A stretch of DNA of 64,000 nucleotides. Origin: Blastocatellia bacterium (GTDB lineage: Bacteria; Acidobacteriota; Blastocatellia; UBA7656). Made by a program: the position numbers and the translations under genes. Numbering within the stretch: position 1 is the stretch's first letter; each line of letters starts with the position of its first letter. Below are positions 1 through 64,000 of this stretch, piece after piece. The stretch spans positions 149,097-213,096 of the forward strand of contig CAVXWP010000012.1 in the NCBI GenBank assembly GCA_963765495.1, read 5' to 3'. Under the pieces are notes generated by a model. That model searched no databases and was not told the DNA's origin. It saw nothing but the letters and a program-made list of their open reading frames with translations.

Positions 1-691
1 CAATCCGCGGGCAAACAACAGGCGACTGCTGACCGCAAGTTATCTGAGTTCGGTTCTGATTCTTGTAGTCGGAATGACTATCGGATTCTTTATCTCGTCA
101 ATCAACGACATCACACTATGGATCGTATCGGGTCTTTACGGAGGCTACACGGCGGCGAACCTGCTCAAGTGGCACTGGTGGCGGCTGAACGGATACGGCT
201 ATTTCTGGGGGATGGTCACAGGGATTGCGGCGGCATTGCTTATGCCCTACATCGCGCCAAACCTGAACGCGCTTTACGGCTTTCCATTTATCCTTGCCGT
301 GTCGGCGCTGGCAAGCGTTTTTGGAAGTATTTTGTCCCCGCAGGAAAGTGAAGAGACGCTCAAGCGATTTTATCGTCAGGTGCGCCCCTGGGGACTGTGG
401 AAACCCGTTTACGAAATGGCCGTCAAAGACGACCCGACGCTTGAGGCGAACAAAGACTTTGCACGCGACGCAGTCAATTGCGTGGTCGGCACCGTCTGGC
501 AACTGTCGCTTGTTACTACACCGGTCTACCTGATCTTCAGAGACATGAAAGGGCTGTGGATTTCACTTGCGGTCCTCGTCGCTACGACCGCCTTTTTGAA
601 GATCTTCTGGTACGACCATCTGTCAAAGGAATCTGTAGAATCATCGGAGCCGGTCTATACCCCCGCGCCGCAGAATGTCGCGGCCGATTGA
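1..691 (+). CDS. Sodium:solute symporter (SSS family), C-terminal part, 5'-truncated by the window
   Basis: Frame is open from base 2. Hydrophobic helices, LKWHWWRLNGYGYFWGM and FYRQVRPWGLWKP motifs typical of sugar SSS transporters; first gene of the mannan cluster. Confidence 0.85.
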   Translation, partial: NPRANNRRLLTASYLSSVLILVVGMTIGFFISSINDITLWIVSGLYGGYTAANLLKWHWWRLNGYGYFWGMVTGIAAALLMPYIAPNLNALYGFPFILAVSALASVFGSILSPQESEETLKRFYRQVRPWGLWKPVYEMAVKDDPTLEANKDFARDAVNCVVGTVWQLSLVTTPVYLIFRDMKGLWISLAVLVATTAFLKIFWYDHLSKESVESSEPVYTPAPQNVAAD

Positions 692-693
692 AG

Positions 694-2529
694 ATGAAAA
701 GAAAAATACTCTTTGCGGCAATCGTGATTTTGCCGGCTCTTATGTTGCCTGCTTACGCTCAATCCGCCCTCCCTAATTTCATAACTCGCTCGGGTGACAG
801 ACTGATGGACGGCGCGACCGAGTTCCGCTTTATCTCTTTCAACGTGCCGAACCTGCACATGGTCGAAGACAATCTGACGTTTTCAGAGACAAACCCCTGG
901 CGTCTGCCCGATGAGTTTGAGATTCGAGACACCTTTGACACGATAAATCAAACCGGCGGCAGGGTCGTGCGAAGTTATGTCATCTCTGTGCATCGGGCGG
1001 ATGACGACCCCGCCATTCCGCGTCACGTGCTTGGGCCGGGCCGGTTCAACGAAGAGGCCTTTCGCGCTCTGGATAAGGTCTTGCAACTCGCAAACGAGAA
1101 AGGCATCCGCGTGATCGTGCCCTTTGTGGATCAGTGGAAATGGTGGGGCGGCATAGGCGAATACGCCGCCTTTCGCGGGAAGCGCGCCGAAGAGTTCTGG
1201 ACCGATCCGCAACTGATCGCTGACTTCAAACAGACCATCGCCTTTCTCATCAATCGAAAGAACACCTACACTGGCACGCTCTATAAAGATGACAGGGCCA
1301 TAATGGCGTGGGAAACCGGCAACGAACTCAACAGCCCCTACTCGTGGAGCAAAGAGATTGCCGCCTACATAAAATCGCTCGACTCGAATCATCTGGTGAT
1401 TGACGGCAATCACGTCGGCAACAACGGCCTGCAAACGGAGATACCGGACGATCCGAATATAGACATCATCACGGCGCATTATTATCCGGGGCAGAAACCG
1501 CCGCCCGTCGAGGCCATCGAACAGACGAAGCGACAGATTGCCGGGCGCAAGGCCTTTTTCGTGGGCGAATTCGGATTTATTCCGACCGAAGATGTTCGAA
1601 AGCTGCTCGACAAAGTCATCGCCGAACGTCTATCGGGCGCGCTCGTCTGGAGCCTGCGCTTTCACAATCGCGACGGGGGATTTTACTGGCATTCCGAAGG
1701 CGCGGCAGACAACAGCGTCAAGGCTTATCACTGGCCGGGTTTTCAGACGGGCCAGGCTTACGACGGCACGAATCTTGTGCGATTGATGCGCGAAAAAGCC
1801 TACGAGATCAGAGGCGAGCAAGCGCCCGCGCTGCCTGCGCCCTCCCCTCCCGCGATGCTTCCGATCAAATCCGCGTACGCGATTTCGTGGCGAGGTTCAG
1901 CCGGGGCATACGCTTATGATGTGGAACGCGCCACCGTCCGGCGCGGCCCGTGGACGATAGTCGGCGCTGACATAGACGACACCCTTGTGCAATACAGACC
2001 GTTGTTTGCCGACATCTTCGCCGAACAGGGCCGCGAGTATTTTTATCGCGTGCGGGCTAAGAACGCGACCGGAACAAGCGAACCCTCAAACATCGTCGGC
2101 CCCGTCCGTGTCGATTCGCTTTTCGTGGTTGACGAAATGCGCGACCTCGGGCGCGTCTTCTCTCATGGCGGCCCGCTGGCAATAGAGACAAAAGATCAGC
2201 GCAAGGCGAAAGAGGACATCTATCGACTCAAGGGCGGAAAAGATTCCTGGATCGTCTATCGCGGGCTTTACCCTCTGCGCTCGATCAAAGTGATGGTCTT
2301 CTTTGAACGGGAGGTGAGCGATTTCGATTTCCTCGTTTCGAGCGACGGAACGAGCTTCAAAAAAGTGGAGGCAGCGCGCCGGGATCACTTCAAAGGCACA
2401 GGCGATTACGGTTACTGGAAACCCGTCACCTATGAAATCTCGTCCGTGCCGGCGGGTAATTACTTTGTAAAACTCATATTCAAAACCGACGCGCAGATCT
2501 CTCGCATAGAAATCGAGCACGGAAAGTAA
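694..2529 (+). CDS. Secreted GH5 endo-beta-mannanase-like glycoside hydrolase with FN3-like C-terminal region
   Basis: Signal peptide MKRKILFAAIVIL from ATG 694; GH5 motifs AWETGNE (acid/base) and VGEFG (nucleophile); mannan context. Confidence 0.8.
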   Translation: MKRKILFAAIVILPALMLPAYAQSALPNFITRSGDRLMDGATEFRFISFNVPNLHMVEDNLTFSETNPWRLPDEFEIRDTFDTINQTGGRVVRSYVISVHRADDDPAIPRHVLGPGRFNEEAFRALDKVLQLANEKGIRVIVPFVDQWKWWGGIGEYAAFRGKRAEEFWTDPQLIADFKQTIAFLINRKNTYTGTLYKDDRAIMAWETGNELNSPYSWSKEIAAYIKSLDSNHLVIDGNHVGNNGLQTEIPDDPNIDIITAHYYPGQKPPPVEAIEQTKRQIAGRKAFFVGEFGFIPTEDVRKLLDKVIAERLSGALVWSLRFHNRDGGFYWHSEGAADNSVKAYHWPGFQTGQAYDGTNLVRLMREKAYEIRGEQAPALPAPSPPAMLPIKSAYAISWRGSAGAYAYDVERATVRRGPWTIVGADIDDTLVQYRPLFADIFAEQGREYFYRVRAKNATGTSEPSNIVGPVRVDSLFVVDEMRDLGRVFSHGGPLAIETKDQRKAKEDIYRLKGGKDSWIVYRGLYPLRSIKVMVFFEREVSDFDFLVSSDGTSFKKVEAARRDHFKGTGDYGYWKPVTYEISSVPAGNYFVKLIFKTDAQISRIEIEHGK

Positions 2530-2543
2530 AGGAATCATAAGAG

Positions 2544-3770
2544 GTGAATGACACGGGTCTTCGTGAATTTCAAGATCAGATCGAGACAGAATTGCGCCAG
2601 AATATTCTCGCGTTCTGGATAAAGCACGCGCCCGATACCAATAACGGCGGGTTTCACGGCTATATCAGCAATGACCTCATCACAAGAGCGCAGGCCGACA
2701 AGGGCATCATTTTGAATACGCGCATCCTCTGGACTTTTTCACACGCTTTCAGGCTGTACCGGGAAGAGGGTTTGAAACAGATGGCCGAACGCGCTTACAG
2801 CTACATCACGCAGAATTTCTTTGATCGGGAATTTGGCGGCGTATTCTGGACGGTAGATCATCTGGGCCGACCGCTCGATACCAGGAAAAGGATTTACGCT
2901 CAGGCATTCGCGGTTTACGCGCTCAGCGAATACTTTCTGGCAACCGGCAAGCAGGAGGCTCTCGATTCTGCCTTAGAGCTTTTTCACCTGATCGAAGGCC
3001 AGAGCCGTGACCGCGTTTATGGCGGGTACTTTGAGACATACGAGCGCGAGTGGAGGCTTGCTGCTGATCAACGCCTGAGCGAAGTGGATCAGGACGACAG
3101 CAAATCAATGAACACCCACCTGCACGTGCTTGAAGCCTATGCCGGGCTTGCGCGCGCGCGCGATGACGCGAAGGTCAAAGCGGCGCTTTCTGATGTGATT
3201 GAAATTTTTCTCGATCACATACTCGACCCCGCGACAATGCATTTCCGCCTCTTTTTTGATGAAGACTGGACCGTCAAATCCGATGTCGTCTCTTTTGGTC
3301 ACGACATAGAAGGAAGTTGGCTCTTGTGCGAGGCCGCTGAAATTCAGGGCGATCAGAGTTTGCTTGCGCGAGTGAAAGAAACGGCTGTCAAGATGGCCGG
3401 AGCTATTCTGGCTGAGGCGATTGATGAGGATGGCGCGCTCGTTTACGAAGCCGACCCTGCCGGAATAATTGATTATGACAGGCACTGGTGGCCGCAGGCT
3501 GAAACGGTGGTCGGGTTTATAAACGCCTATCAACTGACGGGGCGCGAAGATTTCCTTGGAGCCGCCCTGGAGTGCTGGAATTTTATCGACAGCAATTTGA
3601 TTGATAAAGCGTGGGGCGAATGGTTCTGGAAAGTCTCTCGCGCAGGCACACCCGACCAGACAAAGCCAAAAGTGGATCAATGGAAAGGTCCTTATCATAA
3701 CGGTCGCATGTGTTTTGAAGTCCTCTCCAGACTGAAACAGATCGAGGGAAGACCAGATGAACCGAAATGA
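2544..3770 (+). CDS. Cellobiose/mannobiose 2-epimerase (AGE superfamily)
   Basis: Motifs [47 protein letters not shown]. Confidence 0.9.
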
Positions 3771-4947
3771 ATTTGATGAGAAACTGGGCTGCTTGCTCGG
3801 GCAACACAACGAATTGATCGCCCGAAAAAACATCAGGGTCGAAGGCGGCAACGGGGTCTATGATCGCTGGGCCGATCCGATTCTCACAGCCGGGCACGCG
3901 CCTGTCTTCTGGCGCTACGATCTGAACTATGAAAGCAATCCGCATCTTCTGGAGCGAATGGTAATAAACGCGGCGTTCAATGCCGGGGCGATTGAGCTTG
4001 ACGGAAAAATCCTGCTTGTCGCCCGCGTCGAAGGGGCAGACCGCAAATCATTTTTTGGCGTGGCCGAAAGCGAAACTGGCGTTGACGCGTTTAAGTTTTG
4101 GGACTATCCCGTATGGATGCCGGAGACCGACGAGCCTGATGTGAATGTTTACGACATGCGCGTGGTCCGTCACGAAGACGGCTGGATTTATGGTCTGTTT
4201 TGCACCGAGCGCAAAGACCCCGAGGCCGGGCCGGGCGATACTTCATCGGCCATAGCGCAGTGCGCAATTGCGCGCACAAGGGATTTGAATAGTTGGGAAC
4301 GGCTTCCAGATTTGAAGACCCGCTCGCCGCAACAGCGAAACGTAGTCCTGCACCCTGAATTCGTAGACGGCAAATACGCTTTTTATACGCGTCCGCAGGA
4401 CGACTTTATCCAGGCGGGGTCCGGCGGCGGGATCGGCTGGGGGCTTGCCGATTCAATCAGCGGGGCTGTGATTGACGAAGAGAAGGTGATTGATGCCCGC
4501 GTCTATCACACTATAAAGGAGGTGAAAAACGGCCTCGGCCCGTCGCCTATCAAAACGGATAGAGGCTGGCTGCAACTGGCGCACGGCGTTCGCAATACAG
4601 CGGCGGGGCTCCGCTATGTGCTTTATCTTTTTCTGAGCGATCTCCGAGAACCGTGGCGCATAACTCACGTTCCGGCCGGGTATTTCATCGCGCCTCGGAG
4701 GGAAGAGCGCGTAGGCGATGTCTCTAACGTCGTCTTCAGCAACGGCTGGGTAGCGCGAGCAAACGGCGAAGTCTTTATTTACTATGCGTCGTCGGATACG
4801 CGCATGCACGTTGCGACAACCACGATTGAAAAGCTGCTCGATTATGTTTTGAACACCCCCGAAGACCCGCTTCGTTCACACGCCTGTGTGCAGCAAAGAT
4901 ACGATTTGATCGCGCGAAATCTGGAATTGATGAAGAAGAAGGCGTGA
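3757..4947 (+). CDS. 4-O-beta-D-mannosyl-D-glucose phosphorylase (GH130)
   Basis: [42 protein letters not shown] motifs; overlaps the epimerase stop. Confidence 0.9.
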
Positions 4948-5030
4948 TACGTGATGCGTGATTCGTGACCTGAAAGAGAGCTTTCTATTTACAGTGATTC
5001 CCAATCTCACGAATCACGCATCACGTATCA
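4943..5030. repeat. Heptamer tandem-repeat palindrome (CGTGAT[A/G/T])n...(TCACG[A/C/T]A)n
   Basis: Perfect 24-bp inverted arms at 4945-4968 and 5007-5030. Confidence 0.9.
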
Positions 5031-5292
5031 GATGCCATCTCGTCACATTATAAGGACGGCTCATCACAAACCTGTTCTAAAGCAACAATAGAAGGCGTAA
5101 AGTGTAGCGTGTGGGTTATAGCCCGGAATGCCTTTCGGACTGAGGGGAGATAGTTCGATGTGTATTCCCACCCGGTCTTACGCGGGCACTCACTTATATT
5201 AAAACCCAAACAATATAGACCTCGTGTGAGCGGGGCGCGGCAGTAGTATGCCTTTGAGGGGGATCGCTTCATGAAAAAAGGGAGGTTGTTTT

Positions 5293-5901
5293 ATGAAGAG
5301 ATCAAAACTTGTGAACCTCACCGTCCTCTCGTTCGCGCTTTTTCAGATCGCGGTCGTCAATCTCGGTGTCACATCCGTTACCGTTACGGCTCAGGGATTA
5401 TTGAAAGGTTACGCTCCGCGCGGATTCAAAACGCCCACAGACGCCGCTACGAAATCAGGCCGCCCCACCTCGGAACCGGCTCCCGCCTTCGCGCTGTCAG
5501 GGGTTGATCAGAACGTTGTAAACGGGTTCGAGACAATCTGGAAACGCGCCGGGCTGGGCACAAGAGACGTAGAGGCCCTCGCCTTGATCTATCGCAATGC
5601 AGACGGCTCTTACAGGACCGAGCCGCTGGCTCAGACAAACGAGTTCAGAAAATTCTCTTTCAAATGGAACCCCACGGCGATTGCCATAGTTCACACCCAT
5701 CCAAATAATCGTGATCCTCAGCCCTCAGACGTAGATCAGCAGACATCCGACAAGCTGGGCGTTCCGATATTCACACTCTCCATCCACGGCATGTATATGT
5801 ATGACCCGGCGGCAAAAAAGGTGAGCCAGATACAGGACGGGCTTGACTGGTTGAAGATGAACAGGTGGGAACAGACCGTAGTGCATGCGTTCGAGAAATA
5901 G
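5293..5901 (+). CDS. Exported protein with a JAB/MPN-like (JAMM) metal-binding motif
   Basis: SD GGAGG; N-terminal hydrophobic signal; E...HTHPxxxxxxPSxxD motif. Confidence 0.6.
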   Translation: MKRSKLVNLTVLSFALFQIAVVNLGVTSVTVTAQGLLKGYAPRGFKTPTDAATKSGRPTSEPAPAFALSGVDQNVVNGFETIWKRAGLGTRDVEALALIYRNADGSYRTEPLAQTNEFRKFSFKWNPTAIAIVHTHPNNRDPQPSDVDQQTSDKLGVPIFTLSIHGMYMYDPAAKKVSQIQDGLDWLKMNRWEQTVVHAFEK

Positions 5902-5956
5902 TCCGAGAGACCGGAGTTGTTTGAAAAACTCGCCCGTTGAAGGTAAGACATTATCT

Positions 5957-6919
5957 ATGAGATTGATCTTCATGGGCACGCCGGAGTTTGCCACTCCAAC
6001 GCTTGAGCGACTGATTCATGACCGTCACGAAATCGCCGCCGTCTTCACCCAGCCCGATAAGCCTTCGGGCCGGGGGAAAAAGCTCCAGCCTCCGCCGGTC
6101 AAGCTACTTGCCCTCTCGCACGGCATCCCGGTTTATCAACCCGCAAAGATACGCACAAACGAAGAGGTGCGCGCGGTCTTTGAAAGCATAAGGCCCGATG
6201 CCTGCGTGGTTGCCGCTTACGGCAAAATACTCCCCGAATGGATGCTTGCCATTCCGAGGTTTGGCTGCATCAATGTTCACGCTTCGTTGCTGCCCAAATA
6301 TCGGGGCGCGGCTCCTATAAACTGGGCCATCGCAAGCGGAGAGCGCGAGACGGGCGTGACGATAATGCAGATGGACGTGGGACTCGATACGGGGCCGATG
6401 CTTGCCGCCCGCGCCCTTGAAATAGGGCCGGAAGAGATCGCGCCCACGCTATCGGCGCGGCTCGCCTTGCTTGGCCGAGAGTTGCTTGCTGAGACTCTCC
6501 CGGCAATCGAGGCCGGTAAGATATCGCCCGTCGCTCAGGATGAGAGCGCGGCGACTTACGCGCCCATGCTAAAGCGAGAAGATGGGTTGATCGACTGGCA
6601 GATGTCGGCGACTCAGATAGCAAATCGTGTGCGAGCCTTTCAGCCCTGGCCCGGCACTTACACTCGATTTCGCGGCGGGCGATTGATACTCTGGCGCGCG
6701 CATCCGATAGAAACCGCCCCGCTCTTAGAAACCGCTCGGCTCTCGGGTGCGCGACTGGCTCAGTTAATCGACATCGATAAATCGGGCATTGTCGTAGCGT
6801 GTGGAGAGGATTCGGCCCTGCGCATAGAAGAGCTACAGGTAGAAGGCAAGCGAAGAGTCGCGGGGCGGGATTTTGCAAACGGATTCCGACTGGTCGCGGG
6901 CGACCGGATCATCGACTGA
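5957..6919 (+). CDS. fmt: Methionyl-tRNA formyltransferase
   Basis: MRLIFMGTPEFA, INVHASLLPKYRGAAPINWAI. Confidence 0.97.
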   Translation: MRLIFMGTPEFATPTLERLIHDRHEIAAVFTQPDKPSGRGKKLQPPPVKLLALSHGIPVYQPAKIRTNEEVRAVFESIRPDACVVAAYGKILPEWMLAIPRFGCINVHASLLPKYRGAAPINWAIASGERETGVTIMQMDVGLDTGPMLAARALEIGPEEIAPTLSARLALLGRELLAETLPAIEAGKISPVAQDESAATYAPMLKREDGLIDWQMSATQIANRVRAFQPWPGTYTRFRGGRLILWRAHPIETAPLLETARLSGARLAQLIDIDKSGIVVACGEDSALRIEELQVEGKRRVAGRDFANGFRLVAGDRIID

Positions 6920-6957
6920 AAGCCTGCGCGGATAAATATTCAAGCAAGTAATAAACT

Positions 6958-7026
6958 TGGCTCAGAGACACAAAGACACAGAGCTTTTCAGACTCTTTTC
7001 TCCGTGTCTTTGTGTCTCTGTGGCCA
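6958..7026. repeat. Octamer tandem-repeat palindrome (CACAGAGA-like...TCTCTGTG-like)
   Basis: ctcagagacacaaagacacagag ... ctccgtgtctttgtgtctctgtg. Confidence 0.8.
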
Positions 7027-7066
7027 TCTTGGACCGCGCGGATAAATTGACCCGCATGTCGGGTGG

Positions 7067-8038
7067 TTGCTAACATCGGGCGTGGTGAGCCGGGAAAATA
7101 TAACGCGATTGATACCAGTCATTGTCGGGCCTACCGCTTCGGGCAAGAGCGATTTGGGCATCAAGATCGCCCTTGCTTCCGGCGGCGAAATCATCAACCT
7201 GGATTCGGTGCAGGTTTATAAACGAATCGAGATTGCCACGGCTAAAGTCCCCCTAGCCGAGCGCCGGGACGTTCCGCATCATCTGATAGACATCGTCGAG
7301 CCGACCGTGAATTTCACGGCGGGCGAATATGCGAGGGTGGCGAGCCGTGCGCTTTACGACATCGAATCGCGCAACCGGCAGGCCATCTTCGTAGGCGGCA
7401 CAGGGTTTTATTTGCGTGCGATTCTGGAGCCGTTGTTTGAAGGGCCGACCACGGATTTGAAATTGCGCGCGCGGCTGATGAGCCTGCGTGACCGGCGAGG
7501 CCCGGAGCATCTGCATCAAATGCTCTCTCGCCTCGACCCGAGGGCCTCGGCGGCCCTGAGTCCTCGCGACTGGTCTCGCAGCATGCGCGGGCTTGAGTTT
7601 TATTTTCAAACCGGGCAGCGTATCTCCGAAGCGCAGCCGGAAACTCCCCCGCCGCCCGATTTCGCTCCGCGAGTCAGGGTCATTGCGCTCAACCCCGACC
7701 GGGAACCGCTATACAATCGAATCAACCGGCGGGCAGAAATGATGTTTGAGCGCGGACTGGTCGAAGAAGTTGAAGGGCTGCTGGCAGCGGGCATACCTCC
7801 CGGTGCCAAAGCCTTTCAAGCCCATGGTTATCGCCGCGTAGTCGAGTATCTTCAGGGAAAACGTTCACGCGAAGACGCCCTGAATCAGATGAAACTCGAT
7901 ACGCGCCATTATGCCAAGCGACAGCTTTCCTGGTGGCGCGCCTGGCCCGGCGTGAAATGGATTCACCGATTCGGCGATGCCCCGGAAGCATTCGCCGAGG
8001 CCCTGGAGTATCTGAAGGGTTGCGACCAGACGGAATGA
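7067..8038 (+). CDS. miaA: tRNA dimethylallyltransferase (start uncertain, possibly GTG 7082/7085)
   Basis: GPTASGKS, DSVQVY, VGGTGFY, TRHYAKRQLSW. Confidence 0.96.
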   Translation: MLTSGVVSRENITRLIPVIVGPTASGKSDLGIKIALASGGEIINLDSVQVYKRIEIATAKVPLAERRDVPHHLIDIVEPTVNFTAGEYARVASRALYDIESRNRQAIFVGGTGFYLRAILEPLFEGPTTDLKLRARLMSLRDRRGPEHLHQMLSRLDPRASAALSPRDWSRSMRGLEFYFQTGQRISEAQPETPPPPDFAPRVRVIALNPDREPLYNRINRRAEMMFERGLVEEVEGLLAAGIPPGAKAFQAHGYRRVVEYLQGKRSREDALNQMKLDTRHYAKRQLSWWRAWPGVKWIHRFGDAPEAFAEALEYLKGCDQTE

Positions 8039-8186
8039 CAGGCGCAAGGCCGGGTTTTGCGGAAATGCTTTTAAGTGGAAATGCTTTTAAGTTGACTTCC
8101 TCTGTTATGAATGGATATTATCCCGCAAACATTGCGTCGGGATCTTTGTTGCCGAGTTGATGTAAAGAACTAAGGATGAATAGAGC

Positions 8187-8543
8187 ATGCCCATCAAGAT
8201 CCGATGCGCCTGGTGCGGTCTTTTGACGGGAATCAAAGACGGCGAGGCAGTAGCAGGATTTGACACAAGTCATACGATCTGCCCCTCTTGCGCGGAGAGA
8301 GTCAACGCCGGATTGCTGAGCCCTGTGCCAACGTGGAGCGGCACAGACAGGCGCTTGCAACCCGAACGCCGCAGGCGCGAGCGAAGAAACTCTTTGCGGT
8401 GCCTGACCGATACCCTGATAATAATTGACGGGATAACCCTGATAGACGGCGTAGGCGTAGACAGACGGCACAAGGTTCGTCGTCAGAGGGACCGCGAATG
8501 GCTGGCCGAGAAAATTATAGATATGATCTTCAACTCAAAATAG
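8187..8543 (+). CDS. Small hypothetical protein with putative Zn-binding CAWC...HxxCxxC motif and DRR/ERR repeats
   Basis: CAWC, SHTICPSC; isolated ORF filling an intergenic gap. Confidence 0.6.
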   Translation: MPIKIRCAWCGLLTGIKDGEAVAGFDTSHTICPSCAERVNAGLLSPVPTWSGTDRRLQPERRRRERRNSLRCLTDTLIIIDGITLIDGVGVDRRHKVRRQRDREWLAEKIIDMIFNSK

Positions 8544-8614
8544 CAATAGCGGAATGAATCCTCGATTGCCCGGATTTATACATCTGAGCTAGAATCTGTT
8601 CCTGGCTTTGTATA

Positions 8615-8723
8615 GTGATACGTGATACCCGATGCGTGATACGTGATGCGTGACTTTCAGTCAGACAACTTGTCACAGGTGAAATCCCTACCTCACGAAT
8701 CACGAGTCACAAATCACGTATCA
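8615..8723. repeat. Heptamer tandem-repeat palindrome (CGTGAT family)
   Basis: gtgatacgtgatacccgatgcgtgatacgtgatgcgtga ... tcacgaatcacgagtcacaaatcacgtatca. Confidence 0.85.
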
Positions 8724-8744
8724 TTCAACCGACTGGAGGCAATT

Positions 8745-9257
8745 ATGAAATTAGTACTGATCCTCGTGGCTGTCGCCCTCGTAGGCGCTCCGGCTCTTTC
8801 CAGACAGAAGGCCGATGAGGGCGCAAACGATTTGAAAGCGATGCCTGCGATAAAGCTGCAAGACTTCGACGGCAAGCAGGTGAATGCCGATACGCTCAAA
8901 GGCAACATCCTGATCATTGATTTCTGGGCTACGTGGTGCGGCCCCTGCATAAAAGAGATTCCCGCTTATAACGATTTGCAGGCAAAGTACCGGGACAAGG
9001 GCGTGAAGATAGTAGGCGTGACCCTTGCATCGGGCGAAGCAAAGGATGTCAAGCCATTCGTCAATCGCTTCAATATGAAATACACGGTTCTGATGGGCGA
9101 TGACAATCAGGCTTATGATTTAAATCTGGTTGGATTCCCAACTACTTATCTCGTAACCGACGATTGGAAGATATATAACACCTACAGGGGCGCGGGGCCA
9201 GGCAAGACAGCCCGCCTCGAAGCCGACATCCAGAAACTCCTGGCCGGAAAGAATTAG
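8745..9257 (+). CDS. TlpA/ResA-like thiol-disulfide oxidoreductase, exported
   Basis: SD GGAGG before ATG 8745; DFWATWCGPC; GFPTT. Confidence 0.9.
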   Translation: MKLVLILVAVALVGAPALSRQKADEGANDLKAMPAIKLQDFDGKQVNADTLKGNILIIDFWATWCGPCIKEIPAYNDLQAKYRDKGVKIVGVTLASGEAKDVKPFVNRFNMKYTVLMGDDNQAYDLNLVGFPTTYLVTDDWKIYNTYRGAGPGKTARLEADIQKLLAGKN

Positions 9258-9307
9258 CAGATACCAGACCGGATAGATTTCTGCAATCGTCCGTCACGGC
9301 TGAAGGT

Positions 9308-9367
9308 AACGCGCTGAAACGGCGCAAGGTATTTTGAAGGATTTTCCTTGCGTCGTTTCAGCGCGTT
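9308..9367. terminator. Inverted repeat between convergent genes (bidirectional terminator-like)
   Basis: 22-bp arms at 9308-9329 and 9346-9367 with one G-U pair, followed by a T-run. Confidence 0.65.
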
Positions 9368-9409
9368 TTTATCTCTGATGCGAAGAGAAATACTCTAACG
9401 CGACCGGCC

Positions 9410-10222
9410 CTATTTGCGGCGCGATCCGGCGGGGGGCTTGAGGCTCTGCGCGAAAAGCCAGTCGAAGAATTCCGGCTCGGCGTAAGCCTTGTCCCACGAG
9501 TTATGTCCTACGCCCTCGTATTCGTTGTATTTCACGTTGCCGCCCTCGGCCTTTATCGCTTCCACCATTTTCTGAGATTCCGACACTGGGACGACCGGAT
9601 CAGCGCCCCCGTGAAAAACCCAGACCGGCGTTTTGCCTACCTTTTGCGCCATAATTGCGTAAGGATCGCCCGTACCGACGGGTTCGGGTCTGGGCTCGTT
9701 GGCGGAGGCTGAAGGAGGTGGACGAAGCCCGCCGCAGATGGGCGCAAGCGCGGCGAATTTATCGGGGTGGCTCGCAACAAGCGCCCACGTGCCGTACCCG
9801 CCCATCGAAAGCCCCGTAAGATAAACCCGCTGCGGGTCTCCGTTGAATTCTTTTATTGACTGGTCGAGCGCCTTGAGCGCCTGCGCCTGCATTTCAGGCT
9901 CAGGCCACCAGCTATCCTTCGCGCACTGCGGCAGGACGACGATGGCGGGAACGCGCTCTTTGTGTCGGCGTATGACGGTACCTATCCCTACTTCGGTCTG
10001 TATCAACCCGTCATCCCCTCGCTCTCCGGCTCCGTGCAGAAAGAGGATGACCGGCCATCTCTTTCCGGCGTTCCAATCATTGGGAACATAGACCTGATAA
10101 CGATAAACGGTTCCTTCCAATGTGACGGCGCGATCAAGGAATCCGGTTTCGTGTTTGCGTCCCTGGGCAAAAGCTGATGCGCTTAAAAACAAGATCAGAA
10201 ATGCGCTCTTCATCCTAAGCAT
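9410..10222 (-). CDS. Exported alpha/beta-hydrolase (predicted peptidase/esterase)
   Basis: FLHGAGERG, GLSMGG nucleophile elbow, HGGAD, GHNSW. Confidence 0.85.
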   Translation of the reverse strand: MLRMKSAFLILFLSASAFAQGRKHETGFLDRAVTLEGTVYRYQVYVPNDWNAGKRWPVILFLHGAGERGDDGLIQTEVGIGTVIRRHKERVPAIVVLPQCAKDSWWPEPEMQAQALKALDQSIKEFNGDPQRVYLTGLSMGGYGTWALVASHPDKFAALAPICGGLRPPPSASANEPRPEPVGTGDPYAIMAQKVGKTPVWVFHGGADPVVPVSESQKMVEAIKAEGGNVKYNEYEGVGHNSWDKAYAEPEFFDWLFAQSLKPPAGSRRK

Positions 10223-10380
10223 GTTTCGGCTCCTGTTTGACAGATTTTAATACCTGCTTACTCTACATCGAATGCGGCCCCTCGCAAAAGCGATTCAGGC
10301 TGCTTCCCCGACCTGTGCAACAGGTGTCGGACAAACGCGCATCAAAATAGAATTGGGATCTGTTCAGAAAGGAAGAAAAG

Positions 10381-10452
10381 TAGCCACAGAGACACGGAGC
10401 CACAGAGATTTTTTATAATCTTTTCTCTGTGCCTGCGGTGGCTTTGTGGCTA
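10381..10452. repeat. Octamer tandem-repeat palindrome
   Basis: tagccacagagacacggagccacagaga ... tctctgtgcctgcggtggctttgtggcta. Confidence 0.75.
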
Positions 10453-10572
10453 CTGCTGAACTCATACTGGAACTGACGTAACTTGATAGGCGGTGCCGGA
10501 TCAGATAGGATTTTGGTACTTGATCAAATCAGGTCAGAACTTAAGACGTTTGATTAACCCGGGAGATAAACT

Positions 10573-11934
10573 ATGAAGCATGTGAAACGGGCGCTGAGCC
10601 TGAACCTCGCCCTGCTCTTTTCTTTCTCGTTTGCCACAGTCGTTCGAGCGCAGGATGCCAACGTAAAGACGCATACGCTCAAGAATGGGATGAAGGTGCT
10701 CGTTCAGGAAGACCATTCCATTCCAAACGTGGCTATGTATATTTTCTATCGCATAGGCTCGCGCAACGAGCGACCCGGAACCACCGGGCTATCGCATTTC
10801 TTTGAGCACATGATGTTCAACGGCGCGAAGAAGTACGGACCCGGCGAGTTTGACCGAACCATGGAAGCCGCGGGCGGGTCCAACAACGCTTACACGAATC
10901 AAAATGTGACCGTTTATCAGGACTGGTTTCCAAAATCGGCCCTCGATTTGATATTCGATCTCGAAGCCGACCGTATTGAAAATCTCAACTTCGATCCAAA
11001 GATGATTTCATCCGAACGCGGCGTGGTGGCAAGCGAGCGGCGCACATCGGTTGACTCTAATAATTTCGGCATACTCGACGAGCAGTTATGGGCGACCGCC
11101 TTTACCGCCCATCCGTATCAATGGCCGGTCGTAGGCTGGATGGTAGACATCGAAAACTGGACGATGGAAGACCTCAAGAACCACTTCCGCATGGGGTACT
11201 CACCCTCGAACGCGACCATGGTAGTGGTGGGCGATGTGAGCGCCGACGAGATATTCAAGGAGGCCGAAAAACATATCGAGCCAATCGCTTCGCACGATCC
11301 GCCGCCAAAGGTGACCACCCAGGAACCCGAACAACTCGGCGAGCGCAGGGTCAATGTCAACAAGTATGCACAGTTGCCCGTCTTGATGGTGGGCTATCAC
11401 ATACCCGAGACATCAAACCCGGATTACTATCCGCTTCAGGTCTTGAAGACGATTCTGTTTTCGGGGCAAAGCTCGCGCATGTACCAGCGCCTTGTCGATA
11501 AAGATCAGCTCGCGCTTTTTATAAACGGCGATTCCGATTTCAGTTTCGATCCTACGCTTTTCATCGTCACGGCGCAGCCGAAAGCGGGCGTCGCTACCGA
11601 TGCGGTCGAGAAGGCCATCTATGAAGAGCTTGATAAAGTGAAATCCACCGGCGTCACCGATCAGGAGATCGAGAAGGCGAAAAATATTCTGCTCGCCAAC
11701 TTCTATCGCCAGATGAAGACGATAAACGGCAAGGCCAATCTGCTTGGCAGTTACGAAGTGTTCTTTGGCGATTACAAAAAGCTCTTCACCGCAGCCGACG
11801 ATTACAGCAAGGTGACAAAAGACGATGTTCGCCGCGTAGCCGAAAAGTATTTCACACAGAAGAACCGCACCGTAGCCACGCTCGTGCCCGAACAGGAAGC
11901 TGCCGGGGCGAAGGCGGAAAGCAGCAGCAAGTAG
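10573..11934 (+). CDS. M16 family zinc peptidase, catalytic subunit
   Basis: HFFEH inverted zincin motif; signal peptide. Confidence 0.92.
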   Translation: MKHVKRALSLNLALLFSFSFATVVRAQDANVKTHTLKNGMKVLVQEDHSIPNVAMYIFYRIGSRNERPGTTGLSHFFEHMMFNGAKKYGPGEFDRTMEAAGGSNNAYTNQNVTVYQDWFPKSALDLIFDLEADRIENLNFDPKMISSERGVVASERRTSVDSNNFGILDEQLWATAFTAHPYQWPVVGWMVDIENWTMEDLKNHFRMGYSPSNATMVVVGDVSADEIFKEAEKHIEPIASHDPPPKVTTQEPEQLGERRVNVNKYAQLPVLMVGYHIPETSNPDYYPLQVLKTILFSGQSSRMYQRLVDKDQLALFINGDSDFSFDPTLFIVTAQPKAGVATDAVEKAIYEELDKVKSTGVTDQEIEKAKNILLANFYRQMKTINGKANLLGSYEVFFGDYKKLFTAADDYSKVTKDDVRRVAEKYFTQKNRTVATLVPEQEAAGAKAESSSK

Positions 11935-11956
11935 AAGGATTGAAGGAGCGAGAACA

Positions 11957-13357
11957 ATGATAAAGCGATTATCCATAATGTCACTGATCGTCTTGTTGAC
12001 GGTTTCGATCATACCGGCCACGAGGGCTGATGACGGTTCTTTGAAACTGCCACCCTACAAAAAGGTCAAGCTAAAAAACGGCGTGACTCTCCTCTTGATG
12101 GAACAGCACGAAGTCCCCATCATCAGTTTCGATTTCATCGTCAAAGCGGGCTCGGTCGCGGACCCGGCAGGCAAAGAGGGGCTTGCCTCGCTTACGGCCG
12201 GACTGCTTCGCAAGGGGACGAAGACGCGCAGCGCCGACCGGCTCTCTGAGGAACTGGACTTTATCGGGGGCCAGCTCAATGCGGATTCGCAAAGCGATTT
12301 CACCGAAGGCCGCGCCGAGTTTGTAAAGAAAGACATAAACAAGGGGCTCGATCTTCTGGGAGACGTGTTGCTGAATCCGACCTTCCCCGAAGACGAAATC
12401 ACAAAGATGCTCGCGCAGCGAATTGACGGCATAAAGGCCGCAAAGGATCGCGCGCAAAGCGTAATCGGCGAGTATTACGCCTCGTATCTTTACGGAAAAC
12501 ATCCATACGGCCAGCCTACCGACGGCGATGAAACGTCTCTGGCCGCGATAAAGCGCGACGATGTAATGAAGTTTTATAAGGACTATTACACGCCCGCAAA
12601 CACGATCCTCGCCGTGGCCGGTGATTTCACGACTGCCGACATGGAGCGAATGCTTACCGACAAATTCGGCGCGTGGCCTGCTCACGAAAGCCCGGCGATA
12701 AAACTGCCTGATGTCACCGAAGTGCAGGGCAAGAAACTGTTGCTGGTTGATAAGCCCGATTCCACGCAGACTTTCTTTATGATAGGAAACTTAGGGATAA
12801 ATCGCACAAACCCCGATCGGGTTTACATTCAGGTGATCAATACGCTTTTTGGCGGGCGGTTCACATCCATGTTGAACTCGGCGCTTCGCATCAATTCTGG
12901 TCTGACCTACGGCGCGAGATCAACCTTTGACGAGCGCAAGGTGGCGGGGCCGTTCACGATATTCTCTTACACTCGCAACGAGACTACCGAGAAGGCGATT
13001 GATATGGCGCTCGATGTGCTGAAGCGGCTTCACGAAAAGGGCATCACCGAAGAGGAGTTGAAATCGGCAAAGAACTATATCAAAGGCCAGTTCCCGCCGC
13101 GCATAGAGACCACCGATCAGCTTGCCTCGCGCATCGCGGCGCTCGAATTTTACGGACTCGATGAGAGTGACATAAACAACTTTTACGCAAAGATTGATTC
13201 GATGACCCTGACGGATGCTCAGCGAATCATAAAGCAGTACTTTCCTGCCGACAATCTGGTCTTTGTGCTCATAGGAAAAGCGAGCGAGATACAGCCGATT
13301 GTGAAGAAGTACGCGACCAAAATGGATGCGAAATCAATAAGCGACCCGGGGTTTTGA
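11957..13357 (+). CDS. M16 family peptidase, non-catalytic partner subunit
   Basis: M16 fold motifs (LR..GLTYG) without HxxEH; tandem with the catalytic subunit. Confidence 0.88.
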   Translation: MIKRLSIMSLIVLLTVSIIPATRADDGSLKLPPYKKVKLKNGVTLLLMEQHEVPIISFDFIVKAGSVADPAGKEGLASLTAGLLRKGTKTRSADRLSEELDFIGGQLNADSQSDFTEGRAEFVKKDINKGLDLLGDVLLNPTFPEDEITKMLAQRIDGIKAAKDRAQSVIGEYYASYLYGKHPYGQPTDGDETSLAAIKRDDVMKFYKDYYTPANTILAVAGDFTTADMERMLTDKFGAWPAHESPAIKLPDVTEVQGKKLLLVDKPDSTQTFFMIGNLGINRTNPDRVYIQVINTLFGGRFTSMLNSALRINSGLTYGARSTFDERKVAGPFTIFSYTRNETTEKAIDMALDVLKRLHEKGITEEELKSAKNYIKGQFPPRIETTDQLASRIAALEFYGLDESDINNFYAKIDSMTLTDAQRIIKQYFPADNLVFVLIGKASEIQPIVKKYATKMDAKSISDPGF

Positions 13358-13422
13358 CAGGATTAACAGGATTTTTTTAGGATTCAACAAGATTTCTTTT
13401 TCATCTTGTTGAATCCTGTCTA
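13356..13422. repeat. Nonamer tandem-repeat palindrome (ACAGGATTA-like...AATCCTGT)
   Basis: gacaggattaacaggatt...caacaagatt ... atcttgttgaatcctgtc. Confidence 0.75.
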
Positions 13423-13460
13423 AAGCCTTTTTACGCATCGATGAAGTTAAGGGAAAAATC

Positions 13461-15530
<2,070 letters not shown>

Positions 15531-15547
15531 GATCAGCGATTCGGAAT

Positions 15548-15646
15548 AGGCCACGGATGCCACGGATTAGACGGATTTACGCGGATTTGGCTCTTTATGA
15601 TCTAATCCGCGTAAATCCGTCGCATCCGCGTTTATCCGTGGCCTAT
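15548..15646. repeat. Nonamer tandem-repeat palindrome (CACGGAT...ATCCGTG family)
   Basis: taggccacggatgccacggattagacggatttacgcggatt ... aatccgcgtaaatccgtcgcatccgcgtttatccgtggccta. Confidence 0.85.
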
Positions 15647-15810
15647 TTATGATTACGCTACTTTGGACCTTCGTTTGTACCACTCCTGCGCATTTCGATT
15701 TAGAGCCTGACTCTCACGGTGCGAGTAACTGGTCTCCTCTCAATCACTCCTGTTATGCTGATTTTTTCGGGCCACGCCCGACAATCTCAATTTTTAGATC
15801 AGCTTTTCCT

Positions 15811-16320
15811 ATGAAGAAAGATCGTATCGTCACCGTAAATGACCTCATGCAACAGGGCTATGTTTACCTTCTGTCCGAACCTGCGGGGCGAAATTTTCAT
15901 CCTGATTTTCATCCTGAACTTACTCCGAAACAGATGCTCAGGCTCGGCGTGTTCGGTGGAAAATATATGACCGATTGCAAGGATGAGTTTCCTCCCGACT
16001 GGTTCGAGCACGCCCGATTGTGCTGTGAGCGTCACGACCCGGAATTAAATTACTTTGGCGTTAACGCTTCAAAACCTTTATCCTACTGGCGAAAGAAGGG
16101 CTGGATTTATCACGAAGACCCTCGCGGCTGGTTTCAGTGGTATTGCCGTTATTACATGGGCCGCAGATGTCACGATGATGAGCGTCAAATAAAACGATGG
16201 CGCGCTATTCGAAGACACGTCGCGCAATTAAAGAAGAACTGCCCCGAAGGCGACATGGATTGCCGCCCTAAACAAAGACAAGCATTGCTTCACTGGGCTT
16301 ACGATTCGCGGAAGTTATAA
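15811..16320 (+). CDS. Conserved hypothetical protein (TPxxMLxLGVFGGxY / DPRGWFQWYCRYY family)
   Basis: ATG 15811; Trp/Tyr-rich conserved-looking motifs ending RQALLHWAY. Confidence 0.75.
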   Translation: MKKDRIVTVNDLMQQGYVYLLSEPAGRNFHPDFHPELTPKQMLRLGVFGGKYMTDCKDEFPPDWFEHARLCCERHDPELNYFGVNASKPLSYWRKKGWIYHEDPRGWFQWYCRYYMGRRCHDDERQIKRWRAIRRHVAQLKKNCPEGDMDCRPKQRQALLHWAYDSRKL

Positions 16321-16405
16321 GAGAAGTTATAAGCTATAAGCAGTAACGCGGGCCTGTACGACTCGATGCGAGTCAAAAGATTAAAGCAGCCGGAACGGAA
16401 AAATT

Positions 16406-18814
16406 ATGGCTGAAGACGAATCCTCCGAGCAACAGATCAGGAAATTGGCCGAGCATGTAAAGCGGCTTGAAAACATGCTGCGTGAACAGACCGCGCGGCT
16501 TTACGCGCTCGAACAGCATTTCGGGCTAACCTATCGCTTCAACCAGCCCGAAGCGCCCAAACCCGCGTATCCGCCCGAATCGGTTTTAAGGCCGCCCGCG
16601 CCTCCGGTTGAAACGCCGCCTCAACCCACAATATCGGGCGAGCCTCGGACGCCTCCTCCTCCCACGGTCCACCCTCAATCGCCGCGCATTCAGCCGCCTT
16701 ACGCTCAACCCCCTTTTCCTCCACCGCCGCGCCCCCAGACGCCGCCACCTTCGGGCGCGCAGGCGCGAGCGCGCGGAAGTCTTGAAAATCGCATAGGCGG
16801 TCGCCTCCTGCTCTGGATAGGCATTTTGGCCATCGCGTTTGGCGTGGCCTTTTTTCTCAAACTCGCTTTTGAAAATGAATGGATCGGCCCGACAGGACGC
16901 GTCATGATAGGCGTGGTAATCGGGCTGGGCTTTTTGATCGGAGCCGAGCGGCTGAGAGCGCGCTACCCGGCCTATGCCTACGGGCTTACGGGCGGCGGCA
17001 TCCTGATTCTTTACATGTCGTTTTTCGCCTCCTCCGCGCGGTACGAGTTGATACCGCGACCGGTGGCCTTTCTTTTGATGGCGCTTGTTACGGCGACCGC
17101 CGCGCTGCTTGCGGCCCGCTACAACGCGCTTGCGATAGCGATACTCGGGTTGATAGGCGGCTTCCTCACGCCCGTTCTGCTTTCAACAGGGGTGGATAAT
17201 GAGGCGGGTCTGTTCGGCTACATCGCGTTGCTCGATCTGGGAGTGCTTGCGCTCGCTTATTCCAAACACTGGCGCAGTCTCAACTATCTGGCGTTTTCGG
17301 CTACGGTGCTGATGTTTGCCGCGTGGATGTTTACGTGGTACGAGCCGTATAAGCTCTGGACCACATTTGGATTTCTCACGCTCTTTTTTGCGATATTCGC
17401 GTTGCTCGCCGTCCTGTATAACGTGATCAATCGACGGCCCACGGGGTGGTTCGATCTGGCACTGGTATTTCTCAACGCCCTGATCTATTTCTTCACAAGC
17501 TATGATCTTCTCGACGACCGCTATCGCGCTTATCTGGGACTCTTTGCGGTGCTGGTCGCGGCCTTTTATCTCGCGCTCGGATACTTTGCCTACGAGCGCG
17601 ACCGCCAGGATAAACTGCTGGTTTATACATTTATCGGGCTGGCAGTTCTGTTTCTGGTGCTTGCGGTGCCGATTCAATTCCATCAGCGATGGGTGACTAT
17701 AGGATGGGCGGTCGAAGGCGCGGTGATGACCTGGGTGGGCTTGCGCGCAAAGGATCAAACATCGCGTGTAGCGGCGCTTGTTGTGTTCCTTATCGGCGTT
17801 ACTCACTGGTTGCTGATAGACGTTAGCGATTACGGCTATCCTTCAAACGCGGACTTCACGCCGTTTTTGAACAGCCGCGCTCTATCGGCCGCCGTGTTGA
17901 TAGTTGCGCTCGCGGCAGCCGCGTTGTTTTACAAACGATATCAATCCGAGGTCAAAGAAAAGGAGGACGCGATATTCCCATCCATCTACATACTTGCGGC
18001 AAATCTGCTTGCCGTAACATTGCTGAGCCTGGATGTGAATGATTATTTCGAGAAGGCAATCGCGGCCTCCGCCGGTCAGTCGACGCAGGAAATCATCAGG
18101 GCGCAAATCGACAGCACGAGGCAATTCGCGCTCACTACGCTATGGATCGTCTATGCCGGGATGGCGATGTTTATAGGCTTTTTGCGCGGCCAGATGCTTG
18201 TCCGCGTGAGCGCGCTTATCCTGCTCGGGCTGGCGGCGCTGAAAGCCGTGTTGATCGATTTACAATACTATGACGCGCAGTGGCATACGCCTGTGCTCAA
18301 TCAAACCTTCGCCGTGTTTGCCTTGCTGGTTCTGGCCATAGCGACCGGAGCATGGTTTTACGATAAGGCCGAGAACGTAGGCGATGAAGAAAGAAGCGTA
18401 GCCTCGCAGTTGCTTATAGTCGCGGGCAATCTGCTTGCGGTGATCGCTTTGAGCGCCGAAGCTCTCGGCTACTACGATGTGAAGATCGCGCGCGGCGACA
18501 TAATCGCAAACAACGTTCGCGACCTCAGCCTTGCCCGTCAGCTTTCGCTTTCGGTGATCTGGGCTCTATACGCCGGAGGGATGCTGGTTACAGGAATATT
18601 GCGCGAAAAACTCGCGCTGCGAGTGATGGCGCTTTTGCTCTTTGGGCTCACTATAGCAAAAGTCTTTTTCATAGACCTCGCCTCGCTCGACCGGATCTAT
18701 CGGATCATCTCTTTCATAGTGCTTGGCGCGATACTGCTCGCGGTCTCGTTCCTCTATCAACGATTCCGGCAGCAGACCGAAGCGGCAGACGCCGCCGCCG
18801 AATCTGATGCGTAA
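16406..18814 (+). CDS. DUF2339-type multi-pass membrane protein
   Basis: Pro-rich linker, LENRIGG.LL.WIG, KVFFIDL..L..IYRIISFI C-terminus. Confidence 0.85.
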   Translation: MAEDESSEQQIRKLAEHVKRLENMLREQTARLYALEQHFGLTYRFNQPEAPKPAYPPESVLRPPAPPVETPPQPTISGEPRTPPPPTVHPQSPRIQPPYAQPPFPPPPRPQTPPPSGAQARARGSLENRIGGRLLLWIGILAIAFGVAFFLKLAFENEWIGPTGRVMIGVVIGLGFLIGAERLRARYPAYAYGLTGGGILILYMSFFASSARYELIPRPVAFLLMALVTATAALLAARYNALAIAILGLIGGFLTPVLLSTGVDNEAGLFGYIALLDLGVLALAYSKHWRSLNYLAFSATVLMFAAWMFTWYEPYKLWTTFGFLTLFFAIFALLAVLYNVINRRPTGWFDLALVFLNALIYFFTSYDLLDDRYRAYLGLFAVLVAAFYLALGYFAYERDRQDKLLVYTFIGLAVLFLVLAVPIQFHQRWVTIGWAVEGAVMTWVGLRAKDQTSRVAALVVFLIGVTHWLLIDVSDYGYPSNADFTPFLNSRALSAAVLIVALAAAALFYKRYQSEVKEKEDAIFPSIYILAANLLAVTLLSLDVNDYFEKAIAASAGQSTQEIIRAQIDSTRQFALTTLWIVYAGMAMFIGFLRGQMLVRVSALILLGLAALKAVLIDLQYYDAQWHTPVLNQTFAVFALLVLAIATGAWFYDKAENVGDEERSVASQLLIVAGNLLAVIALSAEALGYYDVKIARGDIIANNVRDLSLARQLSLSVIWALYAGGMLVTGILREKLALRVMALLLFGLTIAKVFFIDLASLDRIYRIISFIVLGAILLAVSFLYQRFRQQTEAADAAAESDA

Positions 18815-18932
18815 AAGCTCAGACCGGATCAACAAGATTCACAGTATTTCTTAAATGCGGCCGTTTGTGATTGGCGCGGGTCGTATGTATCATTGGGTTA
18901 CTGAAAATCAAAGCGACTACGAAGGAGCAAAG

Positions 18933-19976
18933 ATGTTTCACCGATTGAATTCTTTTCGCATGATTATTCTGATAACGATTCTGGGGTTGCTGATTATGTC
19001 TGTTCCGACAGGAATCTCTTACGGTCAGGATAGCAAATCCGACCATGTCTTCAGGCTGGTGATCCACGGCGGGGCGGGCACGATTCTAAAAAGCCACATG
19101 ACACCCGAACTTGAAAAGGCATACACAGACAAGCTGACCGAGGCTTTAAATACCGGCTACGATATCCTGAAGAAAGGCGGGACGAGCCTCGATGCCGTAG
19201 AGGCTTCGATCAGGATTCTCGAAGATTCGCCCCTGTTTAACGCGGGCAAAGGGGCCGTATTCACGGGCGAGGGGACCAACGAACTCGATTCTTCGATAAT
19301 GGACGGGCGAACGCTCAGCGCGGGCGCGGTGGCGGGCGTCAAGCACATAAAAAATCCGATAAGCCTTGCGCGACTCGTGATGGAAAAATCCCCGCACGTT
19401 ATGATGGTCGGCACCGGGGCCGAAGCTTTTGCTTCCGAGCACGGCATCCAGATGGTGGATGAAAAATACTTTTACACCGAGAAGCGGTGGAAAGAGTTGC
19501 AGCACGAAAAGCAGATGGAAAAAGAGAAGAAACCCGAAAAGCCCGAACCGCCCGACAAGAAATTCGGAACCGTCGGTTGTGTGGCCCTCGACAAACGCGG
19601 AGACCTCGCCGCGGGCACATCTACCGGCGGCATGACAAACAAGAAGTTCGGTCGCGTAGGCGATTCTCCGATCATCGGCGCGGGCACTTACGCTAATAAT
19701 AAAACGTGCGCCGTATCGGCTACCGGGCACGGCGAATACTTCATCCGCCTCGGCATAGCCCGCGACATCTCCGCGATGATGGAATACAAAGGCGTGTCCT
19801 TGAAGACGGCAGCCGAGGCCGTGATTATGGACAAGCTGACCGCGCTTGGCGGAACAGGCGGCGTCATAGCCATAGACAAAGACGGCAATATAGCGATGCC
19901 CTTCAACACGGACGGAATGTATCGCGCCTATATCGACGACAACGGCAAGCCTGTGGTGAAAATTTACAAGGATTGA
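18933..19976 (+). CDS. iaaA: Isoaspartyl peptidase/L-asparaginase (Ntn hydrolase), exported
   Basis: IHGGAG, GTVGCVA nucleophile Thr, GRVGDSPIIGAG; SD AAGGAG. Confidence 0.9.
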   Translation: MFHRLNSFRMIILITILGLLIMSVPTGISYGQDSKSDHVFRLVIHGGAGTILKSHMTPELEKAYTDKLTEALNTGYDILKKGGTSLDAVEASIRILEDSPLFNAGKGAVFTGEGTNELDSSIMDGRTLSAGAVAGVKHIKNPISLARLVMEKSPHVMMVGTGAEAFASEHGIQMVDEKYFYTEKRWKELQHEKQMEKEKKPEKPEPPDKKFGTVGCVALDKRGDLAAGTSTGGMTNKKFGRVGDSPIIGAGTYANNKTCAVSATGHGEYFIRLGIARDISAMMEYKGVSLKTAAEAVIMDKLTALGGTGGVIAIDKDGNIAMPFNTDGMYRAYIDDNGKPVVKIYKD

Positions 19977-20124
19977 GCATCGCCGCAAAAACCGTGACTG
20001 CCGGATAAATGCTTTGCGAGCCCGGCGTCTTAGTAAGCGACAGGTTCTCGCAAAGACGCTGAGTACGCTAGGCTCGCAAAGCTTTTCCTGAGAATCGAAT
20101 TATCCTGCTTACACACATCCTAGT

Positions 20125-21645
20125 ATGCCGACAATCTCGCCTCAAGCCGCCGCGCCGCCCATCGTGCTTGCGATTGATCTGGGAACCTCATCCGCAAGAG
20201 CCATTCTCTTCGACGGACGGGGCCGAAAGATTCAGGGGGCCGATTCTCAAATTCACTATCGGATGGACACGACCGACGACGGGGGAGTCGAGATCGACGC
20301 CGACCGGCTTGTCGAAATAGTTGCGCTCGCAGTTGACGGTCTTCTTACAAAAACCGAAGGTTTGAGGATCGAAGCGGTTGCGGTTTCTACGTTCTGGCAC
20401 TCGCTTATGGGTGTTGACGACCGGAACAAAGCCGTGACTCCGCTCTATAGCTGGAACGATACGCGGGCATCGGTCGCCGCTCAAAAACTCAAGCTGGATA
20501 TTGATGAGAGCAGCCTTCACGCGAGGACCGGCTGCGTGCTGCACGCGAGCTACTGGCCTGCCAAGATCACGTGGCTCCGCGAGTCGGACGGAGAACTGTT
20601 CGGGCGCATAAGCCGGTGGATTTCTATAGGCGAATACTTTTACCTGTGCCTGTTCGGCCAGGCTGTTTCGAGCATCTCGATGGCTTCGGCTACGGGGCTG
20701 TTCAACCAGAACCGATGCGATTGGGACGAAGAGACGCTTTTACACCTCGCCGTCTCTCGCGATCAATTGTCGCCCGTAGGCGATATGGATGTTCGCTTTG
20801 ACAACCTCACATCCGAATACGGCAACCGCTGGCCTGCGCTCAAAGGCGCGGAGTGGTTTTTGGCCCTGGGCGATGGAGCCTGTAACAACATAGGCGCGGG
20901 TTCGGTGACGGCAGACCGCGCCGCTTTGATGATAGGCACATCGGGCGCGCTCAGGGTCCTGTGGAAGGCCGAGGCGGTCAAGATACCTGCGGGTTTGTGG
21001 TGCTATCGCGCCGACCGTCGAAGGTTCGTGATGGGGGGCGCGCTTTCAAACGGCGGCGATGTTTACGCGTGGATGAAAAATACGCTCAATCTTAAATCAT
21101 CCGAACTTGTCGAAGCGGAAATCGCCGCGATGAAACCGGACGCGCACGGGCTTACGCTGCTGCCGTTTCTTTCGGGCGAGCGGTCTACGGGGTGGCGCGA
21201 CGATGCGCGGGCGGCAATCACAGGGATAGGTCTTGATACTTCGCCGATTGAGTTGCTGCGAGCAGGGCTTGAATCGGTGGCGTATCGCTTCGCGGCCATC
21301 TATGATCTGCTTGTGAAAGAGGTGGGCGAGCCGCGCGAAATCATAGGATCAGGCGCGGCGCTGTTGCGCTCGCCCGCGTGGGCGCAGATAATTAGTGATG
21401 TGATCGGAAAACAGATTATCGCTTCGGATGAAGTCGAGACTTCGAGCCGGGGGGCGGCGCTCGAAGTGCTCGAAGCACTCGGGGCGATTTCCGACATCGA
21501 AGAATTAGAGACCGCGCCCGGACGCCTTTATTCGCCCAATCCTGAACACCACGCGCAGTACCTGAAAGCGCGAGCGCGGCAACAGCGTCTTTATGAAGCG
21601 ATCATCGAGCAACATCCGATGTTTGGATTGAAGACAAGGATCTGA
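20125..21645 (+). CDS. gntK: FGGY-family carbohydrate kinase, likely gluconokinase
   Basis: IDLGTSS, GDGACNNIG, IGTSGALR, LPFLSGERS; upstream of tal and zwf. Confidence 0.8.
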   Translation: MPTISPQAAAPPIVLAIDLGTSSARAILFDGRGRKIQGADSQIHYRMDTTDDGGVEIDADRLVEIVALAVDGLLTKTEGLRIEAVAVSTFWHSLMGVDDRNKAVTPLYSWNDTRASVAAQKLKLDIDESSLHARTGCVLHASYWPAKITWLRESDGELFGRISRWISIGEYFYLCLFGQAVSSISMASATGLFNQNRCDWDEETLLHLAVSRDQLSPVGDMDVRFDNLTSEYGNRWPALKGAEWFLALGDGACNNIGAGSVTADRAALMIGTSGALRVLWKAEAVKIPAGLWCYRADRRRFVMGGALSNGGDVYAWMKNTLNLKSSELVEAEIAAMKPDAHGLTLLPFLSGERSTGWRDDARAAITGIGLDTSPIELLRAGLESVAYRFAAIYDLLVKEVGEPREIIGSGAALLRSPAWAQIISDVIGKQIIASDEVETSSRGAALEVLEALGAISDIEELETAPGRLYSPNPEHHAQYLKARARQQRLYEAIIEQHPMFGLKTRI

Positions 21646-21724
21646 GCGCGGCTCGCCACAGACCGAAGCGGGAACGGGCGGTCTTGCGGCGACGGCTCAG
21701 CACTCAATTAAGGAAGGAAAAATT

Positions 21725-22900
21725 ATGGCTAATAACCCTCTTGTAGAATTGACGAAATCAGGCCAGTCCGTCTGGCACGACAGCATCTCGCGGAGCTTTA
21801 TGGCATCGGGCGAGTTAAAACGCCTGATAGACGAAGACGACCTGCGCGGGGTCACATCAAATCCGGCTATATTCGAGAAGGCCATCAGCGGCTCGGACGA
21901 TTACCTCGAACAGGTGCGCGAACTGGCCGAACAGGAAAAAAACGCTACGGAAATATATGAGGCGCTCGCCGTACAGGATATTCAGGCGGCAGCCGATGTG
22001 CTCGCGCCCGTCTATGATAAGACCGGCGGCATCGACGGCTACGTGAGCCTCGAATGTTCGCCCTTTCTCGCCCACGATACGCAGGGAACCATCGATGAGG
22101 CAATCAGATTGTGGAAGTGGGTAGACCGCAAAAACGTGATGATCAAGATACCGGGCACGCCAGAAGGAATGCCCGCAATCGAAGAGTGCCTCTATCAGGG
22201 GCTCAACATAAACATCACGCTGCTGTTTTCGCTCGACGCCTACCGCGAAACCATCGAAGCCTATATGCGCGCGCTCGAACGCCGCGTCGGCGAAGGCAAA
22301 CCTATCGACTCGATCGCTTCGGTCGCGAGTTTCTTTGTCAGCCGCATAGACACTGCCGTGGATAAACGGCTCGAAGAAAAGCTTGCCGCTGTTTCAAGCG
22401 AAGAGGAGAAAGAGAATCTTCGCGGGCTTGAGGGCCGCATCGCCATCGCAAACGCAAAGATGGCTTATGAGGTCTTCAAGGAAGAGTTTGGTGGCGACCG
22501 TTTTCAGAAGCTCCGCGAACACGGCGCTAAGGTGCAGCGCCCGCTGTGGGCTTCTACTTCGACCAAGAACCCCGAGTACAGCGATGTCTATTATGTAGAG
22601 GCGCTGATAGGCCCGGACACGGTTGACACCCTGCCGCCTGAAACGATCAAGGCATTCCGCGATCACGGAAAAGTCGCGCGCACTCTGGATGCAAACCTCG
22701 ATGAGGAGCGCGCTATACTTGCGCGGCTCGAAGCCGCCGGTATCAGTCTCGAGGATGTCACCGATCAGGTGCTTGCCGAAGGCGTGGCGAAATTTGCCGA
22801 GCCGTTTGAAAAACTCCTTAACGCCATTCGCGCTCGACGCGACGAAGTGGTCGCCGAACGCGGACGTTCCGCTCAAGGCTCAACCGGCCAGGGCGACTGA
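21725..22900 (+). CDS. tal: Transaldolase
   Basis: GVTSNPAIF, MIKIPGT, SFFVSRID, RPLWAST. Confidence 0.95.
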   Translation: MANNPLVELTKSGQSVWHDSISRSFMASGELKRLIDEDDLRGVTSNPAIFEKAISGSDDYLEQVRELAEQEKNATEIYEALAVQDIQAAADVLAPVYDKTGGIDGYVSLECSPFLAHDTQGTIDEAIRLWKWVDRKNVMIKIPGTPEGMPAIEECLYQGLNINITLLFSLDAYRETIEAYMRALERRVGEGKPIDSIASVASFFVSRIDTAVDKRLEEKLAAVSSEEEKENLRGLEGRIAIANAKMAYEVFKEEFGGDRFQKLREHGAKVQRPLWASTSTKNPEYSDVYYVEALIGPDTVDTLPPETIKAFRDHGKVARTLDANLDEERAILARLEAAGISLEDVTDQVLAEGVAKFAEPFEKLLNAIRARRDEVVAERGRSAQGSTGQGD

Positions 22901-22903
22901 TTT

Positions 22904-22962
22904 AGGGATGAGGGATGAGGGATGAGGGATGAAAAGGAAGTGGGTTCATCCTTTATCCTTCC
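22904..22962. repeat. Heptamer tandem repeat (AGGGATG)4 with short inverted partner
   Basis: agggatg x4 then ttcatcctttatcctt. Confidence 0.8.
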
Positions 22963-22975
22963 TTCAGATTTATCT

Positions 22976-24565
22976 ATGCCTGAAAGAGAAAAGCCAGACC
23001 TCGTTTCTGAACATTCTGCCTACAACAAGCTAAAAAATCCTTTGCGCGAGGGGATGAGGATTCAACGTGCCGCCGAACCCTGCGCTATGGTGCTGTTCGG
23101 CGCGTCGGGCGACCTCGCCCGCAGAAAGCTCATCCCCGCGCTCTTCAATCTGTGGCTCCAGCAGTTGCTCCCTCCGGGGTTCACACTGCTCGGCACATCG
23201 CGCACCGAAATGGGAACAGACGAGTTTCGCCGGATAATGCGCGATGCGATAAGCGAATTCGAGCCCGATCTGAAGTTTGATGAACAGATGTGGCAGGCTT
23301 TTGCCGAAGGATTATTTTACGCGGCGGCCGATGCCGCAAAAGCGAGTGATTTCAAGACCCTGTTTTCGGAGCTTCAGCGGATCGAGCGCGAGCGCGGAAC
23401 CGAAGGCAATCGCCTGTACTACCTCTCGATCCCTCCGAGCCTGTTCGACGCGATTGCCGATCAGATAAAAGAGTTCAATCTGACAAAACGCGAAAAAGGG
23501 TGGGACCGAATAGTACTTGAAAAGCCCTTTGGCCGCGACCTCGACTCTGCCATCGAACTCAACGATAAGCTCGGAGAGATTTTCCGCGAAGACCAGGTAT
23601 TTCGCATCGATCATTTTCTCGGCAAAGAGACGGTCCAAAACCTGCTGGTCTTTCGTTTCTCGAACGGTTTGTTCGAGCCCGTCTGGAATCGCCGCTATGT
23701 GGATCACGTGCAGATCACGGCCGCCGAGCAGATCGGCGTAGGCTCGCGGGCGGGATTTTACGAAGAGGCGGGCGCGCTCCGCGATATGATTCAAAACCAC
23801 TGCATTCAGCTTCTGTCGCTTGTGGCGATGGACCCTCCCGTATCGTTTGAGGCCGAAGACGTGCGCAATGAAAAGGTGCGGCTCATGCACGCGATTCGCC
23901 CGTTTACGCACGAAGAGGTAAACGAGGCGGCCGTGCGCGGGCAGTACGGACCCGGCACGGTCAACGGAGAGCGCGTTGCTGGTTATCGCGAAGAAGAGGG
24001 GGTTGATCCTGAATCTGCGACCGAAACATACGCGGCGGTGAAGTTTGCCATCGACAACTGGCGCTGGGCCGATGTGCCTTTTTATATCCGTTCGGGGAAG
24101 CGACTGGCCAAGAGAGTGACCGAGATCGCCATCAGATTCAAGCGCGTGCCTCATCTCTTATTCGGGCGCACGCCTGAAAATCAAATCGAGCCGAATCAGT
24201 TGATACTTCGCATACAGCCGGACGAAGGCATAACGCTCAGGTTCGGCGCAAAGGTGCCCGATCTGGAAGAATCCGAAGAGATGAAAATCCGCCAGGTCAA
24301 CATGACTTTTGAATACGACACGACGTTTGCCTCAGAGTTGCCGGAAGCCTACGAGCGATTGCTGCGCGACGCGATGCTCGGAGATGCGCGCCGTTTTGCG
24401 CGACGCGACATGGTCGAGACCGCGTGGGCAATCGTTCAGCCTATACTCGATGTCTGGGGAGACGAGCGACCCGAGGATTTTCCAAACTACGACGCGGGCA
24501 CGTGGGGGCCGGAGGCGGCTGATAAGTTGATAGAAAAAGACGGCTGCCGATGGCGCAGGCCATAA
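22976..24565 (+). CDS. zwf: Glucose-6-phosphate 1-dehydrogenase
   Basis: GASGDLA, EKPFG, RIDHFLGKE, RDMIQNH. Confidence 0.96.
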   Translation: MPEREKPDLVSEHSAYNKLKNPLREGMRIQRAAEPCAMVLFGASGDLARRKLIPALFNLWLQQLLPPGFTLLGTSRTEMGTDEFRRIMRDAISEFEPDLKFDEQMWQAFAEGLFYAAADAAKASDFKTLFSELQRIERERGTEGNRLYYLSIPPSLFDAIADQIKEFNLTKREKGWDRIVLEKPFGRDLDSAIELNDKLGEIFREDQVFRIDHFLGKETVQNLLVFRFSNGLFEPVWNRRYVDHVQITAAEQIGVGSRAGFYEEAGALRDMIQNHCIQLLSLVAMDPPVSFEAEDVRNEKVRLMHAIRPFTHEEVNEAAVRGQYGPGTVNGERVAGYREEEGVDPESATETYAAVKFAIDNWRWADVPFYIRSGKRLAKRVTEIAIRFKRVPHLLFGRTPENQIEPNQLILRIQPDEGITLRFGAKVPDLEESEEMKIRQVNMTFEYDTTFASELPEAYERLLRDAMLGDARRFARRDMVETAWAIVQPILDVWGDERPEDFPNYDAGTWGPEAADKLIEKDGCRWRRP

Positions 24566-24587
24566 TAATAGAGAAAGCGAGACCTTG

Positions 24588-25130
24588 ATGCCGACATTTG
24601 CAAGAACCATCAATGTGGAGATGGAATGGCTCGATGACGCGAGTTTCGAGATACGCGGCACGCTCAAAGATAACGTCCATTCGCTTCGAGCGCGCCTCGT
24701 CGTGGGCTTTCCCGATTATGTGATACGCGAGGCCACGGGCGAGATAAACCGTATGCCTTACCCCGGTTTTTGCACGGGCGCGGTCGCGCCGCTCGAAAGC
24801 CTCGCGGGTCTCAGGATAGGGCGGGGTTTTCGCAAGCGGGCGGGCGAACTGCTTGGCGGGGCCGCAAGCTGCAATCATCTGCACACGCTCATAAACGATA
24901 TGGCCGCAAGCGCCTTTCAGATGAATTATCTGGCGGCCAAGCAAAGACCCGAAGCCGCCAAAGCTATTCGTGAGCTTGGCGACGATCACGCGCGCCGCCG
25001 CGAGATGGTGCTCGGATGGATGCCGCAGTTAAGGGATACCTGTTATGTTTTCAGCGAGGCCAACGATTCGCTCTTTCAACTGAAGAGAGAGAGACTGCCT
25101 GAAGATGATCCTATTGTAAAATCTGAGTGA
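24588..25130 (+). CDS. DUF2889-like protein
   Basis: PY..C, L.GL.IG.GF, GGAASCNHL motifs. Confidence 0.7.
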   Translation: MPTFARTINVEMEWLDDASFEIRGTLKDNVHSLRARLVVGFPDYVIREATGEINRMPYPGFCTGAVAPLESLAGLRIGRGFRKRAGELLGGAASCNHLHTLINDMAASAFQMNYLAAKQRPEAAKAIRELGDDHARRREMVLGWMPQLRDTCYVFSEANDSLFQLKRERLPEDDPIVKSE

Positions 25131-25142
25131 GGAGTCACAGGG

Positions 25143-25583
25143 ATGGGAAAATATTTTGAAGACTTCGAACCGGGCGAAGAGTCCGTGACCGCAGGCCGCA
25201 CTATAACAGAGACCGACATAGTGAATTTCGCAGGCATAACCGGCGACTGGAACGAGATTCACACAAACAGGGAGTTGGCCGAGCGCGGCCCCTTCAAGCA
25301 GCGCATAGCTCACGGCGCGCTCATCTTCTCAATCTCTACGGGGCTCTCCGTGCGAATGGGGCAGACCGCCGACACGGTGATAGCCTTTTACGGGCTCGAC
25401 CGGCTGAGGTTCGTCAAGCCGACCTTTATCGGTGATACGATCCACGTTCGCCAGAAGGTAGAAGAGAAGATGGAACGGGACGAACGCTCCGGGCTCATCA
25501 CTATGCTCAACGAAGTGATCAACCAGCGGGATGAAGTAGTCGTAAGCTATACGGCGAAAGTGCTGCTCAAGCGCCGCGCCTGA
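25143..25583 (+). CDS. MaoC-like dehydratase
   Basis: FAGITGDWNEIH, RIAHG, FVKPTFIGDT. Confidence 0.9.
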   Translation: MGKYFEDFEPGEESVTAGRTITETDIVNFAGITGDWNEIHTNRELAERGPFKQRIAHGALIFSISTGLSVRMGQTADTVIAFYGLDRLRFVKPTFIGDTIHVRQKVEEKMERDERSGLITMLNEVINQRDEVVVSYTAKVLLKRRA

Positions 25584-25657
25584 CAACAGGATTAACAAGA
25601 TTTGGAAGGATTAACAGGATTCTTTCCTTATCTTCTTGAATCCTGTTAATCCTGTCT
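25582..25657. repeat. Nonamer tandem-repeat palindrome (ACAGGATTA family)
   Basis: acaggattaacaagatttggaaggattaacaggatt ... aatcctgttaatcctgtc. Confidence 0.8.
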
Positions 25658-25733
25658 AAAAAAACCGGCTCTCCATTCTCGTGCGCTCCGATTCAGCGCC
25701 GGGGTCATATTTTGATCGCGAGAGGTTCGATCA

Positions 25734-26291
25734 ATGCCTGTCAACAGAACTGATACTGCGCGAAGGTTTCTGGCCAAAGAGATGGCGAAGCTCTCGGAAC
25801 AGGAGCGCGCTATAATCGAACGGTTCATCCATCGCGGGCGGGTGGCGCGCAACGTAGCCCACGAGTTCGAGCAGCAATTGTCGATGGGCGAGCGCGTCTC
25901 TGATCGTTTTGCCGAGGTGATGGGTTCGTGGCGGTTTATAATAATTCAATCCATAATCCTCGTCATCTGGGTTGCGCTCAATATCACGGCCTACGTCCGG
26001 CACTGGGACCCTTATCCGTTTATCCTGCTCAACCTGGCGCTCTCGTTTCAGGCCGCATACGCCGCGCCGATCATAATGATGAGCCAGAACCGGCAGGCCG
26101 ACAAAGACCGCCTGCAATCGAAAAACGATTATGAGGTAAACCTCAAGGCTGAGATGGAGATCATGCAACTGCACGAAAAACTGAACGAGTTGCGCGACCT
26201 CTACTGGGCCGACCTGATTCAAATGCAGCAGAGGCAGATCGAGTTGCTTGAGCGGATAGAATGCTCGGTTGACAGATCGATTTCCGAGTAG
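25734..26291 (+). CDS. DUF1003 membrane protein
   Basis: GSWRF, DPYPFILLNL, APIIMMSQNRQ. Confidence 0.9.
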   Translation: MPVNRTDTARRFLAKEMAKLSEQERAIIERFIHRGRVARNVAHEFEQQLSMGERVSDRFAEVMGSWRFIIIQSIILVIWVALNITAYVRHWDPYPFILLNLALSFQAAYAAPIIMMSQNRQADKDRLQSKNDYEVNLKAEMEIMQLHEKLNELRDLYWADLIQMQQRQIELLERIECSVDRSISE

Positions 26292-26312
26292 TGACTGCAC
26301 AAGGAGATTAAT

Positions 26313-27995
26313 ATGCAAACGATGACGGGCGCGGAAGCGCTGTACGAAATGCTTGTGCGCGAAGGCACACGCTATGTATTCGGCAACCCCGGAACGACCG
26401 AGCTTCCGCTTATGGATTTGTTCGCCGCCCGCGACGAGATCACATACATTCTGGCTTTGCACGAAGATTCCGCTCTGGGGATGGCCGCGGGCTACGCCGA
26501 TGCTACGGGGCGGGCGGCTGTCGTCAATCTTCACACGAATCCGGGGCTTGCTCACGCGCTCGGCAATCTCTATAACGCATATCGCGCGGGCACTCCGCTG
26601 ATAGTCACAGCCGGGCAGCAGGACACGCGGGCGATGATTGACGAGCCGCTTCTGTTTGCGGACATGCTTGAACTCGCCCGCCAGCATACGAAGTGGGTAT
26701 GGGAAGCGCGTCACGCATCCGAGGTGCCCCGCCTTGTGGCTCGCGCATTCAAGATAGCCGAGACCCCGCCGACCGGCCCCGTCTTCATCTCCTTTCCCGT
26801 GGATGTTCTCGAAGAAAAGGCCGACATCGAATTGCCCGCGATCACTCGAATAGGCTCGCGGATACGCGGCGACCGCGAAAAAATCGAAGAGGCGGCCAGA
26901 ATGCTTGCCACGGCGCAGAACCCTGCGATCATCGCGGGCGACGGCTGCGCGAGAAGCGGCGCGGTGCCGGAAGTCGTAAGACTTGCCGAAATCCTTGGCG
27001 CGCGAGCCCACGTCGAACCGCTAAACTCGCTGATGGATTTTCCAACGACGCATCCGCTTTATGCCGGGCCTCTGTTCCCAAACGCTCAACAGACAAACAC
27101 GATCCTCGAAGGCGTTGACGTGATTCTCCTGCTCGGAGTAAACACGCTCGCGCCCCTGGTCTATACCGGTGCCAGTATGCTTCCCCGTTCCGCGCGGCTC
27201 ATTCAGATAGATGTGAACGACCGCGAACTGGGCAAGAATTACTTTGCGGATGTAGCCGTGCTTGCCGACCCCCGCTCAGGCGTAGAAGAATTGATCGAGG
27301 CGCTTGCGCCGCTCGTCGCGGGAGGGGCGGCTGAAAAGATTGCCCATCGCAGAGAAGCTGTGACGGCGGCCATCGCGGAAGCGCGCGCAAAGTTTGTCGA
27401 GCAATCCCTATCAGCGCCCGATGAAGGGCCGATACCGCCCGCTTACCTTGTGCGCGAGATGCGCCGGGCGGCCTCAAAGGACGCCGTGCTCGTAGACGAA
27501 GCCGTGACATCGACGGCTTATGTCCGAACTCTTTTCGGCGCGGCGGAACCCGATACGTACTTTTATGCGAAGGCGGGGTCGCTTGGGCTTGGGCTTCCGG
27601 CGGCTGTAGGGGTCAAGCTTGCGATGCCCGACCGTCAGGTTATTTGCGCGGTGGGTGACGGGTCGGCGCTCTATTCCATTCAGGCGCTCTGGACGGCGGC
27701 GCGCTACAATCTGGCTGTAGTCTTTGTGATCTTTAACAACGCAAGCTACGCAATACTCAAAGGCGGATTGCTCGCGATGCAGGGCGCATCGGTCGAGCGC
27801 GGGAAGTTTACGGGGATGGATTTGACCGAGCCTGAAATTAATTTCGTAAAACTATCGGAGGGGCTGGGAATCGCGGCGCGCCAGGTCCTGAATAAATCAG
27901 AGTTGCAGCCCGCGCTCGACTGGGCGTTTGCACAAACGGGGCCGACTCTAATCGATGTGGCTATCAGCCGCGATGTGCGAAGCCTTTTGCGCTGA
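26313..27995 (+). CDS. ThDP-dependent enzyme, benzoylformate decarboxylase-like
   Basis: FGNPGTTELP, GDGS...NN ThDP motif. Confidence 0.88.
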   Translation: MQTMTGAEALYEMLVREGTRYVFGNPGTTELPLMDLFAARDEITYILALHEDSALGMAAGYADATGRAAVVNLHTNPGLAHALGNLYNAYRAGTPLIVTAGQQDTRAMIDEPLLFADMLELARQHTKWVWEARHASEVPRLVARAFKIAETPPTGPVFISFPVDVLEEKADIELPAITRIGSRIRGDREKIEEAARMLATAQNPAIIAGDGCARSGAVPEVVRLAEILGARAHVEPLNSLMDFPTTHPLYAGPLFPNAQQTNTILEGVDVILLLGVNTLAPLVYTGASMLPRSARLIQIDVNDRELGKNYFADVAVLADPRSGVEELIEALAPLVAGGAAEKIAHRREAVTAAIAEARAKFVEQSLSAPDEGPIPPAYLVREMRRAASKDAVLVDEAVTSTAYVRTLFGAAEPDTYFYAKAGSLGLGLPAAVGVKLAMPDRQVICAVGDGSALYSIQALWTAARYNLAVVFVIFNNASYAILKGGLLAMQGASVERGKFTGMDLTEPEINFVKLSEGLGIAARQVLNKSELQPALDWAFAQTGPTLIDVAISRDVRSLLR

Positions 27996-27996
27996 G

Positions 27997-28158
27997 TCAT
28001 TCTTCTTCGATCAGGCGGCGCGGGTCTTTTTTATGTTTCTCCCGCCGTTCTTCCTTGTGACGTTTGTCTTCGATTTTCTTTGTAGGCATTATCGGAGCAC
28101 GCTCTCGCGGGCGGAGTTTCTCTTTCTCAATAGTTATCTTTTCATTCTTTTTTGCCAT
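27997..28158 (-). CDS. Small basic protein (53 aa), below the ORF-track cutoff
   Basis: Manual translation MAKKNEKITIEKEKLRPRERAPIMPTKKIEDKRHKEERREKHKKDPRRLIEEE; GAGGGG upstream. Confidence 0.55.
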   Translation of the reverse strand: MAKKNEKITIEKEKLRPRERAPIMPTKKIEDKRHKEERREKHKKDPRRLIEEE

Positions 28159-28346
28159 GTTGTTCATGCCCCTCTTGTGCTAAAAGCTGATACATAGAAT
28201 GATTTTACCAAGGAATTGCCGATGTATCAGCCGGAAGTGAGATGTCACAGCCTCCGGGAATATTGACAGAGATTTCAGGCCGCATAAAATACACTGGATG
28301 GTTGGCGAATAGTCACACTCAGGTCGAGCGCGGGAGACGAATATAG

Positions 28347-29117
28347 ATGAGTTCAAACAATCCCCATATTCTGATCATCGAGGACGATGAGGATACGCGC
28401 TTCGTCTATAGCATACTGCTGAAGATGGAAGGCTATCTGGTCACAAACGTAGGCACCATCGCCGAAGGATTATCGAGAGTGCTTTCGACCAGTTACGATT
28501 TGATAATGATGGATGTCAGGCTCCCGGATGGAGACGGGGTCGAGTTATGCAGAAAGATAAGATCGTTCAATCGAGTGACCCCCATTCTGTTTGTCTCAGC
28601 CGCGGCATACGAAAAAGATGTTCAGCGCGGTATGCAGGCGGGCGCTCAAGGATATATCACAAAACCGGCCGATGCCGATAACCTGCTCGATAAAGTATCC
28701 TACCTGCTCGGACAAAAAGGGATGGGGTCGTCGCAGTTGGATTACACGGCGCTGGCGGGTCTGGTCGCGGAAGCGCCCGTCGCTGTGGCGCTGATAGATG
28801 CGAACCGGCAGTACAAGGCAGTAAGCCCGGCCTATGCAGCCGCGGGCGGGTACAAAAGAGCCGATTTGATAGGCAAGCCTGTGACCGATATTTTCCCTGA
28901 TGTAAGCGGAGAGGCGGGCCAGTTGCTCGAACAGGTTCAGCAGACCAAACAACCTTCTTTTATCTCGCGTTACGCCCTCTCGTTTCCCAACCAGCCCGAA
29001 CGCGGCATCACTTATTGGGACGCCGCGATGTGGCCCATCGAAAGCGGCCTGTCAGGCCCCGATATCCTGATCGTCGTTCGCCAGAAAGAGCAAAGCGGCG
29101 ACATTGCCACTACGTGA
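28347..29117 (+). CDS. Response regulator receiver + PAS domain protein
   Basis: ILIIEDD, MDVRLPD, KP; C-terminal PAS-like segment. Confidence 0.85.
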   Translation: MSSNNPHILIIEDDEDTRFVYSILLKMEGYLVTNVGTIAEGLSRVLSTSYDLIMMDVRLPDGDGVELCRKIRSFNRVTPILFVSAAAYEKDVQRGMQAGAQGYITKPADADNLLDKVSYLLGQKGMGSSQLDYTALAGLVAEAPVAVALIDANRQYKAVSPAYAAAGGYKRADLIGKPVTDIFPDVSGEAGQLLEQVQQTKQPSFISRYALSFPNQPERGITYWDAAMWPIESGLSGPDILIVVRQKEQSGDIATT

Positions 29118-29239
29118 GCAGAAGTAGGCAGTAGGCAGTTTGTAGTGACGGAGACGCATACCAACTACTCATATGCCATACCTGGCTAGGTGTTCCTGGC
29201 CTTTTAGCTTTGGACTTGATCGTCTGCCTACTGCCTACT
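29118..29239. repeat. Heptamer repeat palindrome (GTAGGCA)n...(TGCCTAC)n
   Basis: agtaggcagtaggcag ... ctgcctactgcctact. Confidence 0.75.
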
Positions 29240-31415
29240 TCTTCGGCGCCGGTACAGCGGGGCCGCCCGGCAAGGTGCGTCCGGGGATTCGCGGAACTGC
29301 GGGCGGCAGACTCTGATTCGGCCGAGCTTGCGGCAGACCCTGCGGCAGACCCCGACCGGGGAAACCGCCTGCCTGTCCCGGGCCCGGAATAGGCGATCCA
29401 CCGATTGGTGCGCCTATCGCTGAATCAATCAGGCTTTGATAGATTTTGATGTCGCCCGCGTCTTTCAGACGTTTCTCAAGCGCCTCCAGGTAATTCATAA
29501 ACAGGGCGGTGCGTTTGGTCGTCAGCAGATTCTCTTCGATGGATTTCTGCTGATTCTTAAACGCATCTCCCATATCGGGGTCGGTGCGGCTCAAAAGCGA
29601 TGCGACTACATATGTATCGTCTGACGGAGACTTTATCGGCTCGTGCGTTACCTGACCGGGACTCAGATTATAGATAGGGATGCGATTGCCTTCGTTTACC
29701 AGCGAGCCTATTGAATCGCTCGCCGTCAGGCTCTCTCTTTCGTCTATCTTCAATCCCATAGCGGCTACCGCCGCCTTCAGCGCATCGCCCGTCTGCGCCT
29801 GGGCAAGTTGCCTGGCGCGTTCTGCGGCCAGGTCTTTTGCTTTTTCAGCGCGATAACTGTTTTCGACTTTTGCTTTTACGTCTTCAAAATTGGCGTCGCG
29901 CGGATCGCTCTTTTCCAGATACCTCGCGACCGCGATACCGCCTGTGACGTTTATCGGCTCGGTCACATCGCCGGGGTTGGCAAGATTGAAGATCTGAGAC
30001 TCAAACTCGGAAGCCGTGCCGAGATCGGGGATGTTGTCGCCTACCGCAAATAGCGGCGTCTGTCTGGCCGTGGCCACTTCAGCGCCGTACTTGTCGTTGA
30101 TCTCTTTGGCCGCATCATCGGCCGACTTGTTCTCTTTCATCTTCTGCTGAACTTCGCCCGCGATCTCGATTGCCTTTGTGTAGCTCTTCTTAACGCGGGC
30201 TTCTTTCAACAGTTGCTCGCGCGCCTCTTCGAAAGTCGGGAGCTTTCGTTCGGTGACCTTCAGAATATAAAACTTATCGCCCTTGCGTATGGGCTGGCTC
30301 ACATCTCCCTGTTGCATGTTAAAGACGCGATTGAGCGGATCGTCCGTCTCGCGTTTGTCATTCTTGTTGATCCATCCGATGTCGCCACCTGAGGCTTTGC
30401 TCTTCGCATCGTTGCTGTACTGTCTGGCAAGCGCCGCGAAATCTTCTGCCTGCCCGTTGCCTGTGCCCTTGGCGCGGTTAACGATGTCTTCGGCCTTATT
30501 CTTTGCCTCTGCCGTCGGATCTGTAACGGGGGCGGCGGCGTTGCTGTTAGAAGTCTTGGCATCCTTACTCGGGGCGGCTTTGGGGATGTCGAGGACTATC
30601 TGGCTGACGCGCACCTGTTGTACGCCTCGTTCGGGGTTGAAATCCTGTTTCAATTCATCGTCGGTCACCTGCACGGTCGCCATCGCCTTGTTCTGATCGA
30701 CCAGCACATAGCCGGCGCGGCGCTGCTCCTGGTTTATGCGGAAATCAGACTTGTGCTCGTCGAAGTAAGCCATGAGACCGGCATCATCCACCTGGACTTT
30801 GTCGTGAAGCTCATTGGGATTCACTTCGACCCATCGAACGGTGTATTTGGTATTGTTGTGGCGGTAATCCTGTTCGACCTCTTCGGGCGAGACCTGAATG
30901 GCGGCCCCGATATAGCCGCGCAGCTTTTCTTCGGCTATGGCGGCCCGGAGATTATCTTCGAATTCAACGGGCTTTACGCCAACCTGTTGAAGCCGCGCAC
31001 GATACTGCTCGGGTCCGGGCCAGGGGTTGAATAATTGCTTGAGGCGATCCTGCACTTCGTTGTCTGTGGTCTGGAAGTTGAGCTTGTCGGCCTCGTAAAG
31101 GATCAGTTTCTGACGAACGAGATTGTCAATCACCTGTGGTCCGTAATTGGCGTAGATCACGGAGGGGTCGTCGACTCGCGTGGACCCTTGCCCGGAGGCG
31201 ATCTGCCGTCCGAAGGTCGAAAGCGCGGTGCGCAATTCTCCGAGCGTGATCTCACGATCAGCCACTTTGGCTATAACGGTGTCTTCGCCCCCCTGTCCTC
31301 TCAGCCCGCCTGCCGACGGCATGAAGACCACGATAAGACCCAGAGCCAGAAGCCCTACGAATATTATAAGCACGATATTGCGCGAACGTTTGCGTCTACC
31401 TAAAAACTTCAACAT
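29235..31415 (-). CDS. SurA N-terminal/PpiD-like parvulin peptidyl-prolyl isomerase chaperone
   Basis: N-terminal TM from ATG 31415; FAALARQYSND..S..SGGDIGW rotamase motif. Confidence 0.88.
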   Translation of the reverse strand: MLKFLGRRKRSRNIVLIIFVGLLALGLIVVFMPSAGGLRGQGGEDTVIAKVADREITLGELRTALSTFGRQIASGQGSTRVDDPSVIYANYGPQVIDNLVRQKLILYEADKLNFQTTDNEVQDRLKQLFNPWPGPEQYRARLQQVGVKPVEFEDNLRAAIAEEKLRGYIGAAIQVSPEEVEQDYRHNNTKYTVRWVEVNPNELHDKVQVDDAGLMAYFDEHKSDFRINQEQRRAGYVLVDQNKAMATVQVTDDELKQDFNPERGVQQVRVSQIVLDIPKAAPSKDAKTSNSNAAAPVTDPTAEAKNKAEDIVNRAKGTGNGQAEDFAALARQYSNDAKSKASGGDIGWINKNDKRETDDPLNRVFNMQQGDVSQPIRKGDKFYILKVTERKLPTFEEAREQLLKEARVKKSYTKAIEIAGEVQQKMKENKSADDAAKEINDKYGAEVATARQTPLFAVGDNIPDLGTASEFESQIFNLANPGDVTEPINVTGGIAVARYLEKSDPRDANFEDVKAKVENSYRAEKAKDLAAERARQLAQAQTGDALKAAVAAMGLKIDERESLTASDSIGSLVNEGNRIPIYNLSPGQVTHEPIKSPSDDTYVVASLLSRTDPDMGDAFKNQQKSIEENLLTTKRTALFMNYLEALEKRLKDAGDIKIYQSLIDSAIGAPIGGSPIPGPGQAGGFPGRGLPQGLPQARPNQSLPPAVPRIPGRTLPGGPAVPAPKK

Positions 31416-31626
31416 GACGGTTTTAATGCCTCCGATAGATTGCCTGGCCTGGCAGGCAAGAAAAATTTGATCCGGGAAAAAGGGAATTTTAGATGAATCC
31501 TTGCACCCTTGACAACCCTGCCGGAAAAAAGTTTTTGACACTCTCCCGGCAAATCTGCTAAATTCAGTCACTTGTAGACCTGTCCGTCTCCGCGGCATGG
31601 GCAAGTTCCGGCAGGGAAGGAAATAA

Positions 31627-33525
31627 ATGAGGAATATCACACTGGAAGAGGTCGCTCAGACCTATGGTGTGGAAAACTGGGGGGCAGGATACTTTGAGGT
31701 AAACCGAAAAGGACATCTTGCGGTACGCCCGGCCAAGGACGATCCCCGATCCGTTGATCTCAAAGAAGTCATAGACGATCTGGTAGAACAGCGCAAGCTT
31801 TCGCTACCCATCCTGATTCGGTTCCCGCAGATACTGGTCAATCAGCTAAAGAAGCTCAATAAATCCTTCAAGGAGTCGTCGCGCGAATTCGACTACGCCG
31901 GCAACCACTACGCCGTGTTTCCAATGAAGGTCAATCCCCGGCGCGAGGTTGTAGAAGAATTCTTGCGCGAAGGCAGAAGATACAACTTCGGCGTGGAATG
32001 CGGGTCAAAGGCCGAGCTTTACGCGGCGCTTTCGCTCAATCAGGCACCGGAATCGCTGCTTATCTGCAACGGGTTCAAAGATCAGTCCTTTGTGGACCTC
32101 GCTTTGATAGGGACTCGGATAGGCAAGCGAGTTATGATCGTCGTAGAGAAGCTCAACGAATTGAAGATGATCGTTCGCCGCGTGCAAGAGACGGGCGTGC
32201 GCCCCTGGATAGGGCTCAGGGCAAAGCTCTATTCGCGCGGATCTGGCAAATGGGCTTCATCGGGCGGCGAATCGGCCAAGTTCGGTCTCACTACCTCGGA
32301 AATACTCGATTGCATACGCGTGCTCCGCGAGTACGAGATGGAAGACTCGCTCAAGCTGCTCCATTTTCACATAGGCTCGCAGATAACCGACATCAAGCGT
32401 GTAAAGAACGCGATGAAGGAATCGGCCCGCGTCTATGCCAAGATACGCCAGATGCACATAAACATAGAATATCTGGACATAGGCGGCGGCATGGGCGTCG
32501 ATTACGACGGATCGAAGACCACCTTTGAATCGAGCGTAAACTATACTACGCAGGAATTTGCAAACGATGTGATCTACACTATAAAATCGGTTTGCGAAGA
32601 CGAGGGTGTGCCCGAGCCGCATCTGGTCACCGAAAGCGGGCGTGTGATGTCGGCATATCACGCTGTCTTTGTGACCTCTATCCGCGACGAGATTGAGACC
32701 TTTGCCGACGACCGGCCCGAAGTAACTGTAACCGATGACGACCCGCAGGTGATAATAGAGCTTAAAGACCTCTACGACGATATAAACGCAAAGGTCTATC
32801 GCGAATACTACCACGATGCGCTCGACCACAAAGACGAGTTGCACACGCAGTTTAATCTGGGGCTGATCAGTCTCGAAGACCGGGCCAAGGGCGAGGTGCT
32901 GTTCTGGGAAGTATGCGCGCGCGCATCAAAATTTGCCCGCGCTGCAAAGATACAGGAAGAAGAGTTTGATGAGTTGAAAAGGATTCTGGCGTCGAAGTAT
33001 CTTTGCAATTTTTCGGTCTTTCGCTCGGTGCCCGATCACTGGGCCATTGACCAGCTTTTTCCTATAATGCCCATACACCGGCTCAACGAAACGCCGACCG
33101 ACTATGCCACTTTCGTGGATATAACCTGCGATTCCGATGGCCATATAGACAAGTTCGTAGACCTTAAAGATGTGAAAGAAGTGCTCGAACTTCATCCTTT
33201 CACAGGCGACCCATATTACATAGGCATATTTCTGGTCGGCGCATATCAGGAGGTAATGGGCAGCTATCACAATCTTTTCGGCATGCCAAACGAGGCTCAT
33301 GTTAATATAGACAAGGACGGCCGTTATCACATTACCCGTACTGTTCAGGGCAGTCGCATCGGCGACATGATCGCTTTTGCACGCTACGACCGCAGTCAGG
33401 CATGGGAGAATTTTCGGCGAATGACGAAGGAGCGAGTGGACGGCGGACACCTCACTCAGGATGAAGCCGACGCCCTCGTCAAGCGATACGAAGATGATAT
33501 CAACCGGTATACATATCTAGAATAG
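31627..33525 (+). CDS. speA: Biosynthetic arginine decarboxylase
   Basis: FPMKVN, SGGESAKFGL, HFHIGSQ, DITCDSDG, GAYQE. Confidence 0.95.
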   Translation: MRNITLEEVAQTYGVENWGAGYFEVNRKGHLAVRPAKDDPRSVDLKEVIDDLVEQRKLSLPILIRFPQILVNQLKKLNKSFKESSREFDYAGNHYAVFPMKVNPRREVVEEFLREGRRYNFGVECGSKAELYAALSLNQAPESLLICNGFKDQSFVDLALIGTRIGKRVMIVVEKLNELKMIVRRVQETGVRPWIGLRAKLYSRGSGKWASSGGESAKFGLTTSEILDCIRVLREYEMEDSLKLLHFHIGSQITDIKRVKNAMKESARVYAKIRQMHINIEYLDIGGGMGVDYDGSKTTFESSVNYTTQEFANDVIYTIKSVCEDEGVPEPHLVTESGRVMSAYHAVFVTSIRDEIETFADDRPEVTVTDDDPQVIIELKDLYDDINAKVYREYYHDALDHKDELHTQFNLGLISLEDRAKGEVLFWEVCARASKFARAAKIQEEEFDELKRILASKYLCNFSVFRSVPDHWAIDQLFPIMPIHRLNETPTDYATFVDITCDSDGHIDKFVDLKDVKEVLELHPFTGDPYYIGIFLVGAYQEVMGSYHNLFGMPNEAHVNIDKDGRYHITRTVQGSRIGDMIAFARYDRSQAWENFRRMTKERVDGGHLTQDEADALVKRYEDDINRYTYLE

Positions 33526-33608
33526 GGGCCAGGGGCCGGGGGCCAGGGGCCAGGAAACTCAGTATGTCTGATCCTGACCCCCGCCCCCCCGACCCCCGAT
33601 CCCCGATT
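33524..33608. repeat. Heptamer repeat palindrome (GGGGCCA)n...(GACCCCC)n
   Basis: ggggccaggggccgggggccaggggccagg ... cctgacccccg...gacccccgatccccg. Confidence 0.8.
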
Positions 33609-33623
33609 GAGGCCAATAACACA

Positions 33624-34673
33624 ATGATGAGGAAACAAAAAAGCTCGAAATTCCTGACTACCCCCACGCGTCCCGTGCAGATAGACCGTGATCGTTCGGT
33701 CGCAGGACTGCTCACCAAGATGGAAGGCGCGGGCTTTCAAGCCCGCACGCTTGCCGCCGCGCACAACCTCTGGCTGGAGATGCTATCGGACAACGCGACG
33801 ATTTTCATGGGGTTGTCGGGGTCACTGGTCGCTTCCGGGATGCGGCGGCTGATCTCTTATCTGATCAAGAACCACTATGTGGACGCTGTCGTCGCTACGG
33901 GAGCGAATCTCTTCCACGATCTGCACGAAACGCTTGGCCGCTATCATTATCAGGCATCCGAAGAAATGGGCGACGACGAGCTTCAGGATGCACAGGTGGG
34001 GCGCTTCTACGATATACTCGCAAGCGAGCACGAATACCGCGAGGCCGACGAGTGGGTAGGCAATTTCGCCAACACAGTCGACCACTCGCGCCCCTATTCA
34101 ACGCGGGAATTTTTGCATCTGCTCGGACGCGAGCTTGCCGAAATAGCCACCGAAGACGGCATATTGACATCGGCCTACAAGGCCAAGGTTCCGGTATTTT
34201 GCCCGAGCGTTGCTGATTCGGCCATAGCCGTAGGCATAGCCACATCGCGAATCAATCGCAAAAATCCGTTTCAATTCGACATTATTCAGGATGTGGTAGA
34301 GGCTTCACACGTCATCGCGCGCTCGGTCAACACGGCTACGGTGCTCTTTGGCGGCGGCCCTCCCCGAAGCTTTCTTCATCAAACCGAGATAGCGGCCTCG
34401 ATCATCAAGCAATCGATTCGCGGCCACAAGTACGCGCTGCAAATCGGGCTTGATCTGCCCGAAAGCAGCACAACATCGGATCGGAGTTTTGAGGAAGCGC
34501 AGACCTGGGGCCGCGTGGCCAAAGATGCCAACATGGTTTCGGTTCTCTGCGACCCGACCATCGCAATGCCGATACTTGTGACGGCACTGTCACAGACGGG
34601 GACGAAAGCGCTCAAGCAGCGCCGACGCCCTCAATTCAACTTTGGCCGTGACCTCTCGGTCAACTTTTCATAA
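33624..34673 (+). CDS. Deoxyhypusine synthase-like (homospermidine synthase-like) protein with degenerate active site
   Basis: GFQAR, ATGANLFHD, PVFCPSVADS, EAQTWGR; follows speA. Confidence 0.85.
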   Translation: MMRKQKSSKFLTTPTRPVQIDRDRSVAGLLTKMEGAGFQARTLAAAHNLWLEMLSDNATIFMGLSGSLVASGMRRLISYLIKNHYVDAVVATGANLFHDLHETLGRYHYQASEEMGDDELQDAQVGRFYDILASEHEYREADEWVGNFANTVDHSRPYSTREFLHLLGRELAEIATEDGILTSAYKAKVPVFCPSVADSAIAVGIATSRINRKNPFQFDIIQDVVEASHVIARSVNTATVLFGGGPPRSFLHQTEIAASIIKQSIRGHKYALQIGLDLPESSTTSDRSFEEAQTWGRVAKDANMVSVLCDPTIAMPILVTALSQTGTKALKQRRRPQFNFGRDLSVNFS

Positions 34674-34725
34674 GGCACCAGGTGGCAAAAATTTTAGTGG
34701 TTAATTTGTAGGCGAGTTTTGCGCT

Positions 34726-34772
34726 AATAGGTCACAGATGACGCGAATTAGACGCGTCATCTGTGACCTATT
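34726..34772. terminator. Perfect 20-bp inverted repeat, terminator/REP-like
   Basis: aataggtcacagatgacgcg-7nt-cgcgtcatctgtgacctatt. Confidence 0.7.
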
Positions 34773-34937
34773 TCTATTTCACAGCCCAAAAACGACGGGT
34801 CTGCTGCCCGGCACCTCTCGCCTGTGTTAATATCTTAGTCGCGGGCGTTTATCTGGCACTTATCCTTGCGCACAATCGCGGCGGCTTTACTTTCGCGACG
34901 CGCCAGTAAATCAATCTATTACGTGGAGGTTCGAACA

Positions 34938-35636
34938 ATGAAAGCTTTCTTTACATCATTAGTGCTTTTGCTCGTCGTGACGCCGGCCGCGCTCGCTCGT
35001 CAAAATAAAGAACGTGCCGACGAAGTGAAGCGGCTCAATCGCGCTACACAGGTCTTTTCGGAAATCATGCGCACGCCCGATAAGGGCATCCCCGAAGACC
35101 TGCTCGACAAGGCCGAATGCGTTGCCATAGTGCCGGGCTTGAAAAAAGGTGCGCTCGGGTTAGGCGGTCGCTACGGCAAGGGCGTCGTCACCTGCCGACA
35201 GGCAAACAGACGGTGGAGCGCGCCCTCTTTCCTTACGGTTGAAGGCGGCAGCGTGGGGTTTCAAATAGGCTTTGAGCAGGTGGATGTCGTTATGCTCATA
35301 ATGAACCGCACAGGAATGGAAAAACTGGTCGGTGACAAATTCACCGTAGGCGCAGACGCGTCGGCCGCTGCCGGTCCTGTCGGACGCCATACATCGGCCG
35401 GGACAAACATAAGAATGGACGCGCAGATATTGACCTACTCGCGCGCGAAGGGGTTGTTTGCCGGTATTTCGCTTGACGGAGCCGTGGTCAAACAGGATAA
35501 GGACGATAACCGCGATTTCTATGGCAGTGATGTAGATGCGCGGGCGATCCTCTTTGAGGCCAAAGTGCCTATGCCTGCCGAAGGACGCTCGCTCGCCGCT
35601 GCTCTTTCCCGCAACTCGCCTAGAAAGAAAAGATAA
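34938..35636 (+). CDS. YSC84/SYLF lipid-binding domain protein, exported
   Basis: SD GGAGG; GGSVGFQIG, AAAGPVGR, YSRAKGLFAGISLDG. Confidence 0.9.
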   Translation: MKAFFTSLVLLLVVTPAALARQNKERADEVKRLNRATQVFSEIMRTPDKGIPEDLLDKAECVAIVPGLKKGALGLGGRYGKGVVTCRQANRRWSAPSFLTVEGGSVGFQIGFEQVDVVMLIMNRTGMEKLVGDKFTVGADASAAAGPVGRHTSAGTNIRMDAQILTYSRAKGLFAGISLDGAVVKQDKDDNRDFYGSDVDARAILFEAKVPMPAEGRSLAAALSRNSPRKKR

Positions 35637-35657
35637 AATCCGGTGCGCCATCCAAAG

Positions 35658-35693
35658 CGGATCTGAGATTTCAGATTTGAAATCTCAGATCCG
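35658..35693. repeat. Perfect 16-bp palindrome of heptamer (GATTTCA-like) type
   Basis: cggatctgagatttca-gatt-tgaaatctcagatccg. Confidence 0.8.
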
Positions 35694-35837
35694 TGGCCTT
35701 TCTTCACCTGCCTTTCGTTCAAATTAATCTGTAAAAATTAATCTGTAAAAGGATTTGACGCCGATTGCTCGCAGATCAAAAACTGAATAGTTCTGGGGAA
35801 AAAGCCGGATTGGGATACACACAAAGGAAGGATTTGC

Positions 35838-35866
35838 TTGACTTATCGAAGTCAAAGCAGTATTAT
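35838..35866 (+). promoter_or_regulatory. Sigma70-type promoter of the candidate sRNA
   Basis: TTGACT-17 bp-TATTAT. Confidence 0.6.
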
Positions 35867-35869
35867 GCT

Positions 35870-35998
35870 GCGGTGCGCCAGGTCGTCTAATCGACAAGCC
35901 CCCTTGAACATTCAGTAGCCCCCTTTCTGAATGTTCCATACCCCAGCGCACCGCCAAAACAGTACCGCTTTATGGCAGGAACATAAAGCGGTTTTGTT
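35870..35998 (+). ncRNA. Candidate structured small RNA
   Basis: Promoter, three-way-junction fold (GCGGTGCGC/GCGCACCGC; GAACATTCAG/CTGAATGTTC), terminator hairpin 35964-35992 followed by a T-rich tail; no ORF. Confidence 0.55.
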
Positions 35999-36393
35999 CA
36001 CGGGGGTAGTTTGTACCATACCTTTCAACAGGATGCAAGAAAAAAGTTAAAGTAACACTTGAAGAATCTGAAATAATCCCCCTGCCTTTTTGTTAAATCC
36101 TTATTTTACTATAGTTTAAGCCTTAGCAGCACAGATGATTTTTTTTCTGTGACTTAAAGTATTTTCTCATTTTGCACTGGCTAACTGCTAAACGGAAAAG
36201 CGATCAGGGCTGGACGCGGGAGGCGCTACAGAAAGATCGGCTCTGCTCGCCGAAATTCCGTTTCAGCTTTTGAGCCTTTTGATCGGTGTTTGGAGCCAAA
36301 GTGGTTTCTAATTTTCTGTATAATAAGAGTTTAGCGATTTAATCGCCTATAGGTTTAGGAAAGGCCGTTTTTCCTGATAACATAGGGGCGATC

Positions 36394-37146
36394 ATGGTAT
36401 TGACGGATGTAACAGACGAGTTGCTGATGATGTTCGATAGCGCCCGAACCGTGGCTTGTTTGACCGGGGCAGGAATATCGGCTGAAAGCGGAGTGCCTAC
36501 GTTCAGAGGCGGCGGCGGGTCCGAGATATGGACATGGCGTGGCAGACCCGTGACCGAGCTCTCATCGGCTGAATTAATCGCGACCGACCCACGTCTGGTC
36601 TGGGAGTGGTTTGATTACCGGCGCGGGTTACTTAGCGATGTGACGCCAAATCCGGGTCATTTTGCGCTTGCCCAGTGGGAGCGGCGATTTGATGAATTCA
36701 CGCTAATTACTCAAAACATTGATGATCTTCATAGAGAAGCCGGGAGTCTAAATCTGCTTGAGCTTCACGGCAACATCTGGCGCGCGCGCTGCCTGCGCTG
36801 TTCAAGCGTATTCGAGGCGAGGGAGTGTCCGCTTGAGCAGAACCCGCCGCTCTGCCTTGCCTGTGGTGGACCTGCCCGGCCCGATGTGGTGCTGTTTGGC
36901 GAATTGTTGCCCTCGGGTGTATTTGAGCGCGCGGAGGAAGCCGCCTACAACGCGGACATCTTTTTTGTCATAGGCACATCCGCCGTGGTCTATCCGGCGG
37001 CAGGGCTTCCGATTGCCGCGAAGCAGGCCGGAGCGCGAGTGATCGAAGTCAACCCGGAGCTTACCGATATATCAGTGCTCGCGGATGTGAGTTTACTGGG
37101 TAAAGCCGGCGAGATATTGCCACGATTCATAAAGGAGCGAGGGTGA
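36394..37146 (+). CDS. cobB: NAD-dependent protein deacylase (sirtuin)
   Basis: GAGISAESGVPTFRG, TQNIDDLH, HG, two CxxC, GTSAVVYPAA. Confidence 0.93.
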   Translation: MVLTDVTDELLMMFDSARTVACLTGAGISAESGVPTFRGGGGSEIWTWRGRPVTELSSAELIATDPRLVWEWFDYRRGLLSDVTPNPGHFALAQWERRFDEFTLITQNIDDLHREAGSLNLLELHGNIWRARCLRCSSVFEARECPLEQNPPLCLACGGPARPDVVLFGELLPSGVFERAEEAAYNADIFFVIGTSAVVYPAAGLPIAAKQAGARVIEVNPELTDISVLADVSLLGKAGEILPRFIKERG

Positions 37147-38366
37147 TGCGCGCGCTTTATTTCGACTGCTATGCGGGCATAAGCGGCGATATGATAATCG
37201 GCGCTCTCATTGATCTGGGCGTAAGGCTTGAACTGATTGCGGATCAATTATTATCGCTCGGCCTCGAAGGATACCGGATCAAAGCCGACAAAGTGATGCG
37301 CAGCCAGATTGCCGCAACGAAATTCGGTGTTGAGATTGATGACAGGGCTCAGCCTGCGCGCCATCTCGACGACATCATAAGCATCATCGATGGTTCGCGT
37401 CTGAGCCATACGGTCAAATCTCTTTCAAAGCGAGTCTTCGAGCGATTGGCCGAAGCCGAAGCGCGTGTGCACGGCACTACCTCGGAGCGAGTTCATTTTC
37501 ACGAGGTAGGGGCGGTAGATTCGATCATTGATATAGTCGGGGCGATGATTGGATTTGAAGAGTTGGGAATAGAAGTCTATTACTCATCTCGGCTGAGAGT
37601 AGGTCGCGGCTCGATTGAGGCGGCGCACGGGCTTTTACCCGTTCCGGCTCCGGGTACGGCCGAGCTTCTTCGCGGAGTCCCCATTTATGCGGGCGCGCTC
37701 GAAGGCGAGTTTGTCACGCCAACGGGCGCGGCGATTGTGACAACCCTTTGCGAACATTTCATACCAATCCCTCAAATGAAACTGGATCGAACAGGCTACG
37801 GCGCAGGCGCTCGCGACCCGGAAGGGTTTCCGAATACGTTGCGATTGATCCTGGGAGAGACGGAGCAAGAGCAGGCAGTGGCGAGCGCAGAACACGTATT
37901 AGTAATCGAAACCAACATTGATGATATGAATCCACAGGTCTACGGATTTGTGATGGACCGCGCCTTTCAGATGGGCGCACTCGATGTTTTCATAACACCT
38001 GTTCAGATGAAAAAGAACCGGCCCGGCGCTATGTTGACCGTCATCTGTGAAGCGCAATATCTCGACTCTTTAACAGAGATGCTGCTTGCCGAGACCACGA
38101 CTCTTGGTGTGCGGTATTACGAAGCGAAACGCCGCGTGCTTGCTCGTGCAATCGAGACGGTAGAGACTCCCTACGGACGGGTGCGGATTAAAGTGGCGCG
38201 GGCGGGCATTCGCACGTTACACTTTCATCCTGAGTATGAAGATTGCCTGCGACTGGTTGAGCAGGCGCGTGTGCCGCTGCTTGAAATCCAATCGGCCGCC
38301 ATCGCCGCCTACCGAGACAGGCTGGACGCGAATCAGGAAAAGAACGAAACGGATGGAAAGCACTAA
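37146..38366 (+). CDS. larC: Nickel pincer cofactor biosynthesis protein LarC
   Basis: [44 protein letters not shown]. Confidence 0.92.
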
Positions 38367-38973
38367 AAAGACAAAGATAAAAGATGGACAAAAGCCTGCC
38401 ACTTCGGTTGATCTGGAAAAGATCGAAGCCGGTATCAGGCTGATACTGGAAGGCATAGGCGAAGACCCTGATCGGCCGGGACTTGAAGGCACTCCGCGTC
38501 GAGTTGCGCTCATGTATAAAGAGATTTGCGCCGGGCTGCACGAAGATGCGCGCAAGCTTCTTCAGGTCATACCGGCTGAGACTCACGACGAAATGGTTAT
38601 CGTCAAAGACATTCCTATTTACAGCCTGTGTGAACATCACCTCACACCGTTCAGCGGAGTGGCACACATCGCCTACATTCCCAAACAGGGCAGAATCGTG
38701 GGCTTATCCAAACTCGCCCGCGTGGCCGACCTGATGGCCAAGAAGCCGCAGATTCAGGAGCGACTCACTACGGAAATCGCCGACCTGCTTTTTGAAGAAC
38801 TGGGCGCGACCGGCGTGATGGTCGTAATCGAGGCCGAGCACATGTGCATGGAGATGCGCGGAATAAAGAAGCCCGGAGCAAGAACGATCACAAGCGCGCT
38901 CCGTGGAGGGTTCCTGAAAGACCCGCGCACCCGCGCCGAAGCGATGTCGCTCATAGGCCGCCGCGACAGGTAA
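38353..38973 (+). CDS. folE: GTP cyclohydrolase I
   Basis: [30 protein letters not shown]. Confidence 0.96.
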
Positions 38974-39030
38974 TCCAATAAAATCGAGTTGGTATATCTT
39001 TCCAACCTTCAGTCAGGGAATAGAATCGCT

Positions 39031-41094
39031 ATGGCAGAAACCTTTTACGTCACTACACCGATTTATTACGTCAACCGCGAGCCGCATCTGGGCCACGCCT
39101 ACACTACGCTCGTTGCCGATTCGCTCACGCGGTTCAAGAGGCAACGCGGTATTAATTCTTTCTTTTTGACCGGGACCGATGAGCACGGCGTAAACATCGA
39201 GCGCGCAGCAGCCGCCCGAAATATCCCTATCGCTCAGCACGTAGACGAAATCGTGAGCCGTTACAAGGCGGCCTTTGCTTCGCTCGGCGTCGAGTATGAT
39301 CGATGGATACGCACCACCGATTCGTTTCACGAAGAGGCCGTGCAGCGGCTCTGGCAGATACTTGCCGAGCGCGGTTACATCTACAAGGGAGAATATGAAG
39401 GATGGTTTTGCGGATACTGCAACGAGTTCAAAGATGTTGACGTTGATGACAACCATCCGGTCTGCCCCGTACACGAGCGTCCGCTCGACCGCGTTTCGGA
39501 AGAGAGTTATTTCTTCAAGCTCTCTGAGTTTCAAAAGCCTCTGCTTGAACTCTACGAATCACGCCCGGATTTTGTGCAGCCGGATGCGCGCCGCAATGAA
39601 GTTATCTCTTTCGTTTCGGGCGGGCTCAAGGATTTGTCGGTCAGCCGCGCCTCGGTCAAGTGGGGCGTGCAGGTTCCAGATGATCCCGGCCACACTGTTT
39701 ATGTCTGGCTCGATGCGCTGACGAATTACATCACGGCGCTCGGCTGGGGCAATGACGAATATAAAGATTTCGACCGCTACTGGCCCGCGCTTCATCTGGT
39801 GGGCAAAGACATTCTGAGATTTCACGCCGTCTACTGGCCCGCGTTTTTGATAGCCGCTGGCATAGAGGTTCCGCGTCAGGTATTTGCACACGGGATGTTG
39901 TTATCGGGCGGGCGCAAGATGTCCAAGACGCTTGGGAACACCATAGAACTTCCGTTGCTTCAAAAGCATTTCACGCCTGATATGATCCGCTATTTCCTGC
40001 TGCGTGAAATCTCTTTCGGTCAGGATGGAGATGTCACATACGAGGCGTTGATTGATCGAATCAATGCCGATCTTGCGGACGGGCTTGGAAATCTCGCAAG
40101 TCGGACTCTCACGATGGTGCGAAATTATTTCGAAGGACGAGCGCCTCGTCCCGCTGCCGAAAGCGATGCGGAGGACGCGGACGAAGTGCGTCACGCCATT
40201 GATCAGGCCGGAGCGAAATTCAATCAAGAGTTTGGTGTGATGAATTTCGCCCGCGCGCTTGAATCGGTGTGGGCAGGCATATCGCGGCTGGACAAATTCA
40301 TCACCGATAATCAGCCGTGGAAACTTGCCAAGGATGAATCGGCGCGCAACCGTCTTGAAAGCGTGCTTGCGACTGCTTACGAAGGGCTGCGCCATCTGGT
40401 GCTGTTTGCCGCGCCTGCGCTCCCGGAAAGCGCTCGCGAGATATGGAAGCAGATGGGGCTTTCCGGTGATCCGCTTCTCATCAACCCGAACGAAACGACG
40501 TGGGGCGAGCCGTTAGACCAGGCTGTGATTGATAAGATCAGTCCCGTATTCCCGAAACTCAACAAGGAGAAGATAATGTCGGAGATCGAAAAAGAGAGAG
40601 AGCAGCCGGCTGAACAATCCGCGCCTGAGCAGGTTGCGCCCGAATCGGCTGCCTCCGAACAGACCGGGACCAAAGTTGAAGAAGCAAAGGCTGAAGAGGC
40701 AAAGGCTGAAGAGGCAAAGGCGACCCCGGGAGCCACGCAGGCCGTCCCTGCTGCCGCGACTGAAAAGATAGCGATTGATGATTTTGCAAAAGTTGAGCTT
40801 CGCGCTGCCACCGTGCTTGAAGCCGAGCGCATACCGAAGGCTGACCGCTTGCTGCGATTGGTTGTAGACGTGGGCGAAGCCGAACCTAGACAGATACTCG
40901 CGGGCATCGCTCAGCACTACTCGCCCGAAGAGGTCGTAGGCCGCAAGATCATAATCGTAGCTAATCTGGCCCCGCGAAAGATGCGAGGACTTGAATCGAA
41001 TGGAATGCTGCTGGCCGCATCAATCGGCGAAGAGGGGCGGCCCGTGCTTGCCACCTTTGGCGAAGACGTGCCAAACGGCGCGCGGCTCAAATAA
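39031..41094 (+). CDS. metG: Methionine--tRNA ligase with C-terminal tRNA-binding domain
   Basis: TTPIYYVN, HLGH, KMSKT; EEAKA x3 linker; C-terminal OB fold. Confidence 0.97.
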   Translation: MAETFYVTTPIYYVNREPHLGHAYTTLVADSLTRFKRQRGINSFFLTGTDEHGVNIERAAAARNIPIAQHVDEIVSRYKAAFASLGVEYDRWIRTTDSFHEEAVQRLWQILAERGYIYKGEYEGWFCGYCNEFKDVDVDDNHPVCPVHERPLDRVSEESYFFKLSEFQKPLLELYESRPDFVQPDARRNEVISFVSGGLKDLSVSRASVKWGVQVPDDPGHTVYVWLDALTNYITALGWGNDEYKDFDRYWPALHLVGKDILRFHAVYWPAFLIAAGIEVPRQVFAHGMLLSGGRKMSKTLGNTIELPLLQKHFTPDMIRYFLLREISFGQDGDVTYEALIDRINADLADGLGNLASRTLTMVRNYFEGRAPRPAAESDAEDADEVRHAIDQAGAKFNQEFGVMNFARALESVWAGISRLDKFITDNQPWKLAKDESARNRLESVLATAYEGLRHLVLFAAPALPESAREIWKQMGLSGDPLLINPNETTWGEPLDQAVIDKISPVFPKLNKEKIMSEIEKEREQPAEQSAPEQVAPESAASEQTGTKVEEAKAEEAKAEEAKATPGATQAVPAAATEKIAIDDFAKVELRAATVLEAERIPKADRLLRLVVDVGEAEPRQILAGIAQHYSPEEVVGRKIIIVANLAPRKMRGLESNGMLLAASIGEEGRPVLATFGEDVPNGARLK

Positions 41095-41649
41095 CTTTTC
41101 CTCTTACCCTAACAGAAGTCGCACCAATGTTCAGGACGGGATTTGCATATTCCCGTCCTCTTCATTAGAGTTTGATGATGTGGCTTGCGATGAGCTTTGT
41201 GTAAATCCAATCCATTTCAGTCTGTCGTATATCAGTGTCGGTGGAGCGATCTGTTTGGTTTGGGGGCTTTCCGCCGACAATCGACAATCTTGCAGCTCGG
41301 AGATGCAGAGACAAATAAGCAATCGGGGTCTGAGAAATTGCTCCGAAAGGTCTGTTTTAAGAAAAACCCGTCTTCTTCAGAGGAGACAACATTTGATCGC
41401 GCACGGGGAGTTGTTGTTATTTGTCTGTGAAGAAGCCGGGTTGTGAATCTCCGTCCAGGAGCGACTGCAAACAATTGTGTTGATCTTTCGTCTATATACC
41501 TGAGAACATTTGATCTCATCATGAGAAATCAAACAGCAGATGACTGAGAACCTGCATACTTCCGTAGAGTAGCCAACGGCTCGCAATCCCGCTTTTGGCC
41601 ATTCACAGACTTACGAATGTGTTCGCAATACGAAAAAAGGAGAAAACAT

Positions 41650-42858
41650 ATGATTCGCTCAAGCAGTAAGAGGATCGCAATGGCAGCCCTTGTTTTGACC
41701 CTGGCCTTTGCGATTTTGCTGACCCCCGCTCCGCCCATCAATGCCTCCGATCACGGTGACGCGCCGATCAATTCTAACGATCAGGCCATTGATCAGGGTG
41801 ACACCTATGCTTTCCTCGATCCGAATGATAATTCAAAGCTGGTTATTATGCTGACCGTGCGTGGCTTTATCGTTCCCGGCGAGGCCGTCAACTTTGCCTT
41901 CTTCGACCACCTGGTCAGTTACAGGTTCCGCCTGGAGACGAACGGCGATGCCAACCCGGATGAAATTATTTCCATTCGCTTCTCGGAACGAACCTCTACG
42001 AGTGTGCCGCAAACAGCGACAGTAATATTGCCGAATGGTCAGACCTTTACGGCCCCGACCACGCTGCCTACTCTCTCGGGCACTCCCAATCCGCCTACGG
42101 TAACGACCGATTCCAGTTCAGGAGTCTCTTTCTTTGCGGGCGAAGTGGATGATCCATTCTTCTTCGATATCCCGGCCTTTTCGCGTTTCCGCTCATCGGT
42201 GCTTGCCGGTACGCCGGATGCCTCGCAGCTTAGTCGCGGGCGCGACTCTTTTGCGGGCTATAATATTCTGGCGATTGCGCTCAGCATCCCCGTATCTAAT
42301 TTCAGCCTGAATGGAAAAGATCAGATCGGCGTTTATTCCGAAACCCGCCGCCAGAGAAAGATAACGATAAACAATGACGGCACGATCACCGGCTCGGGAG
42401 AATTCAGAACCCTTGATCGTAGCGGGATTCCGGGGATCAATGCCCTGATCATTCCGTTTGCCCGCAAGAACGAATACAACGCCTCGACGCCTGTTGATGA
42501 TGCCAGAGGCAAGTTCGCAGCCGACATCATCGCCACGTTCAAGGCGCTCGGGACGAACGACGAGAACATAGCGATTCTCGCAAGCGTAGCCGTGCTCAAC
42601 GGCGATTATCTCCGCGTCAATCTCGGTGTTGCAAACACAGGCTCGGGCGGAGGCACAAACGCGGGCGCGGGCTTCCCGAACGGACGCCGTCTGGCCGACG
42701 ATGTGATTGACGCGTTTCTCACCTTCGTCGCCAACCAGACTCCGCTCGGCGATAATGTCGATTCAAACGACGTAGCTTTCCGCGATACTTTCCCGTTCCT
42801 GGCCCCGCCGCAACAGCCACGCACGGCAGGAACTACGGACGACAACACGCGCAACTAG
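41650..42858 (+). CDS. DUF4331-family exported protein
   Basis: Signal peptide, ASDHGDAP, DDPFFFD, GFPNGRRLADDVID, TFPFLAPP. Confidence 0.85.
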   Translation: MIRSSSKRIAMAALVLTLAFAILLTPAPPINASDHGDAPINSNDQAIDQGDTYAFLDPNDNSKLVIMLTVRGFIVPGEAVNFAFFDHLVSYRFRLETNGDANPDEIISIRFSERTSTSVPQTATVILPNGQTFTAPTTLPTLSGTPNPPTVTTDSSSGVSFFAGEVDDPFFFDIPAFSRFRSSVLAGTPDASQLSRGRDSFAGYNILAIALSIPVSNFSLNGKDQIGVYSETRRQRKITINNDGTITGSGEFRTLDRSGIPGINALIIPFARKNEYNASTPVDDARGKFAADIIATFKALGTNDENIAILASVAVLNGDYLRVNLGVANTGSGGGTNAGAGFPNGRRLADDVIDAFLTFVANQTPLGDNVDSNDVAFRDTFPFLAPPQQPRTAGTTDDNTRN

Positions 42859-42943
42859 CTGAGACGTAGCTAAGTGTCGCGCTTCTCCCGCGCTGAGGCG
42901 TCCGGGCCTCGGCGCGGCTCACAAAAGAACACGGGGAAATGGG

Positions 42944-44296
42944 ATGTACAACTCGGAAGCACAGCGGCCATATCCGATTGTGGCCGCGCTTTTATCTCTG
43001 ATCGTTTTTTCTTTGACCACGAGCGGTTGCGGCGGATGGTGGAACACCTCCTCATCTACGCACGCGCCGCCCGTGCCCGAGGCCCAGCCGATTCCATCCG
43101 AAGAAGAGTCCACAAAGATCGCGATCAACTATCTCGAAGATAAGATCAAACGCGACCCGGAAGATTACATCGCTTATAACAAGCTTGCCGGATATTATCT
43201 CGGGTTTCTGCGCGAGACAGGCAATCTGAATTATTTGGAACTGGCGTCTCGTGCGGCTCACAAATCGCTCGATGTCTTGCCTGCCGAGCAAAACGGCGGC
43301 GGGCTTGCCGCGCTCGCGCAGGTCGAATTTGCAAGCCACGATTTCGCCGATACACGCGATCACGCGCAGTTGCTGGCCCGCCTGGATGACCGTAAGAGCT
43401 ATCCATTCGGGATGCTCGGCGATGCCTACGTAGAACTGGGCGAATATGACAGGGCAGCCGAAGCCTTTCGGCAGATGGAAGAGCGCAGCGGCGGCTTCGA
43501 TACTCAGACGCGGCAGGCGCGGCTGGCCCTCTTGAACGGCGAGGTCGAGATTGCTCAGAAGAAATTTGCGCTGGCTCTATCGCTGCTTTTGAATGAAGTG
43601 GTATCCCCGCGCGAAGCCGTAGCGTGGTGCAGGTGGCAACTTGGCGAGGCGGCCTTTTCCATAGGCGATTACGAGACCGCAGAAAAACATTATCGCGATG
43701 CGCTGACCACGTTTCCCGATTACTATCGCGCGCTGGCCTCACTCGGGCGAGTACGGGCCGCGCGAGGCGATCTGGCCGAAGCCATACAGCTCTATGAGCA
43801 TGTCACCCGCATCCTTCCCGACCCGACATTTGTGGCCGCGCTTGGCGATCTTTACAAACTCGCGGGCAGAGAGAAAGAGTCGGACGCCCAGTATGCGCTG
43901 GTCGAACAGATAGGTCATCTCAGCGCGTTAAACGGCGCGCTATATAATCGGCAACTCGCGCTCTTTTATGCCGACCACGATATGAAAGCCGAAGAGGCTT
44001 ATCAAAATGCCTTGCGAGAATTTGAAGCCCGCAAAGATATTTATGGGTCGGATGCCGTGGCGTGGACCGCTCTGAAGGCAGGGAAGCTGAGCGAGGCTGA
44101 GGCGGCTATAAAAGAGGCTATGAGGCTTGGCACACGAGATGCCCGGTTGCTGTATCACGCCGGTATGATAGCCCGCGCGGCAGGCGACAAACAATCGGCC
44201 CGCGACTATCTGAAGCGGGCGCTCGCGCTCAACCCGGTCTTCGATCCATTGCAGGCCTCAGTTGCCGGACACGCGCTCGAAGAGATGGGTAATTGA
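42944..44296 (+). CDS. TPR-repeat lipoprotein
   Basis: Lipobox-like TTSGC; multiple TPR-like helical repeats. Confidence 0.85.
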   Translation: MYNSEAQRPYPIVAALLSLIVFSLTTSGCGGWWNTSSSTHAPPVPEAQPIPSEEESTKIAINYLEDKIKRDPEDYIAYNKLAGYYLGFLRETGNLNYLELASRAAHKSLDVLPAEQNGGGLAALAQVEFASHDFADTRDHAQLLARLDDRKSYPFGMLGDAYVELGEYDRAAEAFRQMEERSGGFDTQTRQARLALLNGEVEIAQKKFALALSLLLNEVVSPREAVAWCRWQLGEAAFSIGDYETAEKHYRDALTTFPDYYRALASLGRVRAARGDLAEAIQLYEHVTRILPDPTFVAALGDLYKLAGREKESDAQYALVEQIGHLSALNGALYNRQLALFYADHDMKAEEAYQNALREFEARKDIYGSDAVAWTALKAGKLSEAEAAIKEAMRLGTRDARLLYHAGMIARAAGDKQSARDYLKRALALNPVFDPLQASVAGHALEEMGN

Positions 44297-44350
44297 CAAA
44301 GCGGCTCGCGACAGCCCGCGCTAATTTGCAGCCATTGCTAGGGGAGTATT

Positions 44351-46081
44351 ATGCGTTTTTTTTCATCTTTGATCGGTCCTCGCCGGGCAATCGTGTTCTT
44401 TATTTCGGCACTCCTTCTCGGCTTTACGAGTGTGGCTCTTGCTCATCCGCTCGGAAATTTCACGATCAACCACTACTCCCGCATTGAAACAGGCGCGGGC
44501 CGCGTGAAAATCCGCTACGTGATTGATATGGCTGAGATACCAACCTTTCAAGAGCTTCAGACGATAGATACAGACGGCGACAAACAGCCCTCAAGCGCGG
44601 AACTCGATGCCTATCTTGAACGAGTGGCGACTCAATTGACCGAAGGGCTCCGGCTCGATATTGACGGCACGCGCGTGAATCTTGAGATCGTATCGAAAAA
44701 TATAAGTATGCCTGCGGGCGCGGGCGGGCTTTCCACCCTTCGGATAGAGTGCGATCTCGCAAGCGCCGCAATCACGGGCGACCCAACCGCTACGCACCGC
44801 CTGCGATTCGAAGATACTAATTATGGGGATCGCATAGGCTGGCGCGAAATGGTCGCGAACTCGTCGGATGGAGTCACGATTTTCGATAGCTCGGTTTATG
44901 GCAACGCAGTGACCGACGAGCTTAAAGCCTATCCTCAAGATATGATCGCCGCGCCGCTCGATGAGCGTGTGGCGGAGTTTTCTTTCACCAGGGGGGCCGT
45001 CCCTTCGGGGGCCGCTCAACTATTGACCCGCGATGGACATGCGGCAACTCAGAGCCGGGACCGATTTGCCGAATTGATAGCCGTGCCTAAACTGACGCCC
45101 ACAGTGGCGCTGCTCGGATTGCTCTTTGCGGCCGTGCTCGGCAGCATCCACGCAATGTCACCCGGCCACGGCAAGACCGTTGTCGGAGCCTATCTGGTTG
45201 GGACGCGAGGTACGGCGCGTCACGCCGCGTTTCTAGGTTTGACGGTTACGATAACGCATACGCTGGGAGTGTTTGCGCTGGGACTTGTGACGCTGTTTGC
45301 CTCGCAATACATAGTCCCAGAGCAGTTGTTTCCCGTGCTCAGTCTTATATCGGGCGGAATAGTTCTGGTTATCGGGTTGAGCCTGTTCGTACGCCGTTTG
45401 CGCGCAGTGCTCCAACCTGCCGAGCACGATCATACACACGATCATGCGCACGAACACGCAGATCATGCTCCCGCCCATTCCCACTCCCTTTCTCACATCC
45501 ATTCTCATCATGAACACGCGCATGACCACGATCACGCTCATTCGCACCATACTCACACGCATACTCATACTCATGATCACGAAGATCACGATCACACTCA
45601 TTCACACCACGATCATTCGCATCACACATCAGGCATAACGCATCACGACGATGACCATCATCATCACGATCACACATCCCATTCCCCATTAACCCATTCG
45701 CACGGAGGGCGCGAGCACACGCATCTTCCTCCGGGGTCTGATGGTTCTCCTATCACCCTGCGCAGTCTTCTTGCTCTCGGCATATCGGGTGGGCTGCTGC
45801 CTTGCCCTTCGGCGCTGGTAGTCATGCTTTCCGCCATATCGCTTCACCGCGTAGGTTACGGGCTTATTCTGGTTATAGCCTTCAGCCTCGGACTTGCTGC
45901 CACGCTTACCGCCGTAGGGTTGTTGTTTGTCTACGCGCGGCGGTTTATCAGCCGCCCGATGGCGCAAAGCCGGTTAGTAAGAGTGCTGCCGGTCCTAAGC
46001 GCCCTGGTCATCGCTGTCGCGGGCGCGGTTATATGTTACGAGGCCCTGATACAGGCAGGAGTGAAATTCGCTTTGCTTTGA
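44351..46081 (+). CDS. RcnA/NicO-like nickel/cobalt transporter with periplasmic N-domain and His-rich loop
   Basis: AHPLGNFTINHY, HAMSPGHGKT, ~100-residue His-rich stretch, GGLLPCPSA. Confidence 0.88.
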   Translation: MRFFSSLIGPRRAIVFFISALLLGFTSVALAHPLGNFTINHYSRIETGAGRVKIRYVIDMAEIPTFQELQTIDTDGDKQPSSAELDAYLERVATQLTEGLRLDIDGTRVNLEIVSKNISMPAGAGGLSTLRIECDLASAAITGDPTATHRLRFEDTNYGDRIGWREMVANSSDGVTIFDSSVYGNAVTDELKAYPQDMIAAPLDERVAEFSFTRGAVPSGAAQLLTRDGHAATQSRDRFAELIAVPKLTPTVALLGLLFAAVLGSIHAMSPGHGKTVVGAYLVGTRGTARHAAFLGLTVTITHTLGVFALGLVTLFASQYIVPEQLFPVLSLISGGIVLVIGLSLFVRRLRAVLQPAEHDHTHDHAHEHADHAPAHSHSLSHIHSHHEHAHDHDHAHSHHTHTHTHTHDHEDHDHTHSHHDHSHHTSGITHHDDDHHHHDHTSHSPLTHSHGGREHTHLPPGSDGSPITLRSLLALGISGGLLPCPSALVVMLSAISLHRVGYGLILVIAFSLGLAATLTAVGLLFVYARRFISRPMAQSRLVRVLPVLSALVIAVAGAVICYEALIQAGVKFALL

Positions 46082-46170
46082 ATAGTTGGGAAGGAAAGTT
46101 CGTACACCTTTTTCTCGGATTTATATCTTAGAGCAGATTTCGTCAGAGTTCGGCTATCAGACAAGCTAAA

Positions 46171-46800
46171 TCAAGCCTGCCCGTATTTCCTGCACGCCTG
46201 AACGTAATTCATCGCTTCGATTTCGGAACAGGGCTTTAGCTCATCAAGAATTTGCCTGACGGCTTCAATCTCGGCCGAGTGTATGGATAGGGTCTGCATT
46301 CGAGCGCGTGGAAATTCTACGTCGGCTAATTCTACCCAGCCGTTGTCGAATCGAAACTGCGATCTGCTCTTGGATACCTCAACAGTAGTCACAGGCGGGG
46401 TGGTTCTGGCCAGCAAGTCTATCAGTTGATCCTCATCAAAGCTGGAGTCATCTGAAAGCTCGATGTCGGGGAGTTCGGTGTGAAGCAGCCCGGCTGCCTG
46501 CTCAAGAATTTCTCCACTCACGGGAAAGCCGTAAAAAAACTTCGCGCTTTCACTGTAAAGCTCGATAGAGCCGGGTTTGGAAACGAGCAATAATTTGAAC
46601 TTCAATAAAGCCTCGTCGCCCGATTTGCGGAGCTTTACATTGTGGTCGCTTGTTGGAGAGATCAAGTAGAGATCGCTTTCCGATTGATCTCTTATACCCA
46701 TTCTGATCGGGTGGGCCTGGATTCTGGCGTCAAGCTCATGGCTGATCGAGCCAAAGGCACGCCATTCCCATATCTCTCCTTCTTCGGGTGATTTTGCCAT
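46171..46800 (-). CDS. CYTH-like domain protein
   Basis: N-terminal EWRAFG, DLYL, NVKLR, ELADV; tunnel-metalloenzyme-like pattern. Confidence 0.55.
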   Translation of the reverse strand: MAKSPEEGEIWEWRAFGSISHELDARIQAHPIRMGIRDQSESDLYLISPTSDHNVKLRKSGDEALLKFKLLLVSKPGSIELYSESAKFFYGFPVSGEILEQAAGLLHTELPDIELSDDSSFDEDQLIDLLARTTPPVTTVEVSKSRSQFRFDNGWVELADVEFPRARMQTLSIHSAEIEAVRQILDELKPCSEIEAMNYVQACRKYGQA

Positions 46801-46857
46801 ACGAACTCGGTCTCGACTTTAATTCGCGCATTCAATTCGCGCATTCAATTTCCTGCT

Positions 46858-48189
46858 TCAATCCGCGCCCTCGGCATAGACGGCTTCGGTGGAGTCTTCT
46901 TCTGTGACAGGCGAGGGAGGCTGAAACAGATGGTCCTCGATATATTTCAAAATCTTATCGGCTGATTCGCCTTCGAGCGATAGGCGTTTGGCTTCGATGA
47001 CGATAGCGGCAAGTTCTGAGGCGCGATGGCCAAAGCGCGGGTCGGGTTTGATGAGGTCTTCGATGACCCTGATCTCGCGTTCGCCTCGCGGCGTGTCGCC
47101 CATCAAATCTATTGCGACGGCAAGCTGTTTGGGCACGGTCTTGTTATTGATTATAAGCCCGAGCGGCTGAAATTCTTCGAGGGCCTGCTCTTTCAGTTTG
47201 TCTAATCGGAGCAGGGAGTTCTTGAACGCCAGTTGACCGCGCAAGGTCAATTCGATTATAGGTCTTTGCTCGTCCTCGATCTCATCAGTAGTCGCGCATT
47301 CGCGGCGCAGAACTTCAAAGATTTCGGCTCGAATCTCTTCGGGTTTGTCTTTGCCGCTGATTTCGTGCGCTACGCGATTAAACGGGCGCTGAAAATAATC
47401 GGTGCCCGCGCTGATGAATTCCGACTTTATCTCAGACCCGGTTGTCTCTATCAGATAGGCCCCTCTGAGCACGTCAGCTTCATCAACGCTACACGCTTCG
47501 AGCGAGCCGGGGTTGAATATCCACCCTTCCAGATCAAAGCACTTGTGCGTGTGGCCGAGCGCCAGATAATCGACCGATTCGCGAAGCGGCAGGAGCTTTG
47601 CTATCGGCAGGGCATTTGGTATCGGGCGATTGACCTGCCCTTCGATGTCCGAATGCAGAAGCATTATGTTTGTAGCGCCTTCGCGGCGATTCTGCCGCAC
47701 CGCTTCGCCGAGTGCCGGGAGGACGCTGCCGATGGTGCTGCCGTACCAGTTTGTGCCGAATATGCGGGCATCGGCTACGTCGACATAAGCGCCACGGGCC
47801 TCGTCTTCGTTCCAGGCGTCGAGTTGTACCGCGCCCCCGTCGAGCCAGGTCGGCTCAAGCAGTTTCATATAACGCCATTGCGAAAAGCTGCGCAGCCAGC
47901 TAAAGCGCGATGTAGCTTCGTGCTGATCGTGATTGCCTTCGATGACGATCACGGGGATGCGCTCGCGCTCAAGCTTGCGCAGCATGAGCATTGCGTGATT
48001 TGCGGCCTGGGGGTCAACGTTGCGGCGGTCGAACAGGTCTCCGGCGATCAGCACGAAATCGACTCTTCGCCCGATAGCGAAGTTTTCGATCACCTCTTTC
48101 CACGCCCGGAAGAAATCCGCCGTTCTGTCGGGCAGGTTGTAGCGTTTGATGCCCAGATGTATATCGGCTATGTGAAGAAATTTCGCCAT
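46858..48189 (-). CDS. sbcD: SbcD/Mre11-family DNA repair exonuclease
   Basis: ADIHLG, GDLFD, GNHD, LGHTH, PGSLE. Confidence 0.85.
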
Positions 48190-48253
48190 GTTATTTACGG
48201 TGCCGAATCCGACTTATAAGGACATTCGGACGAGAATCAATTATAGTCACAAG

Positions 48254-48300
48254 CCACAAAATTTGGTAATGCTTTTCGGGCGGGCCACAACTTGTGGTAA
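48254..48300. promoter_or_regulatory. Tandem NrdR-box-like operators
   Basis: CCACAAAATTTGGTAA (48254) and CCACAACTTGTGGTAA (48285), 31 bp apart. Confidence 0.5.
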
Positions 48301-48346
48301 AATTTTAAGTCAGAAACCCCGGATTTTCTCATCAGGAGTGTATCCA

Positions 48347-49411
48347 ATGTCAAAGGAAAGAATAGTGTCGAGCGGCCCCGAAGGGCCTGACGAACAGGAG
48401 TTTGAATTGAGCCTGCGCCCGAAATGGCTGGGCGAGTACATAGGGCAACAAAAGGCGAAATCGAATCTGGAAATATTTATCAAGGCCGCTCGCAAACGAG
48501 GGCAGGCGCTCGATCACGTGCTGCTTTATGGTCCGCCGGGGTTGGGCAAGACTACGCTTGCGTTTATCATCGCAAACGAAATGGGCAGCGAGGTGAAGAC
48601 CACCGCCGGGCCGGTCATCGAAAAGGCCGGGGACCTGGCCGCGCTGCTCACGAATCTGGCGGAAGGGGATGTGCTCTTCATTGACGAAATCCATCGGCTC
48701 AACCCGGCCATCGAAGAGGTCCTCTACCCGGCGATGGAAGATTATCAACTCGACATCATCATCGGGCAGGGGCCGTCGGCTCGCTCCATAAAACTCGAAT
48801 TGCCGCGTTTCACCCTCGTGGGCGCAACCACGCGCGCGGGCCTTATCAGCGCGCCTCTGCGCGGCAGGTTCGGCATCCCGCTCCACCTCGACTTTTACCC
48901 CGTAGACGATTTGCAGGTTATCGTAAATCGCTCGTCCGACATACTCGGCGTCAACATAGAGCCGAGCGGGTCGCGCGAGATAGCGAAACGTTCGCGAGGG
49001 ACCCCGCGAATTGCCAATCGTCTGCTCAGAAGGGTGCGCGACGTGGCCGAAGTCCTCTACGACGGTCGCGTGACGGATGAAGTGGCCGCCGACGCGCTCA
49101 ATCGGATGGAGGTAGACATCTACGGCCTGGATGAGATTGACCGCAAGCTTCTGCTCACGATCATAGATAAATTTGATGGTGGCCCGGTGGGGCTTGGTAC
49201 GCTCTCGGCCGCCATAAGCGAAGAGAAAGACGCTATCGAAGAGATATACGAGCCTTATCTGATCCAGATAGGATTCCTCAACCGAACACCCCGAGGACGC
49301 ACGGCGACCCGCGCCGCTTACGAGCACTTCAACTATTCCTACACGTCGCATGTAGCGCAGCTCGATCAGGCGACGCTGTTTGAAAGGGATGAGCGAAGGG
49401 ATGAGGGATGA
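48347..49411 (+). CDS. ruvB: Holliday junction branch migration helicase RuvB
   Basis: [29 protein letters not shown]. Confidence 0.97.
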
Positions 49412-49516
49412 GGGATGAGGGATGAAAAAGAGTTTAAGGGAAAATTCCGATCAATTGGTTTGACCAATTGCTGATGTGTTCCCCTACAGTCCTTTTCATC
49501 CCTCATCCCTCATCCC
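49386..49516. repeat. Heptamer repeat palindrome (GGGATGA)n...(TCATCCC)n
   Basis: agggatg x4 overlapping the ruvB stop; tcatccc x3. Confidence 0.85.
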
Positions 49517-49705
49517 TCCTGAAATCCCTCAAATAATTTGCAACCTTTTTCTTGCCCGCACCACCTACCTTGTTGAAATGAAGCAGAGATGTAAAAAAGT
49601 TGTAAAAGCATGAAAATAAAGGAACCTTGCGATTCTTCTGCCGTTTGACCTGTGGAAGGCGACACGAAACGAGTTTCTTTATCGTGCAAAATTTGGAGAA
49701 TGAAG

Positions 49706-50449
49706 ATGCAGAAGATAAACCGATCAAAAGGCACGCCACTGGGAATGGCTTTCGTGTTTTTATGTCTCACGGCCATCCCTGTATCGCTCAAAGCGGTCGG
49801 CATCAATGTAAATTTTAGCCCTAGTTTAGGGGCCGTAACCGATGCCTGGCAACAGATAGCCGGGGTCTTTACTAACGACTATCAATCGGGGAATTCGAGC
49901 GAATTGATTGCCGTCAACAAACCCGCTTCCTGCGATGCCGGTGAAGCGGCTGACACGCGCCTCATAGCCCGGCTTGAGTTGCCTGAGACCGATCATATGC
50001 TGGAGCTTCGGGCGAGCGATTCCACAGCGCCGAACCTCACGGTTGAGCGAAACCAGGCGGCATCTTCGGATGCGGTTTCTCGCCACAGCGGGACGGCGAA
50101 AAGAGTTAAAGTTACTGTCGCGACAAAAGCTCGCGAGCCAAGGATGGAGTTTGTTTTCCAGAATGTGCAAATCGCGCGCGATTTGAAATCTCTGGTAGAT
50201 GAAAAAGAGATACAAGAACACGTAACCCGACAATTAAAGTTGAACCAGCGCGAAATGGAGAAGGCATTTAAGGTTTTGAAACTGAATGATCGCACAAGGT
50301 TTTTCATAAGCCTGCCGCAAGGTGTAGGCTCGAAGTGCGGCGAAAAACGCGCGCTCCCAATTCGCCCGAAGGTCGATTTTACGTGGGAAGCGCGCCCGGC
50401 GCGTGCGCCCGCTCCATCTGCCCCGGCTGTGGAGAATTCCGAGATATAG
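49706..50449 (+). CDS. Hypothetical exported/membrane-anchored protein
   Basis: Long ORF with hydrophobic N-terminal segment; start uncertain (ATG 49700 or 49706). Confidence 0.6.
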   Translation: MQKINRSKGTPLGMAFVFLCLTAIPVSLKAVGINVNFSPSLGAVTDAWQQIAGVFTNDYQSGNSSELIAVNKPASCDAGEAADTRLIARLELPETDHMLELRASDSTAPNLTVERNQAASSDAVSRHSGTAKRVKVTVATKAREPRMEFVFQNVQIARDLKSLVDEKEIQEHVTRQLKLNQREMEKAFKVLKLNDRTRFFISLPQGVGSKCGEKRALPIRPKVDFTWEARPARAPAPSAPAVENSEI

Positions 50450-50487
50450 AATCTTTCAACGCAGATTAATTCAGGCTTAATCGCATC

Positions 50488-50531
50488 AATGAAGAACGCC
50501 AGGTTTATCGCTATTCCTGGCGTTCTTCGTT
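50488..50531 (+). terminator. Intrinsic terminator-like hairpin
   Basis: gaagaacgccagg-12nt-cctggcgttcttc. Confidence 0.6.
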
Positions 50532-50725
50532 ATTGCGGGCACCTATTTCTCGCAAAGCCGCAAAGTAGGCAAAGCTTTTTCTGAGAATAAAACGGCCCTG
50601 GCTGTGACCGCTCCCTTAAATGTCATGAAACAATCCGACTTGACTTGAGCAGCAAGTGAAATATAATCGCTAATCCTGCGAATTTTTTTCATTTTGAACA
50701 TCTCATCCAAGGAGGACCACACATT

Positions 50726-53137
50726 ATGGCCGCAACCAGACAGGCGCAAGCTCAACTCGAAGAGACCAGATCAAAATCCGTTTCCGGCTCGCGCAGGCGC
50801 TGGCGGATGGTTCTTCTGATATTTCTCGCGGCGCTCATAGGCGGAGTGCTCGCTCTCGGCTTCTGGCCCACTCAGGCGGATTTCGCGGGCAACGAAGGCA
50901 CGGCCGGCGTAGGCCCCGGCGGCGGCGGGCTCCGCCGACCCTTCCCCGCTATGGTCGTACGCCCGGATAACCCCGCGCCGGTTGATCCGAAAACGGATGA
51001 AAGAGTCGCGCTTGGCCGACTGCTCTATTTCGACCCCGTTCTTTCGGGCGCTAATGACATCTCGTGCGCGACCTGCCATCACCCGGACCTCGGGTTCAGC
51101 GACGGGCGCGGACAGTCTATGGGCAAAGGCGCTCACGGGCTCGGGCCTGAGCGCGCGGGCGGAGCCGTAGTCCGTCGCGGCGCGCCTTCGTTGTGGAACG
51201 CGGCCTATAATCACATGCAGTTCTGGGATGGTCGCGCCGCCGATCTTGAACAGCAGGCCGAAGGCCCCATCACAAGCGACATCGAAATGAACCAGAACCC
51301 TGATGAGCTTGTCAGTGAATTGAAAGCCATTCCCGAATACGCGCGGCTCTTCGATTCGGCCTTCGGCGGCACGAACGGTTCAAGCATCACGCTTGCTGCC
51401 GTCACAAAGGCGGTGGCCTCATTCGAGCGAACGCTTACGGCTAACAATTCGCCCTTTGACCGCTATGTAAACGGCGACCTCGACGCGCTCACCTTAGAGC
51501 AGAAGCGCGGATTCAATCTATTTCGTTCGGGCAAGACCAGATGCTTCGAGTGTCACGGTCTGCCTACGTTTGCAAATCCCGATTTCAAGATAGTGGGCGT
51601 GCCGGATGTCAACCCTCAGGACCCGGATTACGGGCGCTTCGACGTGACCAAAGGCGAAGGCAACAAGCGAGCCTTCAAGGTCCCCACGCTTCGAAACGCC
51701 GTCCTGAACGCGCCTTATATGCACAACGGAAAGTTCAAAACGCTCGAAGAGGTGATAGATTTCTATTCGAGAGGCGGCGGGCCGGGAATGGGATTTGACA
51801 CGCCTCACCTTGACGACAAAATCAGAGCATATTCAATTTCAGCCGAAGAGAAAGCCGACCTGATCGCATTTCTCTACTCGCTTGTAGACGAAACCAATCT
51901 GCCGGAGTTTCCCTCAAGCGTGCCTTCGGGGCTTTCGGTCGTTCCGCATCTGACCAATCCTGTCCGAGAGCTTGCCCAAAAATACAACACGGGCGCTCCA
52001 CGAGAAGCCACGGCACAGCGTCCGCCTCAAACCGTCACGGTGAAGCCGGGCGAAAGCATTCAGGGGGCGGTCGACCGCGCCCGTCCCGGCGACACCATAG
52101 AGGTGATGCCCGGCACATACAGCGAAGAGATCACCATCGACCTCGACAATATAACTCTTCGCGGGCTGACGGCGGATTCAAAACCCGCCGCCCCGCATAC
52201 CGCCTTGCAATCCGCGAGCACGACTGCCGGTCAGGGCGCGAGCACGACTTTATGGCCCGTGCTTGACGGTCAGAAAAAACTCTCAGACGCGGTGATAGCC
52301 ACTGGCAGCGACTTTCACATCGAAGGCTTCGAAGTGCGAAACTATGTGGCCAACGGAGTGGTCGTGCAGAACGCGCGCGGGCCGGTCATGCGCGAGCTTA
52401 TAGTTGACACTACGGGGCTCTACGGCACTTATCCAGTAAGCTGCACCGGAGTAACTATCGAACGCGTGACCGCGACGGGGATAGCCGACGCGGCCATTTA
52501 CGTGGGCCAGTCGCGCGACATCGTAGTGCGCGACTGTGTGGCTCACGCAAATGTCACCGGCATCGAGATAGAAAACTCCGTAAACGCCCTCGTCGAAAAC
52601 AACTATGTCTATGACAACACCGGAGGCATACTGGTCTTCGTCCTGCCGAACAATCCCTCGAAAGTAGGACGCAACTGCATAGTCAGAAATAATCGCGTCA
52701 TCGAAAACAATCACCCGAACTTCGGCAATCCAAGATCAATCGTAGGCAAGGTTCCACCGGGCGGCGGAGTTCTCGTGATGGCCGCCGACAACAACGAAGT
52801 TACGGCAAACGAAATTCGCGGCAACGACTCTTACGGAGTTTCGGTCGTAAGCCTCGAAATCACGTTCCCGAAAGGAACGGCCTTCGATGTGGGGCCGGTG
52901 CCGGAAAACAACTGGATTCACGACAACACCTATGCTGATAACGGACGCCAGCCTGCCGAATCAATCACAAAATCGGGGCTGACGGGCGCGGATTTATTAT
53001 GGGATTTGAACGGCTGGTCCAACCGATGGGACGAAAAATCGGCTACGAGGGCCACGCCTGTGCTCAACGGCAGTTGGCCTACATTCGCCCGACGCGCGTA
53101 CTGGCGCGTGCTCCATTTCGCGCAGGATTATTTATAG
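50726..53137 (+). CDS. Di-heme cytochrome c peroxidase/MauG-family domain fused to a parallel beta-helix domain
   Basis: CATCH and CFECH heme motifs, FWDGR, FKVPTLRN, PYMHNG; C-terminal GIEIENS/NTGGILVF beta-helix repeats. Confidence 0.88.
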   Translation: MAATRQAQAQLEETRSKSVSGSRRRWRMVLLIFLAALIGGVLALGFWPTQADFAGNEGTAGVGPGGGGLRRPFPAMVVRPDNPAPVDPKTDERVALGRLLYFDPVLSGANDISCATCHHPDLGFSDGRGQSMGKGAHGLGPERAGGAVVRRGAPSLWNAAYNHMQFWDGRAADLEQQAEGPITSDIEMNQNPDELVSELKAIPEYARLFDSAFGGTNGSSITLAAVTKAVASFERTLTANNSPFDRYVNGDLDALTLEQKRGFNLFRSGKTRCFECHGLPTFANPDFKIVGVPDVNPQDPDYGRFDVTKGEGNKRAFKVPTLRNAVLNAPYMHNGKFKTLEEVIDFYSRGGGPGMGFDTPHLDDKIRAYSISAEEKADLIAFLYSLVDETNLPEFPSSVPSGLSVVPHLTNPVRELAQKYNTGAPREATAQRPPQTVTVKPGESIQGAVDRARPGDTIEVMPGTYSEEITIDLDNITLRGLTADSKPAAPHTALQSASTTAGQGASTTLWPVLDGQKKLSDAVIATGSDFHIEGFEVRNYVANGVVVQNARGPVMRELIVDTTGLYGTYPVSCTGVTIERVTATGIADAAIYVGQSRDIVVRDCVAHANVTGIEIENSVNALVENNYVYDNTGGILVFVLPNNPSKVGRNCIVRNNRVIENNHPNFGNPRSIVGKVPPGGGVLVMAADNNEVTANEIRGNDSYGVSVVSLEITFPKGTAFDVGPVPENNWIHDNTYADNGRQPAESITKSGLTGADLLWDLNGWSNRWDEKSATRATPVLNGSWPTFARRAYWRVLHFAQDYL

Positions 53138-53278
53138 TGATGCGTGATGCGTAACAAAGCGCGATTCTTTGACGGATACTAACAGCATTCAAAAGCTGCT
53201 CAAGAAGCATGGCAATACTGTCAAAGTTTATTTCACGCATCACGTATCACGTATCACGCATCGCGTATCACGTATCAC
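53137..53278. repeat. Heptamer repeat palindrome (CGTGAT family)
   Basis: gtgatgcgtgatgcg ... tcacgcatcacgtatcacgtatcacgcatcgcgtatcacgtatcac. Confidence 0.85.
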
Positions 53279-53293
53279 TCCTGGAGGTGATCT

Positions 53294-54187
53294 GTGGCTA
53301 CAGCAGCAACTGAAACAGAAGCCGTTAAGGGTATTGCCAGGGCTGAAGAGACAAGCCCGGTCTTCACCGCGAGCATAGCCGGACAGTGCGTAGCCGAGTT
53401 TATAGGCACGTTTGTCGTCATCTTGATTGGCGATGGAGCGGTTGCGGTCGCGGTCCTTACGGGCGCGCTCGACGGCTGGGGAGTTGCCGTTATGTGGGGG
53501 CTTGCCGTAACTTTCGGCATCTATATCGCGGGCCCTATCTCGGGCGCGCACTTCAACCCGGCGGTAACGGTTGCTATGGCTGCCTTTCGCGGGTTCCCTC
53601 TTTCAAGAATCGCTCCCTACATACTCAGTCAAATCGCGGGCGCATTCACCGCCGCCGCGTGTATTTATGCGATGTGGGGAGGTTTTTGGGCGCAGACGGC
53701 GGCAAAGCTCAACATAGAAGTAGGCCAGCCGGGCAGCCAGAAACTCATGATGGCTTTCTCGTGTTTCTATCCCAATCCCGGCGGAGCGGGGACTGATGCG
53801 GCAGCAATGTCTTTGATAGGCACGGGCGGCGCGTTCTTTGTCGAAGTCGTGCTCACGATGTTTTTGCTAATGATGATCTTCGCGCTCACAGAACCCGATA
53901 ACCCCGGCCTGCCACAAGCAGGGATCGGGCCGGTGTTTATAGGGCTGACCGTCACCGCGATAGTGGGTGTAGGAGCGCCGATCACGATGGACGCGGTAAA
54001 CCCTGTTCGAGATTTTGGTCCGCGATTGTTCGCCTATGTGGCCGGGTACGGACGCATAGCCTTTCCGGGTCCGCGCGGCAATGAATGGTGGCTCTACATA
54101 CTCGCGCCTGTAGTTGGAGGACTCATCGGCGCGGGCCTTTATAAACACGTAGTGCGTAGGTTCCTGCCTCCCGCGTCAGAAAGATGA
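53294..54187 (+). CDS. MIP-family aquaglyceroporin (GlpF-like)
   Basis: SGAHFNPAVT and NPVRDFGPR. Confidence 0.88.
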   Translation: MATAATETEAVKGIARAEETSPVFTASIAGQCVAEFIGTFVVILIGDGAVAVAVLTGALDGWGVAVMWGLAVTFGIYIAGPISGAHFNPAVTVAMAAFRGFPLSRIAPYILSQIAGAFTAAACIYAMWGGFWAQTAAKLNIEVGQPGSQKLMMAFSCFYPNPGGAGTDAAAMSLIGTGGAFFVEVVLTMFLLMMIFALTEPDNPGLPQAGIGPVFIGLTVTAIVGVGAPITMDAVNPVRDFGPRLFAYVAGYGRIAFPGPRGNEWWLYILAPVVGGLIGAGLYKHVVRRFLPPASER

Positions 54188-54304
54188 TTGCGTGAGTTGG
54201 GACAAGCCGCTCTGTTTCAGGTTATATCCAACCGATGATTTTCGATGCCGAACTGTCCGGGGCCAGCCAGTAAGAAGTGAGTAATCCGCGTCTGCTACAT
54301 CCGT

Positions 54305-54718
54305 TTATATCTTGAAAAGTTTATCGAATGCCGAACGCGGGTCTTTGCCGCCTGTGGCTGTGGTGGTTGTTTCGCGCTCGATGGTCTTGCGCGGTTCGAA
54401 TGACTCGCACTCGTTGCGCAGGTCTTTCTTCGCTATCCGTTCGGTGATCGGCTTGCGGCATTGAAATCGTGCGCCGGGGTCGAAGCTCACGCAATTTTTG
54501 CACGAGTGCAGATCGGAGTGGCATTTGGGACATTGCGCGTCCAGGGCTATGCCGTCGATCTCTATGTTTACCTGCATGCCGCATAGGGCGCATCGGGTGA
54601 CTTCACGAAATGCCGGCATCTTCGGGGAGCGCACATCGCTTCGCGGAGGGACGGCAGGACGCGGTCTCATATCTTTATCATCCTGTTGATAACCGCGCTG
54701 TTTGTACTTTCTTTCCAT
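54305..54718 (-). CDS. Cys-rich (Zn-ribbon) hypothetical protein
   Basis: CxxC...CxxC...HxCxxC...C...C; SD GGAGG. Confidence 0.75.
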   Translation of the reverse strand: MERKYKQRGYQQDDKDMRPRPAVPPRSDVRSPKMPAFREVTRCALCGMQVNIEIDGIALDAQCPKCHSDLHSCKNCVSFDPGARFQCRKPITERIAKKDLRNECESFEPRKTIERETTTTATGGKDPRSAFDKLFKI

Positions 54719-55094
54719 AAAACCTCCTATACTTGATAGGCAATTGCAATTTTAATGATTGAGACTTCTTTCGGTCAGCCTTGTAAGTTGAAGTACTGCA
54801 CAGGTTGAAGTCCGAAGAATATTGGACGCTTAGGACTCTTCCTTTGAATCAATCAGAACCTGGTATCGGGATTTCCCAGACCGATAGAGGTGACAATTCC
54901 CTTATACAACATCCGCAACAGGTAATCAACAGGTTTAATCAATTTCGGACAATAATTCCCGCGATAATTTCTGTGATTGCCCGGCACATCGGTTGCGCCG
55001 GGCGGTTAAGTTTTTGTAAACCCGAAGAGAAATATCTGCACTGTATGGTCATTGAGAATTTCAGCCCGACTCGCAATTCAAGAAATCACGAGCA

Positions 55095-55124
55095 TTGACA
55101 AATCCGAGTTGCGATCAGTAGAAT
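55095..55124 (+). promoter_or_regulatory. Sigma70 promoter of tRNA-Lys
   Basis: TTGACA-18 bp-TAGAAT just upstream of the tRNA. Confidence 0.7.
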
Positions 55125-55133
55125 GCATCCTTC

Positions 55134-55206
55134 GGGCCGGTAGCTCAATTGGCAGAGCAACGGACTCTTAATCCGTGGGTTGAAGGTTCGATTCCTTCCC
55201 GGCTCA
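55134..55206 (+). tRNA. tRNA-Lys(CTT); followed by TCA rather than CCA
   Basis: Acceptor GGGCCGG/CCGGCTC, D arm GCTC/GAGC, anticodon arm ACGGA-CTCTTAA-TCCGT, T arm GAAGG-TTCGATT-CCTTC. Confidence 0.96.
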
Positions 55207-55213
55207 TCAATAT

Positions 55214-55288
55214 AATCAATAAGTTAAGGCTATCATAATGGTAGCCTTAATCACTTTTAGTCCCTTTTGACAGCAATGCTGACAGCAA
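55214..55288. promoter_or_regulatory. Att-arm region: IHF-like site, hairpin and paired integrase arm-type repeats
   Basis: AATCAATAAGTTA (55214-55226) fits WATCAANNNNTTR; inverted repeat 55224-55250; TGACAGCAA at 55268 and 55280. Confidence 0.6.
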
Positions 55289-55309
55289 CCCACATGGAAA
55301 CACAGAATT

Positions 55310-56473
55310 TCACTTATGGTCTGTAAGCAGCGCGTCCATCATGTTCAAGGCTTCTCGCCGCGCTTCCGGTGCGATATGAGCGTAGTAGTCGGCAGTCACA
55401 CTAATCTGGCTATGGCCGAGGATGTCAGAAATAGTCTTCAAGGGCACGCCTTGCGCCAGCAGCAGCGAAGCGCAACTGTGTCGAAGATCGTGAAAGCGAT
55501 AGCGGGGCAACTTAGCCGTTTCGAGAATAGCGTGATATTGGCGAATGACATTGCGGGCATCGAGCGGGGTTCCGACTGTGGACGTGAATACCAGACCGCA
55601 ATCCTGCCAACGCGATCCGACAAGTAATTTATCCTGGAGTTGTTGGCTACGGTGAGCGCGCAGGCGGGCTATTATCGCATCAGTAAGTGGAAGTTCGCGG
55701 CGGCTGTTGCGAGTCTTGAGTTCGGTAAGCTGAAGATCACCATCAATGCGTTGTAATGAATACCGCACACGTAACACTCTTGAGTTGAAATCCACGTCTT
55801 CCCAGCGCAGCCCTAACGCTTCTCCCTGCCGCAACCCCATCGCCAGCACGGTAGAGAAAAGGGCCTCCAAGCGGTCGCCCTCTATTGCTCGTAGAAATTT
55901 TCGCGCATCGTCAGGAAGCATGAATTGAACCTCTGGTCGCTCGACACGAGGAGACTCAACAAGGGTAGCAACATTGCGAGCAACCAAACCCCATTTGAGA
56001 GCTTGCCCAAGAGCACGACGCAGCACAGCACGCATGAGTTGTACTGAGCGCGGCGATAACCCCGACGATAGCTGCTCGTTCATCAACGTCTGTACGTGTT
56101 GCGGACCCAATTTTGTCAGTGTCAGCTTGCCCAACGCTGGTACGATATACCTATTTACATGCATCGCATAACATTCATAAGTTCGATAGCGCACGGACGG
56201 CTTAACACAATCTTCAAGCCATTGCGTCAAGAATTGCTTAAGGGTCTGATGTTCAGTGATAACCGGCAACCCCTTTTGCTGATCGTTCAAAGCTGCAACG
56301 AGTTTGCCTTTCACTTCTTCACGGGTGGCTCCATAAAAGGTCTTCCTGTGTAGCTTGCCGTCTCGATAACCAAGATTGATGGCAGCAGCCCACCGGCCAT
56401 CCTTCCGCTTATAGATCGAGCCTTCGCCCTGCCCGCGCTTTCTCTGCTTTTTCTCTTTAGCCATAAGTCTCAC
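55310..56473 (-). CDS. Phage/ICE-type tyrosine integrase
   Basis: N-terminal RGQGEGSIYKRKDGRW arm-binding segment; GLRQGEALGLRW, HDLRH, LGHS, YAH. Confidence 0.95.
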   Translation of the reverse strand: MRLMAKEKKQRKRGQGEGSIYKRKDGRWAAAINLGYRDGKLHRKTFYGATREEVKGKLVAALNDQQKGLPVITEHQTLKQFLTQWLEDCVKPSVRYRTYECYAMHVNRYIVPALGKLTLTKLGPQHVQTLMNEQLSSGLSPRSVQLMRAVLRRALGQALKWGLVARNVATLVESPRVERPEVQFMLPDDARKFLRAIEGDRLEALFSTVLAMGLRQGEALGLRWEDVDFNSRVLRVRYSLQRIDGDLQLTELKTRNSRRELPLTDAIIARLRAHRSQQLQDKLLVGSRWQDCGLVFTSTVGTPLDARNVIRQYHAILETAKLPRYRFHDLRHSCASLLLAQGVPLKTISDILGHSQISVTADYYAHIAPEARREALNMMDALLTDHK

Positions 56474-56766
56474 CTCTCCTTACTACTGGACTTCTTTGAG
56501 CGGTGTGCCCTTGTGCCTGCCCCAATGCTCAGTTCAGCCTCTCCCCCAGGCAATACGCTTGGATCAGCCTCAAATCGGAATAGCTGTCCAGGCACAACAC
56601 CAAAGAGGGTACAGAGCTTTTCCAGTGTAGAAAGATCGAGGCGAGTAGCTGTTGCGTTCCAAAGACCATAAGCAGAATTCAAATGTATGCCTGCACGCGC
56701 GGCCAACTGACGCGCATTGGCGATGCCTGCCTTTTCTGCAACTTCCTTAACTGTTAATTCCATCAT
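56470..56766 (-). CDS. XRE/Cro-C1 HTH repressor
   Basis: RQLAARAGIH...TLEKLCTLFGV.PGQLF; overlaps the integrase start. Confidence 0.85.
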   Translation of the reverse strand: MMELTVKEVAEKAGIANARQLAARAGIHLNSAYGLWNATATRLDLSTLEKLCTLFGVVPGQLFRFEADPSVLPGGEAELSIGAGTRAHRSKKSSSKER

Positions 56767-56912
56767 GGCTCTCGCAGTCTAACATAATACCTCAGTAACA
56801 ACATAGCATTAAATTCAGAAAATTACAATATCATAGACAGTTATACCTACAGATGCTCAGGTATAACAAGTTAAATTATTATATTTCGTCTATTATTTTA
56901 GACATTATTTTC

Positions 56913-56941
56913 TTGACAATATTTCTAAGATGTGAGACAAT
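56913..56941 (+). promoter_or_regulatory. Rightward promoter in the AT-rich divergent control region
   Basis: TTGACA-17 bp-GACAAT with upstream TG. Confidence 0.5.
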
Positions 56942-57120
56942 TCATATTGTCACATAGATGATATTTGACAATCTAGCGCGAAACCGAAAGGGTCTGGATT
57001 TGATTTCTTGCCGTGCTGAGTAGGTTACGGGCGCAAGGGTAGGCCAAAAATAATAACCTGCCTGACAACAGCAATACTCACCTTAAATAATTCACAACTT
57101 CAAATCAGGAGGCTACCACG

Positions 57121-57249
57121 ATGAAGGAAAAAGAGACGCGCACACTTGAGCAAGTCAAGGCAGGCGACATACCGCAGGTTGAATTTGAAATGACCGCCGA
57201 AGACTTTGGCGAATGGCTACACGAAGATGAGCAGGATTACCCCTTTTAA
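57121..57249 (+). CDS. Small acidic protein (42 aa), below the ORF-track cutoff
   Basis: SD AGGAGG; MKEKETRTLEQVKAGDIPQVEFEMTAEDFGEWLHEDEQDYPF. Confidence 0.6.
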   Translation: MKEKETRTLEQVKAGDIPQVEFEMTAEDFGEWLHEDEQDYPF

Positions 57250-57308
57250 TAGCGAAAGGCTGAGAGCTTGGACCCTCTCAGCCTCTCGAAACTTCCACCG
57301 ATTAAACG

Positions 57309-57635
57309 ATGAAAGGTATATGCAAAATGAAGACTAACACGACACCGACTGACATTCAATCACTCACGAACGACTTTTACCCGACCGCTTACAGCCTCCA
57401 ACTTCAAGCCGAAGAGTTAGCCGCAGCCGATGACTTTGAAGGCTACGCCGATTGGTCAGAAGACATTGAAGCTATTCGGCTGGCCGAAGAAGAAACCAAA
57501 GCTTGGGACGGCGCAAAGCCTGTCACTCTTGATGATGGCGCACAAGTCTTAATCAAGAAAGCTTGCGAGCATCCGAAATGCCCGCATCACAAATGCAACC
57601 GCTCGGACCTCCGAATAGGCGGGTTCGATATTTGA
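57309..57635 (+). CDS. Hypothetical acidic protein with C-terminal Cys/His cluster
   Basis: ORF in the element operon; CEHPKCPHHKC; alternative start 57327. Confidence 0.65.
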   Translation: MKGICKMKTNTTPTDIQSLTNDFYPTAYSLQLQAEELAAADDFEGYADWSEDIEAIRLAEEETKAWDGAKPVTLDDGAQVLIKKACEHPKCPHHKCNRSDLRIGGFDI

Positions 57636-57910
57636 TCTGCTCAATGTGTAGTAAGGCAATCAAACCGGATGATGTAACAAACCTGCATCATCCGGTTTAT
57701 CGCAGCCAGGGAGGGACCGAAACCGAGCCGGTTCACAAAGGCTGTCATGTTGCCTATCACAGCACGCAAGGCGATTTTCGAGCATTCGGCCGCATTGGCG
57801 GACAGATCACAGCGACAACAAAGCGATGGGCTTTCAATCTCAGGAATGTGAAAGATCATCCGGCCTATGAACTGAGCAGGCAATTTTATCGAGCGCACTA
57901 CGCGCACTAA
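57632..57910 (+). CDS. Small HNH endonuclease-like protein
   Basis: CSMC...HH...SQGG...HKGCHVAYH pattern; TTG start overlapping the upstream TGA. Confidence 0.65.
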   Translation: MICSMCSKAIKPDDVTNLHHPVYRSQGGTETEPVHKGCHVAYHSTQGDFRAFGRIGGQITATTKRWAFNLRNVKDHPAYELSRQFYRAHYAH

Positions 57911-58200
57911 TGGAGGGAAGCATGAGCGCAGCAAGATTTCCACTAGGGCAGATGGTAGCAACACCGGGCGCACTGGAAGCACTCGCACAGACCGGCCAGG
58001 ACGCATTTGAATTTATCCGCAGACATCAGCAAGGGGATTGGGGTTGCTTGTGCGATGAAGACAAGCAAGAAAACGAATTTTCAGTTGATAAAGACCTGAG
58101 AATATTCAGCGCCTATCGCCTGAAAGATGAAACCAAGATTTGGGTAATAACGGAGGCGGATCGAAGCGCAACGACTGTGCTTTTGCCGAGCGAATATTGA
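57910..58200 (+). CDS. Conserved plasmid/ICE-associated small protein
   Basis: FPLGQMVATPGA, RH..GDWG, WVITEADRSATTVLLPSEY; alternative start 57922. Confidence 0.8.
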   Translation: MEGSMSAARFPLGQMVATPGALEALAQTGQDAFEFIRRHQQGDWGCLCDEDKQENEFSVDKDLRIFSAYRLKDETKIWVITEADRSATTVLLPSEY

Positions 58201-58252
58201 CCACACCAGACCGGGGCAAGCTCGACTTGCCCCACACTCAGGAGATACGACC

Positions 58253-58609
58253 ATGATTCATCAGATACCCGCACAGATCGAGAGCAAAAATCAGGAACTC
58301 ATCACAGACTTGGAAGACCTTGCAATTGTGCGAGAGCAGATCAAAGACAGGGAATTAGACGCAATTTGCGAAGCGGCCGACGCTCGCAACGATGAAGGAA
58401 AGCCCCTTCACACAAACGATAAGCAACGCGAGCGCGCAGCCCGGCAGAGTTTGAGAGCAGATACACAGTACACACGCGACAGGGAAACTGCCCGAATACT
58501 TGAGCGCCGTATTGCTTTGCTCAATGCTGAAATTGAAAGGCTACGCCGTGAACTCAGGATTGCGATGATTGATTATGAGCGCGCCGAGTTAGGCCAGCGG
58601 GCAGCATAA
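58253..58609 (+). CDS. Hypothetical coiled-coil protein (phage-like)
   Basis: SD AGGAG; helical, charged; GK...TNDKQR. Confidence 0.7.
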   Translation: MIHQIPAQIESKNQELITDLEDLAIVREQIKDRELDAICEAADARNDEGKPLHTNDKQRERAARQSLRADTQYTRDRETARILERRIALLNAEIERLRRELRIAMIDYERAELGQRAA

Positions 58610-58693
58610 CAAGATTAAGGGCCGCGCAGTCCCGCAAAGAATTACGCGGCCCACTATCCCACGCGCCTCATCAGCGCGTAGAAAGGTACTGTA

Positions 58694-59050
58694 ATGACAC
58701 CACAGGAGAACCCAGATAATCAACCGAGCCTGTTTATGGATGACGAAAGCAGGCTTGTACGCCTTGAAGGAATCTCAGCCGAGAGCCGCGAAGCTTTAGC
58801 TGACCTGTTGATTGTATTGCGCCGGGGGATGAGGAAAGAAGGTTGCGGCTGGCAAGTAGTAGAAGCCGAGCTAGACCGTTTCATTGAGTTGTTGTTTAGG
58901 GAGTCGGAAGCCTACAGATTCGCGCTGAGGTTATATGCAGGCCGCTATGAAGTGATAGGCGGAAGGAATGCCGCCGACATTCTGCGCGAAGTCATAGAGA
59001 AATATATGCCTGATAGTGACGAACAAAGTGCAACAGATGATAATCCATAA
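58694..59050 (+). CDS. Hypothetical protein
   Basis: SD AAAGG; last rightward gene of the element module. Confidence 0.65.
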   Translation: MTPQENPDNQPSLFMDDESRLVRLEGISAESREALADLLIVLRRGMRKEGCGWQVVEAELDRFIELLFRESEAYRFALRLYAGRYEVIGGRNAADILREVIEKYMPDSDEQSATDDNP

Positions 59051-59109
59051 AGGTAAGCAAGGGGATGAATCAGCCGGGGCGATGCGAGCGCCCTGCTTCA
59101 CTACAGCAT

Positions 59110-59145
59110 GTTGGAAAGCGCGTCCGCTGGAATGAGCAGTTAGGC
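59110..59145 (-). repeat. Truncated attC (only the R''/L'' half remains)
   Basis: gttggaaagcgcgtccgctggaatgagcagttaggc is identical to 60549-60584; the complementary half is absent. Confidence 0.85.
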
Positions 59146-59237
59146 GGCAGACTTGGGGATTATCGACGAAGCTTTCGAAGTATTAAGGTTTATTAGCCCA
59201 ATACATACACCTCATCGGTTTTATCTCCTGATATTGA

Positions 59238-60419
59238 CTACTCATCCTTTTCTGATTCGCTCTTTTTTGATTCGCTAGTACTTCTCCAATATTGGCGAGC
59301 CGCTATATATCTTTCTGAAATTGATTCCCAAGCACCATTAAGCTCAGACCCTTCGATTTCTCCTAAATCATCGAAGGATAGTTCTGAGATTTCGCCCATC
59401 TGATAGGCACGGTGTCTTTGCATAAGAACGGAAACTATTCGATCACTTGGCGGCCAGTAAACCCCTCGGTCTGTTCTAATCCTTGGAAGTCTTACACGTG
59501 TTACAATTCTAAAGGGTTCTAGCCTTTCAAGAAATGAATCAAGTTCTTTTTCACTCTGAATTAAGGTGGCAGGATACTGTTTCTTCGAAGTATCGAACTT
59601 GATCTTCACCGTAGTTCGTTCAATAGCTTTTGTGCTTGCATCTCGAAGCAATAACTGTTCACCCTTCCCCGATGTATGAATTACAAGTCCTGAAATCATC
59701 GACTTTATTGTGACAGCCCTGACAGATTTAAGCTTCTTATCCACAAACTGATAAAGCTTTTGTGGCAGCTTAACATTGTAAGAATGGGTTCCTATTATCA
59801 AAGGAAGTTGGCCTGTTAGCCATGCATCCCAAAGAAAATCATGGAGAAAGGTGTAGAACTCGCCTCTTTCATTGAAAAACATATAAGGATTGTCAGAGCA
59901 ACCTGTTTCCTCGTCGTATTCTATAGTGAATTGAGTAATCTCACCCATAAGAAAAACGACTGCTTGGAAGGCTTCATGAAGGATAGCCGAGAGTCCTTCT
60001 TTGGTAAGTCCTTCAAGGGTAAGCGTTTTAAGACCTTCTTTATGAGCTCTTTCGATTGCGCCTTGAGTGTAACCACTTGCAGAAACATAAACTCCATCTT
60101 GTGGCGGGATTCCCACATCTTTCAGCTTGCCTATAAATTCGTCTATCTTTTGAACACCAACAGATGATCTTTCGTTTTTGCACTCGAAAGCAATTCTCTT
60201 AGAATATCCTGCTACCTGACCAACGACTAAAACATCTATTTCTCGTCTTCTTTTCCCCGTTCCAAGCACGGGAAGGAATACGTTAAGGCGAACGGTTACA
60301 TCAGGGTTTTCATGAAATGCTGCTGTAATCTTCTCAACGATCTTCCCCTTCTTTACAGTAGAGCCTGTTTGCTGCCTCTGTTTGGATTGCTTTCTATTTG
60401 TAGTTTTCTTCCTTGGCAT
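59238..60419 (-). CDS. Gene cassette: Mrr_cat-like PD-(D/E)XK restriction endonuclease domain protein
   Basis: EIDV...IAFECKN...VG...IDEF...GVYVSASGYT.GA; AT-rich; bounded by attC sites. Confidence 0.8.
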   Translation of the reverse strand: MPRKKTTNRKQSKQRQQTGSTVKKGKIVEKITAAFHENPDVTVRLNVFLPVLGTGKRRREIDVLVVGQVAGYSKRIAFECKNERSSVGVQKIDEFIGKLKDVGIPPQDGVYVSASGYTQGAIERAHKEGLKTLTLEGLTKEGLSAILHEAFQAVVFLMGEITQFTIEYDEETGCSDNPYMFFNERGEFYTFLHDFLWDAWLTGQLPLIIGTHSYNVKLPQKLYQFVDKKLKSVRAVTIKSMISGLVIHTSGKGEQLLLRDASTKAIERTTVKIKFDTSKKQYPATLIQSEKELDSFLERLEPFRIVTRVRLPRIRTDRGVYWPPSDRIVSVLMQRHRAYQMGEISELSFDDLGEIEGSELNGAWESISERYIAARQYWRSTSESKKSESEKDE

Positions 60420-60498
60420 TTCAACGATCCGAATCTATTCAACTCAAGTTTATGCTTTTGAATTCAGGATAGCTGAATTTTTCGACTCTAATCAAGAC

Positions 60499-60584
60499 GC
60501 CTAACGCCGAGTTCAGCGGCGCGCTGTGGCTTCCAATGTAACTGAGCAGTTGGAAAGCGCGTCCGCTGGAATGAGCAGTTAGGC
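60499..60584 (-). repeat. attC site (86 bp)
   Basis: Minus strand GCCTAAC-TGCTCATTCCAGCGGACGCG...CGCGCCGCTGAACTCGGC-GTTAGGC: canonical R''/L''/L'/R' layout. Confidence 0.93.
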
Positions 60585-60637
60585 ACAGCCTCCTCTTCTT
60601 GGATCATCGTTCTTTACTGTTCACACTGTCACACAAT

Positions 60638-61399
60638 TCAAGGTTTCTTGCCCACTATTATCACATATCGCATATGCTTGTTTGCGAAGATGCGTTCTGA
60701 TTCCAAGATTCTTCGCAGGCCTGCTACTCCCCATCGTCTTAGAATCTTTACAATCACCCCAATGTATCCCCTCACCCCAAGCTTCCTTTTGAATTCTTTC
60801 GTCCATATCTGGAGTAATTGTGTCTTGTCGATTACTTTGACTTCTTCGAGCCCTGCTTCTTCAAACTTTCTTTTCCAACCTTCTGCTGTCTCTGGCCATT
60901 CTTGCTCAATTTCTCCAAGTCTCTGTTTTAATTCCTCTGGCGTCTCTTCAGCCCAGCAGAGGTCGTGTATACCTACAAATCCTCTAGGCATAGTGACCCG
61001 AGCCATCTCCCGGATCACTCTTTCTTTGTCAAAATGGCAAATAGCACACTCAGAGAGAACCGCGAAAAAGGAATTATCATTAAAAGGCAGTTTGTGAGCA
61101 TCAGCCGATTGGAAATCGATATTTAGTCTCTGCTCTCTAGCTTTATGCATTGCCCGTTCAATCATCAAAGCAGATAAATCCACGCCTGTAACCCGTGCGC
61201 CAAACTCTGATGTAAGAAAGCAAGCTGCCTCACCAGTTCCGCAAGCAACTTCAAGAACCGAAACTCCTGCACGAATTCTGCAAAGATTAGCAAGTTCTCT
61301 TGTGATGCTTAAGCCGCCAGGGTGAAGAATTTCGACATTTAAGTTTTCGGTTTCGATGAGGAGTTCCAAGGAGGGTTGGCTTTCTTTCGATGTAGTCAT
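60638..61399 (-). CDS. Gene cassette: class I SAM-dependent methyltransferase
   Basis: LHPGG, VLEVACGTG, GVDLS, ADAHKLPF; true start ATG 61399 downstream of the attC. Confidence 0.88.
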   Translation of the reverse strand: MTTSKESQPSLELLIETENLNVEILHPGGLSITRELANLCRIRAGVSVLEVACGTGEAACFLTSEFGARVTGVDLSALMIERAMHKAREQRLNIDFQSADAHKLPFNDNSFFAVLSECAICHFDKERVIREMARVTMPRGFVGIHDLCWAEETPEELKQRLGEIEQEWPETAEGWKRKFEEAGLEEVKVIDKTQLLQIWTKEFKRKLGVRGYIGVIVKILRRWGVAGLRRILESERIFANKHMRYVIIVGKKP

Positions 61400-61437
61400 G
61401 CGCCTATTATACACTAATCCGATTTCCCCGATTGTGA

Positions 61438-61523
61438 GCCTAACGACGAATTCAGCGGCGCGCTGTGGCTTCCGTTTCAACTGAAAAGTTGGCATGCGCG
61501 TCCGCTGGAATGAGCAGTTAGGC
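61438..61523 (-). repeat. attC site (86 bp)
   Basis: GCCTAAC...GTTAGGC imperfect palindrome homologous to 60499-60584. Confidence 0.93.
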
Positions 61524-61618
61524 TGAACATTTGATTGGATGCTTCTACTGAATTGTTTGATCCTGTTGTTAGCATTCCTGTCATTCAAGTGGTTTTTCCT
61601 ATCTGGTCGGGATCACCG

Positions 61619-61897
61619 CTAGAAGAATTCCCAATATCCTCGTCGTCCAGAATAACGGAATGAACCTTTTCTAGTCTTCCAACTCTTGAGCGCATTTCTA
61701 ACAGTATGATTCCATTCTGGTTGATTATTTCCACTGCTACAGTTCTCAGCGCAGTAGTATGAGTCATCACATAGGTTTGGATACAGATTCCTAACAGAAA
61801 CATAAATCTCTTCAATGGTCCTTGTGCCTCTTTCCATAAATGAGAAATTAGCATCCTTCAGAACTCTAGCTAGCTTGCTTTCTACGTCCCTTGCCAT
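61619..61897 (-). CDS. Gene cassette: small winged-helix protein, Mrr N-terminal-like
   Basis: SD AAGGAG; IEEIY..V, WNHTVRNAL, RGYWE pattern. Confidence 0.65.
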   Translation of the reverse strand: MARDVESKLARVLKDANFSFMERGTRTIEEIYVSVRNLYPNLCDDSYYCAENCSSGNNQPEWNHTVRNALKSWKTRKGSFRYSGRRGYWEFF

Positions 61898-61920
61898 ATT
61901 GTTTCTCCTTACTATTTATT

Positions 61921-61985
61921 GCCTAATTTCTATGTTCATGCCTGAAAGCTGTCATGATTCTATGAATAAAATTCAATAGAATCAA
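61921..61985 (-). promoter_or_regulatory. Leftward sigma70 promoter plus attI-like site inside the array
   Basis: Minus strand TTGATT(61985-61980)-17 bp-TAGAAT(61962-61957), TCATG-12nt-CATGA inverted repeat, then A|TTAGGC core at 61927-61921. Confidence 0.55.
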
Positions 61986-62065
61986 TATACGAATGAGTTC
62001 TTTCTTTGAAAAAAATGGGTCCCATCAGAATTATCCATGCGCTGGGGTTGGCGGTCATTCCACGA

Positions 62066-62151
62066 GCCTAACGCCGGGGATCAGCGGCCCGCGGTGGGTA
62101 GAGGGATAATGAAACGGTGGTACGCGGGTCCGCTGTATCCCCCTGTTAGGC
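62066..62151 (-). repeat. attC site (86 bp)
   Basis: GCCTAAC...GTTAGGC; inner arms cagcggcccgc/gcgggtccgctg. Confidence 0.9.
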
Positions 62152-62342
62152 GCGTTACATCTTGTCGGTTCAATCCTGCACATATTCTTCGAGCAAGCCG
62201 CGCCAGGAGTTCGTTGCTTTTCACCGAGAGCCTTTCGACTTGCGCGGCGGAGTGATTGTAACAGTATTGCTTGAAGACAGGTACTCTTCTCTGCGTGATT
62301 GACGATCAGTGTGCTTCATCGTCACGGATCACCTTCCAGCGC

Positions 62343-62427
62343 GCTTAACGACGGAGATAACCGGCGCGCTGTGGCTCCCGATGTAACGAGAAGTTGGCAT
62401 GCGCGTCCGGTTATGGACCAGTTAGGC
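62343..62427 (-). repeat. attC site (85 bp)
   Basis: GCTTAAC...GTTAGGC; arms taaccggcgcgc/gcgcgtccggtta. Confidence 0.9.
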
Positions 62428-62619
62428 GCATTCCACCTTGAGGTTCGGTAAAGATGCCTCTGTCGAAATGCCAAGCCGCGCCAGCAGATAGCTTCGACTC
62501 AACCAGGATTTATCGGGTAGCGCGGCGCAGTGATTGTGTCAGTACACTTTGTAGACATGTAGTCTGATTGCTTGGTTGACGACCAGTATGCCTCATTGTC
62601 ACGGATGGCTTTCCTGTGC

Positions 62620-62705
62620 GCTTAACGCCGGGGATCAGCGGCCCGCTGTGGCCGAAGGGATAACGAGAAGCTGGTATGCGGGTCCGTTGAATGCCCATGT
62701 TAGGC
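62620..62705 (-). repeat. attC site (86 bp)
   Basis: GCTTAAC...GTTAGGC. Confidence 0.9.
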
Positions 62706-62881
62706 GCGCCTTTGTCGTTGGCCGCGCTCGGCTTTCTGGGCAATTCAATCAAGGCATATCGGGAGGCGCGGCCCCAATCTTGACTCGCTGCTTTGTGACT
62801 GCGTCGTTTAGTTACTATGACATTGTTCACTCTTTTTTCCGCCTCTGTGTCGTTGCTGTTGGTCAGGAAATTTCCCCGCGA

Positions 62882-62968
62882 GCCTAACGACGGAGATAAC
62901 CGGCGCGCCGTGGCCCTCGATGCAATCGAGCAGTTGGAAAGCGGGTCCGGTTGATGGACCTGTTAGGC
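62882..62968 (-). repeat. attC site (87 bp)
   Basis: GCCTAAC...GTTAGGC. Confidence 0.9.
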
Positions 62969-63157
62969 GCGTTCAATCTTGTCGGTTCGCTTCTGCACAT
63001 ATTCTTCGAGCAAGCCGCGCACGTACATCGGTTCCAGACATCCAGCTTCTATCGGGTAGCGCGGCGGACTGATTGTAACAGCATTGCTTGAAGGCATGTA
63101 CTCTTGCTGCGTACTTGGCGATCAATATAGTAGGTTTTCTCGGACCGCTTCCAGCGC

Positions 63158-63243
63158 GCTTAACGCCGGAGATAACCGGCCCGCTGTGGGCTCAGGGATA
63201 ATGAAGGGTTGGAATGCGGGTCCGGTTGATGGACCAGTTAGGC
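63158..63243 (-). repeat. attC site (86 bp)
   Basis: GCTTAAC...GTTAGGC. Confidence 0.9.
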
Positions 63244-63437
63244 GCATTCCACCTTGTAGGTTCAATAGAGTTACTCGTTCCCCTCTGCCAAGGCGCGCCC
63301 AGTGTTGATTTGCTTTTCAATCAGCAAATATAGGAGGGCGCGGCGGACTGATTGTGTCAGCACTGTTGGCAGGCAATTAGTCTGATTGCTTCATAGACGA
63401 GTAGTATGCCTCTTTTTCACGGATGGCTTTCCTGTGC

Positions 63438-63524
63438 GCTTAACGCCGGAGATAACCGGCGCGCTGTGGGCCTCGATACAAATGAGTAGTTGGAAAGCGC
63501 GTCCGGTTCATGGACCAGTTAGGC
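63438..63524 (-). repeat. attC site (87 bp)
   Basis: GCTTAAC...GTTAGGC. Confidence 0.9.
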
Positions 63525-63718
63525 GCATTCCACCTTGTAGGTTCAATAGAGTTACTTGTTCCCCTCTGCCAAGGCGCGCCCAGTGTTGATTTGCTTTTCA
63601 ATCAGCAAATATAGGAGGGCGCGGCGGACTGATTGTGTCAGCACTGTTGGCAGGCAATTAGTCTGATTGCTTCATAGACGAGTAGTATGCCTCTTTTTCA
63701 CGGATGGCTTTCCTGTGC

Positions 63719-63804
63719 GCTTAACGCCGGGGATCAGCGGCCCGCGGTGGGTAGAGGGATAATGAAACGGTGGTACGCGGGTCCGCTGTATCCCCCTGTT
63801 AGGC
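63719..63804 (-). repeat. attC site (86 bp); another begins at 63996 and runs off the window
   Basis: Identical to 62066-62151 from TAAC onward. Confidence 0.9.
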
Positions 63805-64000
63805 GCGTTACATCTTGTCGGTTCAATCCTGCACATATTCTTCGAGCAAGCCGCGCCAGGAGTTCGTTGCTTTTCACCGAGAGCCTTTCGACTTGCGCGG
63901 CGGAGTGATTGTAACAGTATTGCTTGAAGACAGGTACTCTTCTCTGCGTGATTGACGATCAGTGTGCTTCATCGTCACGGATCACCTTCCAGCGCGCTTA

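Follow-up and report, generated by a model that had tools for sequence, protein, structure and literature searches.

Background

Gene-less cassettes can form a large share of chromosomal integron arrays, and the question whether such cassettes represent junk or selfish DNA, or serve as promoters or sources of RNA, goes back to at least 2006. This question is raised again by the 64,000-nt stretch of Blastocatellia DNA analysed here (the window), which ends in a run of cassettes that contain a short GC-only inverted repeat and no common gene.

In the chromosomal integrons of Vibrio, ORF-less cassettes are highly paralogous, one family numbering 45 copies in one V. vulnificus strain and 34 in another. 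They were classified as non-coding by the lack of an ORF >150 bp, of a protein match and of a synonymous-site pattern, and two proposals were made, that they are selfish or that they serve as sources of promoters or RNAs (Boucher et al. 2006, PMC1382264). ORF-less cassettes of oral Treponema integrons show promoter activity (Tansirichaiya et al. 2019, PMC6557892), and an ORF-less integron cassette of Xanthomonas campestris is reported to be the source of sRNA-Xcc1, a trans-acting small RNA (cited in PMC6557892).

Results

Seven attC-bounded units at the end of the window

The window closes with seven consecutive units, A to G. Seven attC sites, recognised by RYYYAAC ... GTTRRRY boxes on an imperfect hairpin that has unpaired bases on one arm, bound these units, which share no common ORF, and an earlier note on this DNA was correct in regarding them as gene-less integron cassettes. 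In this genome such a cassette consists of a non-coding body of ~190-210 nt and its own attC site of ~85 nt. The + strand of the attC of cassette A has the form GCCTAAC...GTTAGGC with unpaired extra T's on its 3' arm, which identifies the + strand as the bottom strand; the orientation is consistent with the intI-array geometry, and the cassette (top) strand of the units is the minus strand of the window. The features are as follows.

60499..62065, minus strand: distal part of the same array, with attC sites at 60499-60584 and 61438-61523
60638-61402, minus strand: ORF of a methyltransferase cassette in the distal array
61619-61897, minus strand: 92-aa ORF of another cassette in the distal array
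62066..62151, minus strand: attC of cassette A (regular expression and folding; intI-array geometry agrees)
62152..62342, minus strand: body of cassette A, type I, ORF-less
62197..62248, no strand assigned: A element GCCGCGC-N38-GCGCGGC, arms at 62197-62203 and 62242-62248
62253..62264, minus strand: conserved box near the A stem, + strand TGATTGTAACAG, cassette strand CTGTTACAATCA, extended -10-like TGTTACAAT
62343..62427, minus strand: attC of cassette B
62428..62619, minus strand: body of cassette B, type I (cluster F7, four near-identical genome copies)
62475..62526, no strand assigned: B element GCCGCGC-N38-GCGCGGC
62620..62705, minus strand: attC of cassette C
62706..62881, minus strand: body of cassette C, type II, ~190 nt including boxes (seven identical genome copies)
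62721..62772, no strand assigned: C element GCCGCGC-N38-GCGCGGC
62882..62968, minus strand: attC of cassette D
62969..63157, minus strand: body of cassette D, type I
63014..63065, no strand assigned: D element GCCGCGC-N38-GCGCGGC
63158..63243, minus strand: attC of cassette E
63244..63437, minus strand: body of cassette E, type I (near-identical cluster, 8 genome copies)
63292..63344, no strand assigned: E element GGCGCGC-N39-GCGCGGC
63438..63524, minus strand: attC of cassette F
63525..63718, minus strand: body of cassette F, a copy of E
63573..63625, no strand assigned: F element GGCGCGC-N39-GCGCGGC
63719..63804, minus strand: attC of cassette G
63805..64000, minus strand: body of cassette G, same sequence as A, truncated where the window and contig C12 end
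63850..63901, no strand assigned: G element GCCGCGC-N38-GCGCGGC

A search of the window for GCCGCGC-N(36-41)-GCGCGGC returned five exact matches (starting at 62197, 62475, 62721, 63014 and 63850), all with N=38, against a chance expectation of 0.01; none of 100 dinucleotide shuffles gave at least five matches. In units E and F, where the spacing is 39, the left arm reads GGCGCGC, and if the register in E is moved inward, a perfect 7-bp helix (CGCGCCC/GGGCGCG) can be read from the sequence. The loop lengths given in the earlier note were thus found again, as was its count of five distinct variants, since G is identical to A and F differs from E at one position, in both cases over 203 nt. Cassette B is ~93% identical to the commonest variant in the genome (cluster F1, 11 copies). 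The box TGATTGT(A/G)(A/T)CAG, which had been noted in all units but one, lies 3' of the right arm in six of the seven; it is absent from cassette C, whose 5' module differs.

The family does not code for protein

On neither strand do all variants share an open frame (six-frame reading, with the bottom frame anchored on the arms). ORFs confined to the bodies of the window units span 30-50 aa and none exceeds 150 bp. Those of 72-106 aa extend across attC sites, and ORFs of ~100 aa called across the units are therefore artefacts, a point to be borne in mind in annotation. The longest ORF of the family, 62 aa, is located elsewhere in the genome (C2:596420-596627) and has no homologue among proteins of 34-109 aa; no Pfam family scored above cut-off for five candidate peptides. 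Substitutions within the family fall on the three codon phases as 34/30/32 and 37/44/44, with no third-position excess, in contrast to the intI paralogues used as a control (25/18/106 and 103/61/193); pairs of other ORF-bearing cassettes could not be aligned well enough for use as codon-phase controls. The family is not protein-coding. By ORF length, protein match and codon phase, the window units are also non-coding in the sense of PMC1382264.

The earlier note had weighed its own proposal against the possibility that the bodies are decayed copies of one protein gene. Such a gene would have encoded ~50-60 aa, and its in-frame TGA might stand for selenocysteine. A few members do have intact small ORFs running from a conserved ATG to the TAA of attC (62, 49 and 43 aa), and in one top-strand frame the position of TGA in A, B, C and E is taken in other members by a codon for Cys, Phe, Tyr or Leu. 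However, the third-position excess seen in the intI control is missing, neither homologue nor Pfam family was found in the searches above, and sub-lineages are separated by 1-nt indels, so that the ATG frame differs among them. Other stops occur in every frame, in type III likewise, and the homologues in related genomes meet a stop after 2-13 codons (by inspection). The decayed-gene reading is largely refuted and has, in our view, hardly any probability left. The lack of a codon-phase signal and the presence of other stops led us to drop the selenocysteine variant. A small antisense-frame peptide on the + strand was likewise rejected: it shows no codon-phase signal, other stops are found, and variant C2:561716 has a stop there.

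Abundance and probable mobility in the genome

About 70 stem loci are distributed over three integrons of this genome. The main arrays comprise ~210 attC sites and 196 catalogued cassettes, as delimited by a regular expression and a folding filter and not by a curated attC model, a procedure that partly misses the attC sites of relatives. In a tally by size class, 59 of the 196 cassettes belong to type I, II or III, and the family thus accounts for ~30% of the catalogue; the loops of the three size classes are 38/39, 38 and, in the third, 48 nt. Three intact intI genes score above the NCBIfam TIGR02249 cut-off, with their arrays in the canonical divergent arrangement. Arrays carrying the same cassette family begin beside intI on contigs C6, C17 and C3, while the contig of the window stops within the array, before any intI.

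Clusters of near-identical members (11, 8, 7 and 6 copies) have differing neighbours. ORF-less cassettes occupy the first position after attI in all three integrons, and in two of the three this first cassette is a type III member. The presence of near-identical copies in different neighbourhoods, together with the first position after attI, is indirect evidence that the family may be mobilised by IntI. Its members are the shortest cassettes in the arrays.

Related cassettes in other genera

ORF-less cassettes with identical arms are present in five related genomes belonging to three other genera (G052, G015, G157, G046 and G019). Their loops measure 36-39 nt, with a mode of 38, or ~79-87 nt. 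A box related to that of the window, CTGCAATCAC, is found in the G052 and G015 homologues, and the relatives carry a second, outer pair of the same GC motif as in the arms, ACGCCTCCGCGC ... GCGCGGAGGCGT, in which the variable position is uncompensated (by inspection). Homology between genera is based on the arms, a CAATCAC box, a GAAATG motif and the architecture, all read by eye.

BLAST of unit A against 40 relatives gave no match outside its own genome. Public scans for the box plus arms returned 24 genome and 19 metagenome loci, all attributable to chance, with BLAST alignments of 20-25 nt. Class-wide pattern counts are noisy, with 0-11 hits per strand in the reversed-pattern controls, which are exceeded only in G000 (20 versus 1), G052 (59 versus 4) and G019 (8 versus 5); membership of other genomes was therefore judged by inspection of the loci and not by pattern count.

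The spacing of 38 recurs in other genera with unrelated cores, which agrees in part with the fixed loop length claimed in the earlier note. The larger sample also contains loops of 48 nt in this genome and of 36, 37, 39 and ~79-87 nt in relatives, so that a preferred rather than a fixed length remains of that claim.

The GC arms are conserved as sequence

The 7-nt GC-only inverted repeat GCCGCGC/GCGCGGC is the only invariant internal feature of the family. Both arms are exact in 14 of the 16 distinct stem-core elements of this genome, and the two arm mutations lack in-register compensation. Among 20 sequences from five genomes, the left arm is invariant in all 20 and the right arm in 19. Six of the seven arm pairs never vary, one is broken in a single sequence, and none changes on both sides. 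The conserved GC stem described in the earlier note is thereby borne out as a constraint on the sequence of the arms, and the covariation it had looked to was not found. This pattern supports a nucleotide-level constraint under which the arms are kept as sequence and not merely as pairing.

Invariant arms and a preferred spacing across genera resemble a recognised site, a combination that neither a purely selfish nor a promoter model predicts.

Resemblance to attC sites and a possible purely selfish origin

In three further genomes (G048, G049 and G072), genuine attC sites have the GCCGCGC/GCGCGGC arms as their inner stem, with loops of 33-34 nt. The body hairpin thus shares with attC an imperfect, GC-rich hairpin and, in these genomes, identical arms. 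It differs in having no R''/R' or L boxes, and its loops are unrelated to the attC terminal-loop motif.

These observations bear on a purely selfish or relic origin, according to which the body is a remnant attC-like hairpin lying between two working attC sites and without host function, while the arms persist through their own ssDNA folding or recombination or because the family is young. The shared arms fit such an origin, as do the strong amplification, the identical copies, the short length of the cassettes and the first position of ORF-less cassettes after attI; short cassettes are, moreover, excised more often in assays under some conditions (PMC5371416). Against it, an nhmmer search with a profile of 173 distinct attC sites from this genome does not pick up the bodies (best E 3.5), and inspection finds neither R or L boxes in the bodies nor the attC terminal-loop motif in the cores. 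Arms that are conserved between genera with unalignable cores also speak against a young family. Nor does the native body raise the folding probability of the flanking attC above that of shuffles in silico: shuffled bodies equalled or exceeded the native one in 24, 10, 10, 6, 4 and 18 of 25 cases. The accompanying reversed-arm control is weak because a reversed arm is still GC-rich. On balance, a purely selfish or relic origin is somewhat unlikely as the whole explanation.

Two related candidates were set aside. A nested or degenerate attC, which the earlier note had itself raised against its proposal, was not recovered by the profile search, and only the 7-nt arms equal the inner stems of the relatives. 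A GC hairpin acting as an insulator that aids folding of the flanking attC sites was rejected because native bodies did no better than shuffles.

The cores are diverged homologues

The cores of A to D are identical at ten columns (3, 8, 14, 19, 20, 24, 30 and 32-34), precisely those listed in the earlier note, where ~0.6 would be expected of unrelated sequences. They are therefore homologous, not random. By this measure the cores are evidently diverged homologues with a recognisable consensus and not a hypervariable library.

This result bears directly on the central proposal of the earlier note, that each cassette yields a small structured RNA or ssDNA hairpin, its GC stem carrying a variable loop of 38 nt that would serve as guide, antisense or decoy, the collection being shuffled by IntI. 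Several observations are compatible with it. The stem is present in every member, the modal loop of 38 nt is shared by four genera despite unrelated loop sequences, and in four of the ten aligned type-I lineages the stem is closely preceded by the extended -10-like TGTTACAAT; the Xanthomonas cassette introduced above provides a precedent. However, such a library would have loops of another kind than the consensus cores observed, and the search of the 38-mers against phage, plasmid and host sequences gave nothing beyond chance: the best match outside the family in the genome search was 16 nt, equal to that of shuffled cores, and no match beyond shuffled controls was found among 50,697 phage and 72,556 plasmid records.

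Structural evidence points in the same direction. In addition to the missing covariation and the uncompensated arm mutations, whole-body fold z-scores are ordinary, ranging from -3.7 to +2.6. Rfam at gathering thresholds identified only one tRNA in the whole window, and nothing at E up to 10 in 61900-64000. A pseudoknot pairing between the CAATCA box and the loop is significant in just 2 of 16 lineages. The outer helix beats flank shuffles in energy for 13 of 17 G052 units versus 5 of 33 units of this genome. The better-folding strand differs by genus, being the top strand in G052 (17/17) and the bottom strand in G019 (7/7) and here (23/33), an outcome that makes the test uninformative as to which strand would act. 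In G052 and G157 the predicted start lies within or after the loop, so that an RNA would be devoid of the left arm. The idea of a structured-RNA library whose loops act as guide, antisense or decoy is consequently not supported, and we consider it quite improbable.

Promoter-like motifs

In two sister groups (G052/G015 and G157/G046) the clamp formed by the arms brackets a sigma-70-like -35/-10 pair that points down the array. The motif TTGACT-17-TAT(G/T)TT is located inside four of the six N38 cores of L103:11000-20000, where 14 promoter-like sites compare with 6.6 +/- 2.6 in shuffled sequences, and TTGCCG-17/18-TATGAT at three of the four cores of L153, with nine sites versus 3.4 +/- 2.0. 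By contrast, the seven units of the window gave no sigma-70-type promoter match, and the cores of this genome do not share the -35/-10 hexamers found in the relatives. The suggestion that the cassettes are promoter modules is thus supported in the sister genera at the level of hexamers and finds no counterpart in the window units. The extended -10-like box that had been proposed in front of the stem, TGTTACAAT, fits only the four type-I lineages mentioned; lineage u10 has the variant TGTTAGAAT.

Promoter geometry was considered as the cause of the preferred spacing and rejected. An arrangement of 5+6+17+6+4 fits N=38 in G052/G015 and fails in G157/G046. As the two sister groups place their hexamers differently and nevertheless keep N=38, promoter geometry is not its general cause.

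Arms as possible recognition sites

Conservation of the arms as sequence, with no covariation, would also be compatible with a pair of binding sites, on double-stranded or folded DNA, for a protein that recognises a specific sequence, such as a repressor or activator, a nucleoid protein, IntI or another recombinase. The element could then be a regulated or even invertible promoter switch. The preference for 38 nt and the 48-nt class of this genome, one helical turn longer, are in line with such sites, as is the uncompensated outer GC-motif pair of the relatives. A comparison of E-type and type II cores with those of G052 gave scores of +0.5, -1.8 and -2.7 in inverted orientation versus -6.9, -9.8 and -8.2 in direct orientation (null from shuffled cores, family-wide average -7.7, sd 0.6). 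The signal is ambiguous, however: it is suggestive for E and type II and opposite for B and u9, and it is confounded by palindromy, several cores being partly palindromic (self reverse-complement up to 20/38). The family-wide mean inversion difference lies within the null. In addition, no candidate binding protein is tied to the cassettes, and the loops of 36, 37, 39 and ~79-87 nt fall outside the preferred spacing. To our knowledge, 38 bp is too short for recombinase-mediated inversion, which counts against a switch. We regard this protein-site account as distinctly unlikely.

Discussion

The family may be best explained as cis-acting promoter/structure modules that were mobilised by IntI and now persist largely as selfish short cassettes, an interpretation to which we give about an even chance. 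The integron integrase would excise, reinsert and amplify the ORF-less family. In the sister genera, the clamp would bracket a sigma-70-type promoter whose transcripts run in the down-array direction, into the attC and the cassette that follows; its 17-nt spacer would correspond to the part of the core that varies. In this genome, the modules would now survive and increase in number mainly as short selfish cassettes that recombine easily. The model is framed in this way, as promoter/structure modules multiplying largely as selfish cassettes, because promoter hexamers are unrecognisable here. Promoter function, selfish spread and any role of the clamp are putative.

The family resembles the ORF-less cassettes of Vibrio in being short, attC-bounded, paralogous and confined to related hosts. 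It differs in belonging to another host lineage and in showing no sequence relationship to them (PMC1382264). A further difference is the invariant GC inverted repeat with its preferred spacing of 38, kept even where the bodies fail to match by BLAST; the accessible portions of PMC1382264 mention no such element. The G052/G015 and G157/G046 homologues, with their predicted -35/-10 pairs directed down the array, recall the Treponema cassettes that drive their neighbours, whereas the window units have no sigma-70 match; flanking inverted repeats do not appear in the accessible portions of PMC6557892. With sRNA-Xcc1 the family would share a non-coding cassette whose product is nucleic acid (PMC6557892). 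In the present family any such product would be putative, and neither an Rfam match nor covariation was found.

A more far-reaching proposal is that the 52-nt GCCGCGC-N38-GCGCGGC is a previously undescribed cis-element of the integron cassettes of this class. Its sequence-specific recognition arms would lie at a measured distance, and on folded or looped DNA they would be recognised by a protein, be it IntI, a host factor or another recombinase. In the attC sites of some relatives the arms would have been reused, and the interior would repeatedly have been co-opted as a promoter in different registers. We put this forward tentatively and consider it unlikely. If it were true, IntI would be shuffling promoter modules, delimited by the clamp and perhaps switchable, through giant arrays of cassettes.

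One family making up ~30% of the cassettes in three integrons, together with an element shared across genera, provides a target that can be mutated: two 7-nt arms at a set distance. This target could reveal what maintains such cassettes, and whether integrons move regulatory modules besides genes.

Integron array and its surroundings

The window corresponds to C12:149097-213096 of the source genome (G000), and contig C12 ends at window position 64000. From 60499 to that end runs the distal portion of an integron cassette array. It has nine attC sites, seven of which bound units A to G. These units are ORF-less cassettes, probably mobilised by IntI, and belong to a clade-wide family organised around a sequence-conserved GC clamp (GCCGCGC ... 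GCGCGGC). An exact search of the 64-kb window for GCCGCGC-N38-GCGCGGC returned five elements against 0.01 expected; in E and F the arms and spacing are GGCGCGC-N39-GCGCGGC. Unit G is identical to A, and E and F differ by one base. The ten positions at which the A to D cores had been said to agree were recovered exactly from the core sequences, a number far above the expectation for unrelated sequences, so that these cores are homologous. On the + strand the additional unpaired T's of the attC sites are located on the 3' arm; the orientation of the family in intI-linked arrays identifies the minus strand as the cassette (top) strand.

Features next to the array (window positions):
55134-55206: tRNA gene
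55310-56473, minus strand, directly following: phage-type tyrosine integrase (Pfam Phage_integrase, Phage_int_SAM_3)
57910-59050, + strand: three ORFs of 96-118 aa without Pfam match
59238-60419: 393-aa ORF with Mrr_cat restriction-endonuclease domain, just outside the last attC (60499)

The tRNA gene and integrase are likely to represent a tRNA-targeted island between core genes and the distal array end.

The source genome carries three separate intact intI genes, and each of them has an attI and an array of its own.

Integron integrase genes of the source genome, all above the NCBIfam cut-off:
C6:263576-264514
C17:4162-5100
C3:315777-316718

The C6 and C17 genes are closely related paralogues that differ at 149 of 939 aligned columns, for the most part at third positions. 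Members of the GC-clamp family are present in the arrays adjoining all three genes, oriented away from intI. A regular expression combined with a folding screen detected about 210 attC sites, the arrays being located for the most part at the ends of contigs, and 196 cassettes were catalogued; since all the arrays are broken at contig ends, the true number must be higher.

Family classes and mobility

Size classes of the GC-clamp family in the source genome (copies tallied by us from the cassette catalogue):
Type I (A, B, D, E): body 202-208 nt, N38 or N39, 32 copies
Type II (C): body 159-193 nt, N38, 15 copies
Type III: body 275-278 nt, N48, 12 copies

Together the three types account for 59 of the 196 cassettes (70 loci by direct stem count), and the N38/39 elements comprise 16 distinct sequences in 54 copies. 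Near-identical copies form clusters of 11, 8, 7 and 6 whose neighbours differ from copy to copy, and a type III cassette lies directly after attI in two of the three integrons. Both observations point to cassette-by-cassette movement rather than block duplication alone. In the related genome G052, the first cassette past the attI-like junction is also a GC-clamp member (L103:190-420, adjoining intI; L156:10200-10600); ORF-less cassettes in first position are described as rare in a passage of one study (PMC6557892).

Read at the unit starts (window 62343-62349, 62620-62626 and others) and genome-wide, most type I cassettes and every listed type III cassette start with TTAAGC (R' box GTTAAGC), four distinct type I variants with TTAGGC, and type II and nearly all remaining cassettes of the genome with TTAGGC or TTAGAC. 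These family-specific differences imply that the bases just past the crossover point travel with the cassette family. In type III and related cassettes (C2:48928-49205, C17:3079-3341) the 5' module holds, about 10 nt past a GTCTAC motif, a box resembling R' (GTTAGAC, GTTACAA or GTTAGAA). This box looks like a collapsed mini-attC, and the family could have arisen by fusion of two cassettes.

A second large paralogous family, made up of short cassettes 286-451 nt in length (37 copies, 33 distinct), includes C2:23256-23609, C2:587169-587545 and the first cassette after the attI of the third integron (about C3:317460-317820). Every member starts GTTAGGCGTCAGA..CGATGA.AGGGAAACGACTCATCAAGC; the 5' half is CT-rich and the 3' half GA-rich. 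With numerous indels of lengths not divisible by three, longest ORFs of 24 to 123 aa and flat codon-phase counts (34/32/42; 61/58/52), this is probably another ORF-less family.

Arms, spacing and relatives

Of 61 genomes sampled across the family and class (G000, the source genome, included), 38 have an IntI that scores above cut-off, and the intI-adjoining arrays of relatives hold short, repeated ORF-less cassettes with identical arms.

GC-clamp cassettes in related genomes:
G019: 165-nt cassettes, N36/37
G052 and G015: about 180 nt, N38, one N37 (G052: 21 cassettes in the main array plus two N38 elsewhere)
G052, second type: 217 nt, 10-bp arms, loop about 79 nt
G157: N38 (three), N39 (one)
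G046: N38
G006: one N86 element

BLAST gave no link between these cassettes and the window family; judged by eye, they appear homologous to it, with the arms, the architecture and a GAAATG motif close to where the cassette begins in common; G052 and G015 also share with it a CAATCAC box that precedes the left arm. Aligned without gaps, 20 N38 elements from five genomes have an invariant left arm (20/20) and a nearly invariant right arm (19/20), and cores from different genera are unrelated. Covariation gave the stem no support, six of its seven pairs never varying and none covarying; the stem is genuine and ancient, but what is conserved is its sequence. The loop length, which the earlier note had taken to be fixed at 38-39 nt, does have its mode at 38, but lengths of 36, 37, 39, 48, about 79 and 86 also occur.

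In G048 (L148), G049 (L102), G072 (L159) and also G151 (L158), complete attC sites have an inner stem made of the same arms, with loops of 33-34 nt. The corresponding stems of attC sites in the source genome are CGGCGCGC/GCGCGTCCG or CGGCCCGC/GCGGGTCCG.

The outer GC helix formed by ACGCCTCCGCGC ... GCGCGGAGGCGT is a strong feature of G052, with an energy better than that of flank-shuffled sequences for 13 of 17 units, and a weak one of the source genome (5 of 33); its single variable position is read as lacking compensation. The better-folding strand is not the same in all genera. Cores of E-type and type II cassettes align better with G052 cores as reverse complements (+0.5, -1.8, -2.7 vs -6.9, -9.8, -8.2) while their flanks retain orientation, which hints that the segment between the arms may have flipped at least once in evolution. 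Since B-type cores show the opposite preference and several cores are partly palindromic, we keep this inversion as a lead only.

Guide, RNA and promoter readings

The idea of a library of variable guide or antisense loops was not borne out: a consensus can be drawn from the cores, which within the genome are about 50% identical in gap-free alignment, and their best match in that genome outside the family is 16 nt, a length that shuffled cores reach as well. Whole-region blastn against phage and plasmid collections gave no match. Nor is a structured RNA demonstrable, with no Rfam match for the units at E up to 10, ordinary whole-body fold energies (z from -3.7 to +2.6) and a candidate pseudoknot pairing the CAATCA box with the loop significant in only 2 of 16 lineages. 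A nested attC is disfavoured because the cassette body is unlike the host attC profile (best E 3.5); in silico, the body gives the flanking attC sites no folding benefit.

The proposal of promoter modules fared better in sister groups. Cores of G052 and G015 carry TTGAC(T/A) at positions 6-11 and TAT(G/T)TT at 29-34 around a variable 17-nt spacer; in G157 and G046 the left arm together with a TT gives TTGCCG, with TATGAT 17-18 nt downstream. A consensus promoter scan flagged 4 of 6 and 3 of 4 cores of these layouts, respectively, on the cassette strand and directed toward attC and the next cassette, and promoter-like sites exceed those in shuffles (14 vs 6.6 +/- 2.6; 9 vs 3.4 +/- 2.0). The variable, 'fixed-length' part would in sister genomes be largely predicted promoter spacer. 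The window units yield no such match, their core positions being degenerate where relatives have hexamers, and the extended -10-like box TGTTACAAT outside the clamp holds in 4 of 10 aligned type I lineages but not in the others. As the two layouts differ and both keep N=38, promoter geometry is not the general cause of the spacing.

This kind of element is already known, and passages of three studies offer precedents: paralogous non-coding cassettes of Vibrio (PMC1382264), ORF-less and paralogous like the window family; ORF-less cassettes with promoter activity (PMC6557892), comparable through the promoters predicted in sister groups; and short cassettes, like those of the window family, whose excision is easier in certain conditions (PMC5371416). 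The clamp with its preferred spacing would be the new aspect: no description of it was found in the literature excerpts searched, which is no proof of absence.

Coding potential

The claim that the units lack a conserved ORF holds, no frame being open across all variants on either strand. Single-nucleotide indels upstream of the stem separate the sub-lineages, and a conserved ATG therefore enters different frames in different sub-lineages. Substitutions are evenly distributed over codon phases in the GC-clamp family (34/30/32 and 37/44/44), and three intI paralogues, used as a control, give the expected third-position excess (25/18/106 and 103/61/193). A search of 5.8 billion proteins found no homologue of similar length for the longest ORF of any member (62 aa), and none of five candidate peptides reached the Pfam cut-off. 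The flat codon phases, the lack of a common open frame and the lack of similar-length homologues all argue against a protein gene, decayed or active.

ORFs of 103-106 aa across units A to G pass through attC sites.

Attachment site-crossing ORFs of 72-106 aa (window positions):
62510-62830, minus strand
62576-62887, + strand
62037-62255, + strand
63687-63908, + strand

Such ORFs, spanning cassette boundaries, are artefacts of the repeat structure, and gene callers would probably annotate them.
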